Part shown: positions 1-64,000 of the stretch, one piece after another
Numbering within the stretch: the first letter of the stretch is position 1
Layout of the letters: the number at the start of each line of letters is the position of its first letter
Origin: Chitinophaga pinensis
GTDB taxonomy: Bacteria; Bacteroidota; Bacteroidia; Chitinophagales; Chitinophagaceae
NCBI GenBank assembly: GCA_945862385.1
Contig: CAMAXV010000003.1
Span: 156,522-220,521, forward strand
DNA: 64,000 nucleotides
Direction: 5' to 3'
Position numbers and translations under genes: made by a program
The notes under the pieces: model-generated
The model's database searches: none
The model's input: only the letters and a program-made list of their open reading frames with translations
Told to the model about the DNA's origin: nothing

Positions 1-1181
1 ATAGCATCCTGGGCATAATCCACATTATGGTATTCCTCATACCTGGACTTGATATTATTCAGTATCTGTATGGTTTCTTCAACTGAAGGCGGTTCTACAA
101 GTACCTTCTGAAAACGCCTGTCAAGTGCCCCATCTTTTTCAATGTGCATGCGATACTCATCCAATGTAGAGGCACCAATACACTGCAGCTCACCCCTTGA
201 TAAAGCAGGCTTGAAAATGTTGGACGCATCCAGAGAACCACTAGCTCCACCGGCACCAACGATTGTGTGAATTTCATCGATGAAAAGAATCACATCACGG
301 TTCTTTTCAAGTTCCGTCATGATTGCCTTCATCCGCTCTTCAAACTGTCCGCGGTATTTTGTTCCTGCAACCAAAGCTGCCAGATCCAGTGAAACAACAC
401 GTTTATCAAACAGTACACGTGAAACTTTTCGCTGTACAATCCGCAAGGCAAGTCCCTCAACAATAGCAGTTTTACCAACTCCAGGCTCTCCAATCAGGAT
501 AGGATTATTCTTTTTCCTTCTCGAAAGAATCTGTGAAACCCGCTCGATCTCAGCTTCTCGTCCAACTATCGGATCAAGTGAGCCGGATTCAGCCAGTTTG
601 GTGATATCCCTGCCAAAATTATCAAGCACAGGAGTTTTACTTTTTCCACCGGCCTGTGTGGTTTTAGCTTTCTGCTGGGTGCTTTTTTTCTCCTCATCAA
701 ATTCCTCTTCAGGTTCATCTGAGAACTCACTTTTCACATCGTTGCTTCTTACCACACCCAGTTCATTGCGGAATAAATCGTAATCCACTTCAAATTGATT
801 CAGAATCTGCGTGGCTATATTTTCCTTGTTTTTTAAGATGGAGAGTAAGAGGTGTTCTGTTTCAACCATCGGACTTTTCAGCGCCTTGGCTTCCAAAACG
901 GTAACCCGGATGACTTTTTCTGCCTGTCTGGTAAGTGGCAGGCTGTTGATATTCTGGATATTCTTACCGGATTTATCCTTCACCGCCATCTCAACTTCCT
1001 TCCGAAGTTCATATAGGTCTACATTAAGGTTCTGCAGTACTTTAAGTGCAGTATTTTCACCTTCCCTGATAACGCCGAGCAGCAAATGTTCGGTGCCTAT
1101 GAAATCGTTACCCAACCTAAGGGCTTCTTCCCTGCTGTAGGAGATGATTTCCTTTACCTGTGCTGAAAAATTATTATCCAT
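1..1181 (-). CDS. clpC: ATP-dependent Clp protease ATP-binding subunit (ClpC/ClpB-type AAA+), N-terminal part; the 3' end lies beyond the window start
   Basis: My reverse translation from the ATG at 1181 gives [42 protein letters not shown] (Clp N-domain repeat). It is followed by [18 protein letters not shown] (Walker A) and [16 protein letters not shown] (Walker B region). It is absent from the ORF track because it runs off the edge. The + ORFs 280-783 and 811-1140 are its antisense shadows. Confidence 0.85.
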
Positions 1182-1276
1182 AGTAGGTAAGATTTACGTG
1201 TCCGTACAATAATAATGAATTATTCCCAAACCCAAATGAGGTATATTTGTTCAATTGACCCCATAAATTGAATTCC

Positions 1277-1654
1277 ATGTTAAAAGTCAAAATTGATACC
1301 AAGGAGATATTTCATGTCATTTGCATAGAAGAAACCCTGCTTACTGCTAATATGGCAGAAAAACTGGATGAATTGGTGGCGAAATTGCAAACTGATGACG
1401 AAAAGAGTCTTGTTATAGACCTTAAAAATGTTGAACAAATAGACATATCAGTTCCTGAAAACTTCATTGACTTGCACAACAAGACATACGGCAAAAGTAA
1501 ATCCCTCGTATTCTGTCATGTTCATGCTGCCGTTAAACAGGTCATTGATGCCAATACAGAGCCTGAGGCCCTCAACATAACGCCAACTGAATCAGAGGCA
1601 TGGGATATTGTTCAGATGGAGGAAATTGAGCGAGAACTTGACATGGATATTTAA
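1277..1654 (+). CDS. small STAS-domain-like protein (anti-sigma-factor-antagonist fold), function unknown
   Basis: ORF of about 125 aa, with ATG at 1277 just inside the TTG-initiated track ORF. The segment SLVIDLKNVEQIDIS and the overall size resemble STAS/SpoIIAA-like proteins. This is a weak similarity judged by eye. Confidence 0.35.
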   Translation: MLKVKIDTKEIFHVICIEETLLTANMAEKLDELVAKLQTDDEKSLVIDLKNVEQIDISVPENFIDLHNKTYGKSKSLVFCHVHAAVKQVIDANTEPEALNITPTESEAWDIVQMEEIERELDMDI

Positions 1655-1665
1655 TTTTCACTGAC

Positions 1666-2475
1666 ATGTTCGCAGTCACCATATTAGGAAACAATTCAGC
1701 GCTTGCCATGCACGACAGGCATCAGACTGCTCAGGTTGTCATGTGTGAAGAACATCATTTTTTGATTGACTGTGGTGAATCTACTCAAAGTCAGATGCAG
1801 CGCTACAAGGTAAAGAGGTCGAAGATTGATTATATTTTCATCTCACACCTACATGGTGATCATTTTTTCGGACTTCCCGGATTACTCAACACGTTTAACC
1901 TGTCCAATAGACGGGAAGACCTCCACATTTTTGGTCCGCCCAGACTGAAAGAAATCCTGGAACTGATCAACGAAGTTTCAGGTGCCAGCTATGCTTATAA
2001 GATCAACTTTCACGAATTGTCAGGCGCCGGAACCATTCTTGAACTCGGACCAATAACTGTTTCCTGTTTCCCTGTTTCTCACCGCATACCCTGCTGGGGA
2101 TTCAGGTTTAACCTTGCAGGCAAACCCTCAAAATTCAGGGATGGTCAGTTGGTGAGACCAGCATTACCACCCTTAAGTTATGCTTATTGCGCTGACACCT
2201 GTTATGAGGAAAACATCATTCCTTACATCAAAGAAGCAGATCTCATTTACCATGAATCCACTTATCTTGATGACCAGCAGGATAAAGCTACAATGCGGTT
2301 TCATTGCACCAGTTCAAAAGCAGCTATGATTGCTGTAAAGTCTGGCGCAGGCAGACTCCTTCTCGGCCACTACAGCAGCAAATATGATGATATCCAACCT
2401 TTTGAAACTGAAGCCAGACTAATATTCCACCAAACTGAAGCCTCCCGGGAAGGAGTAAGCTACCTCATAAAATAA
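1666..2475 (+). CDS. rnz: ribonuclease Z / metallo-beta-lactamase-fold hydrolase
   Basis: HLHGDH zinc-binding motif, an N-terminal TILGNNSA...H segment and a C-terminal LLLGHYS motif are typical of RNase Z-type MBL proteins. Length is 269 aa. Confidence 0.7.
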   Translation: MFAVTILGNNSALAMHDRHQTAQVVMCEEHHFLIDCGESTQSQMQRYKVKRSKIDYIFISHLHGDHFFGLPGLLNTFNLSNRREDLHIFGPPRLKEILELINEVSGASYAYKINFHELSGAGTILELGPITVSCFPVSHRIPCWGFRFNLAGKPSKFRDGQLVRPALPPLSYAYCADTCYEENIIPYIKEADLIYHESTYLDDQQDKATMRFHCTSSKAAMIAVKSGAGRLLLGHYSSKYDDIQPFETEARLIFHQTEASREGVSYLIK

Positions 2476-2533
2476 TTTAATTTTTCAAATAGATAAATCA
2501 TCCACGGAAATAGTTAATACCACAGACAATACA

Positions 2534-3259
2534 TTGTCGTCTAAGGCAAACTTAGCCCTCCTCGAATTCGATCTTTCCCACAGCAGCAGGAGGAATAGGT
2601 TTCCGAACTTAGGAAGTGAAAACGGACAAACCCCAATTGATATTCCAAAAGATACCAGAAAGTTCAAATCAACTGATCCTGAAATTCATTACGAATCATT
2701 TTCATTAAACGACCATAACATTGAAAATCACGAAGGTGAATACCTTAAAATCATTGTTTCCGGTGAGAATTATATTACTGTAAAAGGAAAACGGTACGAC
2801 CTTAAACAATTCCATTTTCACCGAGACAGCGAACATGCTGTAAGAGGTAAAAAATCTGCTATGGAAACCCACTTTGTTCATGTTGCGGCAGATGGAAAAA
2901 TCGCTGTCATGGGGGTCATGCTAACTGCTACAAAACGAAGCAACGAAAAGATTGCTGTCCTTTTTGAAAACTCACCACTCATTCCCGGAGAACACCTATC
3001 CATAGTAAAAAACTTCAATGCGAAAGACCTGCTGCCCAAAACATCAGCGGAATATTACAGCTACAGCGGATCATTGACAACACCAAATTTAGATAATACA
3101 CCCAATCCTGACGGACTCACCTGGATTGTATTCAAGTCCCCTATACATGTATCTGAAAAACAAGTGATTGACTATTCAGAAATCTATGAGGAATTGAATG
3201 CAAGAATCCTGCAACCACTTGGAGAAAGAACTGTTTGGGAAAGAGTTGAAAAGGATTAA
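2534..3259 (+). CDS. alpha-class carbonic anhydrase (no signal peptide, TTG start)
   Basis: QFHFHRDSEH...ETHFVH provides the three zinc-ligand histidines plus the SEH glutamate. GQTPIDI and YSGSLTTP are alpha-CA signature blocks. The reading frame is closed by TAA at 2468-2470, and there is no ATG before the TTG at 2534. Confidence 0.75.
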   Translation: MSSKANLALLEFDLSHSSRRNRFPNLGSENGQTPIDIPKDTRKFKSTDPEIHYESFSLNDHNIENHEGEYLKIIVSGENYITVKGKRYDLKQFHFHRDSEHAVRGKKSAMETHFVHVAADGKIAVMGVMLTATKRSNEKIAVLFENSPLIPGEHLSIVKNFNAKDLLPKTSAEYYSYSGSLTTPNLDNTPNPDGLTWIVFKSPIHVSEKQVIDYSEIYEELNARILQPLGERTVWERVEKD

Positions 3260-3314
3260 TTTCAGCTCATAACATTAAGCAGGTCAGAAATAAATTATTT
3301 TTGACCTGCTTAAT

Positions 3315-4253
3315 ATGATCCAGATGAATCAATTTATGGTTTCCAAAACCAGAATCGCTCCCACACCTAGCGGATTTCTTCATCTGGGAAACATTTTCTC
3401 GTTTTCTTTAACCGCCGGCCTTGCCAATGAGTTAGGTGCTAGTATTCTTTTACGAATAGATGATTTGGATACCACGCGCGTCAGAACAGCATATCTGGAA
3501 GATATTTTTGAAACACTGCATTTCATGGGCATACCATGGGATGAAGGGCCATTAAACACTGTAGATTTCAACGAAAACTGGACACAGTTGAAACGATTAT
3601 CAGTTTACGAGGAAAATCTGAAAATTATTGAAGAATCGGATTTGGTATTTGCATGTAACTGCTCCAGAAAAGTATTGAATGAAACAAACACCTTTATTTA
3701 CCCGGGTACATGTATCAAAAAGAACCTTCCGCTTGATGCGCCAGGTGTTTGCTGGAGATGGAAACATAAACTATCTGAGGAAATCAAGATGAATGATTTA
3801 GCAACTGGGGAAACACTGCATATGCGGCCCGCATTACAGCATCATTTTGTGGTAAGGAAACGGGATGGGATACCCTCCTATCAACTGGCATCAGTGCTGG
3901 ATGATAGTTTATTCAACGTAAACATGATTGTCAGAGGCGCTGATCTATGTGAATCTACCCTTATTCAATTACAAATTGCACAAAAACTGCAATTAAAAAC
4001 CTTTGATAAAACAGTTTTTTTTCACCATCCCCTGATTAGTGATGAGAATGGCCAAAAGTTATCCAAATCTGCCGGATCAACTTCGATTAGTTATCTGAGA
4101 AAAGAAGGTCTGAAATCAGAAACAATTTTCGAACTTATTTCGGCAGAATTGCATTTAAAAACAAAAGTTAAAAACTGGTATGACCTTTACCAACAGTGGA
4201 AAAAGGAAAATAGCCCATTATTTTTTCCAAACAATTCAAAAAAATCGAATTAA
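3315..4253 (+). CDS. gluQ: glutamyl-Q tRNA(Asp) synthetase (truncated GluRS paralogue)
   Basis: Class-I aaRS motifs RIAPTPSGFLHLGN (HIGH-like) and KLSKS are present. At ~310 aa it has no anticodon-binding domain, which is the GluQRS/YadB architecture. The start could also be the ATG at 3324 or 3336. Confidence 0.75.
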   Translation: MIQMNQFMVSKTRIAPTPSGFLHLGNIFSFSLTAGLANELGASILLRIDDLDTTRVRTAYLEDIFETLHFMGIPWDEGPLNTVDFNENWTQLKRLSVYEENLKIIEESDLVFACNCSRKVLNETNTFIYPGTCIKKNLPLDAPGVCWRWKHKLSEEIKMNDLATGETLHMRPALQHHFVVRKRDGIPSYQLASVLDDSLFNVNMIVRGADLCESTLIQLQIAQKLQLKTFDKTVFFHHPLISDENGQKLSKSAGSTSISYLRKEGLKSETIFELISAELHLKTKVKNWYDLYQQWKKENSPLFFPNNSKKSN

Positions 4254-4310
4254 ATTTTTTTTCATAAGAAATATAACTATTTTTGCAACCCGAATTTGAA
4301 TCACTGATTA

Positions 4311-4378
4311 GATCGGTAGTTCAGTTGGTTAGAATGCCACCCTGTCATCCCGAGTACTCGGGACGGGTTCAAGAGGCG
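4311..4378 (+). pseudogene. truncated/decayed tRNA-Asp copy (5' two-thirds only)
   Basis: Positions 4311-4347 match the first ~37 nt of the intact tRNA-Asp at 4414, with one mismatch in the anticodon stem (CCACC versus CCGCC). The sequence then diverges into a perfect palindrome, CCCGAGTACTCGGG (4349-4362). A remnant CGGGTTCAAG follows (versus CGGGTTCGAG in the intact gene). There is no complementary 3' acceptor strand. Confidence 0.7.
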
Positions 4379-4413
4379 AAATTCTCCAATAAAAAGTTCT
4401 TTAAAAAATATTT

Positions 4414-4487
4414 GGATCGGTAGTTCAGTTGGTTAGAATGCCGCCCTGTCACGGCGGAGGTCGCGGGTTCGAGTCCCGTCCGGTCCG
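4414..4487 (+). tRNA. tRNA-Asp (anticodon GTC)
   Basis: Hand-folded cloverleaf. The acceptor GGATCGG pairs with CCGGTCC. The anticodon stem is CCGCC/GGCGG with loop CTGTCAC. The T-arm is GCGGG-TTCGAGT-CCCGT and the discriminator is G. CCA is not encoded. Confidence 0.9.
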
Positions 4488-4490
4488 CAA
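4473..4490. repeat. attL core: 18-bp direct repeat GTCCCGTCCGGTCCGCAA (3' end of tRNA-Asp)
   Basis: An identical 18-mer recurs at 10579-10596. The match extends to ~25 bp with two mismatches (GTTCgaG versus GTTCcgG). Confidence 0.85.
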
Positions 4491-4501
4491 CTATAATCCA
4501 T

Positions 4502-4537
4502 AACACCTTGTAAACTAAGAAATTACAAGGTGTTTTT
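4502..4537 (+). terminator. hairpin plus T-run just inside the element, acting as terminator for the reconstituted tRNA-Asp
   Basis: AACACCTTGTAA-N9-TTACAAGGTGTT (12-bp perfect stem) followed by TTT. Confidence 0.6.
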
Positions 4538-4544
4538 AGTTTTA

Positions 4545-4572
4545 GGGGACGGTACAGGGGACGTTTAAATTT
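4545..4572 (+). repeat. tandem GGGGACG motif plus TTTAAATTT (copy 1, attL arm); putative integrase/excisionase arm-type site
   Basis: GGGGACggtaCAGGGGACGTTTAAATTT here versus GGGGACgttcCAGGGGACGTTTAAATTT at 10441-10468. Both copies have the same orientation. Confidence 0.55.
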
Positions 4573-4610
4573 TTTAGCCTATTTTTCACTAACTCATAAC
4601 CTGAAAAACA

Positions 4611-4985
4611 ATGTTCAACTTCTTTAAAAAAAGTAAACCCTCCCAAGAACCTTCTAATAAAAATGAAGGTAAAGAGGAAAGAACGCAAATAACAGTTGGA
4701 TATACTTATGAATATTTAGATGAGGTTCCAGTAGAAGAACGAACTCCTTGTAATGCTTTCTGTGCTAAATTAGAAGAATTATCAAGGGTGTATAGCATAG
4801 TAGATATTGAAAAAATGAGCACAAGGCTTGGATATAGTGTGTGGGATAGAAGAGGCGGATGGATTGATAAAGGTGATAAAGACGAAAATGGCGAACCCAT
4901 AGAACATCGATACGTTAAAGACGGTGTAGAGTATTACCATTGTAAACACCAATGGGTATCTAAAGTGTTAATAAAAAAGAACTAA
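4611..4985 (+). CDS. hypothetical protein (the only plus-strand gene of the element; cargo)
   Basis: 124-aa ORF with an ATG start, followed by a hairpin AATCGAA-N7-TTCGATT. It has a Lys/Glu-rich N-terminus and a CNAFC...HCKH cysteine/histidine arrangement. I recognise no family. Confidence 0.5.
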   Translation: MFNFFKKSKPSQEPSNKNEGKEERTQITVGYTYEYLDEVPVEERTPCNAFCAKLEELSRVYSIVDIEKMSTRLGYSVWDRRGGWIDKGDKDENGEPIEHRYVKDGVEYYHCKHQWVSKVLIKKN

Positions 4986-5111
4986 TCGAATATTTCTTTC
5001 GATTATCTTTCTGATAATATACGTTAAATCTTCTACAATCAACTATTGTGTTCCCGAAGGTCGTCCGTTTACATTTCCACTTATTCCCCTTGTAAATGGC
5101 ATATTGATAAA

Positions 5112-6194
5112 TTATTGTTGTTTACAATCCTTGTTTAAATCCCAAATAATTGGATATCCTTCTTCTTCCGTCAAAGCAATCCCTGAAGATTTGTCCGTAA
5201 TCAATACGAAATCCGCCAAATCGTAACCTTTGGACCTTTGCTCCTCGGTGGCGTACTTCTCCAATTTTGAAGAAACTCGGATTTGGCAACTTACAATCGA
5301 TTGTATTTCTTTGGCTTTTTCGGACCATTTTTCAAAGCAATTCAAATCCGGAAACAATACAACTTTCCTTCCTTCCAATACCTTACAAACTTCCCTTTCG
5401 GTCCATTTACAACCATTGCTTCCCCCGGTAGCAATCCAAACATAATTTGGATAATAAACCGAACAAATAATTGCGGTTTTCTCACTTTCGACAATGGCAA
5501 CTTGCCTTTCTGGATATAACCTCAATAAATGTTCCCCGAAGAAGCAATCCAATAAATTGGCTTCCTGGTTGTTTAATATCTTCTTCCCGGCTTTGAATAT
5601 CTTATCGGAGTAGTTGATATCCTCAAAATACTCTTTTATTTTATCGCTCCATTTGTAGGCGGGTTGGTGTGATTTGGTCCGATTGATTGTTCCGGTTCCA
5701 ATGGTGTAGTGCATTACTTTCGCTTGTCTAACTTTCAAATCTATATCAACAAACCAAAATGCGGTTGCTCCCTTCCAATGTTTGGAGTTGCCAATTAGAT
5801 AGTTTTCGGACCTTTCTTTGGCAACTTCATATCCAAATATTTGAATAAGGAAGGAAGCAAAATTGTTTTTCTCCCAATCTATCGTACTTCTATCGACAAT
5901 TTCTTCCGGCAAATAATCTATCGACTTCTTCGCTTCAACCTTCCTTATTTTGGGTTGTGTTCGTTTGTATTGGTAGGTGTGTTGTCTTTCGTGCTTTGTT
6001 TCCTCAAAGTATTGTTTCGGGGTGTAATGGTAACCACATTTATCTTCCCTATCACAACGACCAATGTGGTCCTGGAGTTGCTCCCCGGTTTCGGTGTCAA
6101 TGTACCTGGTAAATCGTTTTTGTTGGTTACAATTCGGACAACGATACTTTGAAGAAGGTCCACAATATTTTTGTAATGTAAATTTGTAACTCAT
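5112..6194 (-). CDS. zinc-ribbon plus Toprim-like protein, putative DNA primase of the element
   Basis: The N-terminal CPNCNQQ...RCDREDKCGYH is zinc-ribbon-like. The C-terminal VAIVESEKTA ... WIATGGSNG ... VVLFPDLN resembles the Toprim Glu and acidic motifs (DxN rather than DxD). NBU-type and P4-type elements carry comparable primases. Confidence 0.55.
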   Translation of the reverse strand: MSYKFTLQKYCGPSSKYRCPNCNQQKRFTRYIDTETGEQLQDHIGRCDREDKCGYHYTPKQYFEETKHERQHTYQYKRTQPKIRKVEAKKSIDYLPEEIVDRSTIDWEKNNFASFLIQIFGYEVAKERSENYLIGNSKHWKGATAFWFVDIDLKVRQAKVMHYTIGTGTINRTKSHQPAYKWSDKIKEYFEDINYSDKIFKAGKKILNNQEANLLDCFFGEHLLRLYPERQVAIVESEKTAIICSVYYPNYVWIATGGSNGCKWTEREVCKVLEGRKVVLFPDLNCFEKWSEKAKEIQSIVSCQIRVSSKLEKYATEEQRSKGYDLADFVLITDKSSGIALTEEEGYPIIWDLNKDCKQQ

Positions 6195-6284
6195 TTGTTT
6201 ACTTGTTTAAACAACTTTATTAAATAACTCAATTCACTTGTTTAGTTGTTTATAGCGTATATATATACGCTTAAACTAAACAAC
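6195..6284. promoter_or_regulatory. heptamer (TTGTTTA) iteron cluster plus 18-bp perfect palindrome; candidate origin or operator of the element
   Basis: TTGTTTA occurs at 6195, 6203, 6238 and 6246. The inverted form TAAACAA occurs at 6208 and 6277. TTGTTTAAACAA (6203-6214) is a 12-bp palindrome. AGCGTATATATATACGCT (6254-6271) is an 18-bp perfect palindrome with a (TA)n core. Confidence 0.5.
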
Positions 6285-6653
6285 TTAAAGAATGGTTTTA
6301 CCTTGAATGAAAACAACCTCAATTTTTTCTTTGTCATTTATTTGGATTGCTTCCTTTGGCTTTCCCAATATTCTATTCAATAATTCATTGAGAGTATAAA
6401 TATTACCTCTCTCGATACTTTTAACCAATGATTTGGCAATTGATAGTTCCAGGATTGTGGCGTTGGGATTTGTAAATACTTCGTGTAATTCAAAAATTGT
6501 CATTGATAATAAAACTCTCAATGTTTCAGTTATTTCGGTATTGGTATAACCGATTGAATTTAATTGAGTGATATATTTCTTCGGTCGTCCGTTCCCCTCT
6601 CTTCTAATATCGTAACCACTTTTAAATGGTTTCAAGTTTTGATTGTTTGGCAT
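6285..6653 (-). CDS. DUF5681-like / small-terminase-like DNA-binding protein (putative)
   Basis: The N-terminal NLKPFKSG...GNGRPKK and the later LNRILGKPKE resemble the N..NL.PFKPG..GNP.GRPKG ... R..GKP pattern. I associate that pattern with phage DUF5681 and TerS-like proteins. This rests on recollection only. Confidence 0.35.
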   Translation of the reverse strand: MPNNQNLKPFKSGYDIRREGNGRPKKYITQLNSIGYTNTEITETLRVLLSMTIFELHEVFTNPNATILELSIAKSLVKSIERGNIYTLNELLNRILGKPKEAIQINDKEKIEVVFIQGKTIL

Positions 6654-6657
6654 AATC

Positions 6658-6822
6658 TCACATTTGTTTCACATTAAATAAATCTAATTCTTTGATTGAC
6701 CAATCCATTTTTGGCAAATCCCAATCTTTCAATTCAATATTGGACCAGTCTTCCAAATCAATTGTATCCCAATTATCGAAATCTAAATAGGTCCAATCTT
6801 CAAATTCAAATGTATTTTTCAT
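6658..6822 (-). CDS. unlisted 54-aa acidic tryptophan-repeat ORF
   Basis: Hand translation: MKNTFEFEDWTYLDFDNWDTIDLEDWSNIELKDWDLPKMDWSIKELDLFNVKQM*. It is below the 60-aa track cutoff. Its ATG overlaps the last 17 nt of the upstream ATPase gene, and its stop lies 4 nt before the next ATG (6653). That layout suggests translational coupling. Confidence 0.45.
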   Translation of the reverse strand: MKNTFEFEDWTYLDFDNWDTIDLEDWSNIELKDWDLPKMDWSIKELDLFNVKQM

Positions 6823-7915
6823 AAACTCCTTTTCCTTTTTTTGGAACCTTATTTAATATCAACTTCTCATTTTGATAAAATGATAGAAACTCCAAGGCTT
6901 TATTATCCCCAAATTCAACTCCGTTTTTGCTCCAAATAGTTTTAATTCTATTTTTCAATTCGGTGTATTGAAATTGTGGTTTCAAATCAAATATTTCAAT
7001 TATCATCCTTAGGTGTACGTCCAATTCAAAATCGTGTGGAGATAGTATTTTTTTCTTTCTGTCCTTGTCTTTCGGTTTCCAATTCTCGTCAATGTATGGA
7101 ATTTTGTTATCGTCAATTCTAATCGCAAATGGTTCAAATTCCTTCTCCCTACATTGTTCCGGTTCAACGATTGATATTGACTTTTCTTTGTCGTCCTTCG
7201 TTACTGAAATAATAGTTTCCCCCTTATTGACTAACTCGGTTCCCAAATGTCCCCGGGCGTTGTTATCTCCTTTATTTTGGTGTATAACACACATACAATG
7301 GATATTCAGTTCCTCGGTCCATTTCATCAAATTTCCGGTTGTTTCAACGGCTTCCTGGGAGTTGTTAATATCAAAAACTAAATCTCTTATTCCGTCAATG
7401 ATAATCACTCCCAAATCCGGTGTATTGTAAATAATCTCTTTTATTACATCAATACGTTGATTTGTGGAGTATTTTCTCAAACTATGTATTATGAAATCTT
7501 CCGTTTTACTTATCTCGGCTAATTGCAAAATCCTACGTTGTATTTCAGCAACTTTTTCCCTTGATTGTTCGGTATCAAAAAATATCACTTTCTTTTTATC
7601 ACTCGGCAGTATTCCCCTTACCATTGAATTTGTATTGTCGTTTCTTAATAGTGCCGATACCAACAATGAAGTGAGAAATGTTTTTTTACTCTTTGCCTTA
7701 CCAATTATGACCGAAAAATTTCCGATTGTTGCAATTATTGAGTTTGAATTATTTGATATTATTTCCAAACAAACCGGGGGGAGTTCCAACATCTCCGATA
7801 TATCAACTCGGCTTTCTTTTATTATTTCCTCGGTTGTCATTTTATCCGCTGAAACCTTTGTTTTTTTTTGATTTTCTACCTCTTTAAAATCTTCATCTAT
7901 ATCTATTATTGGCAT
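6806..7915 (-). CDS. RecA/DnaB-like P-loop ATPase (AAA_25/RepA-like), putative replicative helicase or loader of the element
   Basis: Walker A is IIGKAKSKKT and Walker B is VIIIDGIRDL. The segment CVIHQNKGDNNARGHLG resembles the RepA/DnaB-type sensor region. Confidence 0.6.
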   Translation of the reverse strand: MPIIDIDEDFKEVENQKKTKVSADKMTTEEIIKESRVDISEMLELPPVCLEIISNNSNSIIATIGNFSVIIGKAKSKKTFLTSLLVSALLRNDNTNSMVRGILPSDKKKVIFFDTEQSREKVAEIQRRILQLAEISKTEDFIIHSLRKYSTNQRIDVIKEIIYNTPDLGVIIIDGIRDLVFDINNSQEAVETTGNLMKWTEELNIHCMCVIHQNKGDNNARGHLGTELVNKGETIISVTKDDKEKSISIVEPEQCREKEFEPFAIRIDDNKIPYIDENWKPKDKDRKKKILSPHDFELDVHLRMIIEIFDLKPQFQYTELKNRIKTIWSKNGVEFGDNKALEFLSFYQNEKLILNKVPKKGKGVYEKYI

Positions 7916-7917
7916 TA

Positions 7918-7980
7918 TTTTGCTAATTTTGAAGTGAGTAAATACGAAGGTTTCAACCTTCCGTTTTTGCTAATTTTGAA
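7918..7980. repeat. two copies of the 16-bp direct repeat TTTTGCTAATTTTGAA (7918-7933 and 7965-7980)
   Basis: The copies are exact, spaced 47 bp start to start, and lie between the HTH gene stop and the ATPase ATG. Each contains TAATTTTG, a match to the Bacteroidota -7 box TAnnTTTG, but on the strand opposite to the genes. Confidence 0.6.
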
Positions 7981-8017
7981 CACTTTGAAGGGGAGATATT
8001 ATCTCTCCTTTATTGTT

Positions 8018-8302
8018 TTACTTAGTTCTAATTTGTGATAGAGAGTTTTCTAATTCGGACCGCTTATATCTTACCCGGGAAGCAATACGATATCCGGTAA
8101 CTTTGCCGGTTTTGGTCCAATCCAATAATGTTGGCAGAGATACTCCCAATAAATTGGACGCTTCTTTCCTGGTTAAAAATTCGGTATTTGGAGAAGATTT
8201 GTTTACACCTTGAAGGATTGGCGTAATTTTGTCGAGTATTTCATTTGAAATCTCGTTTTTGAGTTGCTCCAACGGAAGTGATGTGAAAATGATATTTAAC
8301 AT
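8018..8302 (-). CDS. helix-turn-helix excisionase-family DNA-binding protein
   Basis: LTRKEASNLLGVSLPTLLDWTKTGKVTGYRIASRVRYKRSELE is the MerR/excisionase-type HTH (HTH_17-like) common in Bacteroidota mobile elements. Confidence 0.7.
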   Translation of the reverse strand: MLNIIFTSLPLEQLKNEISNEILDKITPILQGVNKSSPNTEFLTRKEASNLLGVSLPTLLDWTKTGKVTGYRIASRVRYKRSELENSLSQIRTK

Positions 8303-8382
8303 AAATATTAATTATTTATGCAAACTTCTCATTACTTAATTGCCTTTACTCGCTCATACTCTCTCACCACTCTCTTACTTTG

Positions 8383-9075
8383 TTATTCTTTTCGATTTTT
8401 TATAGTAACAAATCTTTGATTATCTAATTCCAACGAGTTTTTGTTTGGATTAATTTCATTTTCAAGATTGTTATGTGTAGTTTCCACATCAAACAATTCC
8501 ATTAAATACTTCGCGCTCTTTTTGTAACTATTTGTAGGTAACTCTATCCATCCTTTTCCAACTAATTCAAGTATTAAAAAACCTAATTGAGAGGGCTTCC
8601 CTTTCCATTTTATCTTTTTAGATAAGATATTTTTTTGAAAATCTTCAATTTCGTCGTCTTTAACTCTCATTTCAATAAAATCTTCAAACCCCGACTTAAT
8701 CTCATTGAATTTTTTTATTGTAATACGTTTATGTTGTTTTTGGTGCCAAGCAATTGGAAAGGGGCGTTCTATAACTCCTTCAAAGTACCAAAATGATTCA
8801 TCATCCCAATTGCTAATTTTTTTGACTTTGTTTTCAACCTCATTTTCTTTGATTCTACTATACTCATTTAAATATCGTTCATTGTAATGTTGAATTAAAA
8901 ACTGAAATCTATTTTCCAGTTCTGAGAAAAGGTCTTTCAAATTTCTTACGAAATTCGAATTGGAAGAATTATGTTTTTGATATTGGTTAGAAAAGTAATG
9001 GGGTATATCTTTTTCTTTTAAACCAATTGAAAATTCAAAAATTGAATGATAATCCTTTGGAAGTAAAAACGTCAT
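8383..9075 (-). CDS. hypothetical protein, possibly RteC-like regulatory protein
   Basis: 230-aa ORF directly downstream of the integrase. The C-terminal KWKGKPSQLGFLILELVGKGWIELP...SAKYLMELFDV resembles the C-terminal winged-helix-like block of RteC-family proteins as I recall it. Confidence 0.35.
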   Translation of the reverse strand: MTFLLPKDYHSIFEFSIGLKEKDIPHYFSNQYQKHNSSNSNFVRNLKDLFSELENRFQFLIQHYNERYLNEYSRIKENEVENKVKKISNWDDESFWYFEGVIERPFPIAWHQKQHKRITIKKFNEIKSGFEDFIEMRVKDDEIEDFQKNILSKKIKWKGKPSQLGFLILELVGKGWIELPTNSYKKSAKYLMELFDVETTHNNLENEINPNKNSLELDNQRFVTIKNRKE

Positions 9076-9103
9076 TTGCTAAAGTTTGAACAAACTAAAA
9101 TTA

Positions 9104-10393
9104 TCAAACAATCTTCATATTGTTTCTTTTCTCCCAATGCAATTTTAATAGTTGGGCGTGGTCGGTTGGGTTCAATTTAATATATCTCAAAAACGCTTTC
9201 TCGGTCCTATGACCTGTTACCGCCATTATAGTAATAGTTGGTGTTCCGTTCAAATATTCATTTGTTGCAAAGGACCTTCGGGCAGCATGGGTGGTCAATA
9301 ATTCATATTTATTAAATCTCTTTAAAACCTTCATACCTCCCTTTGTAATGGTTGTTTCAAATGGTGTATGCAGAGATTGAACCATAACTCCTAACTCCTT
9401 CAAATAATCATTAAATCGTTGGTTTGTAATTGCTCGGGGTAACTCTCCATTGTGTTTTTGGATAATTCGTGTAACAACCTGGTGTATTGGTATAACAACC
9501 GGGTTCCCGGTTTTTGTTTGTTCCTTAATCTCAATAAATCCGTTTTTCATTTGGTCGGGTTTCAATATTGAGAAATCGGAGAAACGCAATCCCGAATAAC
9601 AACCAACCAAAAACAAATCCCGGACGTTGTCCAATCTTTGATTGCTTGACAAATCCAAATTTTCAATCTCTTTCAACTCGGTTTCACTCAAATAAATACT
9701 ATCGGTTTGCTCACTTGTTGTACTGAATTTTCTACTTTTAAATTGAAGGTTAGTATTTATCCCCCTCTCGGTCGCTTCGTTTAAAATGGTTTTGATTGTC
9801 TTAATATCCTTTCCAATGGTATTGGTGGCTAAATTTAGACGCTTTGAGAGATACTCGGTAAAATCGGTGTAGAAATCAACGTCAATGGTATTGAAGTCAA
9901 TTATCCGCTTCCTTGTGGCTTGAAACTCCTTTAATCTTCGGAAAGTGTTTTTGTATACCTGGATTGTTGCTTTGCTATATGGCTTCCCGGAAGTTGGTTG
10001 AACACGTCCGCCATTTACACTTTGATTAATCAAGTTTTCAAAGAAGGGGAAGAAGGATTTTTCTTTTTCCGTTTTGGGTTCAATTTTCTTCAATTCCTTA
10101 TCTAACAACAATTTGAGTTTCTCCGGGTTAGGTACCTTGTTATTGTGGTCGTTCAAATAGTTCCGATAAATGGTTTGAATGTCGGAAGATATGCGGTTCA
10201 ATCTCTCGTTAAACTCGGGGTGTTCCCTAAATTTTGCAATTTGCTTCGCTCGTTTGGTTTTATTGTCCCAATACTTTGGATTAATCTTTTCCGAAATATA
10301 GAATTTGAAATCAAATCCTTCGTAAAATATCCGGGCGTAAATGGAAGATTGAGTTTGGGATTGGGGATTTTTTAAGGTAAATACTATCGTCAT
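9104..10393 (-). CDS. int: tyrosine-type site-specific integrase (Bacteroidota phage-integrase family)
   Basis: The catalytic region shows GLRFSD (Arg), HAARRSFAT (HxxR) and VTGHRTEKAFLRYIK (His...Tyr). At 429 aa it also has an N-terminal arm/SAM-like region. It lies adjacent to attR. Confidence 0.9.
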   Translation of the reverse strand: MTIVFTLKNPQSQTQSSIYARIFYEGFDFKFYISEKINPKYWDNKTKRAKQIAKFREHPEFNERLNRISSDIQTIYRNYLNDHNNKVPNPEKLKLLLDKELKKIEPKTEKEKSFFPFFENLINQSVNGGRVQPTSGKPYSKATIQVYKNTFRRLKEFQATRKRIIDFNTIDVDFYTDFTEYLSKRLNLATNTIGKDIKTIKTILNEATERGINTNLQFKSRKFSTTSEQTDSIYLSETELKEIENLDLSSNQRLDNVRDLFLVGCYSGLRFSDFSILKPDQMKNGFIEIKEQTKTGNPVVIPIHQVVTRIIQKHNGELPRAITNQRFNDYLKELGVMVQSLHTPFETTITKGGMKVLKRFNKYELLTTHAARRSFATNEYLNGTPTITIMAVTGHRTEKAFLRYIKLNPTDHAQLLKLHWEKRNNMKIV

Positions 10394-10440
10394 ATTGTTG
10401 AAATTTTGAACAATACGAAGATAATTAACAAATCAATCCG

Positions 10441-10468
10441 GGGGACGTTCCAGGGGACGTTTAAATTT
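10441..10468 (+). repeat. tandem GGGGACG motif plus TTTAAATTT (copy 2, attR arm)
   Basis: See 4545-4572. 24 of 28 positions are identical and the orientation is the same. Confidence 0.55.
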
Positions 10469-10578
10469 AATTTCTTTTAATCTTACTTTTCTTTAATTTC
10501 CTTTGTAAATCAATATTGACAAGTATTACAAGCGAAATATTAGTGAAGTTCAATTTGAGTTAAATCAACTATGTTCCG

Positions 10579-10596
10579 GTCCCGTCCGGTCCGCAA
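10579..10596. repeat. attR core: displaced 3' fragment of tRNA-Asp (GTCCCGTCCGGTCCGCAA)
   Basis: Exact copy of 4473-4490. Confidence 0.85.
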
Positions 10597-10597
10597 A

Positions 10598-10626
10598 AAG
10601 CCCTTGAGTTTCAGGGGCTTTTTTGT
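10598..10626 (+). terminator. original tRNA-Asp terminator hairpin
   Basis: AAGCCC-N10-GGGCTT followed by TTTTTGTTTTT, immediately after the attR tRNA fragment. Confidence 0.6.
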
Positions 10627-10696
10627 TTTTGGTATGAATTACGTTTAATTTTTTGGGGTGATTTGACTTCACTAAATATATTCTGCTAACTCAACA

Positions 10697-11242
10697 TCAT
10701 TCCCTGAATTTCTTGTACATCCGAATAGCAAACATCAAAAGAATTATCAATAACAGTAAGGCAACCAATCCCCATACTGCACTCATGGCCTGCTTTACCA
10801 CCACAAGCATCACAATGGCAAAAAGGAAAATAGTGGCAACTTCATTCCATATCCTCAACTGATTGGAACTATACCTGAATATCCCCTGAATTTGCTGCCT
10901 GAAAATCATGTGTAATGACAGATGATATGCATATAGCAACAAAACAAAAAGTAATTTGACAAGAAGCCAACGACCTTCGGGATGAAAAACTATCCGAACA
11001 TAACCGCTGGAAATAAGAATCCAGATGCCCATTACCAGTGTGATAATGGCTGATGGCCAGGTTATGCCAAACCAAAGCCGCTTCAACATAACTGTGAATT
11101 GCTTTTGTAAAACAGACCGTTCAATATCGCCTAATTGTTGTGCTTCAGTATTGTAGATGAACAACCGGGGCATATAAAAAAGCCCTGCAAACCAGGTCAC
11201 CACAAAGATGATGTGCAGGGCCTTTACATAATCTGCTGTCAT
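10697..11242 (-). CDS. hemJ: protoporphyrinogen IX oxidase, HemJ type (CopD-like membrane protein)
   Basis: N-terminal KALHIIFVVTWFAGLFYMPRLFIY, four to five predicted TM helices, ~180 aa, and a position next to hemH. Confidence 0.75.
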   Translation of the reverse strand: MTADYVKALHIIFVVTWFAGLFYMPRLFIYNTEAQQLGDIERSVLQKQFTVMLKRLWFGITWPSAIITLVMGIWILISSGYVRIVFHPEGRWLLVKLLFVLLLYAYHLSLHMIFRQQIQGIFRYSSNQLRIWNEVATIFLFAIVMLVVVKQAMSAVWGLVALLLLIILLMFAIRMYKKFRE

Positions 11243-11245
11243 AAA

Positions 11246-12286
11246 TCAGGATAAAATCATTTTAGCTGAACCTGACTTAACATCGTCCACATAGCCTTTC
11301 AAAGTACTAACCCAATCTGGGTGTGTATTCAAGCAGGGAATCATGGTAAATGACTCACCGCCGGCATGTATAAACTCCTCCTTGCCTTCTTCAGCAATTT
11401 CTTCCAAAGTTTCCAGACAATCACTCACGAATGCCGGACAAGCAACGAGCAACTTCTTTACGCCTTCTTTGGGAAGGTGCTCCAATCGGTTTGCAGTGTA
11501 GGGCTTGAGCCATTCTTCACGACCTAACCTTGACTGAAAAGAATATTCGAATTTATCTGCAGGGATACCCAGCTTTTCAACAACAAGCATGGTTGTTGTA
11601 TGGCAGTGCTGCCTGTAACATTGTTTGTGAGCAGTTGAATCAACCGAACAGCAATTATTCACTTTCAGACAATGACATCCGGTAACGTCTCCTTTCCGGA
11701 TGTGCCGCTCTGGTACACCATGATAACTAAATAGAATCTTGTCATAATCCTGCTCCAGGTAAGGCGCTATGCTGTTTGCCAATGCATTGATGTATTCTTC
11801 ATCCTTGTAATAAGGCTTGATAAATGTGAGCTTGAATGGATAATTATTTTTATCATAAACTTCCTGTGCATAAGCAACAGCAGTTTCATAACTACTCATG
11901 GCATAATGGGGATACAAAGGGATGGCAATTACTTCATCGAGTCCATCTACCTGACTCATCAGGCTGTCAAATGCAGCCTTGGGAGTAGGATTTCCATATC
12001 GCATGGCAATCTCTACCGGCTCTTCCACGTGTTGTTGAAGTGCCTGCTGCAACTGCCGGGTCAACACCATCAGCGGTGAACCTTCGTCTGTCCAGATTGA
12101 CCGGTATGCCTTTGCAGACTTGGGCGAACGAAATGGTACGATAATACCCCGCACAAGCAATAACCTGAGCAGGTAGGGGTAATCAATCACCCTTTCGTCC
12201 ATCAAAAATTCACTCAGGTATTTCCGGAGATCTTTCACAGAGGTTGAATCAGGAGACCCAAGGTTCATCAGTAGAATGGCTTTCAT
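11246..12286 (-). CDS. hemH: ferrochelatase
   Basis: 346 aa. The N-terminal LLMNLGSPDS and the later SYHGVPERH and CPAFVSDCLETLEEI blocks are typical ferrochelatase motifs. Confidence 0.9.
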   Translation of the reverse strand: MKAILLMNLGSPDSTSVKDLRKYLSEFLMDERVIDYPYLLRLLLVRGIIVPFRSPKSAKAYRSIWTDEGSPLMVLTRQLQQALQQHVEEPVEIAMRYGNPTPKAAFDSLMSQVDGLDEVIAIPLYPHYAMSSYETAVAYAQEVYDKNNYPFKLTFIKPYYKDEEYINALANSIAPYLEQDYDKILFSYHGVPERHIRKGDVTGCHCLKVNNCCSVDSTAHKQCYRQHCHTTTMLVVEKLGIPADKFEYSFQSRLGREEWLKPYTANRLEHLPKEGVKKLLVACPAFVSDCLETLEEIAEEGKEEFIHAGGESFTMIPCLNTHPDWVSTLKGYVDDVKSGSAKMILS

Positions 12287-12440
12287 AAAATTTTATTATT
12301 ATAAGTACACAAAACTAAGTTATCAGCCTTCCTGGGCTTACCAGTACAGTCACTGAACTGTCAAAAAAACGGAATCAGGCAATTAAAATTGCCCTAAACA
12401 CAATAAAATCAGCGAATTGACATTTTAGTGACAAGACAAC

Positions 12441-12471
12441 TTGTGCGTGGCAAACCCTCGCTATACTTTTG
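12441..12471 (+). promoter_or_regulatory. putative sigma-A promoter of the hemACDEFBL operon
   Basis: cTTG (12440-12443), a 20-nt spacer, then TACTTTTG (12464-12471) fits the Bacteroidota TTTG-N19-21-TAnnTTTG consensus. It lies 20 nt upstream of the ATG at 12491. Confidence 0.4.
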
Positions 12472-12490
12472 TATTCGAAACCCCCTAATC

Positions 12491-13708
12491 ATGGTTTACG
12501 TCAAATCGACACCCTTTCATTTTTGCATGGCCGGAGTAAACTACCGGAAAACTGATGGTCACCTGAGAAGCAGGTATGCACTCAATGATACCCAGTATGA
12601 AAACCTGCTGCAGCTGGCAGGCTCCTTCCAGGTTGAAGAGTGCTTTGTTATTTCTACCTGCAACAGGACTGAGATATACGGAACCACTGACAACGTGCAT
12701 AAACTCATGCAATTGCTTTGTACCCATACAGAGGGGGATTTGCCTGGATTTGAACAAATCGCATATTTAAAAAAAGGGGAAGAAGCAGTTCGTCATCTAT
12801 TTGATGTGGTATCCGGCTTGGATTCTCAAATACTTGGAGATTATGAAATTGTTGGCCAGGTAAAGAAATCTGTAAAAATTGCAAGACAGGCAGGAATGCT
12901 TGGGGCATATACAGACAGGGTTAGCAATCTCGCATTCCAATGTTCCAAGAAAATCAAAACTTCTACCTGCCTGAGTGGTGGCACTATTTCAGTATCCTTT
13001 GCTGCCATCCAATATCTCAAGGAGAATTTAAAAACAACAATCAATCAAAATATCTTGTTGATTGGTACAGGTAAATTCGGAAGAATAACATGCAAAAATC
13101 TTGTAGACTACCTGAACACTAAAAACATAACCCTCCTCAACAGATCTATGTATAAGGCTGAGGCACTGGCTCAGGAACTGGGACTGAAAGTTGCCCCGAT
13201 GGAGGAACTGCCAAACCTGTTGAAAACCGCTGATGCAGTCCTTGTTGCTACAAATGCAAAAAGACCAATTATCCTGAAAGAACACCTCAATAACGGAAGA
13301 GAAATGGTTGTAATTGATCTTTCTATTCCATTCAATGTAGAAGAAAGCGTTAAAGAACTCTCCTCTGTAAACCTGATTAACGTTGATGACCTGTCGAGGA
13401 TAAAAGATGAGACGCTTGAAAAAAGAAATGCAGAAGTCCCCAAAGCAAAAGCTATAATTGATACCCATATTCAGGAATTTTTTGAATGGGTTTCCATGAG
13501 AAGATATGTTCCTGTGATGCAGTCTCTTAAATCTAAACTGCTTGAAATACAGGAAGCCCAGCCATACTTGATGGCTACCTCATCGAAATCAACAGAGAAA
13601 AGAATTCAGAATGCCATCAACGGCATGGTGAATAAAATGCGCAGGCAAGATAACAAAGGCTGCCACTATCTCGAAGCCATCAATGAATTCATGACTGTAA
13701 CAGCCTGA
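12491..13708 (+). CDS. hemA: glutamyl-tRNA reductase
   Basis: STCNRTEIY active-site block and a Rossmann LLIGTGKFG motif. I prefer the ATG at 12491 over the track start 12428, which would lie upstream of the predicted promoter. Confidence 0.85.
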   Translation: MVYVKSTPFHFCMAGVNYRKTDGHLRSRYALNDTQYENLLQLAGSFQVEECFVISTCNRTEIYGTTDNVHKLMQLLCTHTEGDLPGFEQIAYLKKGEEAVRHLFDVVSGLDSQILGDYEIVGQVKKSVKIARQAGMLGAYTDRVSNLAFQCSKKIKTSTCLSGGTISVSFAAIQYLKENLKTTINQNILLIGTGKFGRITCKNLVDYLNTKNITLLNRSMYKAEALAQELGLKVAPMEELPNLLKTADAVLVATNAKRPIILKEHLNNGREMVVIDLSIPFNVEESVKELSSVNLINVDDLSRIKDETLEKRNAEVPKAKAIIDTHIQEFFEWVSMRRYVPVMQSLKSKLLEIQEAQPYLMATSSKSTEKRIQNAINGMVNKMRRQDNKGCHYLEAINEFMTVTA

Positions 13709-13709
13709 T

Positions 13710-14639
13710 ATGGAAAAAATCATCCGCATTGGAACACGTGAAAGTCAGCTCGCAGTATGGCAGGCTACAACCGTACAGGCACTGCTTGCAGACAAAGGAT
13801 TTAAAAGTGAGCTTGTGCTGATTAAAAGTGAAGGAGACATAGATCTGAAAACGCCCTTGTATGCTATGGGTGTGCAGGGCGTGTTCACCAGAAGCCTTGA
13901 TATAGCATTGCTTAATGAAAGGATAGATATAGCAGTGCATTCCATGAAAGACGTTCCTACGCAACTTCCTGAAGGAATCATACAGGCTGCAGTGCTGCAA
14001 AGAGGTCCTGTTAAAGACCTGCTTGTTTACAAGGGAAAATGGAATAAGGAAACCGACTTACAAGAAGCAAAAAGTTTAAACCTGCAGATTGCGACAAGCA
14101 GTGTTCGCAGAAAATCACAGTGGCTGAACAGGTTCCCGCTATCTGACATCCATAACCTGAGGGGTAATGTAAATACTCGCCTCCGGAAACTGGCTGAAGA
14201 AAACTGGGATGGAGCAATTTTTGCAGCTGCAGGATTGGAAAGAATTGGACTCCGACCCGAAAACTCAATTGAACTTGACTGGATGTTGCCGGCACCTGCA
14301 CAAGGTGCTATCATGATTGTATGTGGCAAACAGGATCAAAGCGCTTTCGAAGTATGCCAGCTTCTGAATGATGAGCCTACAGCACTATGCACAAAAGTTG
14401 AAAGAGATTTTTTGAGCGCTCTGATGGGAGGCTGCTCTACCCCTATAAGTGCACATTCCAACATCACTGGTGATGAACTGCATTTCAAAGGAGAAATTTT
14501 ATCCCTGGATGGCCAACAAAAAGCTTCGCTGGATACAAAAATCCAGTTAGATCAGGCATATAATTATGGTAAAACAGCAGCCGATCAGATACTTGCGCAA
14601 GGCGGACAAGCCATTGTGGATGCTATGAAACATGCCTGA
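13710..14639 (+). CDS. hemC: hydroxymethylbilane synthase (porphobilinogen deaminase)
   Basis: IRIGTRESQLAVWQA, AVHSMKDVP and RGNVNTRLRKL motifs. Confidence 0.9.
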   Translation: MEKIIRIGTRESQLAVWQATTVQALLADKGFKSELVLIKSEGDIDLKTPLYAMGVQGVFTRSLDIALLNERIDIAVHSMKDVPTQLPEGIIQAAVLQRGPVKDLLVYKGKWNKETDLQEAKSLNLQIATSSVRRKSQWLNRFPLSDIHNLRGNVNTRLRKLAEENWDGAIFAAAGLERIGLRPENSIELDWMLPAPAQGAIMIVCGKQDQSAFEVCQLLNDEPTALCTKVERDFLSALMGGCSTPISAHSNITGDELHFKGEILSLDGQQKASLDTKIQLDQAYNYGKTAADQILAQGGQAIVDAMKHA

Positions 14640-15348
14640 TACACATTACCATATTTTATCCACCAGACCACTGGATAAGTCCCTTATTGAAGAGGCCGAA
14701 AAGCAAGGTATCACCATTGACCAGGCCGACTTCATCGCAACAAAACCCATACATACACCGGAAATAACCGAAAGCATCCAATCAGTTGCCCGCAAAAAAA
14801 TAACTGTTGTTTTCACCAGCATGAATGCGGTGGACGCGGTGTACGCCCAGCTTCAGGAAGCCTTACCCGCATGGGATATCTTCAGTATTGGACATACCAC
14901 ACAACAATTAATTCACAAATATTTCAGCAAAGCTGTGATAGTTGCTTCAGCTGATGACGCTGGTCAACTTGCCCGGGAAATTATTGCGAAAGGCGACATC
15001 AGAGCGGTTACCTTTTTTTGTGGAGACAGGAGAAGGGATGAACTACCGGATCTTTTAAAAAGTAATGGCATCCTGGTCAATGAAATAATCGTTTACCAAA
15101 CGCTTATGATACCAGCTATTACTTCAGCAGTTTATGACGCTATTCTATTCTTCTCTCCCAGTGCTGTGGAAAGTTTTTTTACATGCAACACACTACCGGC
15201 ACATACAATTCCGTTTGCGATAGGAAAAACAACAGCTGAAGCAATCAGGCAATACACCACAAATAAAATCATAACCGGCAATGCTCCCGGTAAAAATTCA
15301 CTGGTTAACGAGGCTTTGTTTTATTTTAAAAATAAAAACACAAACTAG
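14632..15348 (+). CDS. hemD: uroporphyrinogen-III synthase
   Basis: 238 aa. It overlaps the hemC stop by 8 nt, sits between hemC and hemE, and has the VFTSMNAV and FFSPSAV repeats of the two-lobed HemD fold. Confidence 0.75.
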   Translation: MPDTHYHILSTRPLDKSLIEEAEKQGITIDQADFIATKPIHTPEITESIQSVARKKITVVFTSMNAVDAVYAQLQEALPAWDIFSIGHTTQQLIHKYFSKAVIVASADDAGQLAREIIAKGDIRAVTFFCGDRRRDELPDLLKSNGILVNEIIVYQTLMIPAITSAVYDAILFFSPSAVESFFTCNTLPAHTIPFAIGKTTAEAIRQYTTNKIITGNAPGKNSLVNEALFYFKNKNTN

Positions 15349-15391
15349 TATAACTTTATACAATCCAATATCAACTGATTAAACAGAAACT

Positions 15392-16423
15392 ATGACAGAA
15401 CTGAAGAATGATCTACTGCTTAAGGCCCTTCGCGGAGAATCAGTAGAAAGGCCACCTGTATGGATGATGCGCCAGGCTGGCAGATACCTTCCTGACTATA
15501 TCAAACTGCGTGAAAAATATGATTTCTTCACCCGGGTACAAACACCGGAGCTTGCCACGGAAATCACACTTCAACCCATTGATCAGGTTGGAGTTGATGC
15601 TGCCATTATTTTCAGTGACATCCTCGTTATACCTCAGGCCATGGGTGTTGAAGTGCTGATGGAAGAAGGAAAAGGCCCTTCCCTGCCCCGAACCATTAAA
15701 ACACAAGAGGATATTGACAACCTCATAACAACAGGCGTTGAAGAAAGTCTGGGGTACATGTATGCTGCACTAAACCTTACCAAAAAAGAATTGAATGGAA
15801 GGGTTCCCCTGATTGGATTTGCAGGAGCACCCTGGACTATCCTCTGTTACATGGTGGAAGGTAAAGGCAGTAAAACATGGGACAAAGCCAAACAATTTGC
15901 CTATACACAACCAGCACTGGCACATCAGTTATTACAAAAAATTACAGACATTACAATCCTATATTTGATTGAGCAGGTCAAGGCCGGAGCAGATACTGTT
16001 CAGGTTTTCGACAGCTGGGCAGGTTCACTGAGTCCTGCTGATTTCAAAATATATGCACAGCCTTATCTTTTTCAGATTGCAACTGCATTAAAACCATATG
16101 CACCCGTTATTTTGTTTCCTAAAGGCAGCTGGTATGCACTTGAAGATATCACCGGCAGTGATGCAAGTGGTGTTGGCATAGACTGGTGTATTACACCACA
16201 GATGGCAAGACAACTGACAAATAACAGCATTACCATCCAGGGCAATTTTGATCCTGCCATGTTACTTGCCCCAATACCGGAAATCAAAAAAGCTGTCACA
16301 ACAATGATAGATGCCTTTGGTCCGCAAAGGTACATTGCTAACCTTGGGCATGGCATCACACCCAATGTTCCTGTAGACCATGCAAGGGCCTTTGTTGATG
16401 CCGTAAAATCATACAGTATTTAA
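15392..16423 (+). CDS. hemE: uroporphyrinogen decarboxylase
   Basis: [16 protein letters not shown] signature and IIFSDILV; 343 aa. Confidence 0.9.
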
Positions 16424-16459
16424 CGCGGTCATATCCCTCCAATTTTAACTAACGCTCCC

Positions 16460-17383
16460 ATGAATATCAAAGAAAACTGGATTCAGTTCATACATGGTTT
16501 GCAAGATGATATCTGTGCAGCAATTGAAAATGAGGATGGACAGGCAAAGTTCAGGGAAGATGCCTGGCAACGTCTGGAAGGTGGTGGAGGCAGAACCCGT
16601 ATCATTTGCAATGGCAATGTATTTGAAAAAGGAGGCGTCAACACATCCATCGTTTTTGGTGATGTTACAGAAGCAATGACATCCCAGCTTAAGATCAATG
16701 GCCACAAATGGTTTGCATGCGGGCTTAGTCTTGTTCTCCATCCGGTTAATCCCTTTGTACCTACCATTCACTGTAATTACAGGATGTTTGAATTATACAA
16801 TGAAGCAGGAGAAACTGTTGACCGCTGGTTTGGTGGCGGAACTGACCTTACCCCCTACTACCTGGATGTGGCAGATGTCACACATTTTCACAAGACCTAT
16901 AAAGATGCCTGCGACAAGTTCGATGTTGGCTTCTATCCCCATTTCAAAAAAGAATGTGACAACTACTTTGTCAACTGGCATAGAAATCAGGAAAGAAGAG
17001 GGATTGGTGGTATCTTCTACGACTATCAACGTCCGGCTGGTGAAAGAGACGCATCTTTTTGGATGAACTTTGCCAAAACCTGCGGATATGCTTTTATTGA
17101 TGCTTATCTTCCTGTTGTTTCAAAGCATAAAGCTGATGAGTTTTCAGAAAGCCATAAATTCTGGCAGGAGATCAGAAGAGGCCGATATGTTGAATTCAAT
17201 TTGGTGCATGACAGAGGTACAATATTTGGATTGAAAACAAATGGCAGAACAGAAAGTATTCTGATGAGCCTCCCTCCAACTGTGCGCTTTGAATATGATT
17301 ATCAACCTGAACCGGGAAGTCCGGAAGATGAATTGCTTCAGGCTTGTTTACATCCGAGAGACTGGCTATCCATCAACAATTAA
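16460..17383 (+). CDS. hemF: oxygen-dependent coproporphyrinogen III oxidase
   Basis: RWFGGGTDLTPYY, RRGIGGIFYD and RGRYVEFNLVHDRGTIFGL blocks. Confidence 0.9.
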   Translation: MNIKENWIQFIHGLQDDICAAIENEDGQAKFREDAWQRLEGGGGRTRIICNGNVFEKGGVNTSIVFGDVTEAMTSQLKINGHKWFACGLSLVLHPVNPFVPTIHCNYRMFELYNEAGETVDRWFGGGTDLTPYYLDVADVTHFHKTYKDACDKFDVGFYPHFKKECDNYFVNWHRNQERRGIGGIFYDYQRPAGERDASFWMNFAKTCGYAFIDAYLPVVSKHKADEFSESHKFWQEIRRGRYVEFNLVHDRGTIFGLKTNGRTESILMSLPPTVRFEYDYQPEPGSPEDELLQACLHPRDWLSINN

Positions 17384-17400
17384 CCATTTCAAAATCCAGT

Positions 17401-18375
17401 ATGTATCTCCAAAGACGAAACCGCATCCTCAGAAAAAATCACGCAATACGTGACCTCGTAAGGGAAACCATTTTAACACCGGATGATTTCATTGTTCCAC
17501 TTTTTATTGATGAAGGACAAAATATCAAAACTGAAATTCCATCCATGCCCGGCTACTACCGTAACAGCCTGGATGTAACTGTTGAAGAAGTAAAACTTTT
17601 GTGGAACATGGGTTTGAAAAGCGTTTTACTTTTCATCAAATGTTCCGATCACCTCAAAGACAATACAGGAAAAGAAGCATGGAATCCGGATGGTCTCATG
17701 CAACGCAGCATCAAAGCCATTAAAGATGCCGTTCCTGAAATGTATGTTATGACAGATATAGCATTGGACCCCTACTCTTCTTATGGTCATGATGGCATTG
17801 TAAAAAACGGACAAATAATCAACGATGAAACCGTTGAAGCACTTGTTCAGATGAGCATCAGTCATGCTGCTGCAGGTGCAGATATGGTGGCACCAAGCGA
17901 TATGATGGATGGCCGCATCGGAGCAATTCGTAAAGGGCTTGAAGAAACCGGATATACACAAACGGGAATCATGAGTTACAGTGCGAAATATGCTTCCTGC
18001 TTTTATGGTCCATTCCGCGATGCACTCGACTCAGCTCCCGGTTTTGGCGATAAGAAAACCTACCAGATGGATTATGCCAACCGGCTGGAAGCAGTCAGGG
18101 AAACCATCATGGACGTGCAGGAGGGTGCTGACATCGTAATGGTAAAACCAGCACTCAGCTACCTCGATATCATCAGAGAAGTAAAAAATGCAGTGGATGT
18201 ACCCGTGAGCGCATATAACATCAGTGGAGAATACGCTATGATCAAGGCTGCTGCAAAGAATGGCTGGATCAATGAAGACAAGGCTATCCTGGAAGTACTA
18301 ACTTCCATCAAACGCGCAGGCGCAGATATGATAGCTACTTATTTTGCAAAAGATGCAGTTAAATTACTTGGATAA
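17401..18375 (+). CDS. hemB: porphobilinogen synthase (delta-aminolevulinate dehydratase)
   Basis: [18 protein letters not shown] and [12 protein letters not shown] (active-site Lys) motifs. The ATG at 17401 is preferred, because the track start 17344 overlaps hemF. Confidence 0.9.
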
Positions 18376-18388
18376 AAATAGTGAAGCC

Positions 18389-19675
18389 ATGAATACTGGA
18401 ACAAGTCAGTCACTTTTCAACAGAGCACAACAAAGTATACCAGGTGGAGTGAACTCGCCTGTTAGGGCATTCAAGAGCGTTGGAGGCACACCCATCTTCA
18501 TGCAAAAGGCAAAAGGTGCCTACCTCTATGATGCAGACGGAAACCGATATATAGACTTCATCGCCTCCTGGGGGCCGATGATACTCGGACATGCCTATGG
18601 TCCTGTTGTAGAAGCAATCAGAGAAAAAGCTTACGACTCAACTTCTTTCGGCGCACCTACCGAACTTGAAATTGAAATGGCAGAACTGATTATTAGCATG
18701 GCCCCTCATGTTGACCTGATCAGGATGGTCAGTAGCGGAACGGAAGCCTGTATGAGTGCAATCCGACTTGCCAGAGGCTTTACCGGAAAAAATAAATTCA
18801 TCAAATTCGAAGGACATTATCATGGCCATGCAGATTCCTTCCTGGTAAAAGCAGGCAGCGGTGTTGCCACCTTCAATATTCAAACTGTACCGGGCGTTAC
18901 TTCTGGTGTATCCAATGATACGCTAACAGCACCCTATAACGATCTGGAAGCGGTAAATAAACTAATAGCAGAAAATAAAGCTGAAATAGCCGCCATCATT
19001 GTTGAACCCGTTGCAGGCAATATGGGATGCGTTTTACCGCAACCTGGGTTTCTGGAAGGCTTAAGGCAGCTATGTGATCAGGAAGGTATCGTTCTGATTT
19101 TTGATGAGGTGATGACCGGTTTCAGACTGGCACCAGGGGGTGCGCAGGAAAGACTGGGTATCCGGGCTGACCTGGTGACCTATGGTAAAGTAATTGGAGG
19201 AGGGATGCCTGTAGGTGCATTTGGAGGAAGAAGGGAAATCATGGAAATGGTTGCCCCGTTGGGAGGCGTTTACCAAGCCGGAACACTTAGTGGAAATCCC
19301 ATTGCCATGATTGCGGGAAAAACATTGCTGGAAGGATTAAAAAATAATCCTTCCATTTACAAGGAGCTGGATGAAAAAACGGTATACCTGAAAGAAGGTC
19401 TTGAAAAGGTTCTGACTGAATGGGGAAACCCCTTTGTCATCAATCAGCTGGGCTCCATGATCAGCGTTCATTTTTCTGATAAACCAGTCTCCAGTTTCAA
19501 TGATGCTGCAGAAGCCAACAATGAATTGTTCAAAAAATTCTTTCATGCCATGCTTAACAAAGGAATTTACCTCCCACCCTCACCTTATGAAAGCTGGTTC
19601 CTGAACAACGCGTTGACATATGAGGACCTCGATGAAACCATTCAGGCTACAAAAGCATCATTGGCGGAATTGTAA
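18389..19675 (+). CDS. hemL: glutamate-1-semialdehyde 2,1-aminomutase
   Basis: [21 protein letters not shown] and YGKVIGGG (PLP Lys) motifs. The ATG at 18389 is preferred. Confidence 0.9.
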
Positions 19676-19796
19676 CTGCTTTAATTGTCATTGGCTCAGA
19701 TTCATCCGGTTTTTTAGGTAGTTACCATTTTTTTTGGTAAATTATGGTGCTTTATTTTATTGTCACCTTATCAACCTAAATAACCTGACAACAGCC

Positions 19797-21683
19797 ATGC
19801 GTCCATTCATTTCAACTGCCTTCTCTATCCTTGCAGGCATACTCCTTTCATTTAATGTTTTTTCACAGACCAGCCTGGGCCGCTTAAATACCAGTCAGTC
19901 ACACCCCAGAATTCTCCTTTTTGAAAATGAAGAAACAGTTCTGGTAAATTCCATTAAGGCAGATACAACATGGACTATGTTGCACCAGGCCATGCTAAAA
20001 GAATGTGACAGGCTCCTGAACACAGAACCAGTCAAAAGAATACAGATTGGAAGGAGGTTATTAGATAAATCAAGAGAAGCCCTGAGGAGAATTTTCATGC
20101 TCTCCTATGCGTGGCGAACCACAAAAGATGACAGGTATTTTAACCGGGCAGAAAAAGAACTGCTGGCCATTTCAGGATTCAGCGACTGGAATCCCACCCA
20201 TTTCCTGGATGTGGCAGAAATGACCATGGCTGCAGCCATCGGCTACGATTGGCTTTATCCCCAATTATCCATTGAATCCAGGAATAAAATTAAAGATGCC
20301 ATACTGAAAAAAGGACTCGAACCATCTCTTGATGCCAAGTATAACAGCTGGCTGAAAGCAGAACACAACTGGAATCAGGTCTGCAATGCAGGAATGACCT
20401 ATGGTGCCATGGCCATATTTGAAGACCAACCTGAACTTGCATCGCAGGTTATGGAAAGGGCTATTCAAACCATTACCCTTCCAATGAAGGATTATGGTCC
20501 GGATGGTATCTATCCGGAAGGCTATGGATACTGGGGATATGGTACCAGTTTTAATGTTATGTTCCTCAGCGCGCTTGAAAAACTGTACAGTACAGATTTT
20601 GATTTGAACCAGGTGCCGGGATTCCTCAAAACAGGGGGATTTATGGAAAATATGACTGGTCCAACTGGCAAGCCATTTAACTATTCCGATGCCGGCAGTT
20701 CTGGGGGATTTCATCCCGCCATGTTCTGGTTAGCCAACAAAACCAAGGACCCAAGCCTGCTTTGGATAGAAAAAAACTACCTGATTGCTGGAAATGCGGA
20801 AAAGCTCGTAAAAGACCGTTTGCTGCCTGCCATCATGCTGTGGAAAGGGAATTTTTCCACAAAGGATATCGTGGCTCCAGAAGCGTTAACCTGGACCGGA
20901 AACGGTAAAAATCCAATCAGCATGATGAGGACTTCATGGACAGATTCCAACGCAGTTTATGTAGCTACAAAAGGTGGCTCAGCCTCTATCAACCATGCAC
21001 ATATGGATATTGGCTCATTTGTGATGGATGCCCTGGGAGTAAGATGGGCAATGGATTTTGGCATGCAGGACTATGAATCACTTGAGTCTAAAGGTGTAAA
21101 ACTCTGGGGCAGAACTCAGGATTCTGAAAGATGGAATGTTTTCCGATTGAATAATTTCACACACAATACACTCAGCATAGACAGCCAGTTGCAGGTTGTA
21201 TCCGGACATGCTCCCATCAGCAGTACAGGAAATGCGGTAAACAACATGTTCACCGTTTTTGACCTTAAATCTGTTTATGCCGGACAATTGATGGATGCAA
21301 AAAGAGGCATATCAATCCTTGATCAAAATCAGGTATTGGTAAGGGATGAATATACAACGGCAGCAAAAGAAACCAAAATAAGGTGGACTATGCTAACCCC
21401 GGCTATTGCTAATATCACCGGTGATAATGAAATCATTTTGCAAAAAGATGGAAAAAAACTGAAACTGGTGGTTGATGCCCCCCAAGGAAAACTCAGTATG
21501 AAAACCTGGAACACTATTGGTCCCAACAGTTATGATGCGCCAAACCCAGGAACCATATTGGTAGGTTTTGAACTGACATTGCCTGCAAATTCAAGTGGAT
21601 TCAGCAATGTTTACCTGCTACCCGGCAATACAAAAAAATCTAAGAAGAACAAGAAACAACCGCTATCCGCATGGGGCCAGTAA
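19797..21683 (+). CDS. heparinase II/III-family polysaccharide lyase-like protein (secreted)
   Basis: Signal peptide MRPFISTAFSILAGILLSFNVFSQ from the ATG at 19797. The SHPRILLFENEE entry motif of the alginate-lyase/DUF4962 N-domain is present, as is INHAHMDIGSF of the heparinase II/III C-domain. Confidence 0.7.
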   Translation: MRPFISTAFSILAGILLSFNVFSQTSLGRLNTSQSHPRILLFENEETVLVNSIKADTTWTMLHQAMLKECDRLLNTEPVKRIQIGRRLLDKSREALRRIFMLSYAWRTTKDDRYFNRAEKELLAISGFSDWNPTHFLDVAEMTMAAAIGYDWLYPQLSIESRNKIKDAILKKGLEPSLDAKYNSWLKAEHNWNQVCNAGMTYGAMAIFEDQPELASQVMERAIQTITLPMKDYGPDGIYPEGYGYWGYGTSFNVMFLSALEKLYSTDFDLNQVPGFLKTGGFMENMTGPTGKPFNYSDAGSSGGFHPAMFWLANKTKDPSLLWIEKNYLIAGNAEKLVKDRLLPAIMLWKGNFSTKDIVAPEALTWTGNGKNPISMMRTSWTDSNAVYVATKGGSASINHAHMDIGSFVMDALGVRWAMDFGMQDYESLESKGVKLWGRTQDSERWNVFRLNNFTHNTLSIDSQLQVVSGHAPISSTGNAVNNMFTVFDLKSVYAGQLMDAKRGISILDQNQVLVRDEYTTAAKETKIRWTMLTPAIANITGDNEIILQKDGKKLKLVVDAPQGKLSMKTWNTIGPNSYDAPNPGTILVGFELTLPANSSGFSNVYLLPGNTKKSKKNKKQPLSAWGQ

Positions 21684-23047
21684 GCCGATTTTGTGTTTTC
21701 ATTATCGTCAAACTGATCTTTTTTCCCATCATACTATCGGGACAGGAGGTAACCGACGGATATAGAGGAATTTGGTTCACGCTGGGACAGTATTCTACCC
21801 ATGGAGATAAATATTCAGGAGGATTAGGTACTTATACTGCCAATCATGTGCCCACGGCCATTTACAGCAAACAGGCGAAAAAAACCTTCTTCGTATATGG
21901 CGGCGCATCAACTGTTGACAGGAACAGCCTTCAAATCATGATATCCTATTATGATCATCACACAGCTACAGTTCCCAAGCCAATCATAGTCCTGGAAAAA
22001 AAGGGGGTCAATGATCCACACGACAATCCATCACTATCTATTGATGAGCAAGGATATATATGGGTATTTGTCAGCGGTAGAAATACTAGCAGACCGGGGT
22101 TTGTTTACAGAAGTAACCAACCCTATGATATAACCAGATTTGAAAAAATACTGGAAGACGAGATTACCTATCCCCAACCCTGGTATATCCCGGAAAAAGG
22201 TTTCCTACATCTCTTCACCCGTTATACCAATGGTAGGGAACTATATTGGTCAGCCAGCAAGGATGGATTTTCGTGGAGTAGAGGCAAAAAAATTGCCGGA
22301 TTTGGTGGACACTATCAGATCTCTGTTGTTCATCATGAAAAAGTATACACAGTATTTAACTATCATCCTGGTGGAAATGTAGACAAACGTACCAATATCT
22401 ATTTGATGCAAACAGATGACTTAGGGAATAGCTGGCAAAATATTGAGAACAAAACATTACCAATCCCATTGGATAAGGTTATGAATGCTGCATTGGTTCA
22501 CGAATATGAAAAGGAAGGCAAACTCGTTTATCTGCAAGATATAAATATTGATGAAAATGGCTATCCGGTTATACTGGCACTCATTTCAAGAGACCACAGG
22601 CCTGGCCCAAATGGAAATCCCCGCGAATGGATTATCTGGAAAAGAAAAAATGGAAGCTGGAACGAAACAAAAGTGACCGAGTCTACACACAATTACGATA
22701 TGGGGTCACTTTACATTGAGAAAAAGAAATGGACCATCATCGGACCTACGGAACCCGGTCCACAGTATTGGGGAACTGGCGGAGAAATGGTATTGTGGGA
22801 AAGCAGGGATTCTGGTGAAACATGGCAAAAGACAAAATCACTTACCGCTAACAGTCAGTTCAATCACAGTTATGCCAGAAGGCCATTGAATGCACACAAG
22901 GATTTTTATGCCTTCTGGGCTGATGGGCATGCTGATACGCTTTCGCCTTCAAGGCTTTATTTTGTGAATAAAAAGGGGGCAGTAAGACAGTTACCCTATC
23001 AAATGGTATCAGAAAAAGTAAAACCTCAAAAACTCATTGCACGATGA
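21671..23047 (+). CDS. BNR-4 (sialidase-like beta-propeller) family protein
   Basis: DGYRGIWFTLGQ...KYSGGLGTYTANHVPTAIY...FFVYGG matches my recollection of the BNR_4 family N-terminus. An SxDxGxxW-like repeat is present (SRDSGETWQ). It overlaps the upstream stop by 13 nt. Confidence 0.5.
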   Translation: MGPVSRFCVFIIVKLIFFPIILSGQEVTDGYRGIWFTLGQYSTHGDKYSGGLGTYTANHVPTAIYSKQAKKTFFVYGGASTVDRNSLQIMISYYDHHTATVPKPIIVLEKKGVNDPHDNPSLSIDEQGYIWVFVSGRNTSRPGFVYRSNQPYDITRFEKILEDEITYPQPWYIPEKGFLHLFTRYTNGRELYWSASKDGFSWSRGKKIAGFGGHYQISVVHHEKVYTVFNYHPGGNVDKRTNIYLMQTDDLGNSWQNIENKTLPIPLDKVMNAALVHEYEKEGKLVYLQDINIDENGYPVILALISRDHRPGPNGNPREWIIWKRKNGSWNETKVTESTHNYDMGSLYIEKKKWTIIGPTEPGPQYWGTGGEMVLWESRDSGETWQKTKSLTANSQFNHSYARRPLNAHKDFYAFWADGHADTLSPSRLYFVNKKGAVRQLPYQMVSEKVKPQKLIAR

Positions 23048-25749
23048 AAATACATCATCTCAAATATCTTCTCATCCATCACTGTGTGATTGCCATTTTT
23101 TTCTGTGCGGGAATTAGTCACACACTTGCCATGCAGCCAATTGCGGAACATCCCCATATTCTGGTGAATCAGCAAGACAGAAAAACAATCCTTGAAAAAA
23201 TAAGGAATCAGGATTGGGCAGGTAAAATATTTACCGGGATGAAAAGCCGTCTCAATACATATGTTACGAGACATAAAAAAGACCCTGAATGGATTCTGAG
23301 CAGGTACCTGATGAATAGGATTCCAGGCAAGCGTTACACCAACTTCATTTCCGATGCTGATGGAACACAACTCATTTCCTATTCCGGTGATGCCCCCTTC
23401 CCTACTGTGAGGGTTGCACCACATAAGCGTCAACCCATCAGCAAAGATGGATATACATACCGACAACCCACCATTGAAGAGCTGGTGCCAAACGATACCT
23501 CGATCTGTATGTTGATGCAAGTCAATTCACCTGATGGCAGAAAGGAGTGGGCTGATCCCCAGACATTTGTCGATAATATCAATGAGAAAATCAATGCCCT
23601 GGCACTTGATGCAGCGATAATATACTGGTTAAGTGGCGATACCAGCTATGCAAGGTTTGCAGCAGACATCCTTTCGCAGTGGGCAAGAGGTGCGTACCAT
23701 CAAAATCCAATACAAGGTCCATGCAGAACGGGATTCCTCTCTATTCAGACATTAGGAGACGGCAGCTACGAAGCGATGCCACTGATTTATGATTTCCTTT
23801 ATGATTACCTGAGAAAAAACAATTATGAAACTAAATGGTATGAGCCTGTTTTTGATAAAATTGCACACACCATGACGTTCAGGGGCTTCTGGAATAACAA
23901 TTGGTTTGCAGCTCAAACACCTGCACTTGTGTTTTCAGCAATGGCGCTGGAAGACAAGACAAAAAAGGATTATTACCTGAATTTCGTAACAACAAAAGAT
24001 ACAATCAATGGCGGATGTGGTCACCTCAGTATGCCTTCAGTGGTAAAGGAATGGCTAACACCAGACGGCCACTGGAAAGAACCTGGAGGCTATCATAACT
24101 TTCCAGTAAGTAGTTTGCTAACCGCTTCCCTTGCCCTCGAAAAAAATGGAATTCCAGTATTCAAAGACAATCCTGCGCTGCTGGATGCTTCTTATGTGAT
24201 GTTGAAATATTCTTTCCCAAATTTGCAGGCTCCTACTTTTGGGGATACTGGGCCCGCATCACAAAGTCCACTCTCCCTTGAAATCGGCCTATTGATGGCC
24301 AGCAACTATCAGCATCCGCTATTGCCTCAGTTAACTGCTGCAATGAAAAAACTCAAAGCTGAGAAAGGGTATAAACGGGAAGAGGCAGACTACCTGGGTT
24401 TATTATGCTATTTACCCCAGCTTACTGAAGATAAAAGTAACCCTGAATATACATGGTCAAGGAGTGGACAGCTTGATTTTGCAAAAGCATATTTTCAACG
24501 CAATGGTTCAGAACCAAAATCAGCACTGATGTATGTTGTTCAGGGTGCAACATACAACCATAATCATGCCAATGGCATGTCTGTTGAGCTTTATGGATCC
24601 GGAACAGTAATGGCTCCTGATCCGGGTAATGGCCTTACCTATGAAGATCCGATGCATGTCAATTATTATGCACAATGGGGGGCGCACAACACTGTTATCG
24701 CTGGAGGTATTTCAGGACCTGCCACAGTATTTAAAGGTGGAGGCGGTGCAAAAAAAATCGGTGAAATTAAACTAACTGCCATGGAACCTGAAGCGGATCT
24801 GCCAGCAGTATCTCCTAACTTCTCTTTTACAACCACCCGATACAATGATTTGGCTTCCAATACAAATCAGGAAAGGACCCTGGCTATAATAAGAACATCA
24901 GCCAATACAGGATATTACCTGGACATTTACCGGTCTGATCACCCGTTGCACAACAGTTATGTCTATCATAACATCGGTCAGGATTTACAACTGCTGGATT
25001 CTGCTAATAAACTGATCACATTAACTGCAGATTCACTTCCTTTGGCAAAGAAGCCATTTGATCCACCCGGACTCCGATATATCAAAAATGTGCAAACTAC
25101 AGGTGAATACAGCAAAAACCTGACAGCATTATTTGGCATTAAGGATAACGAGAAAGATACAGTACCCAGATTTATGCGTGCAATATATACGGGAGAGGAA
25201 AAAAGGATTTTTTATAAGGGGATGGCTCCACCAACTAAAACTGTTACTCCGCAATTCAGAAGTATTCCAACGCCAACATTGGTTAGTCACCAACTTGGTG
25301 AAGCACGGAGCAGGCCTTTTATAGCAGTTTATGAACCGTTTATCGGAAAAAACAACAACGCTGTATTACAGGCTGAGTGCATCAAAACAAATTCATCAAA
25401 TACTTTTACTGCTTTACATGTGAAAAATAAGAACAACCTGGAACAATTTATTTTTCAGTCAACTGAACCAGCAAATTCACATCAACATGATAACTGGTCA
25501 TTCAAGGGCTCTTTTGGCTTAGTCCATTTAACAAATGGAAACTTATCAGAACTTTATCTGGGAAAGGGAGAGGAAATTCGTTACAAAGGTTATTCCATTA
25601 CGAGCAGCACGCTAAATGGATCAGGGAGTGTGAGAATTTCTGATGGTAAGCTGATCATATTTTGTAACCAAAAAACACTTGTAAAAGTGAATGAAAGACG
25701 ATTTAATGTTCCTCCGGGAGCTGAGTATGAAATCCCATTGAATCAATAA
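23044..25749 (+). CDS. large heparinase II/III-like / alginate-lyase-fold protein
   Basis: EHPHILVNQQDR entry motif, (alpha/alpha)-toroid-like N-half and a YNHNHANGMSVELYGSG block analogous to the heparinase II/III NHxH.D motif. ATGA overlap with the upstream gene. Confidence 0.55.
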   Translation: MKIHHLKYLLIHHCVIAIFFCAGISHTLAMQPIAEHPHILVNQQDRKTILEKIRNQDWAGKIFTGMKSRLNTYVTRHKKDPEWILSRYLMNRIPGKRYTNFISDADGTQLISYSGDAPFPTVRVAPHKRQPISKDGYTYRQPTIEELVPNDTSICMLMQVNSPDGRKEWADPQTFVDNINEKINALALDAAIIYWLSGDTSYARFAADILSQWARGAYHQNPIQGPCRTGFLSIQTLGDGSYEAMPLIYDFLYDYLRKNNYETKWYEPVFDKIAHTMTFRGFWNNNWFAAQTPALVFSAMALEDKTKKDYYLNFVTTKDTINGGCGHLSMPSVVKEWLTPDGHWKEPGGYHNFPVSSLLTASLALEKNGIPVFKDNPALLDASYVMLKYSFPNLQAPTFGDTGPASQSPLSLEIGLLMASNYQHPLLPQLTAAMKKLKAEKGYKREEADYLGLLCYLPQLTEDKSNPEYTWSRSGQLDFAKAYFQRNGSEPKSALMYVVQGATYNHNHANGMSVELYGSGTVMAPDPGNGLTYEDPMHVNYYAQWGAHNTVIAGGISGPATVFKGGGGAKKIGEIKLTAMEPEADLPAVSPNFSFTTTRYNDLASNTNQERTLAIIRTSANTGYYLDIYRSDHPLHNSYVYHNIGQDLQLLDSANKLITLTADSLPLAKKPFDPPGLRYIKNVQTTGEYSKNLTALFGIKDNEKDTVPRFMRAIYTGEEKRIFYKGMAPPTKTVTPQFRSIPTPTLVSHQLGEARSRPFIAVYEPFIGKNNNAVLQAECIKTNSSNTFTALHVKNKNNLEQFIFQSTEPANSHQHDNWSFKGSFGLVHLTNGNLSELYLGKGEEIRYKGYSITSSTLNGSGSVRISDGKLIIFCNQKTLVKVNERRFNVPPGAEYEIPLNQ

Positions 25750-25751
25750 GT

Positions 25752-27815
25752 TTAGAAATCGTCCCCGGTAAATATTTTTTGTTCATTGCTGAACAGGGTC
25801 TGTTTGGTAGAGGATGTATTACCAACCATTGTATTTACGGGGTATTCGATGCGGGAAGTAGCATAAGAAACAATGGCCATACCTGCATTGTAATGTATCA
25901 GGTTTAAACGGATGGTAACATCTTTGGAACCATTATGTAAAAATGGAAGCATAATACCATGAGCATCATTCGCTTCAATAAGATTATCAGAAATTAAAAC
26001 CCGTGCTGATTCATTGATCAAAACGCCATGAAATGCATTTCTTGCAATCTCATTATTTTGAATTACTGCGTTGTTACATGCATCCAAAACTAAACCAGCC
26101 CCAAATGGAGAAGTTGATAGTCGGCTTTCAGAAACTTTTATATTGCTGCAATGAGACAAAAGCAGGTTATGCTGAAGTTTTGGCCCCGGTACTACATTCC
26201 CGCCATTTTCACTGAAATCACAATCTACGATTTCAATATTACTCCCTCCACTGATAAATACACCATTGTAAGTACAATTGCGGAGCGTAACATTTCTCAA
26301 TAAGATGCTATCTATTTGACCCGTTTTATTTGCCCGGAAAATAATACCCCCCCTGTTATATCCTCCTCTGTAAGATCTGGTTGAATTTGGATCCTGACCT
26401 GGGTCTGTTTTATTCGAACCTTCAACAACGAGATTCTGGATTTTGATGTTACTTATTTCAGGATTAGCATTCTCCATAACATCTCTTGAAGCAGATGAAG
26501 GATCCAAAAATAGGATTGTGGCTGCACCATTACCTGATAAATGGGTGTTTGAAGGTATTTTCAAGGTTTGAGGTATTTTATGAATACCTGACTTTAAAAA
26601 AACAGATTTATTATTAACTGAAGCTGTATTAATGGCGTCCTGAACCGATTCACCAGGGTTAACAATTATCGCATCTTCGGAAGGTTTAAGCCCAGTATTG
26701 AACTTTGCCCCTGAAATATATCCGTTCTTGTACGGTTGATCTAATAATTGCTGACTACTTCCTTTTCGAGTGATTTCCCTAACTGAGCTTAAAATGCTTC
26801 GTGAGGCTTTGGGTCTTATGGAATCAGCGGCTTGCTGTGTCCATGGTAAGGCTATGCCCAAATTTTTATAATGTACAGAAACAACTTCATAATCATCACG
26901 TAATGCTTTTGCCCTGTCTGATATCTTGCAATAACACGAGGGCAATTCTCCCAGCAAATAACGCGCTGTAAACTCAAAACCCAACGCAAGTCTGTTATTC
27001 CCAACAGCAAATAAATCTACACCCTGAGAATATGCAACCTGAGCAGCACCTGCGAACTCACCCAATCCAAGCTGAACATGCGCTTGATCCCGAGGCGTTT
27101 CCTGGCACTGCCCGTTTGGATATATATACTTGAAAATACTGCCATTAAAGGGTGCCCGCAGATAATGATTTACCGCATTGTTGAACATTTCTCTGTTATC
27201 AAGGTAAATACCAATTGCTAGGAGAGTATGAATGATAGCACCATCCCAATTCCCATTGGCCTGAGGATAATAATATCTCAAAAGTGGATAATACACTTTT
27301 TGTAACATCCCACGAAAGCTATCCTGATCTTCTGAAGACCATCCTGAATGACTATACTTAAGAAGTTCTGCTGCATTGCATAACAAATGGCCTGTCCATG
27401 CAGCAAGTAATTTCGCATCATTGAAATCAAAATCCCATAATGTCGCGGACCATGCATTTAAAATGGCTATCGCCTTTCCTGCATATTTTTTTTCTCCTGT
27501 TAAATACCACAATAATGCATTATCATACGCCAGATTCGCCCCATTCCTCAAATCATCACCACCTATATTCGGTTTACCATAAGGACCGCGCAAAACATGG
27601 GCATAGGCCTGAATCCTGAAAGGAGTGTCTGCAGTTGCCTTTAACCTGAGGAAGGCAGCCTGATATGGCTGCCTTCCTTCTAGAATGACTTTTTTTAAAA
27701 AATCCAAGTCCCCTTTAGTTTGGTTAATTCCTGGATGATTAAATGGCTGGGAATAACTAAGGCTTTGTATCGCCAACATCATCAAAATGATGAAAAATCG
27801 TTTTTCCCGTACCAT
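25752..27815 (-). CDS. fusion protein: N-terminal alginate-lyase (PF05426-like) domain plus C-terminal right-handed parallel beta-helix domain
   Basis: Start at the ATG at 27815 (MVREKRFFIILMMLAIQSLSYSQ signal peptide). The N-half has NHPGINQTKGDLDFLK...LWYLTGEKKYAGKAIAILNAWS...GNWDG. The C-half has repeated NxxIxxN beta-helix turns (NVTLRNCTYNGVFISGGSNIEIVDCDF, IQNNEIARNAFHGVLI). The track N-terminal extension overlaps the upstream gene. Confidence 0.65.
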   Translation of the reverse strand: MVREKRFFIILMMLAIQSLSYSQPFNHPGINQTKGDLDFLKKVILEGRQPYQAAFLRLKATADTPFRIQAYAHVLRGPYGKPNIGGDDLRNGANLAYDNALLWYLTGEKKYAGKAIAILNAWSATLWDFDFNDAKLLAAWTGHLLCNAAELLKYSHSGWSSEDQDSFRGMLQKVYYPLLRYYYPQANGNWDGAIIHTLLAIGIYLDNREMFNNAVNHYLRAPFNGSIFKYIYPNGQCQETPRDQAHVQLGLGEFAGAAQVAYSQGVDLFAVGNNRLALGFEFTARYLLGELPSCYCKISDRAKALRDDYEVVSVHYKNLGIALPWTQQAADSIRPKASRSILSSVREITRKGSSQQLLDQPYKNGYISGAKFNTGLKPSEDAIIVNPGESVQDAINTASVNNKSVFLKSGIHKIPQTLKIPSNTHLSGNGAATILFLDPSSASRDVMENANPEISNIKIQNLVVEGSNKTDPGQDPNSTRSYRGGYNRGGIIFRANKTGQIDSILLRNVTLRNCTYNGVFISGGSNIEIVDCDFSENGGNVVPGPKLQHNLLLSHCSNIKVSESRLSTSPFGAGLVLDACNNAVIQNNEIARNAFHGVLINESARVLISDNLIEANDAHGIMLPFLHNGSKDVTIRLNLIHYNAGMAIVSYATSRIEYPVNTMVGNTSSTKQTLFSNEQKIFTGDDF

Positions 27816-27825
27816 ATCTAAACAT

Positions 27826-28806
27826 TTATAACGTATACCTGAGCATACTGATAACGGCACTGCCGTTGGCATTGACGGAATTAACGAATATGTAGGCTTT
27901 GTATTTTTTATCGGCAGTTTCCACCCAGGTACCTGCCTCTGCCCGCAATCCCAACGCGTAGTTAGGAGCATCAGTCAGATCTACTTCCTGCAAATCCTTG
28001 TCATCCACATAAATACCGAACTGGAGATTCGCCAGATTTCTGTCTTGCAGGTTAAACACCTTCCGAACTTTTGTACTGCGGTTAACACCAGACGGTAAAG
28101 TTACACCAGGTAAATATATAGACTCAGCACCTGGTGAAACCAGGGCATGTGTAAATGTTGTAGGAGTAGCCCTGTATAAATAAACCAGATCAACCTTACC
28201 TGCATTTGCTGCTGCCTCTGCAGCGGTATATGCGGTCATATTTTCAATTGAAACATAAGCAAGATTGCCATTAGAAACTGCAATATTCCTCTTGATGCCC
28301 ATTTTAGCTATTGTGTATGGCCCCATTTTGTAGGATACAGTCTGACCATTACTGCTGGTTGCTGAAAAAGTAAAGGTTACTGACTGTCCGCGTGCTTCCT
28401 CTGGTATAACATAAAAGTAACGAAGTGTGGCCGCAGTGGTATCCACAGAGAACGTAACTTTTGTGGCTTTACCTTCATTAGAGGAGGGAATACCAACTGT
28501 AACAGGCACATCCACACCACTGGTATTGGTAAAATATGACCTATGCTCCAGGTAAGTTCCTGTAGCACCAGCAATAGATGCTTCAACCTGAGCAGAGACA
28601 AGTTTACCTTTACTTTTAGGTATAGCCATTGCATAAGCAAACTCAATAGGAAGGCTTACTATATTGGGTCCGATAGTACGTTTAATGCAGTCGTTGGTCA
28701 GATCTGAAACAGGATCAGGTACAACATATTCATCTTTCTGACAAGAAGAGAATAGTAAAGTTGAGAAAACAACCAGAACTGCTATATTTTTTTTGATGAA
28801 ACGCAT
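27826..28806 (-). CDS. PUL-associated surface lipoprotein (SusE/F-like position), function unknown
   Basis: Lipoprotein signal MRFIKKNIAVLVVFSTLLFSSCQKD. It sits downstream of susD plus a small lipoprotein. Composition is beta-rich. Confidence 0.5.
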   Translation of the reverse strand: MRFIKKNIAVLVVFSTLLFSSCQKDEYVVPDPVSDLTNDCIKRTIGPNIVSLPIEFAYAMAIPKSKGKLVSAQVEASIAGATGTYLEHRSYFTNTSGVDVPVTVGIPSSNEGKATKVTFSVDTTAATLRYFYVIPEEARGQSVTFTFSATSSNGQTVSYKMGPYTIAKMGIKRNIAVSNGNLAYVSIENMTAYTAAEAAANAGKVDLVYLYRATPTTFTHALVSPGAESIYLPGVTLPSGVNRSTKVRKVFNLQDRNLANLQFGIYVDDKDLQEVDLTDAPNYALGLRAEAGTWVETADKKYKAYIFVNSVNANGSAVISMLRYTL

Positions 28807-28830
28807 CTTAAGTGTTTTAGAAAGTTTTGG

Positions 28831-29232
28831 TTATTGGAATTTAATATTCAAGCTGTATTCTTTCCTGATTTTCCGATTTCCGGAAACAACAGTATATTTT
28901 TTGGGATTTGCCAGGTCCGACAGATCTGTTCTGCCAGTCACTTTGGGATCAAGCTTACAGTCAGTAGCCAATGTGAACTGCGGATACACATTTTTAAGGT
29001 CTGTACCAAAGAGTACAGTAACGTTAATTGTCTGTGCTGTTGTATCAATAACGGGCACTGCAGCTCTCACGGTAACAAAGTCTGAACCAAGCAGTTCAAA
29101 ATTACTCACAAAACATTCCTGACGCTCAGTGATGAGAAGACCGTCTTCATCTACAGGAACATCCTTTGAGCAGCTCACAGCAATTGCCGTAATGGATATG
29201 ATGGCAATTAAAGTCTTATATATTCTTGTCAT
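28831..29232 (-). CDS. small PUL-associated lipoprotein
   Basis: The ATG at 29232 gives MTRIYKTLIAIISITAIAVSCSKD (lipobox). It lies directly downstream of susD. Confidence 0.45.
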   Translation of the reverse strand: MTRIYKTLIAIISITAIAVSCSKDVPVDEDGLLITERQECFVSNFELLGSDFVTVRAAVPVIDTTAQTINVTVLFGTDLKNVYPQFTLATDCKLDPKVTGRTDLSDLANPKKYTVVSGNRKIRKEYSLNIKFQ

Positions 29233-29275
29233 TAAATCTCTTTTTAGGGTTTTCAATATTGCTTCATCCAAGTGA

Positions 29276-31135
29276 TTATCTCCAGGGGATATTCTGAGTG
29301 AGTTTAGGATTCAGATCACGCTCTGTTGGTGGTATTCTGAATATATAATCTTGCTGATATACCCTGTCAATTGTATTCTGATAATAGCGTTGCTGATTTG
29401 CACCCCATGTGTCTTGCCGCCATACTCCAGGGCCACCAGGTCCACCCCAAACACGCTCAATTGCTCTCCACCTGCGGAGATCAAATCCCCTGTGACCTTC
29501 AGCAACAAGTTCAATGATACGCTCTTGTTCAATAGCATTAAAAAAGTCCTGCTTACTGGCATACTTTGCAGGTGCCAGTGCAGGCAGAGCTCCCCTTGCC
29601 CTTACTCTGTTTACCAAGGCTACTGCATCAGCCAAAGGACCGCTTACTTCATTTGAAGCTTCAGCATACATCAGGTAAACATCAGCTAAACGCATTACAG
29701 GAAATGCATAATCCCCTTCAGATCGACCTAAACCTTGATAATTTCTAACAAACTTTCTAAATACATAGCCTGAATTAGAACCATCGGTATTGTAGGTTAT
29801 GTATTTAGTCCCATTGAGTGTAATATTTGCAGCCCATGTTCTATAAATAAAAGGAGAAAACCCGGTAGACTTTAGAGATGTCAAACCAATTGTTTGTTCA
29901 TAATCCCACATAATACTAGATTTCATTCTATAATCTCTGTTAGCATATGTATTGGGATTCACTGCGGAATTCAATGTGGTCCGGGCAGCTGGATTTGTTG
30001 TTGGATTTAACTGAACCATTTTAGGAGCAAAATCACCCGTAGTTATCAGCTGATATCGGTCGGCAATCTCATACCTCGGGGATGCCCAACACTGAGATCC
30101 TTCAATTGTTCTGCCAGAAAAATCCCGCATCAGTTCTTCTCCCTGAGATGGGTTTGTTGGTGTTCCGTTGTGGGTAAATACCATAATCATTTCTGGATTT
30201 CCATTTGCCTTGGGAGTAAACAACTCATAATAGTTGGGAAGGATGTCAGCCTTGCCCAAAACATCAATCTGACCTGGATCACCATTTTTATATAAAGTGA
30301 GTCCAAAGTCGTTCGCAACCGATTTTAAATCATTCGCAGCTGCCGTAAATGCAGCTGTAGCTTCACTAGCATTTTGCTGAAATCCCTCAAGCTCTGGCCA
30401 GCCATTCTTTTTCCAGCTTCCCCAGTAAAGGTTTAGCTTACCCCTGAACGCCAGTGCTGCAGGTTTGGCAGCTCTTCCTAATCCAAGAGATTTAGCCGGT
30501 AATTTGGCTACAGCATAATCAAAATCTGCCATAATTGAATCCTTTACCTGTTGTATAGGCATTCGGGAAACTTCTTTAACCTCGCTGTTATCATAGATAA
30601 TTTTGCTGATGTAAGGAACATCCCCCCACATCGATATCAGCCTGAAATAAGTCATTCCCCTCAAAAGTCTGGCTTCAGCTAGTATTGTTTCTAAATTTGT
30701 TAAGGTTGCTCCTGTGGCATTTGGAAGCATTTTGATATTTATATTCTCGATCACATAATTTGCCCGGTTTACTGAACCATAGAGATACCGGAAATATTTA
30801 TCAAAACTTCCACCATATCCTGAAGGATTATAGTTAGCACCCTGGTAAGCGTCACCACGTAAAATATTGCCATTCGTGGCACTTGTGCCGCGTACTCTTG
30901 TGTATTCACTGTGACCTTCGAAATAATAATCGCGGTCGAACACAGCCCTCGTTGCTGCATACGATGCCATCAGGGCAATAGTTGCATCTGCTTCCGTTTT
31001 CCAGAAAACTGTAGCAGCAAGTTCCCCTGTAGGTGTTCTGTCAAGCAATTCTTTCTTACAGGAAGAAAGTCCGAGTACCCACAAAGCAATCAGCATGTAA
31101 CTGCCCCATTTTATTTTATTCATTGTTCTTTTCAT
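29276..31135 (-). CDS. susD: SusD/RagB-family nutrient-binding outer-membrane lipoprotein
   Basis: Lipobox LGLSSCKK. Typical SusD blocks include LLRGMTYFRLISMWGDVPY and RAWRFDLRRW-like RGFDLRRWR. It lies immediately downstream of susC. Confidence 0.9.
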   Translation of the reverse strand: MKRTMNKIKWGSYMLIALWVLGLSSCKKELLDRTPTGELAATVFWKTEADATIALMASYAATRAVFDRDYYFEGHSEYTRVRGTSATNGNILRGDAYQGANYNPSGYGGSFDKYFRYLYGSVNRANYVIENINIKMLPNATGATLTNLETILAEARLLRGMTYFRLISMWGDVPYISKIIYDNSEVKEVSRMPIQQVKDSIMADFDYAVAKLPAKSLGLGRAAKPAALAFRGKLNLYWGSWKKNGWPELEGFQQNASEATAAFTAAANDLKSVANDFGLTLYKNGDPGQIDVLGKADILPNYYELFTPKANGNPEMIMVFTHNGTPTNPSQGEELMRDFSGRTIEGSQCWASPRYEIADRYQLITTGDFAPKMVQLNPTTNPAARTTLNSAVNPNTYANRDYRMKSSIMWDYEQTIGLTSLKSTGFSPFIYRTWAANITLNGTKYITYNTDGSNSGYVFRKFVRNYQGLGRSEGDYAFPVMRLADVYLMYAEASNEVSGPLADAVALVNRVRARGALPALAPAKYASKQDFFNAIEQERIIELVAEGHRGFDLRRWRAIERVWGGPGGPGVWRQDTWGANQQRYYQNTIDRVYQQDYIFRIPPTERDLNPKLTQNIPWR

Positions 31136-31146
31136 TGTTGCAAGTA

Positions 31147-34100
31147 TTAGAAGCTAAGGTTAACGGCGATTGAATAAGACTTGTTAATTGGGTATACATT
31201 GTTATCGTCGCCCTGTTTTTCAGGATCTAAACCACGATAGGCTGTAAGTGTACCAATATTTTCTGCAGTTCCAACTATCCTCAGGTTTGTTACACCCAAT
31301 CTGGCCAAAGCCTTTCCTGGAATGGTATAACCGAGTTGAATATTTTTCGCACGCAGATAGCTCATATCATCAAGCCAGAATGTAGAAGCCTGACGGTTGT
31401 TTCCGCTTCCACCAAGTCTTGGCCAGAGACCAGCCCTGTTATCCCAAGACCAGGGATTATTGAGATGTTCCCATGATGCGGCATATCTTGCATTATTGAA
31501 GTTGGTGTTGTTGTAAATATTCAACCAATAATCTTTTCGTCCGGAAGCACCTTGCACAAAAACAGATAAATCAAACCCTTTGTAAGAGACAAATGCATTC
31601 AATGCAAAAGTTGTTGTTGGACGCTCTTGCTGCAACTCGGGATATGCCTTACGGTCATCAGCTGTAATCCTGCCATCACCATTAAGGTCTTTGAGTAGGA
31701 TATCACCAGGAGCGGCTCCTTGTGGCGTTGTATTATAAATCTGAGCCCAGCTCTGTGCTATACCCATATCTTCATAACTATAAACAAACTGATAAGGCAT
31801 GTTGATAAATATGTTTCCCCTCAACAACTGCTGATTCCATTGCTCCAGGTTAGTTCTGTTGTATGAAGCATTCATATTAACTCCATATTGAACTTTACCA
31901 ATCCTGTCTTTCCAGGATAAATCAAACTCAATACCACGGTTACGCAAATTTCCAATATTTGTTCTTGGGGGCGGACTGTATGCTCCGGTAAGGAAAATGG
32001 AAAACTCTGATGGGCGATTCATTCCAGTTGTAAGCCTGTCATAATAGTCAATGGCAGCTGTAAGTCTGTTGCGCATAAATGCCAGATCCAGACCAAGGTT
32101 AAGCACAGATGTTGTTTCCCAGGTAAGGAACCTGTTAATCATTTTACTGTTAGCAAAACCGCGTTGTACAGCAGTTCCAACAACATAGTTGATATTGCTT
32201 AAGGTCTCCTGTTGTTCAAACCTACCTACTCCGCTGTTGTTACCAAGGCTGCCGTAAGATGCCCTGAACTTACCACTTGTTAGAAACCTGTCAGTCACTT
32301 TTTGAACAAACTCTTCTTCTGTAAATTTCCAGCCTACAGCTACAGATGGGAAAACACCAAATCTACTGCCAGGCAGGAACTTGGAAGAACCATCAACACG
32401 CACATTGGCTTCAAACAGGTACTTATTGAATCCAGTATAGTTAAACCTTCCAATGTAAGAGCGAAGTCCTTCTGTAGTAGAGTTACCGCTGGTAGATTGG
32501 ATATCAGTAAGGGCAGCATTAATCTCTGTAAGGGAAGGGTGAAGCCTGTCATTTCTGGAACTACCCTGACTACGGTCGTACCAAAATTCCTCGTTGTAAA
32601 CAAACATTGCTGCAATGTCATGGTCTGTTCCAAACCTTTTGTTATAGTTAGCACGTGCATTGAACAATGTTTTGTATCCAGTTGATGTATTGTTGGATAT
32701 ACCGGCATTCTGTCCAACATAAACCCTGCTTCCGAATGATTGGGTCTGGAAGTTATAAGCCTGATTAGGCGTATTAGCCTGATATTGAAATTGGTTATAG
32801 TAATTCAATGCATAATCAGCCCTAAGTGTCAATCCTTTAACTGGCGCCCAATCATAAAACATTTGGGTATTTAACTCCTGTCTTGTTCTTCTTGATAGGG
32901 AATTTATATAAAGGGTATATGGATTGTAAGCCTGTGGATCTTCCCCATAAGCCATGACACCACCAAAATATCCAGTCTTTGGATCATAAGGCAAAAGCCC
33001 GGCTATCGCATATTGCATGTCATTTCCGGCAGTATTCGATGATGAAGGATCATTAAAACCTTCAGCAAGAGCATATATATAATTGGACCAGTTACCGTTA
33101 AACCGGAATCCAACATTCATGTTGTTTTTAATTTTAGAATCAAAATTAAACCTGGCATTGTACTGCTTGTAATCGTTATTAAGCTGCAATCCTTTTTCAT
33201 CCTTGAGTCCTGCTGAAACATAGAAGTTAGAAGTTTCATTACCTCCTGTTGCAGAAAGGTTATAATTCTGGAAGGAACCCTGACGTAAAATAATGTCCCA
33301 TACATCTGTATTAGGAAACTTCACCGGATCTATCATGCTCATTGCCAACCACTGATCAACTGTACCATCCCTGAACAACTGATTTCCACGAAGCGTTGAT
33401 ACTGCTGTACGACGCTGCTGTACTAACAATGCCCTTGAGTAGTCATCCATAAAATCCTGACCACGGGTAGGTGCGATGATTGAACTGTTGCTGGTAAAAT
33501 TCAGTGAAGTTTTTTTAGCTCCCTTTCCACTCCGTGTGGTGATCAGGATTACACCATTGGCAGCGCGGGAACCATACACTGATGAGGAAGTGGCATCCTT
33601 CAGCACAGAAATAGTTTCAATATCATTTATATTGATTCTGTTGATATCCACATCCGGCATTCCATCCACCACTATGAGGGGGCTTGCATTATTAACGGTT
33701 CCAAGTCCCCTGATCAGGAGAGTCGCATCATTATTTCCAGCCATACCAGATGACTGCACAGCCTGTAAGCCCGGAACCAATCCAGTCAAGGCAGAAGAAG
33801 CATTGGGTAATGCCCTGCTTACTAACCTTTCATCAACATTAACCTGAGAAACAGCACCTACCAGATTAACCTTTTTTTGTTTGCCATATCCCACAACCAC
33901 AACATCATTCAAAGATGATGACTTGGGTTTCAGGACAACCAGGTAATTGGACTCAGATCCTATTTTAAGTGTGAAGCTTTCATATGTTGAGGAAGAAAAA
34001 ACAAGCTCATCGCCTGGTGAAGCATTGATCTTAAAAGATCCTGCACCGTCTGTTGTTGTTCCGGACTGACTGTTCTTTAATACAACGGAAATTTTAGCAA

Positions 34101-34245
34101 GGGCTTCACCAGTCTCATCTTTTACTGTTCCAGTGACTGACTTCTGTTGTGCTAAAATTTCTGCTGGGGCAATTAAGGAAGCAATTAATAAAAACATTGC
34201 TGTGGCCAAATTTCTTGGCATCCACAGGCATTTTTTCATGCGCAT
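31147..34245 (-). CDS. susC: SusC/RagA-family TonB-dependent outer-membrane transporter
   Basis: 1032 aa. It has an N-terminal carboxypeptidase-regulatory-like domain (VTGTVKDETGEALAKISVVLK), a plug with a TonB box region (VVVGYGKQKK) and a C-terminal aromatic residue (F). Confidence 0.9.
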   Translation of the reverse strand: MRMKKCLWMPRNLATAMFLLIASLIAPAEILAQQKSVTGTVKDETGEALAKISVVLKNSQSGTTTDGAGSFKINASPGDELVFSSSTYESFTLKIGSESNYLVVLKPKSSSLNDVVVVGYGKQKKVNLVGAVSQVNVDERLVSRALPNASSALTGLVPGLQAVQSSGMAGNNDATLLIRGLGTVNNASPLIVVDGMPDVDINRININDIETISVLKDATSSSVYGSRAANGVILITTRSGKGAKKTSLNFTSNSSIIAPTRGQDFMDDYSRALLVQQRRTAVSTLRGNQLFRDGTVDQWLAMSMIDPVKFPNTDVWDIILRQGSFQNYNLSATGGNETSNFYVSAGLKDEKGLQLNNDYKQYNARFNFDSKIKNNMNVGFRFNGNWSNYIYALAEGFNDPSSSNTAGNDMQYAIAGLLPYDPKTGYFGGVMAYGEDPQAYNPYTLYINSLSRRTRQELNTQMFYDWAPVKGLTLRADYALNYYNQFQYQANTPNQAYNFQTQSFGSRVYVGQNAGISNNTSTGYKTLFNARANYNKRFGTDHDIAAMFVYNEEFWYDRSQGSSRNDRLHPSLTEINAALTDIQSTSGNSTTEGLRSYIGRFNYTGFNKYLFEANVRVDGSSKFLPGSRFGVFPSVAVGWKFTEEEFVQKVTDRFLTSGKFRASYGSLGNNSGVGRFEQQETLSNINYVVGTAVQRGFANSKMINRFLTWETTSVLNLGLDLAFMRNRLTAAIDYYDRLTTGMNRPSEFSIFLTGAYSPPPRTNIGNLRNRGIEFDLSWKDRIGKVQYGVNMNASYNRTNLEQWNQQLLRGNIFINMPYQFVYSYEDMGIAQSWAQIYNTTPQGAAPGDILLKDLNGDGRITADDRKAYPELQQERPTTTFALNAFVSYKGFDLSVFVQGASGRKDYWLNIYNNTNFNNARYAASWEHLNNPWSWDNRAGLWPRLGGSGNNRQASTFWLDDMSYLRAKNIQLGYTIPGKALARLGVTNLRIVGTAENIGTLTAYRGLDPEKQGDDNNVYPINKSYSIAVNLSF

Positions 34246-34456
34246 AAGATAGCATTTAGTTTTCGTTTTAGAAGGAATCTCAACACCAATGTTAATAAAA
34301 TACTAAAAGATTGGAAAAAATATAAACGAAAACGATTTCGCTACATTAATCAACATTTAAACTACAGCAAAAACTGTTTTGACAGAGAATGTGGTAAAAA
34401 ACTGACAAATGTGTTTTTTCATTACCTTTACCCCCCACTGAAATCTTTATTAATTT

Positions 34457-35440
34457 ATGGCAGAGATCAGTACTAGACAATTTCTGGAGTTTGAGAAGCC
34501 AATCAAAGATCTTTTTGATCAGATTGAGCAATTGAAAATAACTGCTGAAAAAAACAACCTGGACCTCACTGACTCCATCAGGCAGCTCGAAGAAAAAATT
34601 GAGGAGAAGAAAATTGAGATTACTCAAAATTTGACTAGCTGGCAAAAAGTGCAACTTAGCCGGCACCCTGACAGGCCTTACACCCTTTCTTATATTGAAA
34701 GAATGTGCACCGACTTTGTGGAATTGCATGGCGACAGGAGTTTCAAAGACGACAAAGCCATTGTTGGTGGTTTCGGGAAAATAGACGGTCAAACGGTCAT
34801 GATCCTGGGTCAGCAGAAAGGTGTAAATACAAAAATGAGGCAACTCAGAAACTTTGGTATGGCAAACCCGGAGGGATATCGCAAAGCCCTGCGTCTGATG
34901 AAACTTGCTGAAAAATTCAATAAACCTGTTGTAACGCTTGTAGATACTCCTGGCGCATTCCCGGGTATTGAAGCTGAAGAACGTGGACAGGGAGAAGCCA
35001 TTGCCAAAAATATTTTTGAGATGCTACGGTTGAAGGTACCGGTCATCTGTATCATCATAGGAGAAGGTGCCTCCGGAGGTGCCATGGGGATAGGCGTGGG
35101 AGACCGCGTTTACATGATGGCCAATACATGGTATACCGTCATTTCCCCTGAAAGTTGTAGTTCTATTTTATGGAGAAGCTGGGAGCAGAAGGAAAAAGCA
35201 GCAGAAGAACTGAAACTGACCTCCGATCATATGCTTGGGTTTGGATTAGTAGATGGAATCATTCCTGAACCGGTTGGCGGTGCTCACTGGAATCCGGATG
35301 AAGCTGCAGCAATGCTGAAAAAGCAAATATTATCTGCTCTCGATGAGCTGAAACCCTTAGAACCGGAAACACGAATAGATCAACGGATAGATAAATTTGC
35401 CAATATGGGCAGGTGGATTGAAGAAAGTCAAAATGTTTAA
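34457..35440 (+). CDS. accA: acetyl-CoA carboxylase carboxyltransferase subunit alpha
   Basis: [29 protein letters not shown] and IGEGASGGA blocks. Confidence 0.9.
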
Positions 35441-35446
35441 TACCCC

Positions 35447-36328
35447 ATGATTAATCATCCTTTTTCAGGTACAGGTGTAGCCATAGTAACCCCTTTCACG
35501 CCAAATGGCGACCTGGATAAACTTGGTTTAAAAAAACTGGTTACCCATCTCACTCATGGCAAGGTTGATTACCTTGTTGTTCTTGGCACAACCGGAGAAA
35601 ATGCGACTATCTCCAAAGAAGAAAAACAGGAGATCTTTTCATTGGTATCCGAATACAATGAAAATAAACTTAAACTGGTAGCAGGAATTGGCGGAAATGA
35701 TACCCGAAGTATTATAAATTCTTTCTCCACATTTGACCTTACAGGTTACAGTGCTATTTTATCTGTAAGTCCATATTATAACAAACCTAATCAGGAAGGC
35801 CTGTATCAACACTACAAGGCTATCAATGATGCCGCTCCGCTTCCTGTAATCATGTACAATGTACCCGGCAGGACAGGCATGAATGTAAGTGCTGCCACAA
35901 CTCTTCGTATAGCAAGGGATTGCAAGAATATTATTGCCACAAAGGAAGCTTCTGGCAACATGGAGCAAATGATGCAGATAATCAGTGATAAACCTGATGG
36001 TTTTGAACTGATAAGTGGTGACGACGGATTAACCCTTCCTCTGATCGCATGCGGTGCGATTGGTGTGATTTCTGTGGTTGCAAACGCTTATCCTGCTCAA
36101 TTCTCCACAATGGTCAACCAATGCCTTAAAGGGAATTTTTCAGAAGCAAGGCCGATACATGAAAAAATGCTCCCAATCATCCATTCTCTTTTTGCGGAAG
36201 GTAGTCCGGGTGGCGTCAAAGCCTATCTCTCAGCTATGGGCATAGTTGAAGAGTCGTTTCGTCTACCTGTTGTTGGTGTGAGTGACGCATTAAAAAACAC
36301 CATATATAATTTGATGAAATCCGTCTGA
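35447..36328 (+). CDS. dapA: 4-hydroxy-tetrahydrodipicolinate synthase
   Basis: GTGVAIVTPF, VLGTTGE, YNVPGRTG and IATKEASG (active-site Lys) motifs. Confidence 0.9.
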   Translation: MINHPFSGTGVAIVTPFTPNGDLDKLGLKKLVTHLTHGKVDYLVVLGTTGENATISKEEKQEIFSLVSEYNENKLKLVAGIGGNDTRSIINSFSTFDLTGYSAILSVSPYYNKPNQEGLYQHYKAINDAAPLPVIMYNVPGRTGMNVSAATTLRIARDCKNIIATKEASGNMEQMMQIISDKPDGFELISGDDGLTLPLIACGAIGVISVVANAYPAQFSTMVNQCLKGNFSEARPIHEKMLPIIHSLFAEGSPGGVKAYLSAMGIVEESFRLPVVGVSDALKNTIYNLMKSV

Positions 36329-37348
36329 ATGATCAATGATATAATTTCAGGTGTTTTACAAAAATTTCCAATTGAATCAGACCCTGCCCTTTTGGCAGAT
36401 TTGAAAAGAGCATTGCAATACAGACAGGAAGCTAGATCCCCGGAGGAGGTTAGAAATACTTACCTGCAGAATCTGGCGATACCGCAAATTGTTTTGTTTG
36501 ATATCCTTGCCAACAAGTTCCCTATCGTGCTGAAAGCACAAGAAATAATCAATTCTCTTTTGTGCAAGCATGCAAGTCTCCATAGTCAAATAACTATGCT
36601 GGACATAGGAATTGGACGGGGTCTTCAAATGGAAAAGCTACTCAGAGAAATTGACAGGATACCTCATATTGAGAAGGTCACATTGATTGGTATTGAAATA
36701 TTTAGACCTGCACTTGATTTCACTACCCGAAACTTGATTGAATTATCAAAGGAACTACATTTTGAACTGAATTTTGTCCCAGTGCATTCGTCTATTGAAG
36801 AAATTGATTTCAAGTTACTGGCAACGAAAATACCCGGCAATTCAACACAGTTAATGGTAAATGCTTCACTCTGTCTTCATCATATACAATCAATGGACCA
36901 GAGAAGTGAGTTGTTCCGTGAGATAAATTCATTTCAACCTGAATTATTCACTTTAATAGAACCCAACACCGACTGCTTTACAGATGATTTTGAAAAAAGG
37001 CTGAACAATACTTTTGAACATTTCAATGCATTATACCAATATATAGATACGCTTAACTTATTGACTGAGGAAAAAAAAGGATTGAAACAATTTTTTTCAA
37101 CTGAATTCTTCGATGCCATTGCCCTGCCTGAAGCCTACCGATTTGAAAAATATCAAACAGGAGAACAATGGGTTGAAACAGGAAAACTAAATGGCTTTAT
37201 CCCAAAAGATTTAAGTGGAGTTGCAGCCGGCACAAACATCAGTGATATAACTTGTGAATCAGAATTCTCCGGCTACCTTAACTTTAAATTCAAGGAAAGC
37301 AGCATTCTTTCAGTCATTGCTTTTGAATCAAAGTCAGGCAGACTATAG
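36329..37348 (+). CDS. Rossmann-fold methyltransferase-like protein of the bacterial GRAS-like family
   Basis: MLDIGIGRG is a motif-I-like SAM-MTase block. LMVNASLCLHHI, PELFTLIEPNTDCFTDDFEKRLNNTFEHFNALYQYIDTL and RFEKYQTGEQWVETGKLNGF occur in the same order as the plant GRAS VHIID, LH, PFYRE and SAW blocks. The start abuts the dapA stop (TGAATG). Confidence 0.5.
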   Translation: MINDIISGVLQKFPIESDPALLADLKRALQYRQEARSPEEVRNTYLQNLAIPQIVLFDILANKFPIVLKAQEIINSLLCKHASLHSQITMLDIGIGRGLQMEKLLREIDRIPHIEKVTLIGIEIFRPALDFTTRNLIELSKELHFELNFVPVHSSIEEIDFKLLATKIPGNSTQLMVNASLCLHHIQSMDQRSELFREINSFQPELFTLIEPNTDCFTDDFEKRLNNTFEHFNALYQYIDTLNLLTEEKKGLKQFFSTEFFDAIALPEAYRFEKYQTGEQWVETGKLNGFIPKDLSGVAAGTNISDITCESEFSGYLNFKFKESSILSVIAFESKSGRL

Positions 37349-38029
37349 TGAATTTACATCTCGCCACCGCCCTTTCAGTCCATTATCCATTATTGACGCC
37401 TCAAGTAATTCAAGATATTCATTCCGCCCAATCAGACTGGCTCCCATAGACATCAGGTGCGCATTTTCCAATTGTGCGTCAATAAGACCATAATTCAGAG
37501 AATTTGCAATTTCAGCCAGCTTCCAAAATGCGAATTTTGAAGCATTGGATTCCCTGCTGAACATGCTTTCCCCACAGAATATATTTCCAATTGCCATGCC
37601 ATATAGCCCCCCAACCAACTCATCTCCCCGCCAAACTTCAACCGAATGAGCGTAGCCAAGTACATGAAGCTTTTTATAACAACTGATGATATCGGGTAAT
37701 ATCCAGGTATTACCTTCCCTGCCATTACCTGCACAGTGCTTGATGACATCACTGAAACACTTGTCTGTTGTATATGTCCATTTTTGTTTACGGGCAGCCT
37801 GTTGTAAGGATTTTGATGGTATAAAAGTATCAGGATAAAAAACACAACGTTCCACCGGACAAAACCATTCCGGCATATCAGGTTCATTGTACCATGGAAA
37901 AATACCCATACTATAGGCCTTTAACACCCGTTCAGGTGTCAAAGTGCCTCCAACTGCCACCAAGTCAAATTCATATTCATGTGAGGGAGGAAACCAGATT
38001 TCTTCTTCATCCAGTAAATAGACAGACAT
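37343..38029 (-). CDS. aat: leucyl/phenylalanyl-tRNA--protein transferase
   Basis: GIFPWY, VEVW..DELVGGLYG...G..FCGESMFS and FGLIDAQ-like (YGLIDAQ) blocks; 228 aa. Confidence 0.85.
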   Translation of the reverse strand: MSVYLLDEEEIWFPPSHEYEFDLVAVGGTLTPERVLKAYSMGIFPWYNEPDMPEWFCPVERCVFYPDTFIPSKSLQQAARKQKWTYTTDKCFSDVIKHCAGNGREGNTWILPDIISCYKKLHVLGYAHSVEVWRGDELVGGLYGMAIGNIFCGESMFSRESNASKFAFWKLAEIANSLNYGLIDAQLENAHLMSMGASLIGRNEYLELLEASIMDNGLKGRWRDVNSL

Positions 38030-38049
38030 AACTGCATAGCTGTTTAAGA

Positions 38050-39246
38050 TCAGTTCAGAATCCAGTTTTTATACCTGTGCATGGCCTCCAGGAAATAATA
38101 ATCTCCATATGTAAGCGGAACATCAACCTCTGATTTTGCAGGCAGGTGTCCTACGCCATGCATCAACACAAATCCTCCGTTTTCGCCCTGCTTTGCCCTG
38201 TATTCGTCAGACGCCAGCTTTACAATAATCTTGCGTGCAGCTTCAACATACATTTTGCTTTCTTTCCCTTTTGTATAGCGGGAAAGTTCAAGTAAACCTG
38301 AAGCCAAAACAGAAGCCGCAGATGCATCCCTCAGCGCATTGGGAATATCGGGAGCATTGAAGTCCCAGTAAGGGATTAAATCTTCAGGCATATTCGGATG
38401 ATTCATCAAAAACTTGATGATATTTCTTGCCTGATTCAGATAACGCTCATCCTTTACAAACCTGTACATCATGGTAAATCCATAAAAACCCCATGCCTGA
38501 CCACGTGCCCATGTGGATGCGTCGTTATAGCCTTGGTGATTTTTACCGGCAATCAGTTTACCCGTTGAAAGATCATAATCCAAAACATGGAAAGCACTAA
38601 AATCTGGTCTGTAATGATTGGCAATTGTGCTGTTGGCATGGTTTATGGCAATTTCCCTGAATTTGGCATCACCACCGTTCTCTGACACCCAAAGCAACAG
38701 CTCGAGATTCATCATATTATCTATGATGACCGGACAATTAAAAGGAGGACGCTTATTCCAGCTCTGAATGGATTTGATTTCCGGCCTGTAGCGGGTAATC
38801 AAAGACATGGCAGCAGTATCAATAGTTGTCTTGTCTGCAGGATTCTTGAATAAACGGTATGCATTACCAAATGGATTGAACATCATAAAGCCCAGATCAT
38901 GATTACCGGTGTAATGCTTTTCCTTTTCCTGAATCGCCAAACGCTTCTTTGCAATCCGAAGAATTTCCTGATCCTGTGTATGCTCAAAAATATACAACAA
39001 ACTGCCAGGGAAAAAACCACTGCACCACCACTTTGTATTGCTCACCTCTACTTTTCCGGTCAGCTTATTAAGTGTCTTGGGCATCATGGTATCTGGCACA
39101 TTCTTTTCAAGCAGTTTATATTGTACAGCTGCATTGGCAAACTGTTCTTCAATTAGAACAGCCATATCTACTTTTTTATCCTGAGCAAGTATTTGTGTGG
39201 AAAATGCTCCGAAAAATGCCAATGCTATAAAGTATCTTTTTTTCAT
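38050..39246 (-). CDS. glycoside hydrolase family 88 (unsaturated glucuronyl/galacturonyl hydrolase)
   Basis: Signal peptide, WWCSGFFPGSLLY, HDLGFMM and WARGQAWGFYGF blocks typical of GH88. Confidence 0.8.
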   Translation of the reverse strand: MKKRYFIALAFFGAFSTQILAQDKKVDMAVLIEEQFANAAVQYKLLEKNVPDTMMPKTLNKLTGKVEVSNTKWWCSGFFPGSLLYIFEHTQDQEILRIAKKRLAIQEKEKHYTGNHDLGFMMFNPFGNAYRLFKNPADKTTIDTAAMSLITRYRPEIKSIQSWNKRPPFNCPVIIDNMMNLELLLWVSENGGDAKFREIAINHANSTIANHYRPDFSAFHVLDYDLSTGKLIAGKNHQGYNDASTWARGQAWGFYGFTMMYRFVKDERYLNQARNIIKFLMNHPNMPEDLIPYWDFNAPDIPNALRDASAASVLASGLLELSRYTKGKESKMYVEAARKIIVKLASDEYRAKQGENGGFVLMHGVGHLPAKSEVDVPLTYGDYYFLEAMHRYKNWILN

Positions 39247-39360
39247 TTTAAAAAATTATGATACAATAAATATAATGAGATTAACTTCAAATCTTTTAAT
39301 TAAAACCAAATTTTATTAAGCCTTCATAGGTTACTCATTAAACTACTAATTTCCAGCCTG

Positions 39361-40821
39361 ATGAAAATGCAAATTGAATGTATCAATGTATTTGTACAAC
39401 TTGGAGGCAAGCCTGTTCTTAAGCAAATAAACCTCCTCATTGATACTGATGAAAACCTGGCCATAACTGGTGAAAGTGGAAGCGGAAAATCAAGTCTGGC
39501 AAGGGCTATAAGCCAAAAGATTTTCTTCAGGGGCGAAATAAATTTTCTATCAGAGGATAGGCGCAAACTATCCCCTCACATCATCTTGATTGAACAACAG
39601 CATGAGTTTAAAAACAACAGCAATGTAAGTAACTTCTATTACCAGCAAAGGTTTAACGCGTGTGATGCTGATGATGCGCTTACAGTAGAGGCTGAACTGA
39701 CCAAACTGCAAGCTGGCAATAATGATGAATGGATTAGTTTGCTGGGACTGAAACCACTTCTCGATAAGCCCATGATTCAATTGTCTAATGGAGAAAACAA
39801 AAGGCTTCAGCTTGCCAAAGCACTCATACAGGAACCAGAATTGTTAATATTGGATAGTCCGTTTACTGGTCTGGACATTGCAGGAAGAGCATTACTCATT
39901 AATGTTATCAAACAATTGATTGATAAGGGAATCAGGATAATACTCATTGCTCCCCTTAGTGAGATACCGGATTATTTTGATAAAACAGCTGTACTGAAAA
40001 ATGGAAAATTAGAAAGAATTTACAGCAAGGGTGAAATCGGAATAACCGGACAAACTTTGAATAGCGATGCGGCTGCTCTTTCTGAAAACCAAGTCAATGC
40101 CATAAAGGACATTTATGCGCTTCAATCATTCCCATTCAATGAAGTTGTACGTATGAACGACGTCAATATCTCCTACAATGGAAAAAGTATTTTAACCAAT
40201 ATCAATTGGACAATTAAAAAAGGTGAACGTTGGGCTGTTTCCGGTCCAAATGGCGCTGGTAAATCTACATTGCTTAGCCTGATCACAGCAGATAACCCAC
40301 AGGCCTATGCCAATGATATATGGCTGTTTGAAAGGAAAAGAGGATCGGGCGAGTCAATATGGGAGATCAAAAAAAATATAGGATATGTGTCGCCTGAACT
40401 GCATCTTTATTTTGATAAGGGAATAAGTGTGTTTGATGCTGTGGCATCAGGACTGTTTGATACAATCGGACTGTTCAGAAAACCAAATAACAGTCAGGTT
40501 GAAAAAATCAATGTATGGCTGAATGTACTCGGAATTGAAGAACTTGGAACACGTATGATTCATCAACTCTCTTTGGGGCAGCAAAGGTTGGTAATGCTCG
40601 CAAGGGCTTTGGTAAAAGCGCCTCCACTCCTTATCCTTGATGAACCCTGTCAGGGTCTGGATATTACACAAACAAATGGCTTCAGATCATTGATCGAAGC
40701 CATTTGCCAGGTTTCTGACACATCCTTGATTTATGTAAGTCACTACATAAATGACATTCCCAACTCTATTCAACAGAAATTAAATTTAAGAGAAGGGAAT
40801 GCTATACAGGATCTTAACTAA
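39361..40821 (+). CDS. tandem-domain ABC ATPase without membrane partner (ModF-like)
   Basis: It has two nucleotide-binding domains. Walker A motifs are GESGSGKS and GPNGAGKS, signature motifs are LSNGENKR and LSLGQQR, and Walker B motifs are LLILDSP and LLILDEP. Confidence 0.75.
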   Translation: MKMQIECINVFVQLGGKPVLKQINLLIDTDENLAITGESGSGKSSLARAISQKIFFRGEINFLSEDRRKLSPHIILIEQQHEFKNNSNVSNFYYQQRFNACDADDALTVEAELTKLQAGNNDEWISLLGLKPLLDKPMIQLSNGENKRLQLAKALIQEPELLILDSPFTGLDIAGRALLINVIKQLIDKGIRIILIAPLSEIPDYFDKTAVLKNGKLERIYSKGEIGITGQTLNSDAAALSENQVNAIKDIYALQSFPFNEVVRMNDVNISYNGKSILTNINWTIKKGERWAVSGPNGAGKSTLLSLITADNPQAYANDIWLFERKRGSGESIWEIKKNIGYVSPELHLYFDKGISVFDAVASGLFDTIGLFRKPNNSQVEKINVWLNVLGIEELGTRMIHQLSLGQQRLVMLARALVKAPPLLILDEPCQGLDITQTNGFRSLIEAICQVSDTSLIYVSHYINDIPNSIQQKLNLREGNAIQDLN

Positions 40822-41236
40822 CAACAGAGAGAGTTGTTCCAGTAACCTGTAAATTCTTCTTGATAAGTCCTGTAGTAGCAGGGCCATTTTTCAGCGTGCC
40901 ATCTGCATTAAAATTGGATCCGTGCAGGGAGCAGTTGAAAGTGTTATTTGTCTTTACAAACGTAACCGCGTTACCTCTGTGTGGACATTCGTTGTTAAAG
41001 GCAATAAAGCTTGCAGCTACATTACCAGCGGCAGTTCTAACTACAATAATTCCTTTGTCTGATACATAATCCCCAACAGCTGTGATCTGTGTTGAAAGAT
41101 TGACAGTCAACAATGCTGGTGTTGTTGGTGTCGTTGGTGTGGTTGTCTCTTCCTTTGAACAGGCATTCATCATGCAGGCAACGCAGGTGAGTCCGATACC
41201 ACCTCCCAATTTTCCGAGGAATTCTTTCCTTTCCAT
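40814..41236 (-). CDS. Rieske [2Fe-2S] domain lipoprotein
   Basis: CPHRG...CSLHGS is the Rieske CxH...CxxH motif. The N-terminus MERKEFLGKLGGG...MMNACSKE looks like a Tat-like (RK) signal with a lipobox, followed by a Thr/Pro linker. Confidence 0.75.
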   Translation of the reverse strand: MERKEFLGKLGGGIGLTCVACMMNACSKEETTTPTTPTTPALLTVNLSTQITAVGDYVSDKGIIVVRTAAGNVAASFIAFNNECPHRGNAVTFVKTNNTFNCSLHGSNFNADGTLKNGPATTGLIKKNLQVTGTTLSVVS

Positions 41237-41389
41237 AGAGCTTTATTTGTTTGTTAAAAAAATGAGTTATTAGTGGCTCCACCAGAAATTGGATAGAGTA
41301 AATCTATTACAAAAAACGGAATATTGGAAAAAATTATATAACTACTTAAAAACTCTATGCAAATTTGACAATTTTATGACAATTTGAGG

Positions 41390-43768
41390 TTAAAAATCTA
41401 TCTTGTAGCCAAATACCGGAATCCTACCTAGCAGATAAGAATAAACGATAGTACCGCTTGCCGCATCATAACGCTGGCCAATCTGATTTTTTCTGTTCAT
41501 TGCATTTTGCATACCCAGTATAAAACTGCCCGATAAGCCCTGTCTTTGAACCTTCCATTGAACCTGAAAATCAATCCTGAAAACTGGTTTTAACTTATCA
41601 GTATAAACTTTACCAGCTTGTAAAATGGTTGTACGCTGCAACTTTGATTTAACCAGATCAATTGGAGAAACCCGAACTCCACCTGCTGCAATTAATTTTA
41701 AATCCAGACCAATAGATGATGTTTTCTGCTTGCCGTATGTCCATTCTTTGCCAGTAGCCAGGGTAAATGATGAGTTAGAATTGTAGCGGGTACTGCGCCA
41801 GATATTATCTGAAGCCCGGTAAGTTGACTGATACAAACTCAATGTACTCAGCAGATAAAACCTGTTATTTAAAAAACGCTCCAATGTAAACTCAAATCCC
41901 CTATTCAAGCCATTTCCCTTGTTGACCAATCGCTCAATGGCAAAATCATCAACCATATTGATAACACTGTAACTCGAAGCAACTGAAGCCTGGACGGGTA
42001 TTCGACTTAACCACTGATAATATGCTTCAGTCTTTAAATTCCAGAATTTCCCAAACTGTATCGTATATCCCAACACATAGTGCCGAGCCTGGCTGAAATC
42101 AAGGTTTTGATTTGGCATGAGGGTGTCTGCCCCAACCCTTATCCGCGCAAAATAATTTCCTATCGGCTGAGTCTGAGCATGTGAGCCTAGTCCGAATGAC
42201 AGGTATTGACCTTGCCCAATCATCCACCTCAAACCTGCACGTGGTCCGACAGAACCTTTTTTATTCAACGCAAAGTATTGTCCATGTAAGCCCAGCTGAA
42301 ATGATAGCCGATCACCGGGATCCCATTTCCACTGCAGGAAATAATTCGTTAATCTGGTATTACCGGTCATCCTTACTTTATCGCGGAGCGTATTCCCTAT
42401 AGCCTCCCGCTGTAATAAATCAAACCCTTTGCCACTGCTGTACAGTCCTGTTTTTATTACCTGTTTTTTAGTGAGCTTATGGGTCAGCACAGTAGAAAGA
42501 ATATGATTGCTTTCAGAGAATCGGTTTTTCCGGGTGAAGATAACCGGTCCTGTAAATGCATCAAGTCTATTGTCTTCCTCTCTGTACCCAGAACCATTGA
42601 TACTGTAGATAGTTCTAATCAGACTCTTGCTACCCAAACGCACCTGATGTGAAAATCCAACGATACCCGCATCCGCTTTATCAAGCGTTCCTCTTCGTGT
42701 AGACGGATCATTCAGCCAGTCAGACTCCTTTTTAGCCAATTCATCTTCCTGCAAACTCAGTCCGCCAAAACCAAATATTGAAAATGCTCCTGCCTTTCCA
42801 GCAGGTAAATAAATATTGAAAGAGAGGTCCTGAAAAGAAGTTTTATCATCAGAAATTTTGAAACCCAATTGCTGCATCAGGGTAAGAAATCCATAGCGGT
42901 AATTGATCAGGTAAGAACCACCATAGCCCTTTTTAAAATACCCTTCAGTGGCAAAATCAAGACCAATTGTACTCAGGGAAATGGTATGTTCACGTTTGTC
43001 TTTGTTACCCTTACGTAACCGGATATCGAAAACTCCAGAAAGGGCATTGCCATATTCTGCTGGAAAAGCACCTGAAAGAAAGTCTGAATTAGCAAGCAAC
43101 TGGGCACTCAAAATGGAGATTGCTCCACCTGATGTGCCAACCCTGGCAAAATGATTGGGATTAGGAATATCAACACCTTCCATTCGCCACAACAATCCGT
43201 TTGGAGCATTACCGCGTATGATTAGTCCGTTTCCATCTCCAGCTGCGCTTACTCCGGCAAAAGCCGTTGCTATCCTGGAAGGATCGTTGAGCCCGGCAGC
43301 AAACCTCCTGGTTTCATCAACACTAAACATGCGTCCGCTTACCATAGACATGTCATTCAGGGGACGACTTTTATTCAGATTCGAACGGATAATGATTTCC
43401 TTAGTTTGTGTAACCGCATCTTCCATCTCTACATTCAGGAACAACTCTTTACCTGATTCGAGATTGACATTATTCATTTGAATCTGCCGGTACCCGACAA
43501 ACGTAACGCGAAGGATGTACCTACCAACAGGTATTTCACGAAATTGAAAAAAACCGTTACTATCAGCCACCGCCTGACGGATATTGGTTCCTTCCAGCAT
43601 CACCGATGCTCCCTTCAATGGCAGTTGAATAGCACGATCAACTACATATCCTTTAATTGACTGACGAGGGGTTTCCTGCGCTAAGCTATAATGAAGCTGA
43701 AAAAACCATAGTAAGCAGATCAAAAAAGCAGATTTAAAGCTGAAAACACCCATAAGGCAATTTATCAA
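41390..43768 (-). CDS. TonB-dependent receptor with N-terminal carboxypeptidase-regulatory-like domain
   Basis: 792 aa, with a signal peptide, IKGYVVDRAIQLPLKGASVMLEG (CarbopepD_reg-like), a plug region and a C-terminal beta-barrel ending in F. Confidence 0.8.
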   Translation of the reverse strand: MINCLMGVFSFKSAFLICLLWFFQLHYSLAQETPRQSIKGYVVDRAIQLPLKGASVMLEGTNIRQAVADSNGFFQFREIPVGRYILRVTFVGYRQIQMNNVNLESGKELFLNVEMEDAVTQTKEIIIRSNLNKSRPLNDMSMVSGRMFSVDETRRFAAGLNDPSRIATAFAGVSAAGDGNGLIIRGNAPNGLLWRMEGVDIPNPNHFARVGTSGGAISILSAQLLANSDFLSGAFPAEYGNALSGVFDIRLRKGNKDKREHTISLSTIGLDFATEGYFKKGYGGSYLINYRYGFLTLMQQLGFKISDDKTSFQDLSFNIYLPAGKAGAFSIFGFGGLSLQEDELAKKESDWLNDPSTRRGTLDKADAGIVGFSHQVRLGSKSLIRTIYSINGSGYREEDNRLDAFTGPVIFTRKNRFSESNHILSTVLTHKLTKKQVIKTGLYSSGKGFDLLQREAIGNTLRDKVRMTGNTRLTNYFLQWKWDPGDRLSFQLGLHGQYFALNKKGSVGPRAGLRWMIGQGQYLSFGLGSHAQTQPIGNYFARIRVGADTLMPNQNLDFSQARHYVLGYTIQFGKFWNLKTEAYYQWLSRIPVQASVASSYSVINMVDDFAIERLVNKGNGLNRGFEFTLERFLNNRFYLLSTLSLYQSTYRASDNIWRSTRYNSNSSFTLATGKEWTYGKQKTSSIGLDLKLIAAGGVRVSPIDLVKSKLQRTTILQAGKVYTDKLKPVFRIDFQVQWKVQRQGLSGSFILGMQNAMNRKNQIGQRYDAASGTIVYSYLLGRIPVFGYKIDF

Positions 43769-43834
43769 CCATTATAATACAAATAAAAAAAATATATATT
43801 AATATTTTTTAACGATATTGTTACAAAGCTATTG

Positions 43835-44515
43835 ATGGAGAATCATGTGATTATGGAACCCCTGACACCAATTTGGTGGGCCTGCATCGCAACTGTTGTT
43901 GGTATCATTGTCATTCTGGTGTCTTTACCCTTCTGGGCTTCATGGGCAAAACACAAATACTATACCCGGGCCATTGCAATTTTGTTGATAGTAAATCTGG
44001 TGATTGAAAACACCTATGCCATATGGATCGGAAGCTGGTCTTTAAAAAATAACCTTCCACTTCACCTGTGTGGTATCAGCAACATCATAGGCATGATTTT
44101 ATTATTCAGATTTAATACCGCGCTGGCACAGGTGTTTTTCTATTTCGGACTAACCGGCGGAATACACGCTATGATTACCCCAGAATTTGATCTGGGTGAT
44201 CAGGGTTTTTTCTTCTACAGTTACTTTATTACGCATGGCAGCCTGCTCCTGATATGTTCATTTATGATTATTCACCACAGGTTTAGACCTGAAAAAAACT
44301 CCTGGCTAAAAACATTCGTGATCATACAGTTTATTGCGCTGGTGATTGGATTATTCAACTGGAGCACCGGTTCAAATTACATGTTTCTTTCTAGCCCTCC
44401 AATCGTTGACAACCCACTGATCATCGGAAACTGGCCCTGGTATATCCTGGTTTTTGAGGCCCTAGCCATTGTGCATTTCTTCATGTTTTACAAATTGTTC
44501 AGGTTAATCAAATAA
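43835..44515 (+). CDS. integral membrane protein (YwaF/TIGR02206-like)
   Basis: About seven hydrophobic helices and an LPLHLCG motif. The family call is from memory. Confidence 0.45.
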   Translation: MENHVIMEPLTPIWWACIATVVGIIVILVSLPFWASWAKHKYYTRAIAILLIVNLVIENTYAIWIGSWSLKNNLPLHLCGISNIIGMILLFRFNTALAQVFFYFGLTGGIHAMITPEFDLGDQGFFFYSYFITHGSLLLICSFMIIHHRFRPEKNSWLKTFVIIQFIALVIGLFNWSTGSNYMFLSSPPIVDNPLIIGNWPWYILVFEALAIVHFFMFYKLFRLIK

Positions 44516-44562
44516 TAGGTATATTCGTTTATGTGTAAATAGTACACAAACATAAACGAATC

Positions 44563-47451
44563 ATGAAAAAAACATTACTGCTTACTATAACCCTGATTGC
44601 ATTTATTGCGGGGAAGGCACAAGTGCTCAGGTGGAGTCCCGCTTTCATTCAGGAAAACTCCGCTACCATAAGTATATCAGCAAATGCCAATGCAGGTAAC
44701 AAGGGTTTAACAGACCACTTGCCGGCAACAGATGTTTATGTACATATTGGTGCAATTACCAACCTGAGCAGTAATGCAGCCGACTGGAAATACGTCAAAT
44801 TCACCTGGGCTACTACCCTTGGAGCAGCTAACGCTCCTGCAACTGGCGGTAATGAATGGACATTCACCATCAGTGGCGGATTGAGAAATTTCTTCGGGAT
44901 AACCAACAGCATTGAAAAAATCCAAAAGATAGCTATCCTTTTCAGATCTGGTAATGGTAACAAAGTATTGAGAAATGATGATGGCTCGGATATGTATATT
45001 CCCGTATACGACAATGGCAATTTTGTGCGCATCGATGAACCTGTATCCAAACCCTATTTCAACAGAACACTTCAGGCAATTGACAAAAAAATTGGGGAAA
45101 GCATCAGTATCACTGCAAATACGAACGGCCCCAGTGATCTTAAACTATTTTTCAATGGTAACATTATCGGTTCTGCCTCTGGAGCTTCAACTATTTCAGC
45201 CAACACATTGCTGCAAACAGGTGGTACACAAAAAATAATCGCCGAAGGTCAATTTCCGGGCGGGATAGTGGTAAAAGATAGTATCCAGTTTTTTGTACCC
45301 GGACCGGCAACGGTAAAACCGCTTCCGGAAGGATTTGGAGATGGAATAACTTACGAACGGGGAGATACCAGTGCTTACCTTGTGCTCTATGCTCCGGGTA
45401 AAGGCAGGGTTTCGGTTTTGGGGGATTTCAACAACTGGACCGAATCAGAACCTTTTCAGATGAATAAAACGCCTGATGGTTCAAGGTTCTGGATCAGGAT
45501 TGGAAAACTGATTCCAGGAGCAGAATATGCCTACCAATTCCTGATAGACGGAACCCTCAAGGTTGCCGACTTTAATACAGAAAAAGTACTTGACCCCAAT
45601 AATGACAATACTATTCCGGCCACAACTTACCCCGGTTTAAAATCCTATCCCACGGGAAAAACATCAGGAATCGTGAGTGTGTTGCACCCGGGCAAACCGA
45701 CCTATTCCTGGAAAATCCAAAATTTCAAAAGACCGGAAAAGCAAAATCTCATTATTTATGAATTGCTACTCAGAGATTTTGTGGCAACACGGAACTTTCA
45801 GACATTGAAAGACACATTGGGATATCTGAAAAAACTGGGCGTGAATACAATCGGGTTGATGCCGTTTTCGGAATTTGAAGGAAACCTGAGCTGGGGTTAT
45901 AATCCAAATTATTTCTTTGCTCCTGATAAGTTTTATGGAACAGAAAATGCAATCAAAGATTTTATTGATGCCTGCCACCAGCAGGGCATCGCTGTGGTAA
46001 TGGACATGGTGATGAACCATGCCTTTGGATCATCACCACATGCACTCATGTATTGGGACGGTGCTGGCAATAAACCAGCAACTGATAATCCATGGTTAAA
46101 TCCGGATGCAAAACATCCCTTTAATGTTGGATACGACTTTAACCATGAATCAACGGCAACCAAAGAGCTTGTAGCAAGGGTTGTTAAACACTGGCTTACA
46201 AATTTCAAAATAGATGGCTTTCGCTGGGATCTGTCCAAAGGATTTACCCAAACCAACAACCCCAATAATGTTTCAGCATGGGGAAATTATGACGCATCCA
46301 GGGTGGCTACCTGGAAAAGGATTTATGACACCATGCAGGCTGTTTCACCAGGTTCTTACTGCATCCTTGAACATTTTGCCGACAATTCCGAAGAACGAGA
46401 ACTGGCTAATTATGGAATGATGCTCTGGGGGAACGGCAATTTTAATTTTAACCAGGCAACCATGGGCTATGCGCAAGACAGTGACTTTGGAGGCATCAGT
46501 GCACAAAGAAGAGGCTGGGAAAAACAACATCTGGTGGGATACATGGAGAGCCATGACGAGGAACGACTGATGTACAAAAACCTCAATTTCGGTAACCAGT
46601 CTGTCTCCTATTCTACCCGAGACTCCGTGGTTGCACTCAAAAGAATGGGACAGGCCGCAGCTTTCTGGGCAATGATTCCTGGACCTAAAATGCTCTGGCA
46701 ATTCGGAGAAATAGGATTCCCTTACTCGATAAACACCTGCACAAACGGTACAGTTAACAACAACTGCAGGCTTGACAATAAGCCATTGGTTTGGGAAAAT
46801 TTTGGCGATGTTTCAAAAAGAGCTCTCTATGATGTCTACGCCAATCTCCTTCGGCTTCGCCAGAACCCTTCATTTATCTCAACTTTCACCGGAAACAATT
46901 ATACAATGGACCTGGCTGGAACAGTAAAAACAATTCAGGTAAATACTGATTCGCTCAAAATAGTGGTTGTTGGGAATTTCGATTTGTCTGCCAGAACAAC
47001 CAACGTTAACTTTCCAACAAGTGGAACATGGTATAGCTATCTCACCAAAACATCTATCAACGTATCCGGCACAAGCAGCTCCATCAGCCTGCAACCCGGT
47101 GAATACCATGTTTACCTGAACCGGGACCTCAGCAACTCTCTGGTTACAGCACTATTTAATCCCGTTATGCCTGAACTCGATTTAAAGACTATCATCTACC
47201 CTAATCCTGTAAAGAATGAGCTCAATATCAAGTACGTTTTACCAAAATCTGGAGAAGTTGTAATCTCCCTAATGAGTGCCAATGGCATTAAACTGGGAAA
47301 TCTTTTCAAGGGAGTTCAATCGTCGGGTTTAAAAAACATCAGTTTTCCTGGCTCAGCATTGGCGGGTAAACTTAAATCAGGCGGTATTTATTACCTGAAT
47401 ATCCAAACCAATCAAGGTCAGTCAACAGTGAGGTTTTTGAAAACACTTTAA
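44563..47451 (+). CDS. GH13 alpha-amylase-family glycosidase with T9SS C-terminal sorting domain
   Basis: GH13 regions are present: VVMDMVMNHA, DGFRWDLSKG and YMESHDEE. The C-terminal IYPNPVKNELNIKY...YYLNIQT is a Por/T9SS type-A tail. A signal peptide is present. Confidence 0.85.
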   Translation: MKKTLLLTITLIAFIAGKAQVLRWSPAFIQENSATISISANANAGNKGLTDHLPATDVYVHIGAITNLSSNAADWKYVKFTWATTLGAANAPATGGNEWTFTISGGLRNFFGITNSIEKIQKIAILFRSGNGNKVLRNDDGSDMYIPVYDNGNFVRIDEPVSKPYFNRTLQAIDKKIGESISITANTNGPSDLKLFFNGNIIGSASGASTISANTLLQTGGTQKIIAEGQFPGGIVVKDSIQFFVPGPATVKPLPEGFGDGITYERGDTSAYLVLYAPGKGRVSVLGDFNNWTESEPFQMNKTPDGSRFWIRIGKLIPGAEYAYQFLIDGTLKVADFNTEKVLDPNNDNTIPATTYPGLKSYPTGKTSGIVSVLHPGKPTYSWKIQNFKRPEKQNLIIYELLLRDFVATRNFQTLKDTLGYLKKLGVNTIGLMPFSEFEGNLSWGYNPNYFFAPDKFYGTENAIKDFIDACHQQGIAVVMDMVMNHAFGSSPHALMYWDGAGNKPATDNPWLNPDAKHPFNVGYDFNHESTATKELVARVVKHWLTNFKIDGFRWDLSKGFTQTNNPNNVSAWGNYDASRVATWKRIYDTMQAVSPGSYCILEHFADNSEERELANYGMMLWGNGNFNFNQATMGYAQDSDFGGISAQRRGWEKQHLVGYMESHDEERLMYKNLNFGNQSVSYSTRDSVVALKRMGQAAAFWAMIPGPKMLWQFGEIGFPYSINTCTNGTVNNNCRLDNKPLVWENFGDVSKRALYDVYANLLRLRQNPSFISTFTGNNYTMDLAGTVKTIQVNTDSLKIVVVGNFDLSARTTNVNFPTSGTWYSYLTKTSINVSGTSSSISLQPGEYHVYLNRDLSNSLVTALFNPVMPELDLKTIIYPNPVKNELNIKYVLPKSGEVVISLMSANGIKLGNLFKGVQSSGLKNISFPGSALAGKLKSGGIYYLNIQTNQGQSTVRFLKTL

Positions 47452-47621
47452 AACTCCACATTCCTAAAGGATTGTTAACAATTTGGTAATGTGAAAGGGG
47501 GCATCAGTTCAACTGCATTAATCAACTTTGAGCTGAAAATACACTGATACCTTTACCCTATCCCTATTTTAAAAAATCCGGCTAATTAAAAACCTATTTA
47601 CTGACAAAATCACTCAAATCA

Positions 47622-48269
47622 ATGGCTACAAATTCCTTTTTTAAAATTTTCCTCCCAAAAGACAGAATCTTCTATAGTTTGTTTGAAGAAGTAGCAGTTA
47701 CCGTTCACAAGATGGGAGGATTATTACAGGAAATGGTGTATGAATCTGATGAGGACAAGAGAGCCAGTATCCTTGGTCAGATTGAGCACATGGAACACAA
47801 AAATGATGACTCCACACACACCTTATTCACAGAATTGGGTAGAAACTTCATTACGCCGCTTGACAGGGAAGATATACACATGCTTGCTACTGCGCTTGAT
47901 GATATTGCAGATTATATTTATGCATCAGCCAAAAAAATCAATTTCTACAAAATCAATCCTAACGATACAGGTATTCATAAAATGGCTGAATTGATTCTGC
48001 AGGGAACTGTTGAAATAAAAAAGGCGGTCAACGGACTGAGAAATATGAAGAATTTAAGGGAGATGACTGAGGCATTGGTCAAAATCAACAGCATTGAGAA
48101 TCAGGCTGATGATGTTTTTGACATGAGTATTGAAATGTTATTCAATAACGAAAATGATTTCAAGGAAGTAATCAAAAAAAGGGAAATATACCAGGTGATG
48201 GAAATTGCAACCGACAAATGCGAGGATGCAGCCAATGTTATTGAATCCATCATTATCAAATATGCCTAG
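47622..48269 (+). CDS. DUF47 (PhoU-like) phosphate-transport accessory protein
   Basis: 215-aa helical protein with LEHxxD-like blocks (IEHMEHKNDD, ENQADDVFD), immediately upstream of a PiT transporter. This is the classical pairing. Confidence 0.75.
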   Translation: MATNSFFKIFLPKDRIFYSLFEEVAVTVHKMGGLLQEMVYESDEDKRASILGQIEHMEHKNDDSTHTLFTELGRNFITPLDREDIHMLATALDDIADYIYASAKKINFYKINPNDTGIHKMAELILQGTVEIKKAVNGLRNMKNLREMTEALVKINSIENQADDVFDMSIEMLFNNENDFKEVIKKREIYQVMEIATDKCEDAANVIESIIIKYA

Positions 48270-48298
48270 GTCAAAACCCTATTTGAAAAAAATCTCAC

Positions 48299-50008
48299 AT
48301 GACCCTTCTCATCGTAATAGTCATCTTGGCTTTATTGTTCGACTACATCAATGGCTTTCATGATGCAGCTAATTCAATTGCAACAGTCGTTTCTACCAAG
48401 GTACTAACACCCTTGCAGGCAGTAATTTGGGCTGCCTTTTTTAATTTTGTAGCATTCGGTATTTTTCAGGATCATGCAGTTGCCAACACAATTAGCAAGA
48501 CTGTAAACAAAGAATTCATCACTTTGAATGTAATTCTTGCCGGACTTATCGCTGCCATTTTCTGGAATCTGCTGACCTGGTGGTATGGTATTCCATCTTC
48601 CTCCTCCCACACACTCATTGGAGGATTTGCGGGTGCTGCCATAACACATGCACTAATAGACTATCAAGGAAATATTGGTATCGGTGAAATAGTTGAAAAT
48701 GAAACAATTATAAAGACTATACTATTCATTTTCTTTGCCCCTCTTATTGGTATGCTCATTTCCATATTCATTACCATTGTAACAATCATGCGGAATATGT
48801 GGGCAAGGCTGGGAATAATCATTCTGATGACGTTTTTGACTGTTCTGCTTTTTGATAAATTCGAAGAAGATAAAATGGATGAAAATTTCAAGAAATTTAT
48901 CAAATTGGATAAAATTGAAATTGATCATGAATTGATGCAATTAACAATCAAGCAAACAACACCAGATTCGTTATCAATGGCAAAATTTGCAGACTCTCAA
49001 AAAAAATTAGAAGCTGCCAAAGACATATATAATGTACTCATTCCCAAGTTGTTGTTGTATGATGAAATTGGAACTGACTCCATTGTAAATTTTGCTTATA
49101 ACCGTGGACTCCTGAAAGATATTGAAATAAGCCGGTTAAAAGACGAAGTAAGAAATGCTAATAACTATTTAATTTTGGAAGCTCTAGCCTCTCATAATGA
49201 AGATGCTAAGCAAGAATATAAAATAGCAAAAACTGAAACAGAAAAATATAAAGGCCCATTAAAGTCATATCTAACTGGAAATATATCACTGGATAGTGCA
49301 ATGGTGGCAATGAACACTATTTTCCCACTAGACCCCAAAAATGAAACTAAAATAGTATCAAAAATTAAAAATTTTGATATTAAAAAAGATTTCAAAAAAG
49401 ACATAGAAAAATCTGAAAATTACCCAATTGTATGGGGCATAATTTTCACTTCCATTCTTTTCATGCTGGTTTACCTCTATGTTGAAAAATACAAAACTCC
49501 AACAGCCTATTCCGTTGCCAACATGTTTAAAAAGCTACAACTTTTCAGTTCTGCAGCATTCAGCATTGGCCATGGTGGAAATGATGCCCAAAAAGTAATG
49601 GGTATTATTGGAGCTGCTTTGATTGCCAGTGGAAATATTCAGGACTTTGGTCAGCTTCCAAACTGGGTTCCGATATCCTGCTACCTGGCAATTGGACTGG
49701 GTACTATGAGTGGTGGCTGGAAAATCGTAAAAACAATGGGTACCAAAATAACAAAAGTGACACCTCTTGAAGGTGTTGCTGCTGAAACTGCAGGTGCATT
49801 TACCCTGTTTTTTACCGGACAAATGGGTATTCCCGTATCAACAACGCATACGATAACTGGCTCCATCATTGGTGTAGGAGCAACAAAGAGGTTAAGTGCA
49901 GTTCGATGGGGAGTAACCTCATCATTACTTGTAGCCTGGATCCTTACAATCCCTGTGAGTGCTGTTTTAGCAGGACTTACATACTGGATTATAACTCTTT
50001 TCAATTAA
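48299..50008 (+). CDS. pit: inorganic phosphate transporter, PiT (PHO4) family
   Basis: Duplicated PiT signature: GFHDAANSIAT in the N-half and GGNDAQKVMG in the C-half. The central Lys/Glu-rich hydrophilic loop spans about 48851-49420. Confidence 0.85.
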   Translation: MTLLIVIVILALLFDYINGFHDAANSIATVVSTKVLTPLQAVIWAAFFNFVAFGIFQDHAVANTISKTVNKEFITLNVILAGLIAAIFWNLLTWWYGIPSSSSHTLIGGFAGAAITHALIDYQGNIGIGEIVENETIIKTILFIFFAPLIGMLISIFITIVTIMRNMWARLGIIILMTFLTVLLFDKFEEDKMDENFKKFIKLDKIEIDHELMQLTIKQTTPDSLSMAKFADSQKKLEAAKDIYNVLIPKLLLYDEIGTDSIVNFAYNRGLLKDIEISRLKDEVRNANNYLILEALASHNEDAKQEYKIAKTETEKYKGPLKSYLTGNISLDSAMVAMNTIFPLDPKNETKIVSKIKNFDIKKDFKKDIEKSENYPIVWGIIFTSILFMLVYLYVEKYKTPTAYSVANMFKKLQLFSSAAFSIGHGGNDAQKVMGIIGAALIASGNIQDFGQLPNWVPISCYLAIGLGTMSGGWKIVKTMGTKITKVTPLEGVAAETAGAFTLFFTGQMGIPVSTTHTITGSIIGVGATKRLSAVRWGVTSSLLVAWILTIPVSAVLAGLTYWIITLFN

Positions 50009-50024
50009 TTTATACATAGTACTA

Positions 50025-50063
50025 AAAAAGGCTGTCTCACATGAAGTGAGGCAGCCTTTTTGT
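50025..50063 (+). terminator. rho-independent terminator after pit
   Basis: AAAGGCTGtCTCAC-ATGAA-GTGAGgCAGCCTTT followed by TTGTTTT. Confidence 0.7.
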
Positions 50064-50152
50064 TTTACAAGGATTACTTATTTTATAATAATCAGAATAA
50101 ACTCATTAAGTTTTAATTTTTTAAAATGATATTGAGTAAATTAAAATAAAAA

Positions 50153-51010
50153 ATGAAATACATTCTAATCTGTCTGCTTACATTCAATTTCTATGCGAAG
50201 GCTCAGGTTATATCAGATTCCTTATTGATTGAGGGACATTACAGGGTATTTCATTACAATAAACCTGCTGTTGATTCAAAGGGATTTAGCCTTGTTTTTG
50301 TCTTGCATGGCTCCGGAGGAAATGGACTGCAAATGATGCAAAGGGTTAAATCTTTTGATTCCATTAGTGATCAAGAAAATATGATAGCGGTTTTCCCTTC
50401 AGGATATAAAAACTTCTGGAATGAATGTAGGAAAATAGCCCCTTCTGCCGCGAATATTGAACAAATCAATGAAGAAGCTTTTTTTACTGGGATGATTGAA
50501 TACTTCAGCAAAAAACTCAAAATTGATAAAAAGAAAGTCTTTGCCATAGGAACATCGGGAGGTGGACACATGGCGTATAAACTGGCGTTGACCATACCTG
50601 ACCGATTCAGGTCCATTACAGCCATTATTGCAAACCTGCCGGCAGAAGAAAACCTTGATTGTCCGCAAAGTAAAAAACCCATCAATATGATGATTGTCAA
50701 CGGCACAGCAGACAAAACCAATCCCTATGAAGGTGGAGAGGTAATTCTGGGAAGCGGTAATTTTGGCAAAGTGAGGTCGACTGATGAAACATTTCAATAC
50801 TGGGCAAAACTTGTCGGATATAAGGATAACCCAGTACAAGCTTTACTCCCCGATAACAACCCCACAGACGGTAAAACAATAGAAGAGTATGCATTTACAG
50901 GAAAACAAAAGCAGGTCATTTTGCTCAAGGTAAATGGGGGAAAGCACGATTATCCAGGTGACATTGATGTCCATTTGCATGCCTGGAAGTTCTTCAAATC
51001 ATCTTTCTGA
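50153..51010 (+). CDS. secreted alpha/beta-hydrolase esterase (PHB-depolymerase/LpqC-like family)
   Basis: Signal peptide, VFVLHGSGGNG oxyanion region and a nucleophile elbow GTSGGGHMAY. The family assignment is approximate. Confidence 0.5.
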   Translation: MKYILICLLTFNFYAKAQVISDSLLIEGHYRVFHYNKPAVDSKGFSLVFVLHGSGGNGLQMMQRVKSFDSISDQENMIAVFPSGYKNFWNECRKIAPSAANIEQINEEAFFTGMIEYFSKKLKIDKKKVFAIGTSGGGHMAYKLALTIPDRFRSITAIIANLPAEENLDCPQSKKPINMMIVNGTADKTNPYEGGEVILGSGNFGKVRSTDETFQYWAKLVGYKDNPVQALLPDNNPTDGKTIEEYAFTGKQKQVILLKVNGGKHDYPGDIDVHLHAWKFFKSSF

Positions 51011-51036
51011 TCAATTTCAACACTAATTATTGGTTA

Positions 51037-51069
51037 TAAAAAAAGCCATCCCGCAAATGCGGGATGGCT
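51037..51069 (-). terminator. strong rho-independent terminator directly after rpoB
   Basis: On the minus strand: AGCCATCCCGC-ATTT-GCGGGATGGCT (11-bp perfect stem) followed by TTTTTTT. Confidence 0.8.
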
Positions 51070-51094
51070 CACAGGTATGTTTGGTTACAATTTA

Positions 51095-54000
51095 CTAGTT
51101 CTCAAACTTAAGGTCTAGTCCAAGTCCCCTCAGTTCATGTACAAGTACATTGAATGATTCCGGAATACCGGCTTTTGGAACATTATCACCCTTCACAATG
51201 GCTTCATAAGTCTTAGCCCTACCTATGATATCGTCTGATTTGAGTGTAAGCAATTCCTGAAGGATATTAGATGCACCATATGCTTCCAGGGCCCAAACCT
51301 CCATTTCACCAAAACGCTGACCACCAAACTGTGCTTTACCACCTAATGGCTGTTGCGTAATCAATGAGTACGGACCAATTGAACGGGCGTGCATCTTATC
51401 ATCAACCATGTGATGCAGTTTCAGCATATAGATGATTCCAACAGTGGCTTTTTGGTGGAACCTTTCACCTGTTTCACCATCATACAAATATGTATGACCG
51501 AAACTTGGCAGCTGAGCCTGGTCGATAAGATCTTTGATTTCAGTAACTGTAGCACCATCAAAAATCGGCGTTGAGAATCTCATTCCCAGCTTCTCTCCTG
51601 CCCAGCCCAGGATGGTTTCATAAATCTGACCAAGATTCATCCTGGAAGGTACACCCAAAGGATTCAGCACGATATCAACAGGAGTTCCATCCTCAAGGAA
51701 AGGCATATCCTCTGCACGCACTATCTTGGCTACAATACCTTTATTACCATGTCTTCCCGCCATTTTATCACCCACTTTCAGCTTACGCTTGACAGCAAGG
51801 TATACTTTCGCGAGCTTCAATACACCAGCAGGTAATTCATCACCGATAGAGATATTGAACTTTTCACGCTTATATCTGCCCAGTTCTTCGTTAAACCTGA
51901 TGTTGTAGTTATGCAACAAAGTATTGATGGCATCATCCGTTTTCTCATCGCCAGTCCAACCCAAAGGATTAACATTTTGGTAGTCGATTGTAGTTAACAC
52001 CTTGGTGTTAAACTTAGCTCCTTTCCCAAAAATCAATTCTCCGAAATTGTTGGAAACTCCCGCAGAGTTCTTGTCTTTCAGCAAAATTTGAAGCTTGCCA
52101 ACAAGAAGTTCAAGAATATCCTTTTCATTCTGAACGTGGATTAATTCAAGCTTTTCAAGAGCGGTCTTTTCCTTTACCTTGGAGTTTTTATCTTTTTTGG
52201 CACGCTGGAATAACTTTTTACCAATAACAACTCCTTCTGTTCCACTTGGTGCCTTCAATGAAGCGTCCTTGGCATCACCAGCCTTATCACCGAAAATGGC
52301 TCTTAACAGCTTCTCCTCTGGGGTTGGATCACTTTCTCCCTTAGGAGTTATTTTTCCAATAAGAATATCACCCTCTTTCACTTGTGCGCCAATCCTGATT
52401 ATGCCATACTGATCAAGGTCTTTAGTTGCCTCTTCAGATACATTCGGAATATCCGGAGTAAGTTCCTCCTCACCAAGCTTGGTATCACGCACCTCAAGTT
52501 CAAACTCAGATATATGAATGGAAGTAAAGAGATCTTCACTTACAACCTTCTCATTGATTACGATAGCATCCTCAAAATTGTATCCTTTCCATGGCATGAA
52601 CACCACTTTAAGGTTTCGTCCAAGTGCAAGTTCACCATTCTTAACTGCATAACCTTCTGTCAGGAAATCACCTGTTTTAACCCGCTGACCTTTGAATACT
52701 GCAGGACGGAGCGTAATTGAGGTTTCCTGGTTTGTTTTTATGAACTTGGTTAGCTTGTAAATCTTCAAATCATCTTCAAAGCTCACAAGTTTCATGGCTT
52801 CGTCACGCTCGTAACGCACATGAATCTCATTGGCATCAACAAACTCAACTACACCCTCTCCTTCTGCATGCAACTGAATGCGGGCATCTCTTGCTGCTTT
52901 TGCTTCAAGACCTGTACCAACAATTGGTGCCTGTGGTTTGATGAGCGGAACAGCCTGACGTTGCATGTTTGAGCCCATGAGCGCACGGTTGGCGTCATCA
53001 TGCTCTAAGAATGGAATAAGAGATGCACTCAAACCAACAATCTGGTTAGGAGCAACATCCATGTATTCCACCTCTCCCGGATCAAGGATAGGGAAATCAC
53101 CTGTTTGCCTGGCTTTTACTTTGTCTTCAATAAATTCTGCCTTATCATTTAGTGGAACATTCGCCTGGGCAATTTTAGCAGTATCTTCTTCCTCTGCACT
53201 GAGGTAAGTAAGTTTTTTTACTTCAACCTTGCCATCATTAACCTTTCTGTAAGGTGTTTCAATAAAGCCCATCTCATTGATCTTCGCATGCACGCAAAGC
53301 GTGGAGATCAATCCGATGTTCGGACCTTCTGGTGTTTCGATGGTACAAAGCCTTCCGTAATGTGAATAGTGTACGTCACGAACCTCAAAGCCTGCTCTCT
53401 CCCTGCTCAAACCACCGGGACCGAGCGCAGAAATACGACGCTTATGCGTTATTTCACTCAATGGATTCGTCTGGTCGAGGAACTGAGACAACTGAGATGT
53501 ACCAAAGAATGAATTGATAACAGAAGATAGCGTTCTTGCATTAATCAAATCCACTGGTGTGAACACCTCATTGTCACGAACATTCATACGCTCGCGTATT
53601 GTCCTTGCCATCCTGGCCAAACCAACACCGAACTGAGCATATAACTGCTCACCCACTGTACGAACACGTCTGTTACTCAGGTGATCAATATCATCAATTT
53701 CCGCTTTTCCGTTTGTAAGCCTTACCAGATACTTGATGATTTCGATAATATCTTCTTTCGTCAGTGTCTTCTGATCAACACCATAATTGAGGTTAAGCTT
53801 CTTGTTAATCTTATAGCGACCTACTTCACCAAGATCATAACGCTTGTCACTGAAGAAAAGCTTGTCAATAATACCCCTTGCTGTTTCGTTATCCGGAGCG
53901 TCGGCACCACGCAATTGCTTGTATATATGTTGTACTGCCTCTAGTTCGGAATTTGAAGTATCCTTGTTGAGTGTATTGTAGATGATAGCGTAGTCACCAC

Positions 54001-54904
54001 TCACATCTTCTTTCTGAATGAATACACTTTTTACACCAGTCTCAAGTATGATGTTTATTTCTTTTTCATTCAACAGCGTATCACGCTCAAGAACAATCTC
54101 ATTTCTGTCAAGTGAAACAACCTCACCTGAATCTTCATCCACAAAATCTTCAACCCAGGTTTTAAGTACCCTGGCAGCCAGACGTTTACCAAGCATGGCA
54201 GACAATGTTTTCTTGTCAGCCTTGACTTCATCAGCCATACCAAAGAGCTCAAGAATGTCCTTATCCGTTTCAAAACCGATAGAACGAAGCAAAGTAGTTA
54301 CTGGGAACTTCTTTTTCCTGTCGATATATGCATACATGACATTGTTAATGTCTGTTGCAAACTCCATCCAAGCTCCCTTGAACGGGATTACCCTGGCTGA
54401 GTATATTTTAGTACCATTCGGGTGTAAAGACTGACCAAAAAATACACCAGGAGATCTGTGTAACTGAGAAACAACAACCCGCTCAGCACCATTTATCACA
54501 AATGTTCCACGTGGTGTCATATAAGGAATGTTTCCAAGGAAAACATCCTGAACGATAGTCTGGAAATCTACGTGCTCCTCATCGTTACAACTCAGCCTAA
54601 GCTTGGCTTTCAGCGGAACTGCATAAGTAAGACCACGTTCCATACACTCATCGATGGTATAACGGGGGGGATCAATGAAATAATCAAGGAATTCCAGCAT
54701 GAAAATATTCCTGGTATCATTGATGGGGAAATTCTCTTTAAATACTTTAAAGAGACCCTCATTGTTACGTTTATCGGGTGTAGTTTCAAGCTGAAAGAAA
54801 TCCTTGAACGATTGGATTTGGATTTCAAGAAGGTCCGGGGTTTCTGCCAGGTGCTTAACCTTTCCGAAATGTACCCTGTTTGTAGCCACTTTTGCTGAAG
54901 ACAT
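51095..54904 (-). CDS. rpoB: DNA-directed RNA polymerase subunit beta
   Basis: 1269 aa, full length. It has hallmark blocks such as [30 protein letters not shown] and [12 protein letters not shown]. Confidence 0.97.
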
Positions 54905-55017
54905 AGAATGATGTGCTTTTTAAAGTGTAAGTTGCTGAAATACAATGAGTCACAATGACAAATTGTATTACGCCCAAAATAAAGGAATGCAAAGTTAGTA
55001 TAAAACCCTGTAACCAC

Positions 55018-55050
55018 AAAAAAAAGAGCCGGAAGAACCGGCTCTTTTCA
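55018..55050 (-). terminator. rplL-rpoB intergenic attenuator/terminator hairpin
   Basis: On the minus strand: GAGCCGG-TTCTT-CCGGCTC followed by TTTTTTTT. This position is equivalent to the known partial terminator between rplL and rpoB. Confidence 0.65.
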
Positions 55051-55070
55051 AATTTACAGGAGGCAGTAAT

Positions 55071-55445
55071 TTACTTTACTTCAACTTCTGCTCCAGCTTC
55101 TTTCAGTTTAGCAGCGAGATCATCTGCTTCTGCCTTAGAAACACCTTCTTTAACTGGCTTAGGCGCACCGTCTACTAGATCCTTCGCTTCTTTCAGTCCA
55201 AGACCGGTTAATTCCTTTACAATTTTAACAACACCCAGCTTGCTTGGACCACCGCTTACAAGGATAACATCAAAAGCTGTTTTCTCTTCTACTGCGGCTG
55301 CACCACCACCGTCACCTGCTGCTACTACTACTGCTGCTGCAGCTGGTTCAATGCCATAATCTGCTTTCAGGACATCAGCGAGTTCCTGAACTTCCTTTAC
55401 TGTTAAGCCAACGAGTTGTTCGGCTAATGCTTTTACGTCTGCCAT
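55071..55445 (-). CDS. rplL: 50S ribosomal protein L7/L12
   Basis: The [13 protein letters not shown]-terminus, an Ala-rich hinge and [24 protein letters not shown] are present. Confidence 0.95.
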
Positions 55446-55544
55446 TTTTTTACTTTTTAAACCGCTTTCACAGCTATTGCTCCAGCGGATGGTTATAAAT
55501 ATACCTCAATTTTTACCTCAGAGGTTTTGGTTTTAATTTAAAAG

Positions 55545-56060
55545 TTACTCAGCAGCAACACCTTCTGCTTGCTTCTCGTGATGATGAAGTAAGCCAGCGA
55601 TAACACGTTTTGCTGGTGACTGTAACAAGCCAATAACTTCGCCAATAAGCTCGTTCTTGGTTTTAATTTGAGTAAGGGCCTTCAGATTTTCATCACCGCT
55701 GTAAATATCACCGTTGATGAATGCAGCTTTAAGCTTAGGCTTCTCTGCATTACCTTTTTTCCTGAAAGAACTGATTATCAGGGCTGGTTCTTTGGGGTTC
55801 TCGGAGAACATCAAAGCTGTTACATTATGAAGGGCATCAAAAACACCACTGTATTTTTCAGCATCCAATGATTCAAGCGCTTTGCGAATCAGTGTATTTT
55901 TTGCCACTTTCATCTCAACCTGCTTGTCAAAACAAGTTCTCCGGAGATTAGTTACCTGAGCTACTGAAAGTGATTCAGTATCTGTGATATAGAAGTTGTT
56001 GTACTGAGTGAATTTTTCCTTCAGTACTTCAATTACATCGTTTTTTTCTTGCTTATTCAT
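55545..56060 (-). CDS. rplJ: 50S ribosomal protein L10
   Basis: 171 aa, positioned between rplA and rplL, with typical LRRTCFDKQVEMKVAKNTL-like content. Confidence 0.9.
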   Translation of the reverse strand: MNKQEKNDVIEVLKEKFTQYNNFYITDTESLSVAQVTNLRRTCFDKQVEMKVAKNTLIRKALESLDAEKYSGVFDALHNVTALMFSENPKEPALIISSFRKKGNAEKPKLKAAFINGDIYSGDENLKALTQIKTKNELIGEVIGLLQSPAKRVIAGLLHHHEKQAEGVAAE

Positions 56061-56096
56061 TGTTAAGCGTTTAAATTTTTAATAATTGGTCGTCAA

Positions 56097-56789
56097 TCAG
56101 TGAATCAGTCCTTTGGTATCTACAGGAATAGCTGGACTCATAGTAGCAGCCATGAAAAGACTTTTCAGATAAGTTCCTTTTGCAGTTGAAGGCTTAGCCT
56201 TAATGATTGCATTGAGGAACTCCTGACTGTTTTCAGCAATTTTCTCTGGAGAAAAACTAACACGACCAATAGAGGCATGAACGATACCTGCCTTATCTAC
56301 TTTGAAGGCTACCTTACCAGCTTTAACATCCTTAATGGCTGATGCTACATCATTGGTAACTGTACCGGTTTTGGGATTCGGCATCAGGTTACGTGGACCT
56401 AACACTTTACCTAACTTACCAATTTTTGGCATTACAGAAGGTGTTGCGATAATAACGTCGATATCGGTCCAACCACTTTCTATTTTCTGAATAAACTCGT
56501 CGAGCCCTACATGGTCAGCTCCGGCAGCATTCGCTTCTGCTTCCTTTTCAGGTGTGCAGAGAACAAGTACTTTCTTTGTTTTACCAGTGCCATGCGGCAG
56601 GGTTACTGTACCTCTTACTGCTTGGTCAGCTTTCTTAGGATCAACACCCAATCTTACATGTAAGTCTACTGAACTATCGAATTTGGTGCAGTTAATTTGC
56701 TTCACCATACCGGAAGCTTCTGCAAGCGTATAAAACTTATTGCTATCTACTTTACCTGCAACAGCTTTTCTTTTTTTTGTGATTCCCAT
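56097..56789 (-). CDS. rplA: 50S ribosomal protein L1
   Basis: [30 protein letters not shown] and [16 protein letters not shown] blocks. Confidence 0.95.
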
Positions 56790-56816
56790 CTTAATGATGT
56801 TTTAAGGTGTGATCAA

Positions 56817-57260
56817 TTAATTTTCCCAGGGGGCTTTACCATCTACGAGCAAACCCATACTTCTCGCAGTACCAGCTACCATTTTCATGGCACTTTCCAG
56901 CGTAAAGCAATTCAGATCAGGCATTTTGTCTTTTGCAATTGCCTCTACCTGTTCCCAGGTTACTTTGCCAACCTTTAAACGATTAGGCTCTTTGGAACCA
57001 CTTTGAAGCTTACTGGCTTCAAGCAACTGAACGGCTGCAGGTGGTGTTTTGATGACAAATTCGAAAGATTTGTCTGTGTAAACAGTAATGAGGGCAGGTA
57101 AAATCTTACCTATCTTGTCTTGAGTTCTGGCATTGAATTGCTTACAGAACTCCATGATGTTGACACCCTTTGAACCCAGAGCTGGTCCAACAGGTGGTGC
57201 AGGATTAGCTTGTCCGCCTTTAACCTGCAACTTTACATAGCCAGAAATTTCTTTAGCCAT
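56817..57260 (-). CDS. rplK: 50S ribosomal protein L11
   Basis: [37 protein letters not shown] signature. Confidence 0.95.
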
Positions 57261-57344
57261 ATTAAATTGTTTTTTTGGTGATAACGTTCAGACATTTTGC
57301 CTGAACTCCCATGTCCATTCAAAAAGAACTTTCGATTGGGGATG

Positions 57345-57376
57345 CAAATTTAAATGGAAAAAGCCATATTTTCAAA
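57345..57376 (-). promoter_or_regulatory. putative sigma-A promoter of rplKAJL
   Basis: On the minus strand: TTTG (57376-57373), a 20-nt spacer, then TAAATTTG (57352-57345). This leaves an ~85-nt leader containing the hairpin GTTCAG-N9-CTGAAC. Confidence 0.45.
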
Positions 57377-57478
57377 TAGCAACAAAAAATTAATTGACAT
57401 AATGTATAGCAGAATAGATAATTATTACTAATTTTCATATCAGGACATCAATTATCATTAATTTTCAAACAGTTACAC

Positions 57479-58225
57479 ATGGCAACAGCAAAAAAACCTG
57501 CAAAAAAGGCCGCTAAAAAAGCAGCTCCTAAGAAGGCAGCTTCCAAACCGGCAAAAAAAGCTGTAAAGAAAGCTGCACCAAAAAAAGCAGCAAAAAAGGC
57601 AGCACCCAAAGCAGTGAAAAAAGCTGCACCCAAAAAAGCAGTAAAAAAAGCAGCTCCGAAGAAGGCCGCTAAGAAAACAGCCTCAAAAACAATCAAAAAG
57701 GCCGCACCTAAAAAAGGGGCACTAAAGCAAACTGCCAAAAAAGCAGCTAAAAAAGCTACTCCGGTAAAAGCAGCAAAAAAAGTGGCTAAAAAAGCTGCAG
57801 CAGCAAAAACAGTTAAAAAAGTAGTTGTTAAATCAGCATCAAAGAAAACAATTAAGCAAGCCGCCCCTGTAAAATCAGCCAAAGCTGTAGTAAAGCCGGC
57901 AGCAAAAAAGACAGCAAAACCGGCCCCTAAACCAGTTGCTGCTAATAGCACAAAAAAGACTTCTACGCCAGTTGCTAAGACAGTTAAGTCCGCCGCTGCT
58001 AAAAAAGCTGCACCTGTCGCAAAACCTACAGTTAAAAAACCCGCAGTTAGAAAAGCTGCAGCCAAAAAAGATATCAATTCCGGAATACCTGCACAGGCAG
58101 ATAATACAACTGAGATCCCAGTAACTCAGCCTGAAACAGAAACTCCTGAAACAGCATTGAACAATGCTTCAGAAGATGTTCAGTCCACTGAAAACCAGGA
58201 GCCTACACCTGATTCACAGGATTAA
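57479..58225 (+). CDS. histone-H1-like lysine/alanine/proline-rich protein with acidic C-terminal tail
   Basis: 248 aa. About 200 aa are AKKAA/PKKA repeats (MATAKKPAKKAAKKAAPKKAASKPAKKAVKKAAPKK...). The last ~45 aa are lysine-free and acidic (TEIPVTQPETETPETALNNASEDVQSTENQEPTPDSQD). It has an ATG start and a terminator hairpin downstream. Confidence 0.65.
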   Translation: MATAKKPAKKAAKKAAPKKAASKPAKKAVKKAAPKKAAKKAAPKAVKKAAPKKAVKKAAPKKAAKKTASKTIKKAAPKKGALKQTAKKAAKKATPVKAAKKVAKKAAAAKTVKKVVVKSASKKTIKQAAPVKSAKAVVKPAAKKTAKPAPKPVAANSTKKTSTPVAKTVKSAAAKKAAPVAKPTVKKPAVRKAAAKKDINSGIPAQADNTTEIPVTQPETETPETALNNASEDVQSTENQEPTPDSQD

Positions 58226-58233
58226 ATGGTAAT

Positions 58234-58262
58234 AAAAAAGGGTAGCATTGCTACCCTTTTTT
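58234..58262. terminator. bidirectional terminator between the H1-like gene and nusG
   Basis: AAAAAA-GGGTAGC-ATT-GCTACCC-TTTTTT. It has a 7-bp stem and is flanked by an A-run and a T-run, so it can act on both strands. Confidence 0.7.
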
Positions 58263-58280
58263 ATTACGCTTCATACAAGC

Positions 58281-58847
58281 TTAAGATATTTTTTCTACCT
58301 GCATATAATTTAACTCTACAGGAGTTGACCTTCCGAATATTTTCACGGTCACTTTCAATTTCTTCTTTTCGTCATTTACTTCTTCGATTACGCCATTGAA
58401 ATCGTTGAATGGACCATCCACAATCTTGATTGTTTCACCGATGATGAATGGTTCGCTCATAATCATACCCGAAGCATCACTCATCTCGTCAATTTTCCCG
58501 AGCATCTTGTTGACCTCAGCTTTTCTCAAAGCTATCGGATTTTCTTTTCCAAGAAAATGAATAACATTGGTTGTATTCTTAATTGCCGAGATTATATCGT
58601 CATGTAACTTCCCGCCTGCACACTCAATCATAACATAACCAGGATAAAAATTACGCTCACGCATAACTTTTTTTCCATTCTGAACCTTATAGACTTTTTC
58701 AACAGGAAGAAATATCTGCTTTATAACCAAATCCCATCCTTCGTTACGCTGTATTTCCTTATCCAGGTACTCTTTAACCTTACGTTCCTTTCCGCTGATA
58801 ACCCGCAGCACATACCATTTGGTCTCCTGTTGTGTTGTTGTCTCCAT
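58281..58847 (-). CDS. nusG: transcription termination/antitermination protein NusG
   Basis: KWYVLRVISGKERKV (NGN domain) and a C-terminal KOW (GETIKIVDGPFNDFNGVIEEV). The ATG at 58847 is preferred over the GTG at 58859. Confidence 0.95.
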   Translation of the reverse strand: METTTQQETKWYVLRVISGKERKVKEYLDKEIQRNEGWDLVIKQIFLPVEKVYKVQNGKKVMRERNFYPGYVMIECAGGKLHDDIISAIKNTTNVIHFLGKENPIALRKAEVNKMLGKIDEMSDASGMIMSEPFIIGETIKIVDGPFNDFNGVIEEVNDEKKKLKVTVKIFGRSTPVELNYMQVEKIS

Positions 58848-58855
58848 GTTGCCGA

Positions 58856-59050
58856 TCACTTGTACAGTGAGTAAATGAATTTCAGTAAGGAACTGCTTCC
58901 CAGGTCAAGCACCCATACAATTGCGGTAATCACCAAAGTGGCGACCAATACAATCATGGTTGACTGCTGTAACTGTTGCCAAGTGGGCCAGGTTACCTTT
59001 TCCATCAGCTCCCGGTAGGAGTCCCTGAAGTATGTCTGGATTTTGTTCAT
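58856..59050 (-). CDS. secE: preprotein translocase subunit SecE
   Basis: 64 aa from the ATG at 59050. It has ELMEKVTWPTWQQL followed by one TM helix, and sits between tRNA-Trp and nusG. Confidence 0.85.
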   Translation of the reverse strand: MNKIQTYFRDSYRELMEKVTWPTWQQLQQSTMIVLVATLVITAIVWVLDLGSSSLLKFIYSLYK

Positions 59051-59100
59051 GTTAATTGCTTTAATGCTGTCTATCACGAAGATAAACATTGTTTCGTTCG

Positions 59101-59171
59101 CACGGGCACTCGGATTCGAACCAAGATCAAAGGTTTTGGAGACCTCTATTCTACCATTGAACTATGCCCGT
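59101..59171 (-). tRNA. tRNA-Trp (anticodon CCA)
   Basis: Hand fold of the reverse complement. The acceptor ACGGGCA pairs with TGCCCGT, the anticodon loop is CTCCAAA and the T-arm is TGGTTCGAATCCG. It occupies the conserved tuf-tRNA-Trp-secE position. Confidence 0.9.
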
Positions 59172-59261
59172 TCTTTAAGAAACAAAGTACCCGGATAAGA
59201 ATCCAGGTACTTTGTTATTTATGCTTTTGGAGGAATGCAACTTAGTGCACCCTTCCATGGC

Positions 59262-60449
59262 TTATTTCAGGATCTCAGTAACCTGTCCGGCACCAACTGT
59301 ACGACCACCTTCGCGGATCGCAAATTTCAGACCTCTTTCCATGGCGATAGGCTGAATCAATTTAACTTTCAAATTGATGTTATCACCAGGCATAACCATT
59401 TCAGTACCTGCTGGCAGTTCACACTCACCGGTTACGTCTGTAGTACGGAAATAGAACTGAGGACGATATTTGTTGAAGAAAGGAGTATGACGTCCACCTT
59501 CATCTTTGCTGAGTACATAAACCTCACCATTGAACTCGGTGTGTGGAGTGATTGAACCTGGCTTACAAATTACCATACCGCGACGGATCTGGCTCTTTTC
59601 AATACCACGGAGCAACAAACCTGCATTATCACCAGCCTCACCTTCGTCAAGAAGCTTGCGGAACATTTCAACTCCGGTAACAGTTGAAGTAAGTTTATCT
59701 TCCTGCATACCAACGATTTCAACACCCTCACCAACTTTGATCCTTCCACGCTCAATACGACCAGTAGCAACTGTACCACGACCAGTAATAGTGAATACGT
59801 CTTCAACAGACATAAGGAAAGCCATATCAACTGGACGAGGAGGAAGCGGAATATACTCGTCAACAGCATTCATCAACTCATTTACTTTAGCAACCCACTG
59901 TTCTTCACCGGCAAGAGCACCAGTTGCAGAACCCTGGATAACTGGAGTATTGTCTCCGTCAAATCCACGCTTGGACAACTCTTCACGAATTTCCATCTCA
60001 ACAAGCTCAAGCAATTCAGGATCATCAACAAGGTCAACCTTGTTCATGAATACAACAATACGGGGAACACCTACCTGACGGGCAAGCAGGATATGTTCTT
60101 TGGTTTGGGGCATTGGACCATCGGTAGCAGCAACAACAAGAACAGCACCATCCATCTGTGCAGCACCTGTAATCATGTTCTTTACATAGTCAGCGTGGCC
60201 CGGACAGTCAACGTGCGCATAGTGACGAGCATCAGTCTCGTACTCAACGTGTGCAGTATTGATTGTGATACCCCTTTCTTTTTCTTCAGGAGCACCGTCA
60301 ATCTCATCATACTTCTTGGCTTGAGCAAGACCCCTCTTGGAAAGGATGTCAGTGATTGCCGCAGTCAGTGTGGTTTTACCATGGTCAACGTGACCGATCG
60401 TACCAATGTTTACGTGGGGTTTGTCCCGCTTAAAAGTCTCTTTAGACAT
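59262..60449 (-). CDS. tuf: elongation factor Tu
   Basis: [18 protein letters not shown] and NKVD motifs; 395 aa. Confidence 0.98.
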
Positions 60450-60498
60450 TGTTATCCGTTTTTGTTTGTTTTAACTTTGTTACCTATTGAAACGCCCG

Positions 60499-60529
60499 CA
60501 AAGTTATTCACTTTGGGACGATATTCAAA
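60499..60529 (-). promoter_or_regulatory. putative sigma-A promoter of tuf
   Basis: On the minus strand: TTTG (60529-60526), a 19-nt spacer, then TAACTTTG (60506-60499). The TAACTTTG box ends ~50 nt upstream of the tuf ATG. Confidence 0.4.
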
Positions 60530-60552
60530 AGTTATTTTCCCGGTAAGGTGTG

Positions 60553-60624
<72 letters not shown>

Positions 60625-60656
60625 TTGATTGTCCGCACAGCCAGGCGGCATGTTTG

Positions 60657-60729
60657 AGCGGGAGACGAGGCTCGAACCCGCGACCTATAGCTTGGAAGGC
60701 TATCGCTCTACCAACTGAGCTACTCCCGC
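60657..60729 (-). tRNA. tRNA-Gly (anticodon TCC)
   Basis: In the reverse complement the acceptor is GCGGGAG/CTCCCGC. The anticodon stem-loop is ATAGC-CTTCCAA-GCTAT. Confidence 0.9.
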
Positions 60730-60777
60730 ATTTGCATAACGTTAGGATTCAACCCTTACCGGCAGGATAAAGGCGAG

Positions 60778-60860
60778 TGGGCAGGAGTGGATTCGAACCA
60801 CTGAAGTCGAAAGACAGCGGATTTACAGTCCGCCCCATTTGGCCGCTCTGGAACCTGCCC
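60778..60860 (-). tRNA. tRNA-Tyr (anticodon GTA), class II with long variable arm
   Basis: In the reverse complement the acceptor is GGGCAGG/CCTGCCC. The anticodon loop is CTGTAAA and the length is 83 nt. Confidence 0.9.
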
Positions 60861-60878
60861 GCACATTCAGCTTACCTG

Positions 60879-60951
60879 AGCCAGAGAAGGGACTCGAACC
60901 CCCGACCAGCTGATTACAAATCAGCTGCTCTACCAACTGAGCTACTCTGGC
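60879..60951 (-). tRNA. tRNA-Thr (anticodon TGT)
   Basis: In the reverse complement the acceptor is GCCAGAG/CTCTGGC. The anticodon stem-loop is CTGAT-TTGTAAT-CAG region, with anticodon TGT. Confidence 0.9.
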
Positions 60952-61098
60952 AAATGAGAACATGGTATCTTGGCTGGAATACCTACCGTTATGCACAAAA
61001 CTTTTAAGATCTGCCCCTTTTTGGGGAATGCAAAGGTAATGGAAAAATTTATATGCAAAAATTATGTTCTCATTTTTTTTTGAAAATTTCATTTCAGC

Positions 61099-61407
61099 CT
61101 ATACAAGCTGCTTTTCTTTGACCTTCTTGATTTGAACCAAAATAGAATCAAGGGCAAGATCAAACGATTCTTCAAAAGATTTGGTGCTCTGCTTAACAAA
61201 TAATTCATGTCTCGGAATGGTTACCCGGATTTCCGCAATTTTGTCTTTGATCTGATGTACCACGTTATCTAACTTAAGGAAAACATCTACGCGCATAATC
61301 CTGTCATGATGCTGACTCAATTTGGCCACCTTCTTTTCAACGTGGTCCATTAATTTGGCATCGGCATCAAAATGCACAGTGTGTACGTTAACAGTCATGG
61401 TTTTCAA
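61099..61407 (-). CDS. hpf: ribosome hibernation-promoting factor / RaiA family protein
   Basis: 102 aa. The pattern V.V....F.....L..HVEKKV.KL...HDRI..V.V.L matches the short HPF/YfiA fold. Confidence 0.8.
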   Translation of the reverse strand: MKTMTVNVHTVHFDADAKLMDHVEKKVAKLSQHHDRIMRVDVFLKLDNVVHQIKDKIAEIRVTIPRHELFVKQSTKSFEESFDLALDSILVQIKKVKEKQLV

Positions 61408-61493
61408 CTTTTAGGTTATAGATAAAACATATCACCTTTAAGTTACGAAAAAAGCAGGATTATAGTGGAATGATTCGTTAAAATTGACCAACA

Positions 61494-62396
61494 TCATCCC
61501 TTGGGATGGGCCTTTTTGTGAATATCCCTGAGCCTTTCAATGCTGTTGTGTGTATAGACCTGTGTTGCAGCCAGGCTGGTATGCCCTAGCAGCTCCTTGA
61601 CGGCATTCAATTCAGCCCCGTTGTTGGTAAGATGCGTTGCAAAACTATGCCTTAAGACATGTGGCCCCCTTTTGTCTGACGTAGTAACCTGTAATAAAGT
61701 CTTGCTGACTATGTCGTATACCTGTCTTGCAGTTGGAGGCTTTTGCTTCCCGGTTAATAAAACCTGATCATGTAAAGCATCAGGATATAACTTAACTTTT
61801 TCTGACTGGTAATTGCTCAACAGTGAAATGAGTCCGGCATGAATGGGTATTATCCGCTCTTTATTACCCTTTCCTAATACCTTGATTTGCCCTCGGGCCA
61901 AATCAAGCTGATTTGATTTCAGATTGACCAACTCACTCACCCGGATACCAGTAAAATAAAGCAAACTGATGATCAAATAACTGGTTTTACCCTGAAAATC
62001 ATGCGGAAACTGAACGTCGCTGAGCAAACGCTCCATTTTATCTTTCTCGATATACGCCGGAAGTCTTTTTTTCACTTTCAGAACTGGAATGGCGTTAGCC
62101 GGACTCCCCTTTATCTGCCCCGCAATTTGGCAGAACTTAAATAATGCTTTGAGGCTTGACAATTTTCTGTTGATACTTTTAGCCTGGATTTTCTTCATTG
62201 ACAAATCTGCCATCCATGAACGAATCATGGCAGGTGTTATCAATTCAGGATCAGCTACATCGAACAACTGCCTGGCAAAATTGAAAAATGAAGTAATGTC
62301 GTCTGAATATGCCCTGATCGTATGAACAGAAAGCCTTCTTTCATATTTTATATGATCCAAAAAACGCTGGACAAAAAATACATGATTGTTTGACAT
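61494..62396 (-). CDS. tyrosine recombinase (XerC/XerD-like)
   Basis: 300 aa, with TGIRVSEL (Arg), HVLRHSFATHL (HxxR) and LGHTSLAATQVYTH (His...Tyr). It has the conserved Bacteroidota position between rpsU and hpf. Confidence 0.85.
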   Translation of the reverse strand: MSNNHVFFVQRFLDHIKYERRLSVHTIRAYSDDITSFFNFARQLFDVADPELITPAMIRSWMADLSMKKIQAKSINRKLSSLKALFKFCQIAGQIKGSPANAIPVLKVKKRLPAYIEKDKMERLLSDVQFPHDFQGKTSYLIISLLYFTGIRVSELVNLKSNQLDLARGQIKVLGKGNKERIIPIHAGLISLLSNYQSEKVKLYPDALHDQVLLTGKQKPPTARQVYDIVSKTLLQVTTSDKRGPHVLRHSFATHLTNNGAELNAVKELLGHTSLAATQVYTHNSIERLRDIHKKAHPKG

Positions 62397-62458
62397 AAAA
62401 AAAGGTAGTCATAAAGTTAGGAAACCTTATGACTACCGATCAATATATTTGAAAGCTT

Positions 62459-62656
62459 TTAAGCTTCGATTGTTCCGTTGAATATTTTTTGCTTATAGAT
62501 AGCCTTCAGAACCTCTCCCCTGCGCTTTACAGATGGCTTTGTGAACGACTGACGTTCACGCAACTGCAAGAGGGTTTTGGCTTTCTCATACTTCTTCTTG
62601 TACTTCTTAAGTGCCTTGTCTATGTTTTCGCAATCTTTGGAATCGATAATCAGCAT
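62459..62656 (-). CDS. rpsU: 30S ribosomal protein S21
   Basis: 65 aa from the ATG at 62656: MLIIDSKDCENIDKALKKYKKKYEKAKTLLQLRERQSFTKPSVKRR... The longer track ORF (to 62971) is an unsupported N-terminal extension antisense to ribE. Confidence 0.85.
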   Translation of the reverse strand: MLIIDSKDCENIDKALKKYKKKYEKAKTLLQLRERQSFTKPSVKRRGEVLKAIYKQKIFNGTIEA

Positions 62657-62762
62657 AGTATAATCCGTTTTTTCGGAGGGCAAAGATACATCTTTTAATG
62701 AAATCACCAAATTGAATACAAAAATCATTTTTTCATGCCGACATTTGCAAAAATAATTATTG

Positions 62763-63344
62763 ATGTTTACCGGAATTATTGAAGCTACAGGAGTTATCCA
62801 TTCATTGGAACAACCCGAAAACAACCTGGTTGCCTGGATTGAAGCACCCTTTATACAGCATGTTAAACTGGACCAAAGTATTGCGCATGACGGGGTTTGT
62901 CTGACGGTTGATGGTATCAAAGATTCTCTGTACCGTGTAACTGCAGTAAAGGAAACATTGGATAAAACCAACCTTAGTAATTGGAAACCAGGAAATTACA
63001 TAAATCTTGAAAGAGCAATGAAACTGGGAGACCGCTTAGACGGACACCTGGTTCAGGGACATGTAGACGCCACAGGGACCTGTATTGAAATTGCCGAAAA
63101 CGGAGGAAGTTGGCTTTTTACTTTTGAATACCCTGAAAAATTTATGCCGCTGCTCATTGAAAAGGGTTCTATCTGCGTCAATGGAACAAGTCTGACTGCA
63201 TTCGGATTAAATGCAAACAAATTTATGGTTACTATAATACCCTATACCTACGACCATACCAACATATCCCGTTTGTGTGTTGGAGATCTTGTAAACCTTG
63301 AATTTGATTTAGTAGGGAAATATATTCAGCGCATCAAGATGTAG
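62763..63344 (+). CDS. ribE: riboflavin synthase alpha chain
   Basis: MFTGIIE N-terminus and duplicated GDxVNLE-type barrel motifs (GNYINLERA and GDLVNLEFD). Confidence 0.9.
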   Translation: MFTGIIEATGVIHSLEQPENNLVAWIEAPFIQHVKLDQSIAHDGVCLTVDGIKDSLYRVTAVKETLDKTNLSNWKPGNYINLERAMKLGDRLDGHLVQGHVDATGTCIEIAENGGSWLFTFEYPEKFMPLLIEKGSICVNGTSLTAFGLNANKFMVTIIPYTYDHTNISRLCVGDLVNLEFDLVGKYIQRIKM

Positions 63345-63465
63345 CTGCGCAATCAATATCGTCATTTGCATCGATTATCCCTTCAACTTTACCAACTACA
63401 TTGCAGGTGGCGAGGGTTTGGCTTATTGGTAACAACTCAATTTCAGGTTTAATCCATTCCTTCAT
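63334..63465 (-). CDS. candidate RiPP (lasso-type) precursor peptide, 43 aa
   Basis: The ATG at 63465 gives MKEWIKPEIELLPISQTLATCNVVGKVEGIIDANDDIDCAATS. W-x-x-P-x-I...T-x is leader-like. The C-terminal part is acidic with two Cys and a terminal Ser. It overlaps the 3' end of the Asn-synthase-like gene by 17 nt. This is speculative. Confidence 0.3.
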   Translation of the reverse strand: MKEWIKPEIELLPISQTLATCNVVGKVEGIIDANDDIDCAATS

Positions 63466-64000
63466 GTCGGGTATATATATCAAATTTAAACTTTTTCCCT
63501 GGCAAATGGTATTTTTTAAGCAGTTCAAATAATGAAAGAAGTCTTAAAATATCTCCCCCTTTCAAAATACCGGCTGTTTGTATCCCCCACCTTTTCATCA
63601 AATGCATGTCTTTTCCAGCCTGTTCAGCATTTAAAACCCCTTGTACACTGCTGTCATTTTCAAGGCTTTGCATCATACCCTTAATACCTTTACTTTCCAT
63701 CAAACGCAGTCCAATATCGAAGGCCTGTGGGAATGGCACTCTTTTGTTGATTATGCTTTCATCGATCATCCCTTTCATGATGGAACGGTACAGGAATTTA
63801 CGCCTCCCATGCTGAAAGAACAACCTTTCAGGCAATCCAAAACTGAGGCCGACAAGCCGGCGGTCAGCACTTGGATCTACAACCACCATGCCATAATTTA
63901 AGTTGTCAAGCATGCTATAAATGCCAAGCTGATCTGTTGTTGTACTGAAAATCTTTTTCCTAAGCCTCTTCGGATCTGATCCTGAAGCATAACCTGGAAC
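63449..64000 (-). CDS. asparagine-synthase-family protein, C-terminal part (5' end beyond window); possible lasso cyclase
   Basis: The frame is open from the window edge (VPGYASGSDPKRLRKKIF...). The block VVDPSADRRLVGLSFGLPERLFFQHGRRKFLYRSIMKGMIDESIINKRVPFP resembles the AsnB/lasso-cyclase C-terminal LD.RLVEF...LP......K.ilR.a....lP..i..R.K region. Confidence 0.5.
   Translation of the reverse strand, partial: VPGYASGSDPKRLRKKIFSTTTDQLGIYSMLDNLNYGMVVVDPSADRRLVGLSFGLPERLFFQHGRRKFLYRSIMKGMIDESIINKRVPFPQAFDIGLRLMESKGIKGMMQSLENDSSVQGVLNAEQAGKDMHLMKRWGIQTAGILKGGDILRLLSLFELLKKYHLPGKKFKFDIYTRHEGMD

Follow-up and report, generated by a model that had tools for sequence, protein, structure and literature searches.

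Phage satellites of the PICI group, among them the SaPIs and the Gram-negative EcCICFT073 type, are roughly 10-15 kb in size. They integrate site-specifically with the integrase gene (int) at one end, and encode an AlpA/excisionase-type HTH protein, an autonomous primase/helicase module and a homologue of the small terminase (TerS). Genes for the large terminase (TerL), capsid and lysis are lacking, and the far end holds a variable accessory slot. PICIs are helper-inducible, and are known both to interfere with and to pirate their helper phages. The small integrative elements of Bacteroides, such as NBU1, NBU2 and Tn4555, are located at tRNA 3′ ends and carry an arm-binding integrase and a primase-like gene. 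In NBU1 the integrase, small accessory ORFs and primase (PrmN1) are found together with a Mob protein, and the Mob relaxase and oriT are the defining features of NBU-type elements.

PICMI elements occur in Vibrionaceae only, integrate at the end of fis and are packaged as concatemers; as outlined in the report, their core consists of three proteins for excision and replication, and that outline does not mention a packaging gene (bioRxiv 10.1101/2023.07.18.549517). VEIMEs are small integrative elements of bacteria from the environment, with an integrase, primase/helicase, AlpA and excisionase, and were defined by their recovery from marine virions as concatemeric reads (Eppley et al. 2022, PMC9618062). 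The small terminases of some VEIME modules are closest to those of co-occurring phages, and some VEIMEs are integrated in marine Flavobacteria (PMC9618062). The original prediction that satellites are uncharacterised in Bacteroidota therefore stands only with these flavobacterial elements as a qualifier.

The island described here is the insert at 4491-10596 of the window, the whole 64,000-nt stretch of DNA that was analysed and to which all coordinates refer. It is probably an integrative phage satellite with a minimal gene set, of PICI/VEIME type, which would redirect the terminase of a helper phage in an uncultured, freshwater-type Bacteroidota host. The proposal of a candidate satellite is upheld by the synteny of its DUF5681/TerS gene, the lack of relaxase and capsid genes, the circles formed by sibling elements and an empty attB. 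All the PICI features of gene content and layout listed above are shared, in 6.1 kb rather than 10-15 kb. The island differs in having no recognisable Stl-type divergent repressor, capsid-size redirection genes or Ppi/Rpp homologue, and in its replication split between AAA_25 and DUF6371 proteins, its DUF5681-family TerS and its Bacteroidota host. It resembles PICMI, as far as that element is described, in being minimal, with a core of integrase, AlpA-type protein and primase and no capsid-remodelling genes; concatemers, as in PICMI, are expected from the size ratio to candidate helpers. The tRNA-Asp target, TerS homologue and separate helicase set it apart from the PICMI description. VEIMEs share its integrase, primase/helicase and AlpA/excisionase and, in some modules, its small terminase. 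Helper-inducibility belongs to PICIs and recovery from marine virions to VEIMEs; the samples that contain the island and its relatives appear to be freshwater. NBU-type elements have in common with it the tRNA 3′ target, arm-domain integrase, small ORFs and primase-like gene; in place of their relaxase, the island carries a small-terminase homologue.

The integration target is a tRNA-Asp (GTC) gene at 4414-4488 on the plus strand (ARAGORN; Rfam RF00005 at 4414-4487, 68 bits). A repeat search found an exact 18-bp direct repeat, GTCCCGTCCGGTCCGCAA, as the core of both attL (4473-4490) and attR (10579-10596), lengthening to 24 nt if two mismatches are allowed. The chance expectation for an 18-mer repeat in 8.5 kb is ~5e-4. 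The left repeat had been read as rebuilding the tRNA 3′ end, and the ARAGORN and Rfam placements confirm this, with ~15 final nt coming from attL. The attR core is followed by the original tRNA terminator, a hairpin and T-run at ~10597-10626. The 6,106-bp insert is 88% coding, with a G+C of 0.340 vs 0.412 for the remainder of the window, in line with the AT-rich insert bounded by exact repeats of the original prediction. The suggested search for an empty attB in related genomes was successful: in metagenome contig JACCEC010328295.1, tRNA-Asp is directly joined to AAAGCCCTTGAGTTTCAGGGGCTTTTTT. Past AAAGCCCTTGAGTTTCAGGGGCTTTTTT the contig is 86% identical to window positions 10573-10949, with the same terminator and flank, and its upstream side is 89% identical to 4234-4347.

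Inside the left end, an inverted-repeat search located a hairpin, AACACCTTGTAA...TTACAAGGTGTT, at 4502-4534, and sibling circles L013 and L187 have a hairpin at the equivalent place in attP. A left arm-type site of tandem GGGGACG half-sites, GGGGACGGTACAGGGGACGTTTAAATTT (4545-4572), is a direct repeat, 93% identical, of the right arm-type site GGGGACGTTCCAGGGGACGTTTAAATTT (10441-10468). The left site is a candidate binding site for the arm-binding domain of the integrase. The attP core of L187 is flanked by the same GGGGACG-type motif, and L013 and L014 have a different tandem motif at the corresponding arm positions.

As had been described, seven packed minus-strand genes are co-oriented and a single plus-strand ORF is convergent, with gaps of -17 to 126 bp. 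The minus-strand tyrosine integrase (9104-10393, 429 aa) has matches to Phage_int_SAM_5 (3e-17), Phage_integrase (2e-8), Arm-DNA-bind_5 (3e-4) and phrog_1 (4e-24). The 94-aa HTH_17/excisionase-family (AlpA-like) DNA-binding protein (8018-8302) is recognised by Pfam (7e-9), TIGR01764 (1.9e-8) and excisionase PHROGs. The 369-aa P-loop ATPase (6806-7915) belongs to AAA_25 (RepA/DnaB-like; Pfam 2.5e-9) and is the presumed replicative helicase; the 'DNA primase/helicase' in Flavobacterium phages, as well as proteins from Olleya phage Harreka_1 and Flavobacterium phage 11b, are 26-30% identical to it. The primase-like protein (5112-6194, 360 aa) contains Zn_ribbon_16 and DUF6371 (Pfam 1.8e-27 and 1.2e-47), matches NCBIfam PG0870_Nterm and has 3170 homologues. 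The 'DNA primase/helicase' of crAss-like phage csAssE-Sib aligns with 91% of the protein's length at 31% identity. The labels first given to these four proteins are thus backed by family matches.

Between int and the HTH gene lies a fast-evolving 230-aa protein (8383-9075, minus strand) whose C-terminal ~90 aa are common to 351 uncharacterised proteins. Its earlier 'RteC-like' label is unsupported, as neither the protein nor ten distant homologues gave a significant Pfam family. An acidic, Trp-rich ORF of 54 aa with DW/NW repeats (6658-6822, minus strand) keeps its position in all siblings, with counterparts 53-74% identical in L007-L014. The convergent cargo ORF (4611-4985, plus strand, 124 aa) has four members in its 90%-identity cluster, and its slot is occupied by other genes in siblings. 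Neither the 54-aa nor the 124-aa ORF matched any family in Pfam, PHROG, NCBIfam or PADLOC. It is speculative that the 230-aa and 54-aa proteins sense or interfere with the helper.

The remaining gene encodes a 122-aa protein of the DUF5681 family (6285-6653, minus strand), which by sequence is a small-terminase homologue because its relatives lie directly upstream of TerL in every phage locus compared. Its own Pfam search does not reach DUF5681 even at E = 10. Homologues with 46-55% identity score at or just under the Pfam gathering threshold, and 19 of 20 family members match phrog_15125 (best E-value 1.9e-13). A BFVD fold search returned DUF5681 phage proteins as top matches (4.7e-6), and comparison of the structural model with the PDB gave no significant match. 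By hhalign, the family aligns at 95-97% probability with the gene directly upstream of TerL in Xanthomonas phage PBR31, Acetobacter phage phiAX1 and Bacteroides phage Versailles, all of them distant phages with annotated genes. The closest relatives outside islands are 45-54% identical over their full length (120-122 aa) and precede a Terminase_6N/6C large terminase in 86/86 phage loci (L018-L103; 6/6 from ENA/JGI/Logan and 80/80 from IMG/VR). The original reading as DUF5681/small-terminase-like agrees with these results. Gene position, with remote and fold similarity, suggests a TerS role for DUF5681 proteins in general.

Unlike in the phages, no large terminase gene comes after the island copy, and int, ATPase and primase are absent from all 86 phage loci. 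Island and phage proteins share an N-terminal NLKPFK..NGRP(K/R)KY motif and a C-terminal IEVVF..GKTIL tail, with a more diverged centre (43-49% consensus identity), and DNA similarity is limited to the two ends of terS. The island TerS clade (69-100% internal identity) is separate from the phage clade. The stub of a second DUF5681-like gene, MPFTRGISGNVNGRPSGTQ*, remains at 5043-5102 on the minus strand; in siblings this gene is intact after the primase gene (98-101 aa), with weak or faint precomputed DUF5681 matches.

The sibling islands that had been proposed as a search target were found, and three datasets contain them as assembled circles of 6.0-6.2 kb. L013 closes through a 68-bp terminal overlap into 6,004 bp, and L186 and L187 (overlaps of 127 and 55 bp) give an identical 6,194-bp circle from two sources. 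Two more contigs are circularly permuted (6,116 bp, JGI sample 3300059473; L190, 6,496 bp). In these circles the primase gene joins int across attP, and the attP layout matches the island: arm pair, hairpin, core, arm pair, int. Such contigs could equally be plasmid-like episomes or tandem copies. The gene order int, variable ORF, HTH_17, AAA_25, ~55-aa ORF, 122-aa ORF, primase was seen in every sibling examined; five of the seven proteins are 53-89% identical across many independent metagenomes, and the 230-aa ORF 33-57%. This conservation makes it very improbable that the locus arose by decay of a prophage or was left behind by chance from a larger element. Such a remnant could retain int, excisionase, primase/helicase and TerS homologues without structural genes, but the ORFs are intact and tightly packed, both att sites are intact, and complete circles exist. 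It is unlikely, though with some real chance, that the island is an unpackaged self-replicating integrative episome or defence island, spread by vesicles, transformation or generalised transduction, whose TerS homologue is a decoy poisoning the terminase of infecting phages. The circles are common in bulk metagenome assemblies, the TerS has diverged from every sampled phage TerS, the island yielded no pac or cos site, and anti-phage functions are frequent on satellites and islands (the related element L108 encodes the type I methylase HsdM). However, PADLOC found no defence protein in the island beyond a generic HTH, and near-total coding for integration, replication and TerS in 6 kb better suits a transmissible parasite. 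Interference and piracy are also not mutually exclusive, because known PICIs do both.

The absence of relaxase, large terminase, portal, capsid and tail families from the island (Pfam, PHROG, NCBIfam) agrees with the earlier reading, and neither large-terminase similarity nor a helper prophage was found in the window. It is quite improbable that the island is a relaxase-less, 'oriT-only' hitcher, which would excise, replicate as a circle and borrow for its transfer the relaxase and mating pore of a Bacteroidota conjugative element in the same cell, with the DUF5681 protein as a DNA-binding accessory or regulator. Its backbone of Int, HTH, helicase and primase is widespread in Bacteroidota (568 primase relatives in species-representative genomes by tblastn), the NBU1 gene set is similar apart from Mob, and oriT-only elements are common in other phyla (bioRxiv 10.64898/2026.01.13.699239). 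A Relaxase (PF03432) gene adjoins L150, a distant relative in Pontibacter ummariensis, but it lies on the opposite strand 0.9 kb outside int, past the expected att end, and a Pfam census of 12 related elements (130 ORFs) has no relaxase in its top 25 families. Mobilisation would also leave unexplained a full-length phage TerS homologue, the two DUF5681 paralogues of siblings and the recurrence of unrelated small-terminase families on one backbone. The Bacteroidota elements L108, L150 and L156 share this backbone and independently encode a Pfam Terminase_2 small terminase (1e-34 to 2e-28). Neither the scanned ORFs of L108 and L150 nor the top 25 families in a census including L156 contained TerL, portal or capsid families. 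This combination is the PICI signature.

In the resting state of the proposed satellite, the island sits in the tRNA-Asp 3′ end. The integrase and the HTH_17 excisionase/AlpA-type protein would recombine the 18-bp cores via the tandem arm sites, releasing a 6,106-bp circle of the kind observed in siblings. Homology to phage primase-helicases suggests that the AAA_25 helicase and Zn-ribbon/DUF6371 primase would replicate it. On helper infection, the TerS homologue may bind a packaging site on island DNA and recruit the helper large terminase, and helper capsids would therefore be filled by island concatemers. The proposed helper is a member of the abundant DUF5681-TerS phage lineage, with contigs up to about 32-35 kb; a headful of 32.6-34 kb would hold ~5.3-5.6 island units. 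IMG/VR scans recovered only phage-type TerS and distant primase relatives, and TerS identity of just 45-54% marks none of the sampled phages as an obvious cognate helper. After injection, the island would re-integrate into tRNA-Asp. We infer packaging and helper dependence. Capsid theft is likely because integration, replication and TerS genes are present while capsid and conjugation genes are absent, and the island most likely spreads by taking the capsids of this common ~33-kb phage group.

The island lies in a tRNA-Asp(GTC) gene (4414-4488), which was called by ARAGORN and scored 68 bits in Rfam. The 18-mer GTCCCGTCCGGTCCGCAA is present in exactly two copies, at 4473-4490 and 10579-10596, against a chance expectation of ~5e-4 for such repeats in 8.5 kb. 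The left copy supplies the 3' end of the tRNA, as originally predicted, and after the right copy come a G+C-rich hairpin and a T-run, the tRNA's own terminator. The insert (4491-10596) is 6,106 bp long and 88% coding, with a G+C content of 0.340 compared with 0.412 in the remaining window, so the predicted AT-rich insert between exact repeats is upheld. It contains seven minus-strand ORFs separated by gaps of -17 to 102 bp, and one convergent plus-strand ORF at its left end.

An empty attB had been suggested as a target for searches of related genomes. Public metagenome contigs were scanned with a degenerate junction pattern, which returned two loci, and such a site was found in L185. This locus has the shared upstream context and the tRNA-Asp, then directly AAAGCCCTTGAGTTTCAGGGGCTTTTTT, and beyond the junction it is 86% identical to window 10573-10949. 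The empty site establishes the insert as a genuine insertion with precise bounds.

A decayed second copy of the tRNA-Asp is found at 4308-4385, where neither ARAGORN nor Rfam calls a tRNA; its 5' half matches 4412-4451 at 95% identity. It follows the upstream context that in L185 precedes the sole functional tRNA, and the functional tRNA of the window stands 104 bp further on. Within it is a perfect palindrome, TCCCGAGTACTCGGGA (4347-4362), and TCCCGAGTAC is common to this palindrome and the attP core of L187, a circular sibling. The decayed copy may be a scar from an earlier integration. The window also has a five-tRNA cluster (Trp, Thr, Gly, Tyr, Thr; 59100-60951, minus strand), which is ordinary housekeeping and unconnected to the island.

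The tyrosine integrase named in the original prediction is confirmed as a 429-aa protein of Bacteroidota-type architecture (Arm-DNA-bind_5, Phage_int_SAM_5 and Phage_integrase in Pfam). GGGGACG half-sites occur as tandem pairs just inside both ends of the insert (4545-4572 and 10441-10468), and the pairs are 93% identical to each other. These are candidate arm-type binding sites of the integrase. The attP of sibling circles is laid out as arm pair, hairpin, core, arm pair and int, the same arrangement as in the island. The arm motif is of the GGGGACG type in L187 and differs in the siblings L013 and L014 (two copies of GTGTACCGCAA), at equal positions.

Sibling islands, which were also to be sought, were found mostly on short metagenome contigs, with primase relatives at 70-88% identity and relatives of the 122-aa protein at 69-97%. 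They include circles of 6.0-6.2 kb, which come from bulk assemblies. A 68-bp terminal overlap closes L013 (JGI 3300013014) into a 6,004-bp circle, and L186 (JGI 3300045441, 127-bp overlap) and L187 (ENA ERZ28594154, 55-bp overlap) each give a circle of 6,194 bp. The gene order is circularly permuted in these three, in a 6,116-bp contig (JGI sample 3300059473) and in the 6,496-bp L190, and in all five the attP region links the primase gene to int. The integrated sibling L014 spans 7,072 bp and retains both att cores, and L006 is the same island in a different assembly. The circular siblings indicate that the island family excises, or at minimum exists, as unit-length circles. The equivalent circle of the window copy would carry the attP junction sequence …CAACTATGTTCCGGTCCCGTCCGGTCCGCAACTATAATCC….

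L013 (2985-3032) and L187 (3705-3770) have iterons of the sequence AATTGCAAC (~5 x 10 bp) in the stretch that separates the primase gene from the attP arm sites, and the iterons are candidate origin or packaging repeats. These are not enriched in the window and the island has no equivalent, for which reason no origin is assignable there.

The predicted split primase/helicase module is supported by profile matches and by homology to phage primase/helicase proteins. The ATPase (6806-7915), originally described as a RecA/DnaB-like P-loop protein, matches AAA_25 in Pfam (2.5e-9) and shares 26-30% identity with proteins of Olleya phage Harreka_1 and Flavobacterium phage 11b and with the ‘DNA primase/helicase’ of several Flavobacterium phages. 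The zinc-ribbon primase-like protein (5112-6194) has equally gained profile support, matching Zn_ribbon_16 (1.8e-27) and DUF6371 (1.2e-47) in Pfam, and over 91% of its length it shares 31% identity with the ‘DNA primase/helicase’ from the crAss-like phage csAssE-Sib. The acidic residues E236, E238, D283, D325 and D328 are invariant in the alignment of its family, and would be compatible with a Toprim-like centre. Near int, the excisionase-type HTH gene (8018-8302) matches HTH_17 (7e-9) and TIGR01764 (1.9e-8), and its product is predicted to be an AlpA/excisionase-type regulator.

Two further proteins have no family match. The 230-aa protein was originally labelled RteC-like, a label which was dropped as neither the protein itself nor 10 distant homologues gave RteC or any other significant Pfam family. 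It has no PHROG, NCBIfam or PADLOC family, and its model (pLDDT 70) gave no PDB fold match. Identity between siblings is 33-57%. Word-indexed homologues number only 7; by exhaustive HMMER search, 351 uncharacterised relatives were recovered, which share the C-terminal ~90 aa. The 54-aa acidic, Trp-rich protein (6658-6822, minus strand) contains repeated DW/NW motifs (FEDWTYLDFDNWDTIDLEDWSNIELKDWDLPKMDW). Its ORF keeps its position across all siblings, the L013 version being longer through a 48-nt internal repeat.

The 122-aa protein (6285-6653, minus strand) had been linked to DUF5681 and small-terminase-like phage proteins. In Pfam the protein itself gives no match to DUF5681 (PF18932) up to E = 10, and its homologues (46-55% identity) reach 27.2-31.0 bits, on either side of the gathering cut-off of 27.5. 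The link to small terminases is supported. The phage family phrog_15125 is matched by 19 of 20 family members (best E-value 1.9e-13), and the top BFVD fold matches of the 122-aa model are DUF5681 phage proteins (4.7e-6 and 1.4e-5). The monomer model (pLDDT 71) has no significant Foldseek match in the PDB (best E = 2.5), and Sf6 TerS at rank 15 of that list was regarded as noise. A PDB search with the family profile gave designed helical repeats and TRF1 only, and was set aside as not meaningful.

When the 122-aa protein itself was the tblastn query, the phage collection gave no match even at E = 1; the link to phages emerged only through the homologues P0151 and P0142 (35-54% identity). When two family members were used, tblastn found Xanthomonas phage PBR31, Acetobacter phage phiAX1 and Bacteroides phage Versailles. 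In each, the match is a small ORF directly upstream of or overlapping the large terminase gene, after which comes the portal gene, and hhalign of the 122-aa family with the three phage proteins gave 95-97% probability. The closest relatives outside islands, P0142 and P0146, are 48-54% identical over the full length and are encoded on contigs of 32.5-32.7 kb, together with ERF, NinG, a DNA methylase and an HNH gene. Directly downstream of the homologue on these contigs comes a Terminase_6N/6C large terminase, then large structural ORFs and a Peptidase_S78_2 prohead protease.

The same phage lineage is abundant in IMG/VR, where more than 520 contigs have such a TerS-type gene and the longest contigs cluster at 32-35 kb. 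Every one of the 80 loci retrieved has a large terminase gene directly after the homologue (45-54% identity), its product being 65-79% identical to the large terminase of the phage locus L018 (10457-11611), and int, the ATPase and the primase are absent throughout. Across the related phage loci as a whole, 86 of 86 have this gene immediately before the large terminase. Island and phage proteins have in common an N-terminal NLKPFK..NGRP(K/R)KY motif and a C-terminal IEVVF..GKTIL tail, with a more diverged middle. By synteny, the 122-aa protein is a small-terminase homologue; the full-length phage relatives directly upstream of the large terminase show that the island holds a diverged TerS copy of this lineage, present without a large terminase or structural genes. 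Small terminase is also the likely function of Pfam DUF5681 and phrog_15125.

A second DUF5681-like gene is represented in the window by a stub of its first 19 codons (5043-5102, minus strand; MPFTRGISGNVNGRPSGTQ and a stop). The siblings L014, L190 and L192 and the 6,116-bp contig have it as a complete ORF (98-101 aa) that follows the primase gene, and the rest of the slot in the window is taken by the convergent 124-aa ORF. The intact gene in siblings and the stub in the window indicate that the ancestral island had two DUF5681 paralogues.

The backbone of the island is widespread. Word-indexed homologues of the DUF6371 primase number 3,170, and its occurrence extends over Chitinophagales, Saprospiraceae, Cytophagales, Sphingobacteriales, Flavobacteriales and Bacteroidales. 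The island suggests that the widespread DUF6371 ‘PG0870-related’ proteins may serve as primases of small Bacteroidota mobile elements. A scan of GTDB species representatives included neither the host nor close siblings (best match 47% identity). Among 80 species-representative loci, phmmer recovered int from 18 and the AAA_25 ATPase from 13; other elements have a DUF3987 helicase in place of the ATPase. Among the top 25 Pfam families in a census of 130 ORFs from 12 such elements, relaxases, large terminases, portals and capsids were all lacking; the census did record one Terminase_2 small terminase.

In three loci that share the Int/HTH_17/helicase/DUF6371-primase backbone, a bona fide Terminase_2 small terminase gene is located downstream of the primase gene. 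The element of L108 (5256-15082; a Saprospiraceae MAG) has in addition a DUF5681 gene and an HsdM type I methylase, and the ATPase of the L156 element (5816-12572; a Sphingobacteriales MAG) matches that of the island at 2e-78. The third, L150 (5517-14404), is from a cultured strain, Pontibacter ummariensis NKM1, and has Int, HTH_17 and a DUF3987 protein beside its DUF6371 primase. On the opposite strand, 0.9 kb beyond the int of L150, is a Relaxase (PF03432) gene that may or may not be part of the element. The IMG/VR contig L246 (~8.8 kb) encodes int, primase and a Terminase_2-like gene, with a 70-bp terminal repeat in the stretch examined. The recurrence of different small-terminase families on one integrative-replicative backbone is a hallmark of PICI-like piracy.

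The island was also sought in IMG/VR, as had been proposed. A scan with a single primase sequence found no relatives, and an alignment-based primase scan returned only relatives at 31-46% identity. Five IMG/VR contigs of 4.7-7.8 kb (L194, L196, L197, L199 and L204) encode a primase relative at 39-42% identity and are apparently circular, since their ends overlap by 114-127 bp. Thirteen ‘UNVERIFIED Bacteriophage sp.’ scaffolds (GenBank MT83xxxx; L001-L005 and H7-H14), labelled human faecal, Mexico, encode ATPase or primase relatives at 33-45% identity. Their probable source is Bikel et al. 2021 (PMC8361208), whose VLP virome preparations were 0.22-µm filtered and treated with chloroform and DNase. 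The 6,328-bp L002 encodes int, HTH, an AAA_25-like ATPase and primase; neither L001 nor L002, the two of the 13 that were examined, has a TerS gene. With this absence and the low identity, the scaffolds were rejected as evidence of encapsidation of the island. They are suggestive for the backbone, in that its gut relatives may travel in particles too.

Taken together, the island is probably a terminase-hijacking phage satellite. Following induction, it would excise through Int and the HTH protein and replicate by its own helicase-primase. The TerS homologue would then recognise a putative pac site and pair with the large terminase of a helper, presumably a member of the phage lineage with contigs to ~32-35 kb, so that island concatemers are packaged into helper heads. 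A headful of 32.6-34 kb is computed to hold ~5.3-5.6 island units. After transfer, the island would re-integrate into tRNA-Asp.

A different use of the TerS homologue is conceivable, in which the island is a non-packaged episome and the protein serves as an anti-phage decoy. DNA similarity between island and phages is confined to both ends of the terS coding sequence, with no shared pac/cos segment found, and the window has no helper prophage, there being no large-terminase similarity across its 64 kb. In PADLOC the only match to a defence protein is the generic HTH, and the decoy reading is considered unlikely. The island may otherwise be a conjugative hitcher relying on an oriT only, which is more doubtful still. 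The original prediction that relaxase and capsid or tail genes are missing is sustained by searches of all eight ORFs against Pfam, PHROGs and NCBIfam, which found no relaxase (at E <= 0.1), large terminase, portal, capsid, tail or lysis families. An oriT-only element is one that would do without such a relaxase. A decayed prophage is highly improbable for an island of densely packed genes whose order is conserved between siblings.

The satellite reading can be compared with known element classes. As in PICIs, the island has an integrase with flanking att sites and a precise insertion, a predicted AlpA/excisionase-type regulator near int, a putative autonomous primase/helicase replication module, and a packaging-hijack gene (terS) without large terminase, portal or capsid. 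It differs in size, as PICIs are ~10-15 kb and the island, at 6,106 bp, is nearer to PICMI and VEIME. P4-like satellites have the Psu/Sid/Delta genes for capsid size and transactivation and the alpha primase-helicase, whereas the island has no Pfam or PHROGs matches to any of these. Unlike NBU-type elements, it has no Mob relaxase among its eight ORFs at the threshold used. PICMI elements belong to Vibrionaceae and insert at the 3' end of fis (bioRxiv 10.1101/2023.07.18.549517), whereas the island targets tRNA-Asp in Bacteroidota. VEIMEs are defined by their recovery as concatemers from purified virions (PMC9618062). The island resembles PICIs in its predicted function (TerS piracy) and PICMI and VEIMEs in size.

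The original prediction held that such satellites had not been characterised in Bacteroidota. This is too broad, since virion-encapsidated elements integrated in Flavobacteria, and also TerS-carrying modules, have been reported (Eppley et al. 2022; PMC9618062), and this kind of element is thus already known. The specific family, with its DUF6371 primase, AAA_25 helicase, DUF5681 TerS, tRNA-Asp target and size of 6-7 kb, appears undescribed in the literature searched. A wider proposal is made with slightly less than even confidence: that the island represents an undescribed minimal (6-7 kb) Bacteroidota satellite family, in which an Int/HTH_17/helicase/DUF6371-primase backbone found phylum-wide has repeatedly captured TerS families (DUF5681, Terminase_2) to parasitise different phages, the helpers here being the abundant lineage with contigs to ~32-35 kb.

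Bacteroidota are a dominant phylum of guts, lakes and oceans. To our knowledge, almost all experimentally characterised phage satellites are from Proteobacteria, Firmicutes and, recently, Actinobacteria, and for Bacteroidota we know only of metagenomic hints (VEIMEs in Flavobacteria). The present analysis contributes a family of compact elements with clear limits, whose att sites are defined, which occurs in circular form and which shares a conserved core of seven genes. Its small-terminase gene has its nearest relatives in a particular abundant phage lineage, which makes these phages candidate helpers, and satellite–helper–host triads in uncultured freshwater Bacteroidota become testable. If the wider proposal is true, a large share of the ‘cryptic’ small integrative elements of Bacteroidota, including the gut relatives in VLP viromes, would move by capsid piracy and not by conjugation.
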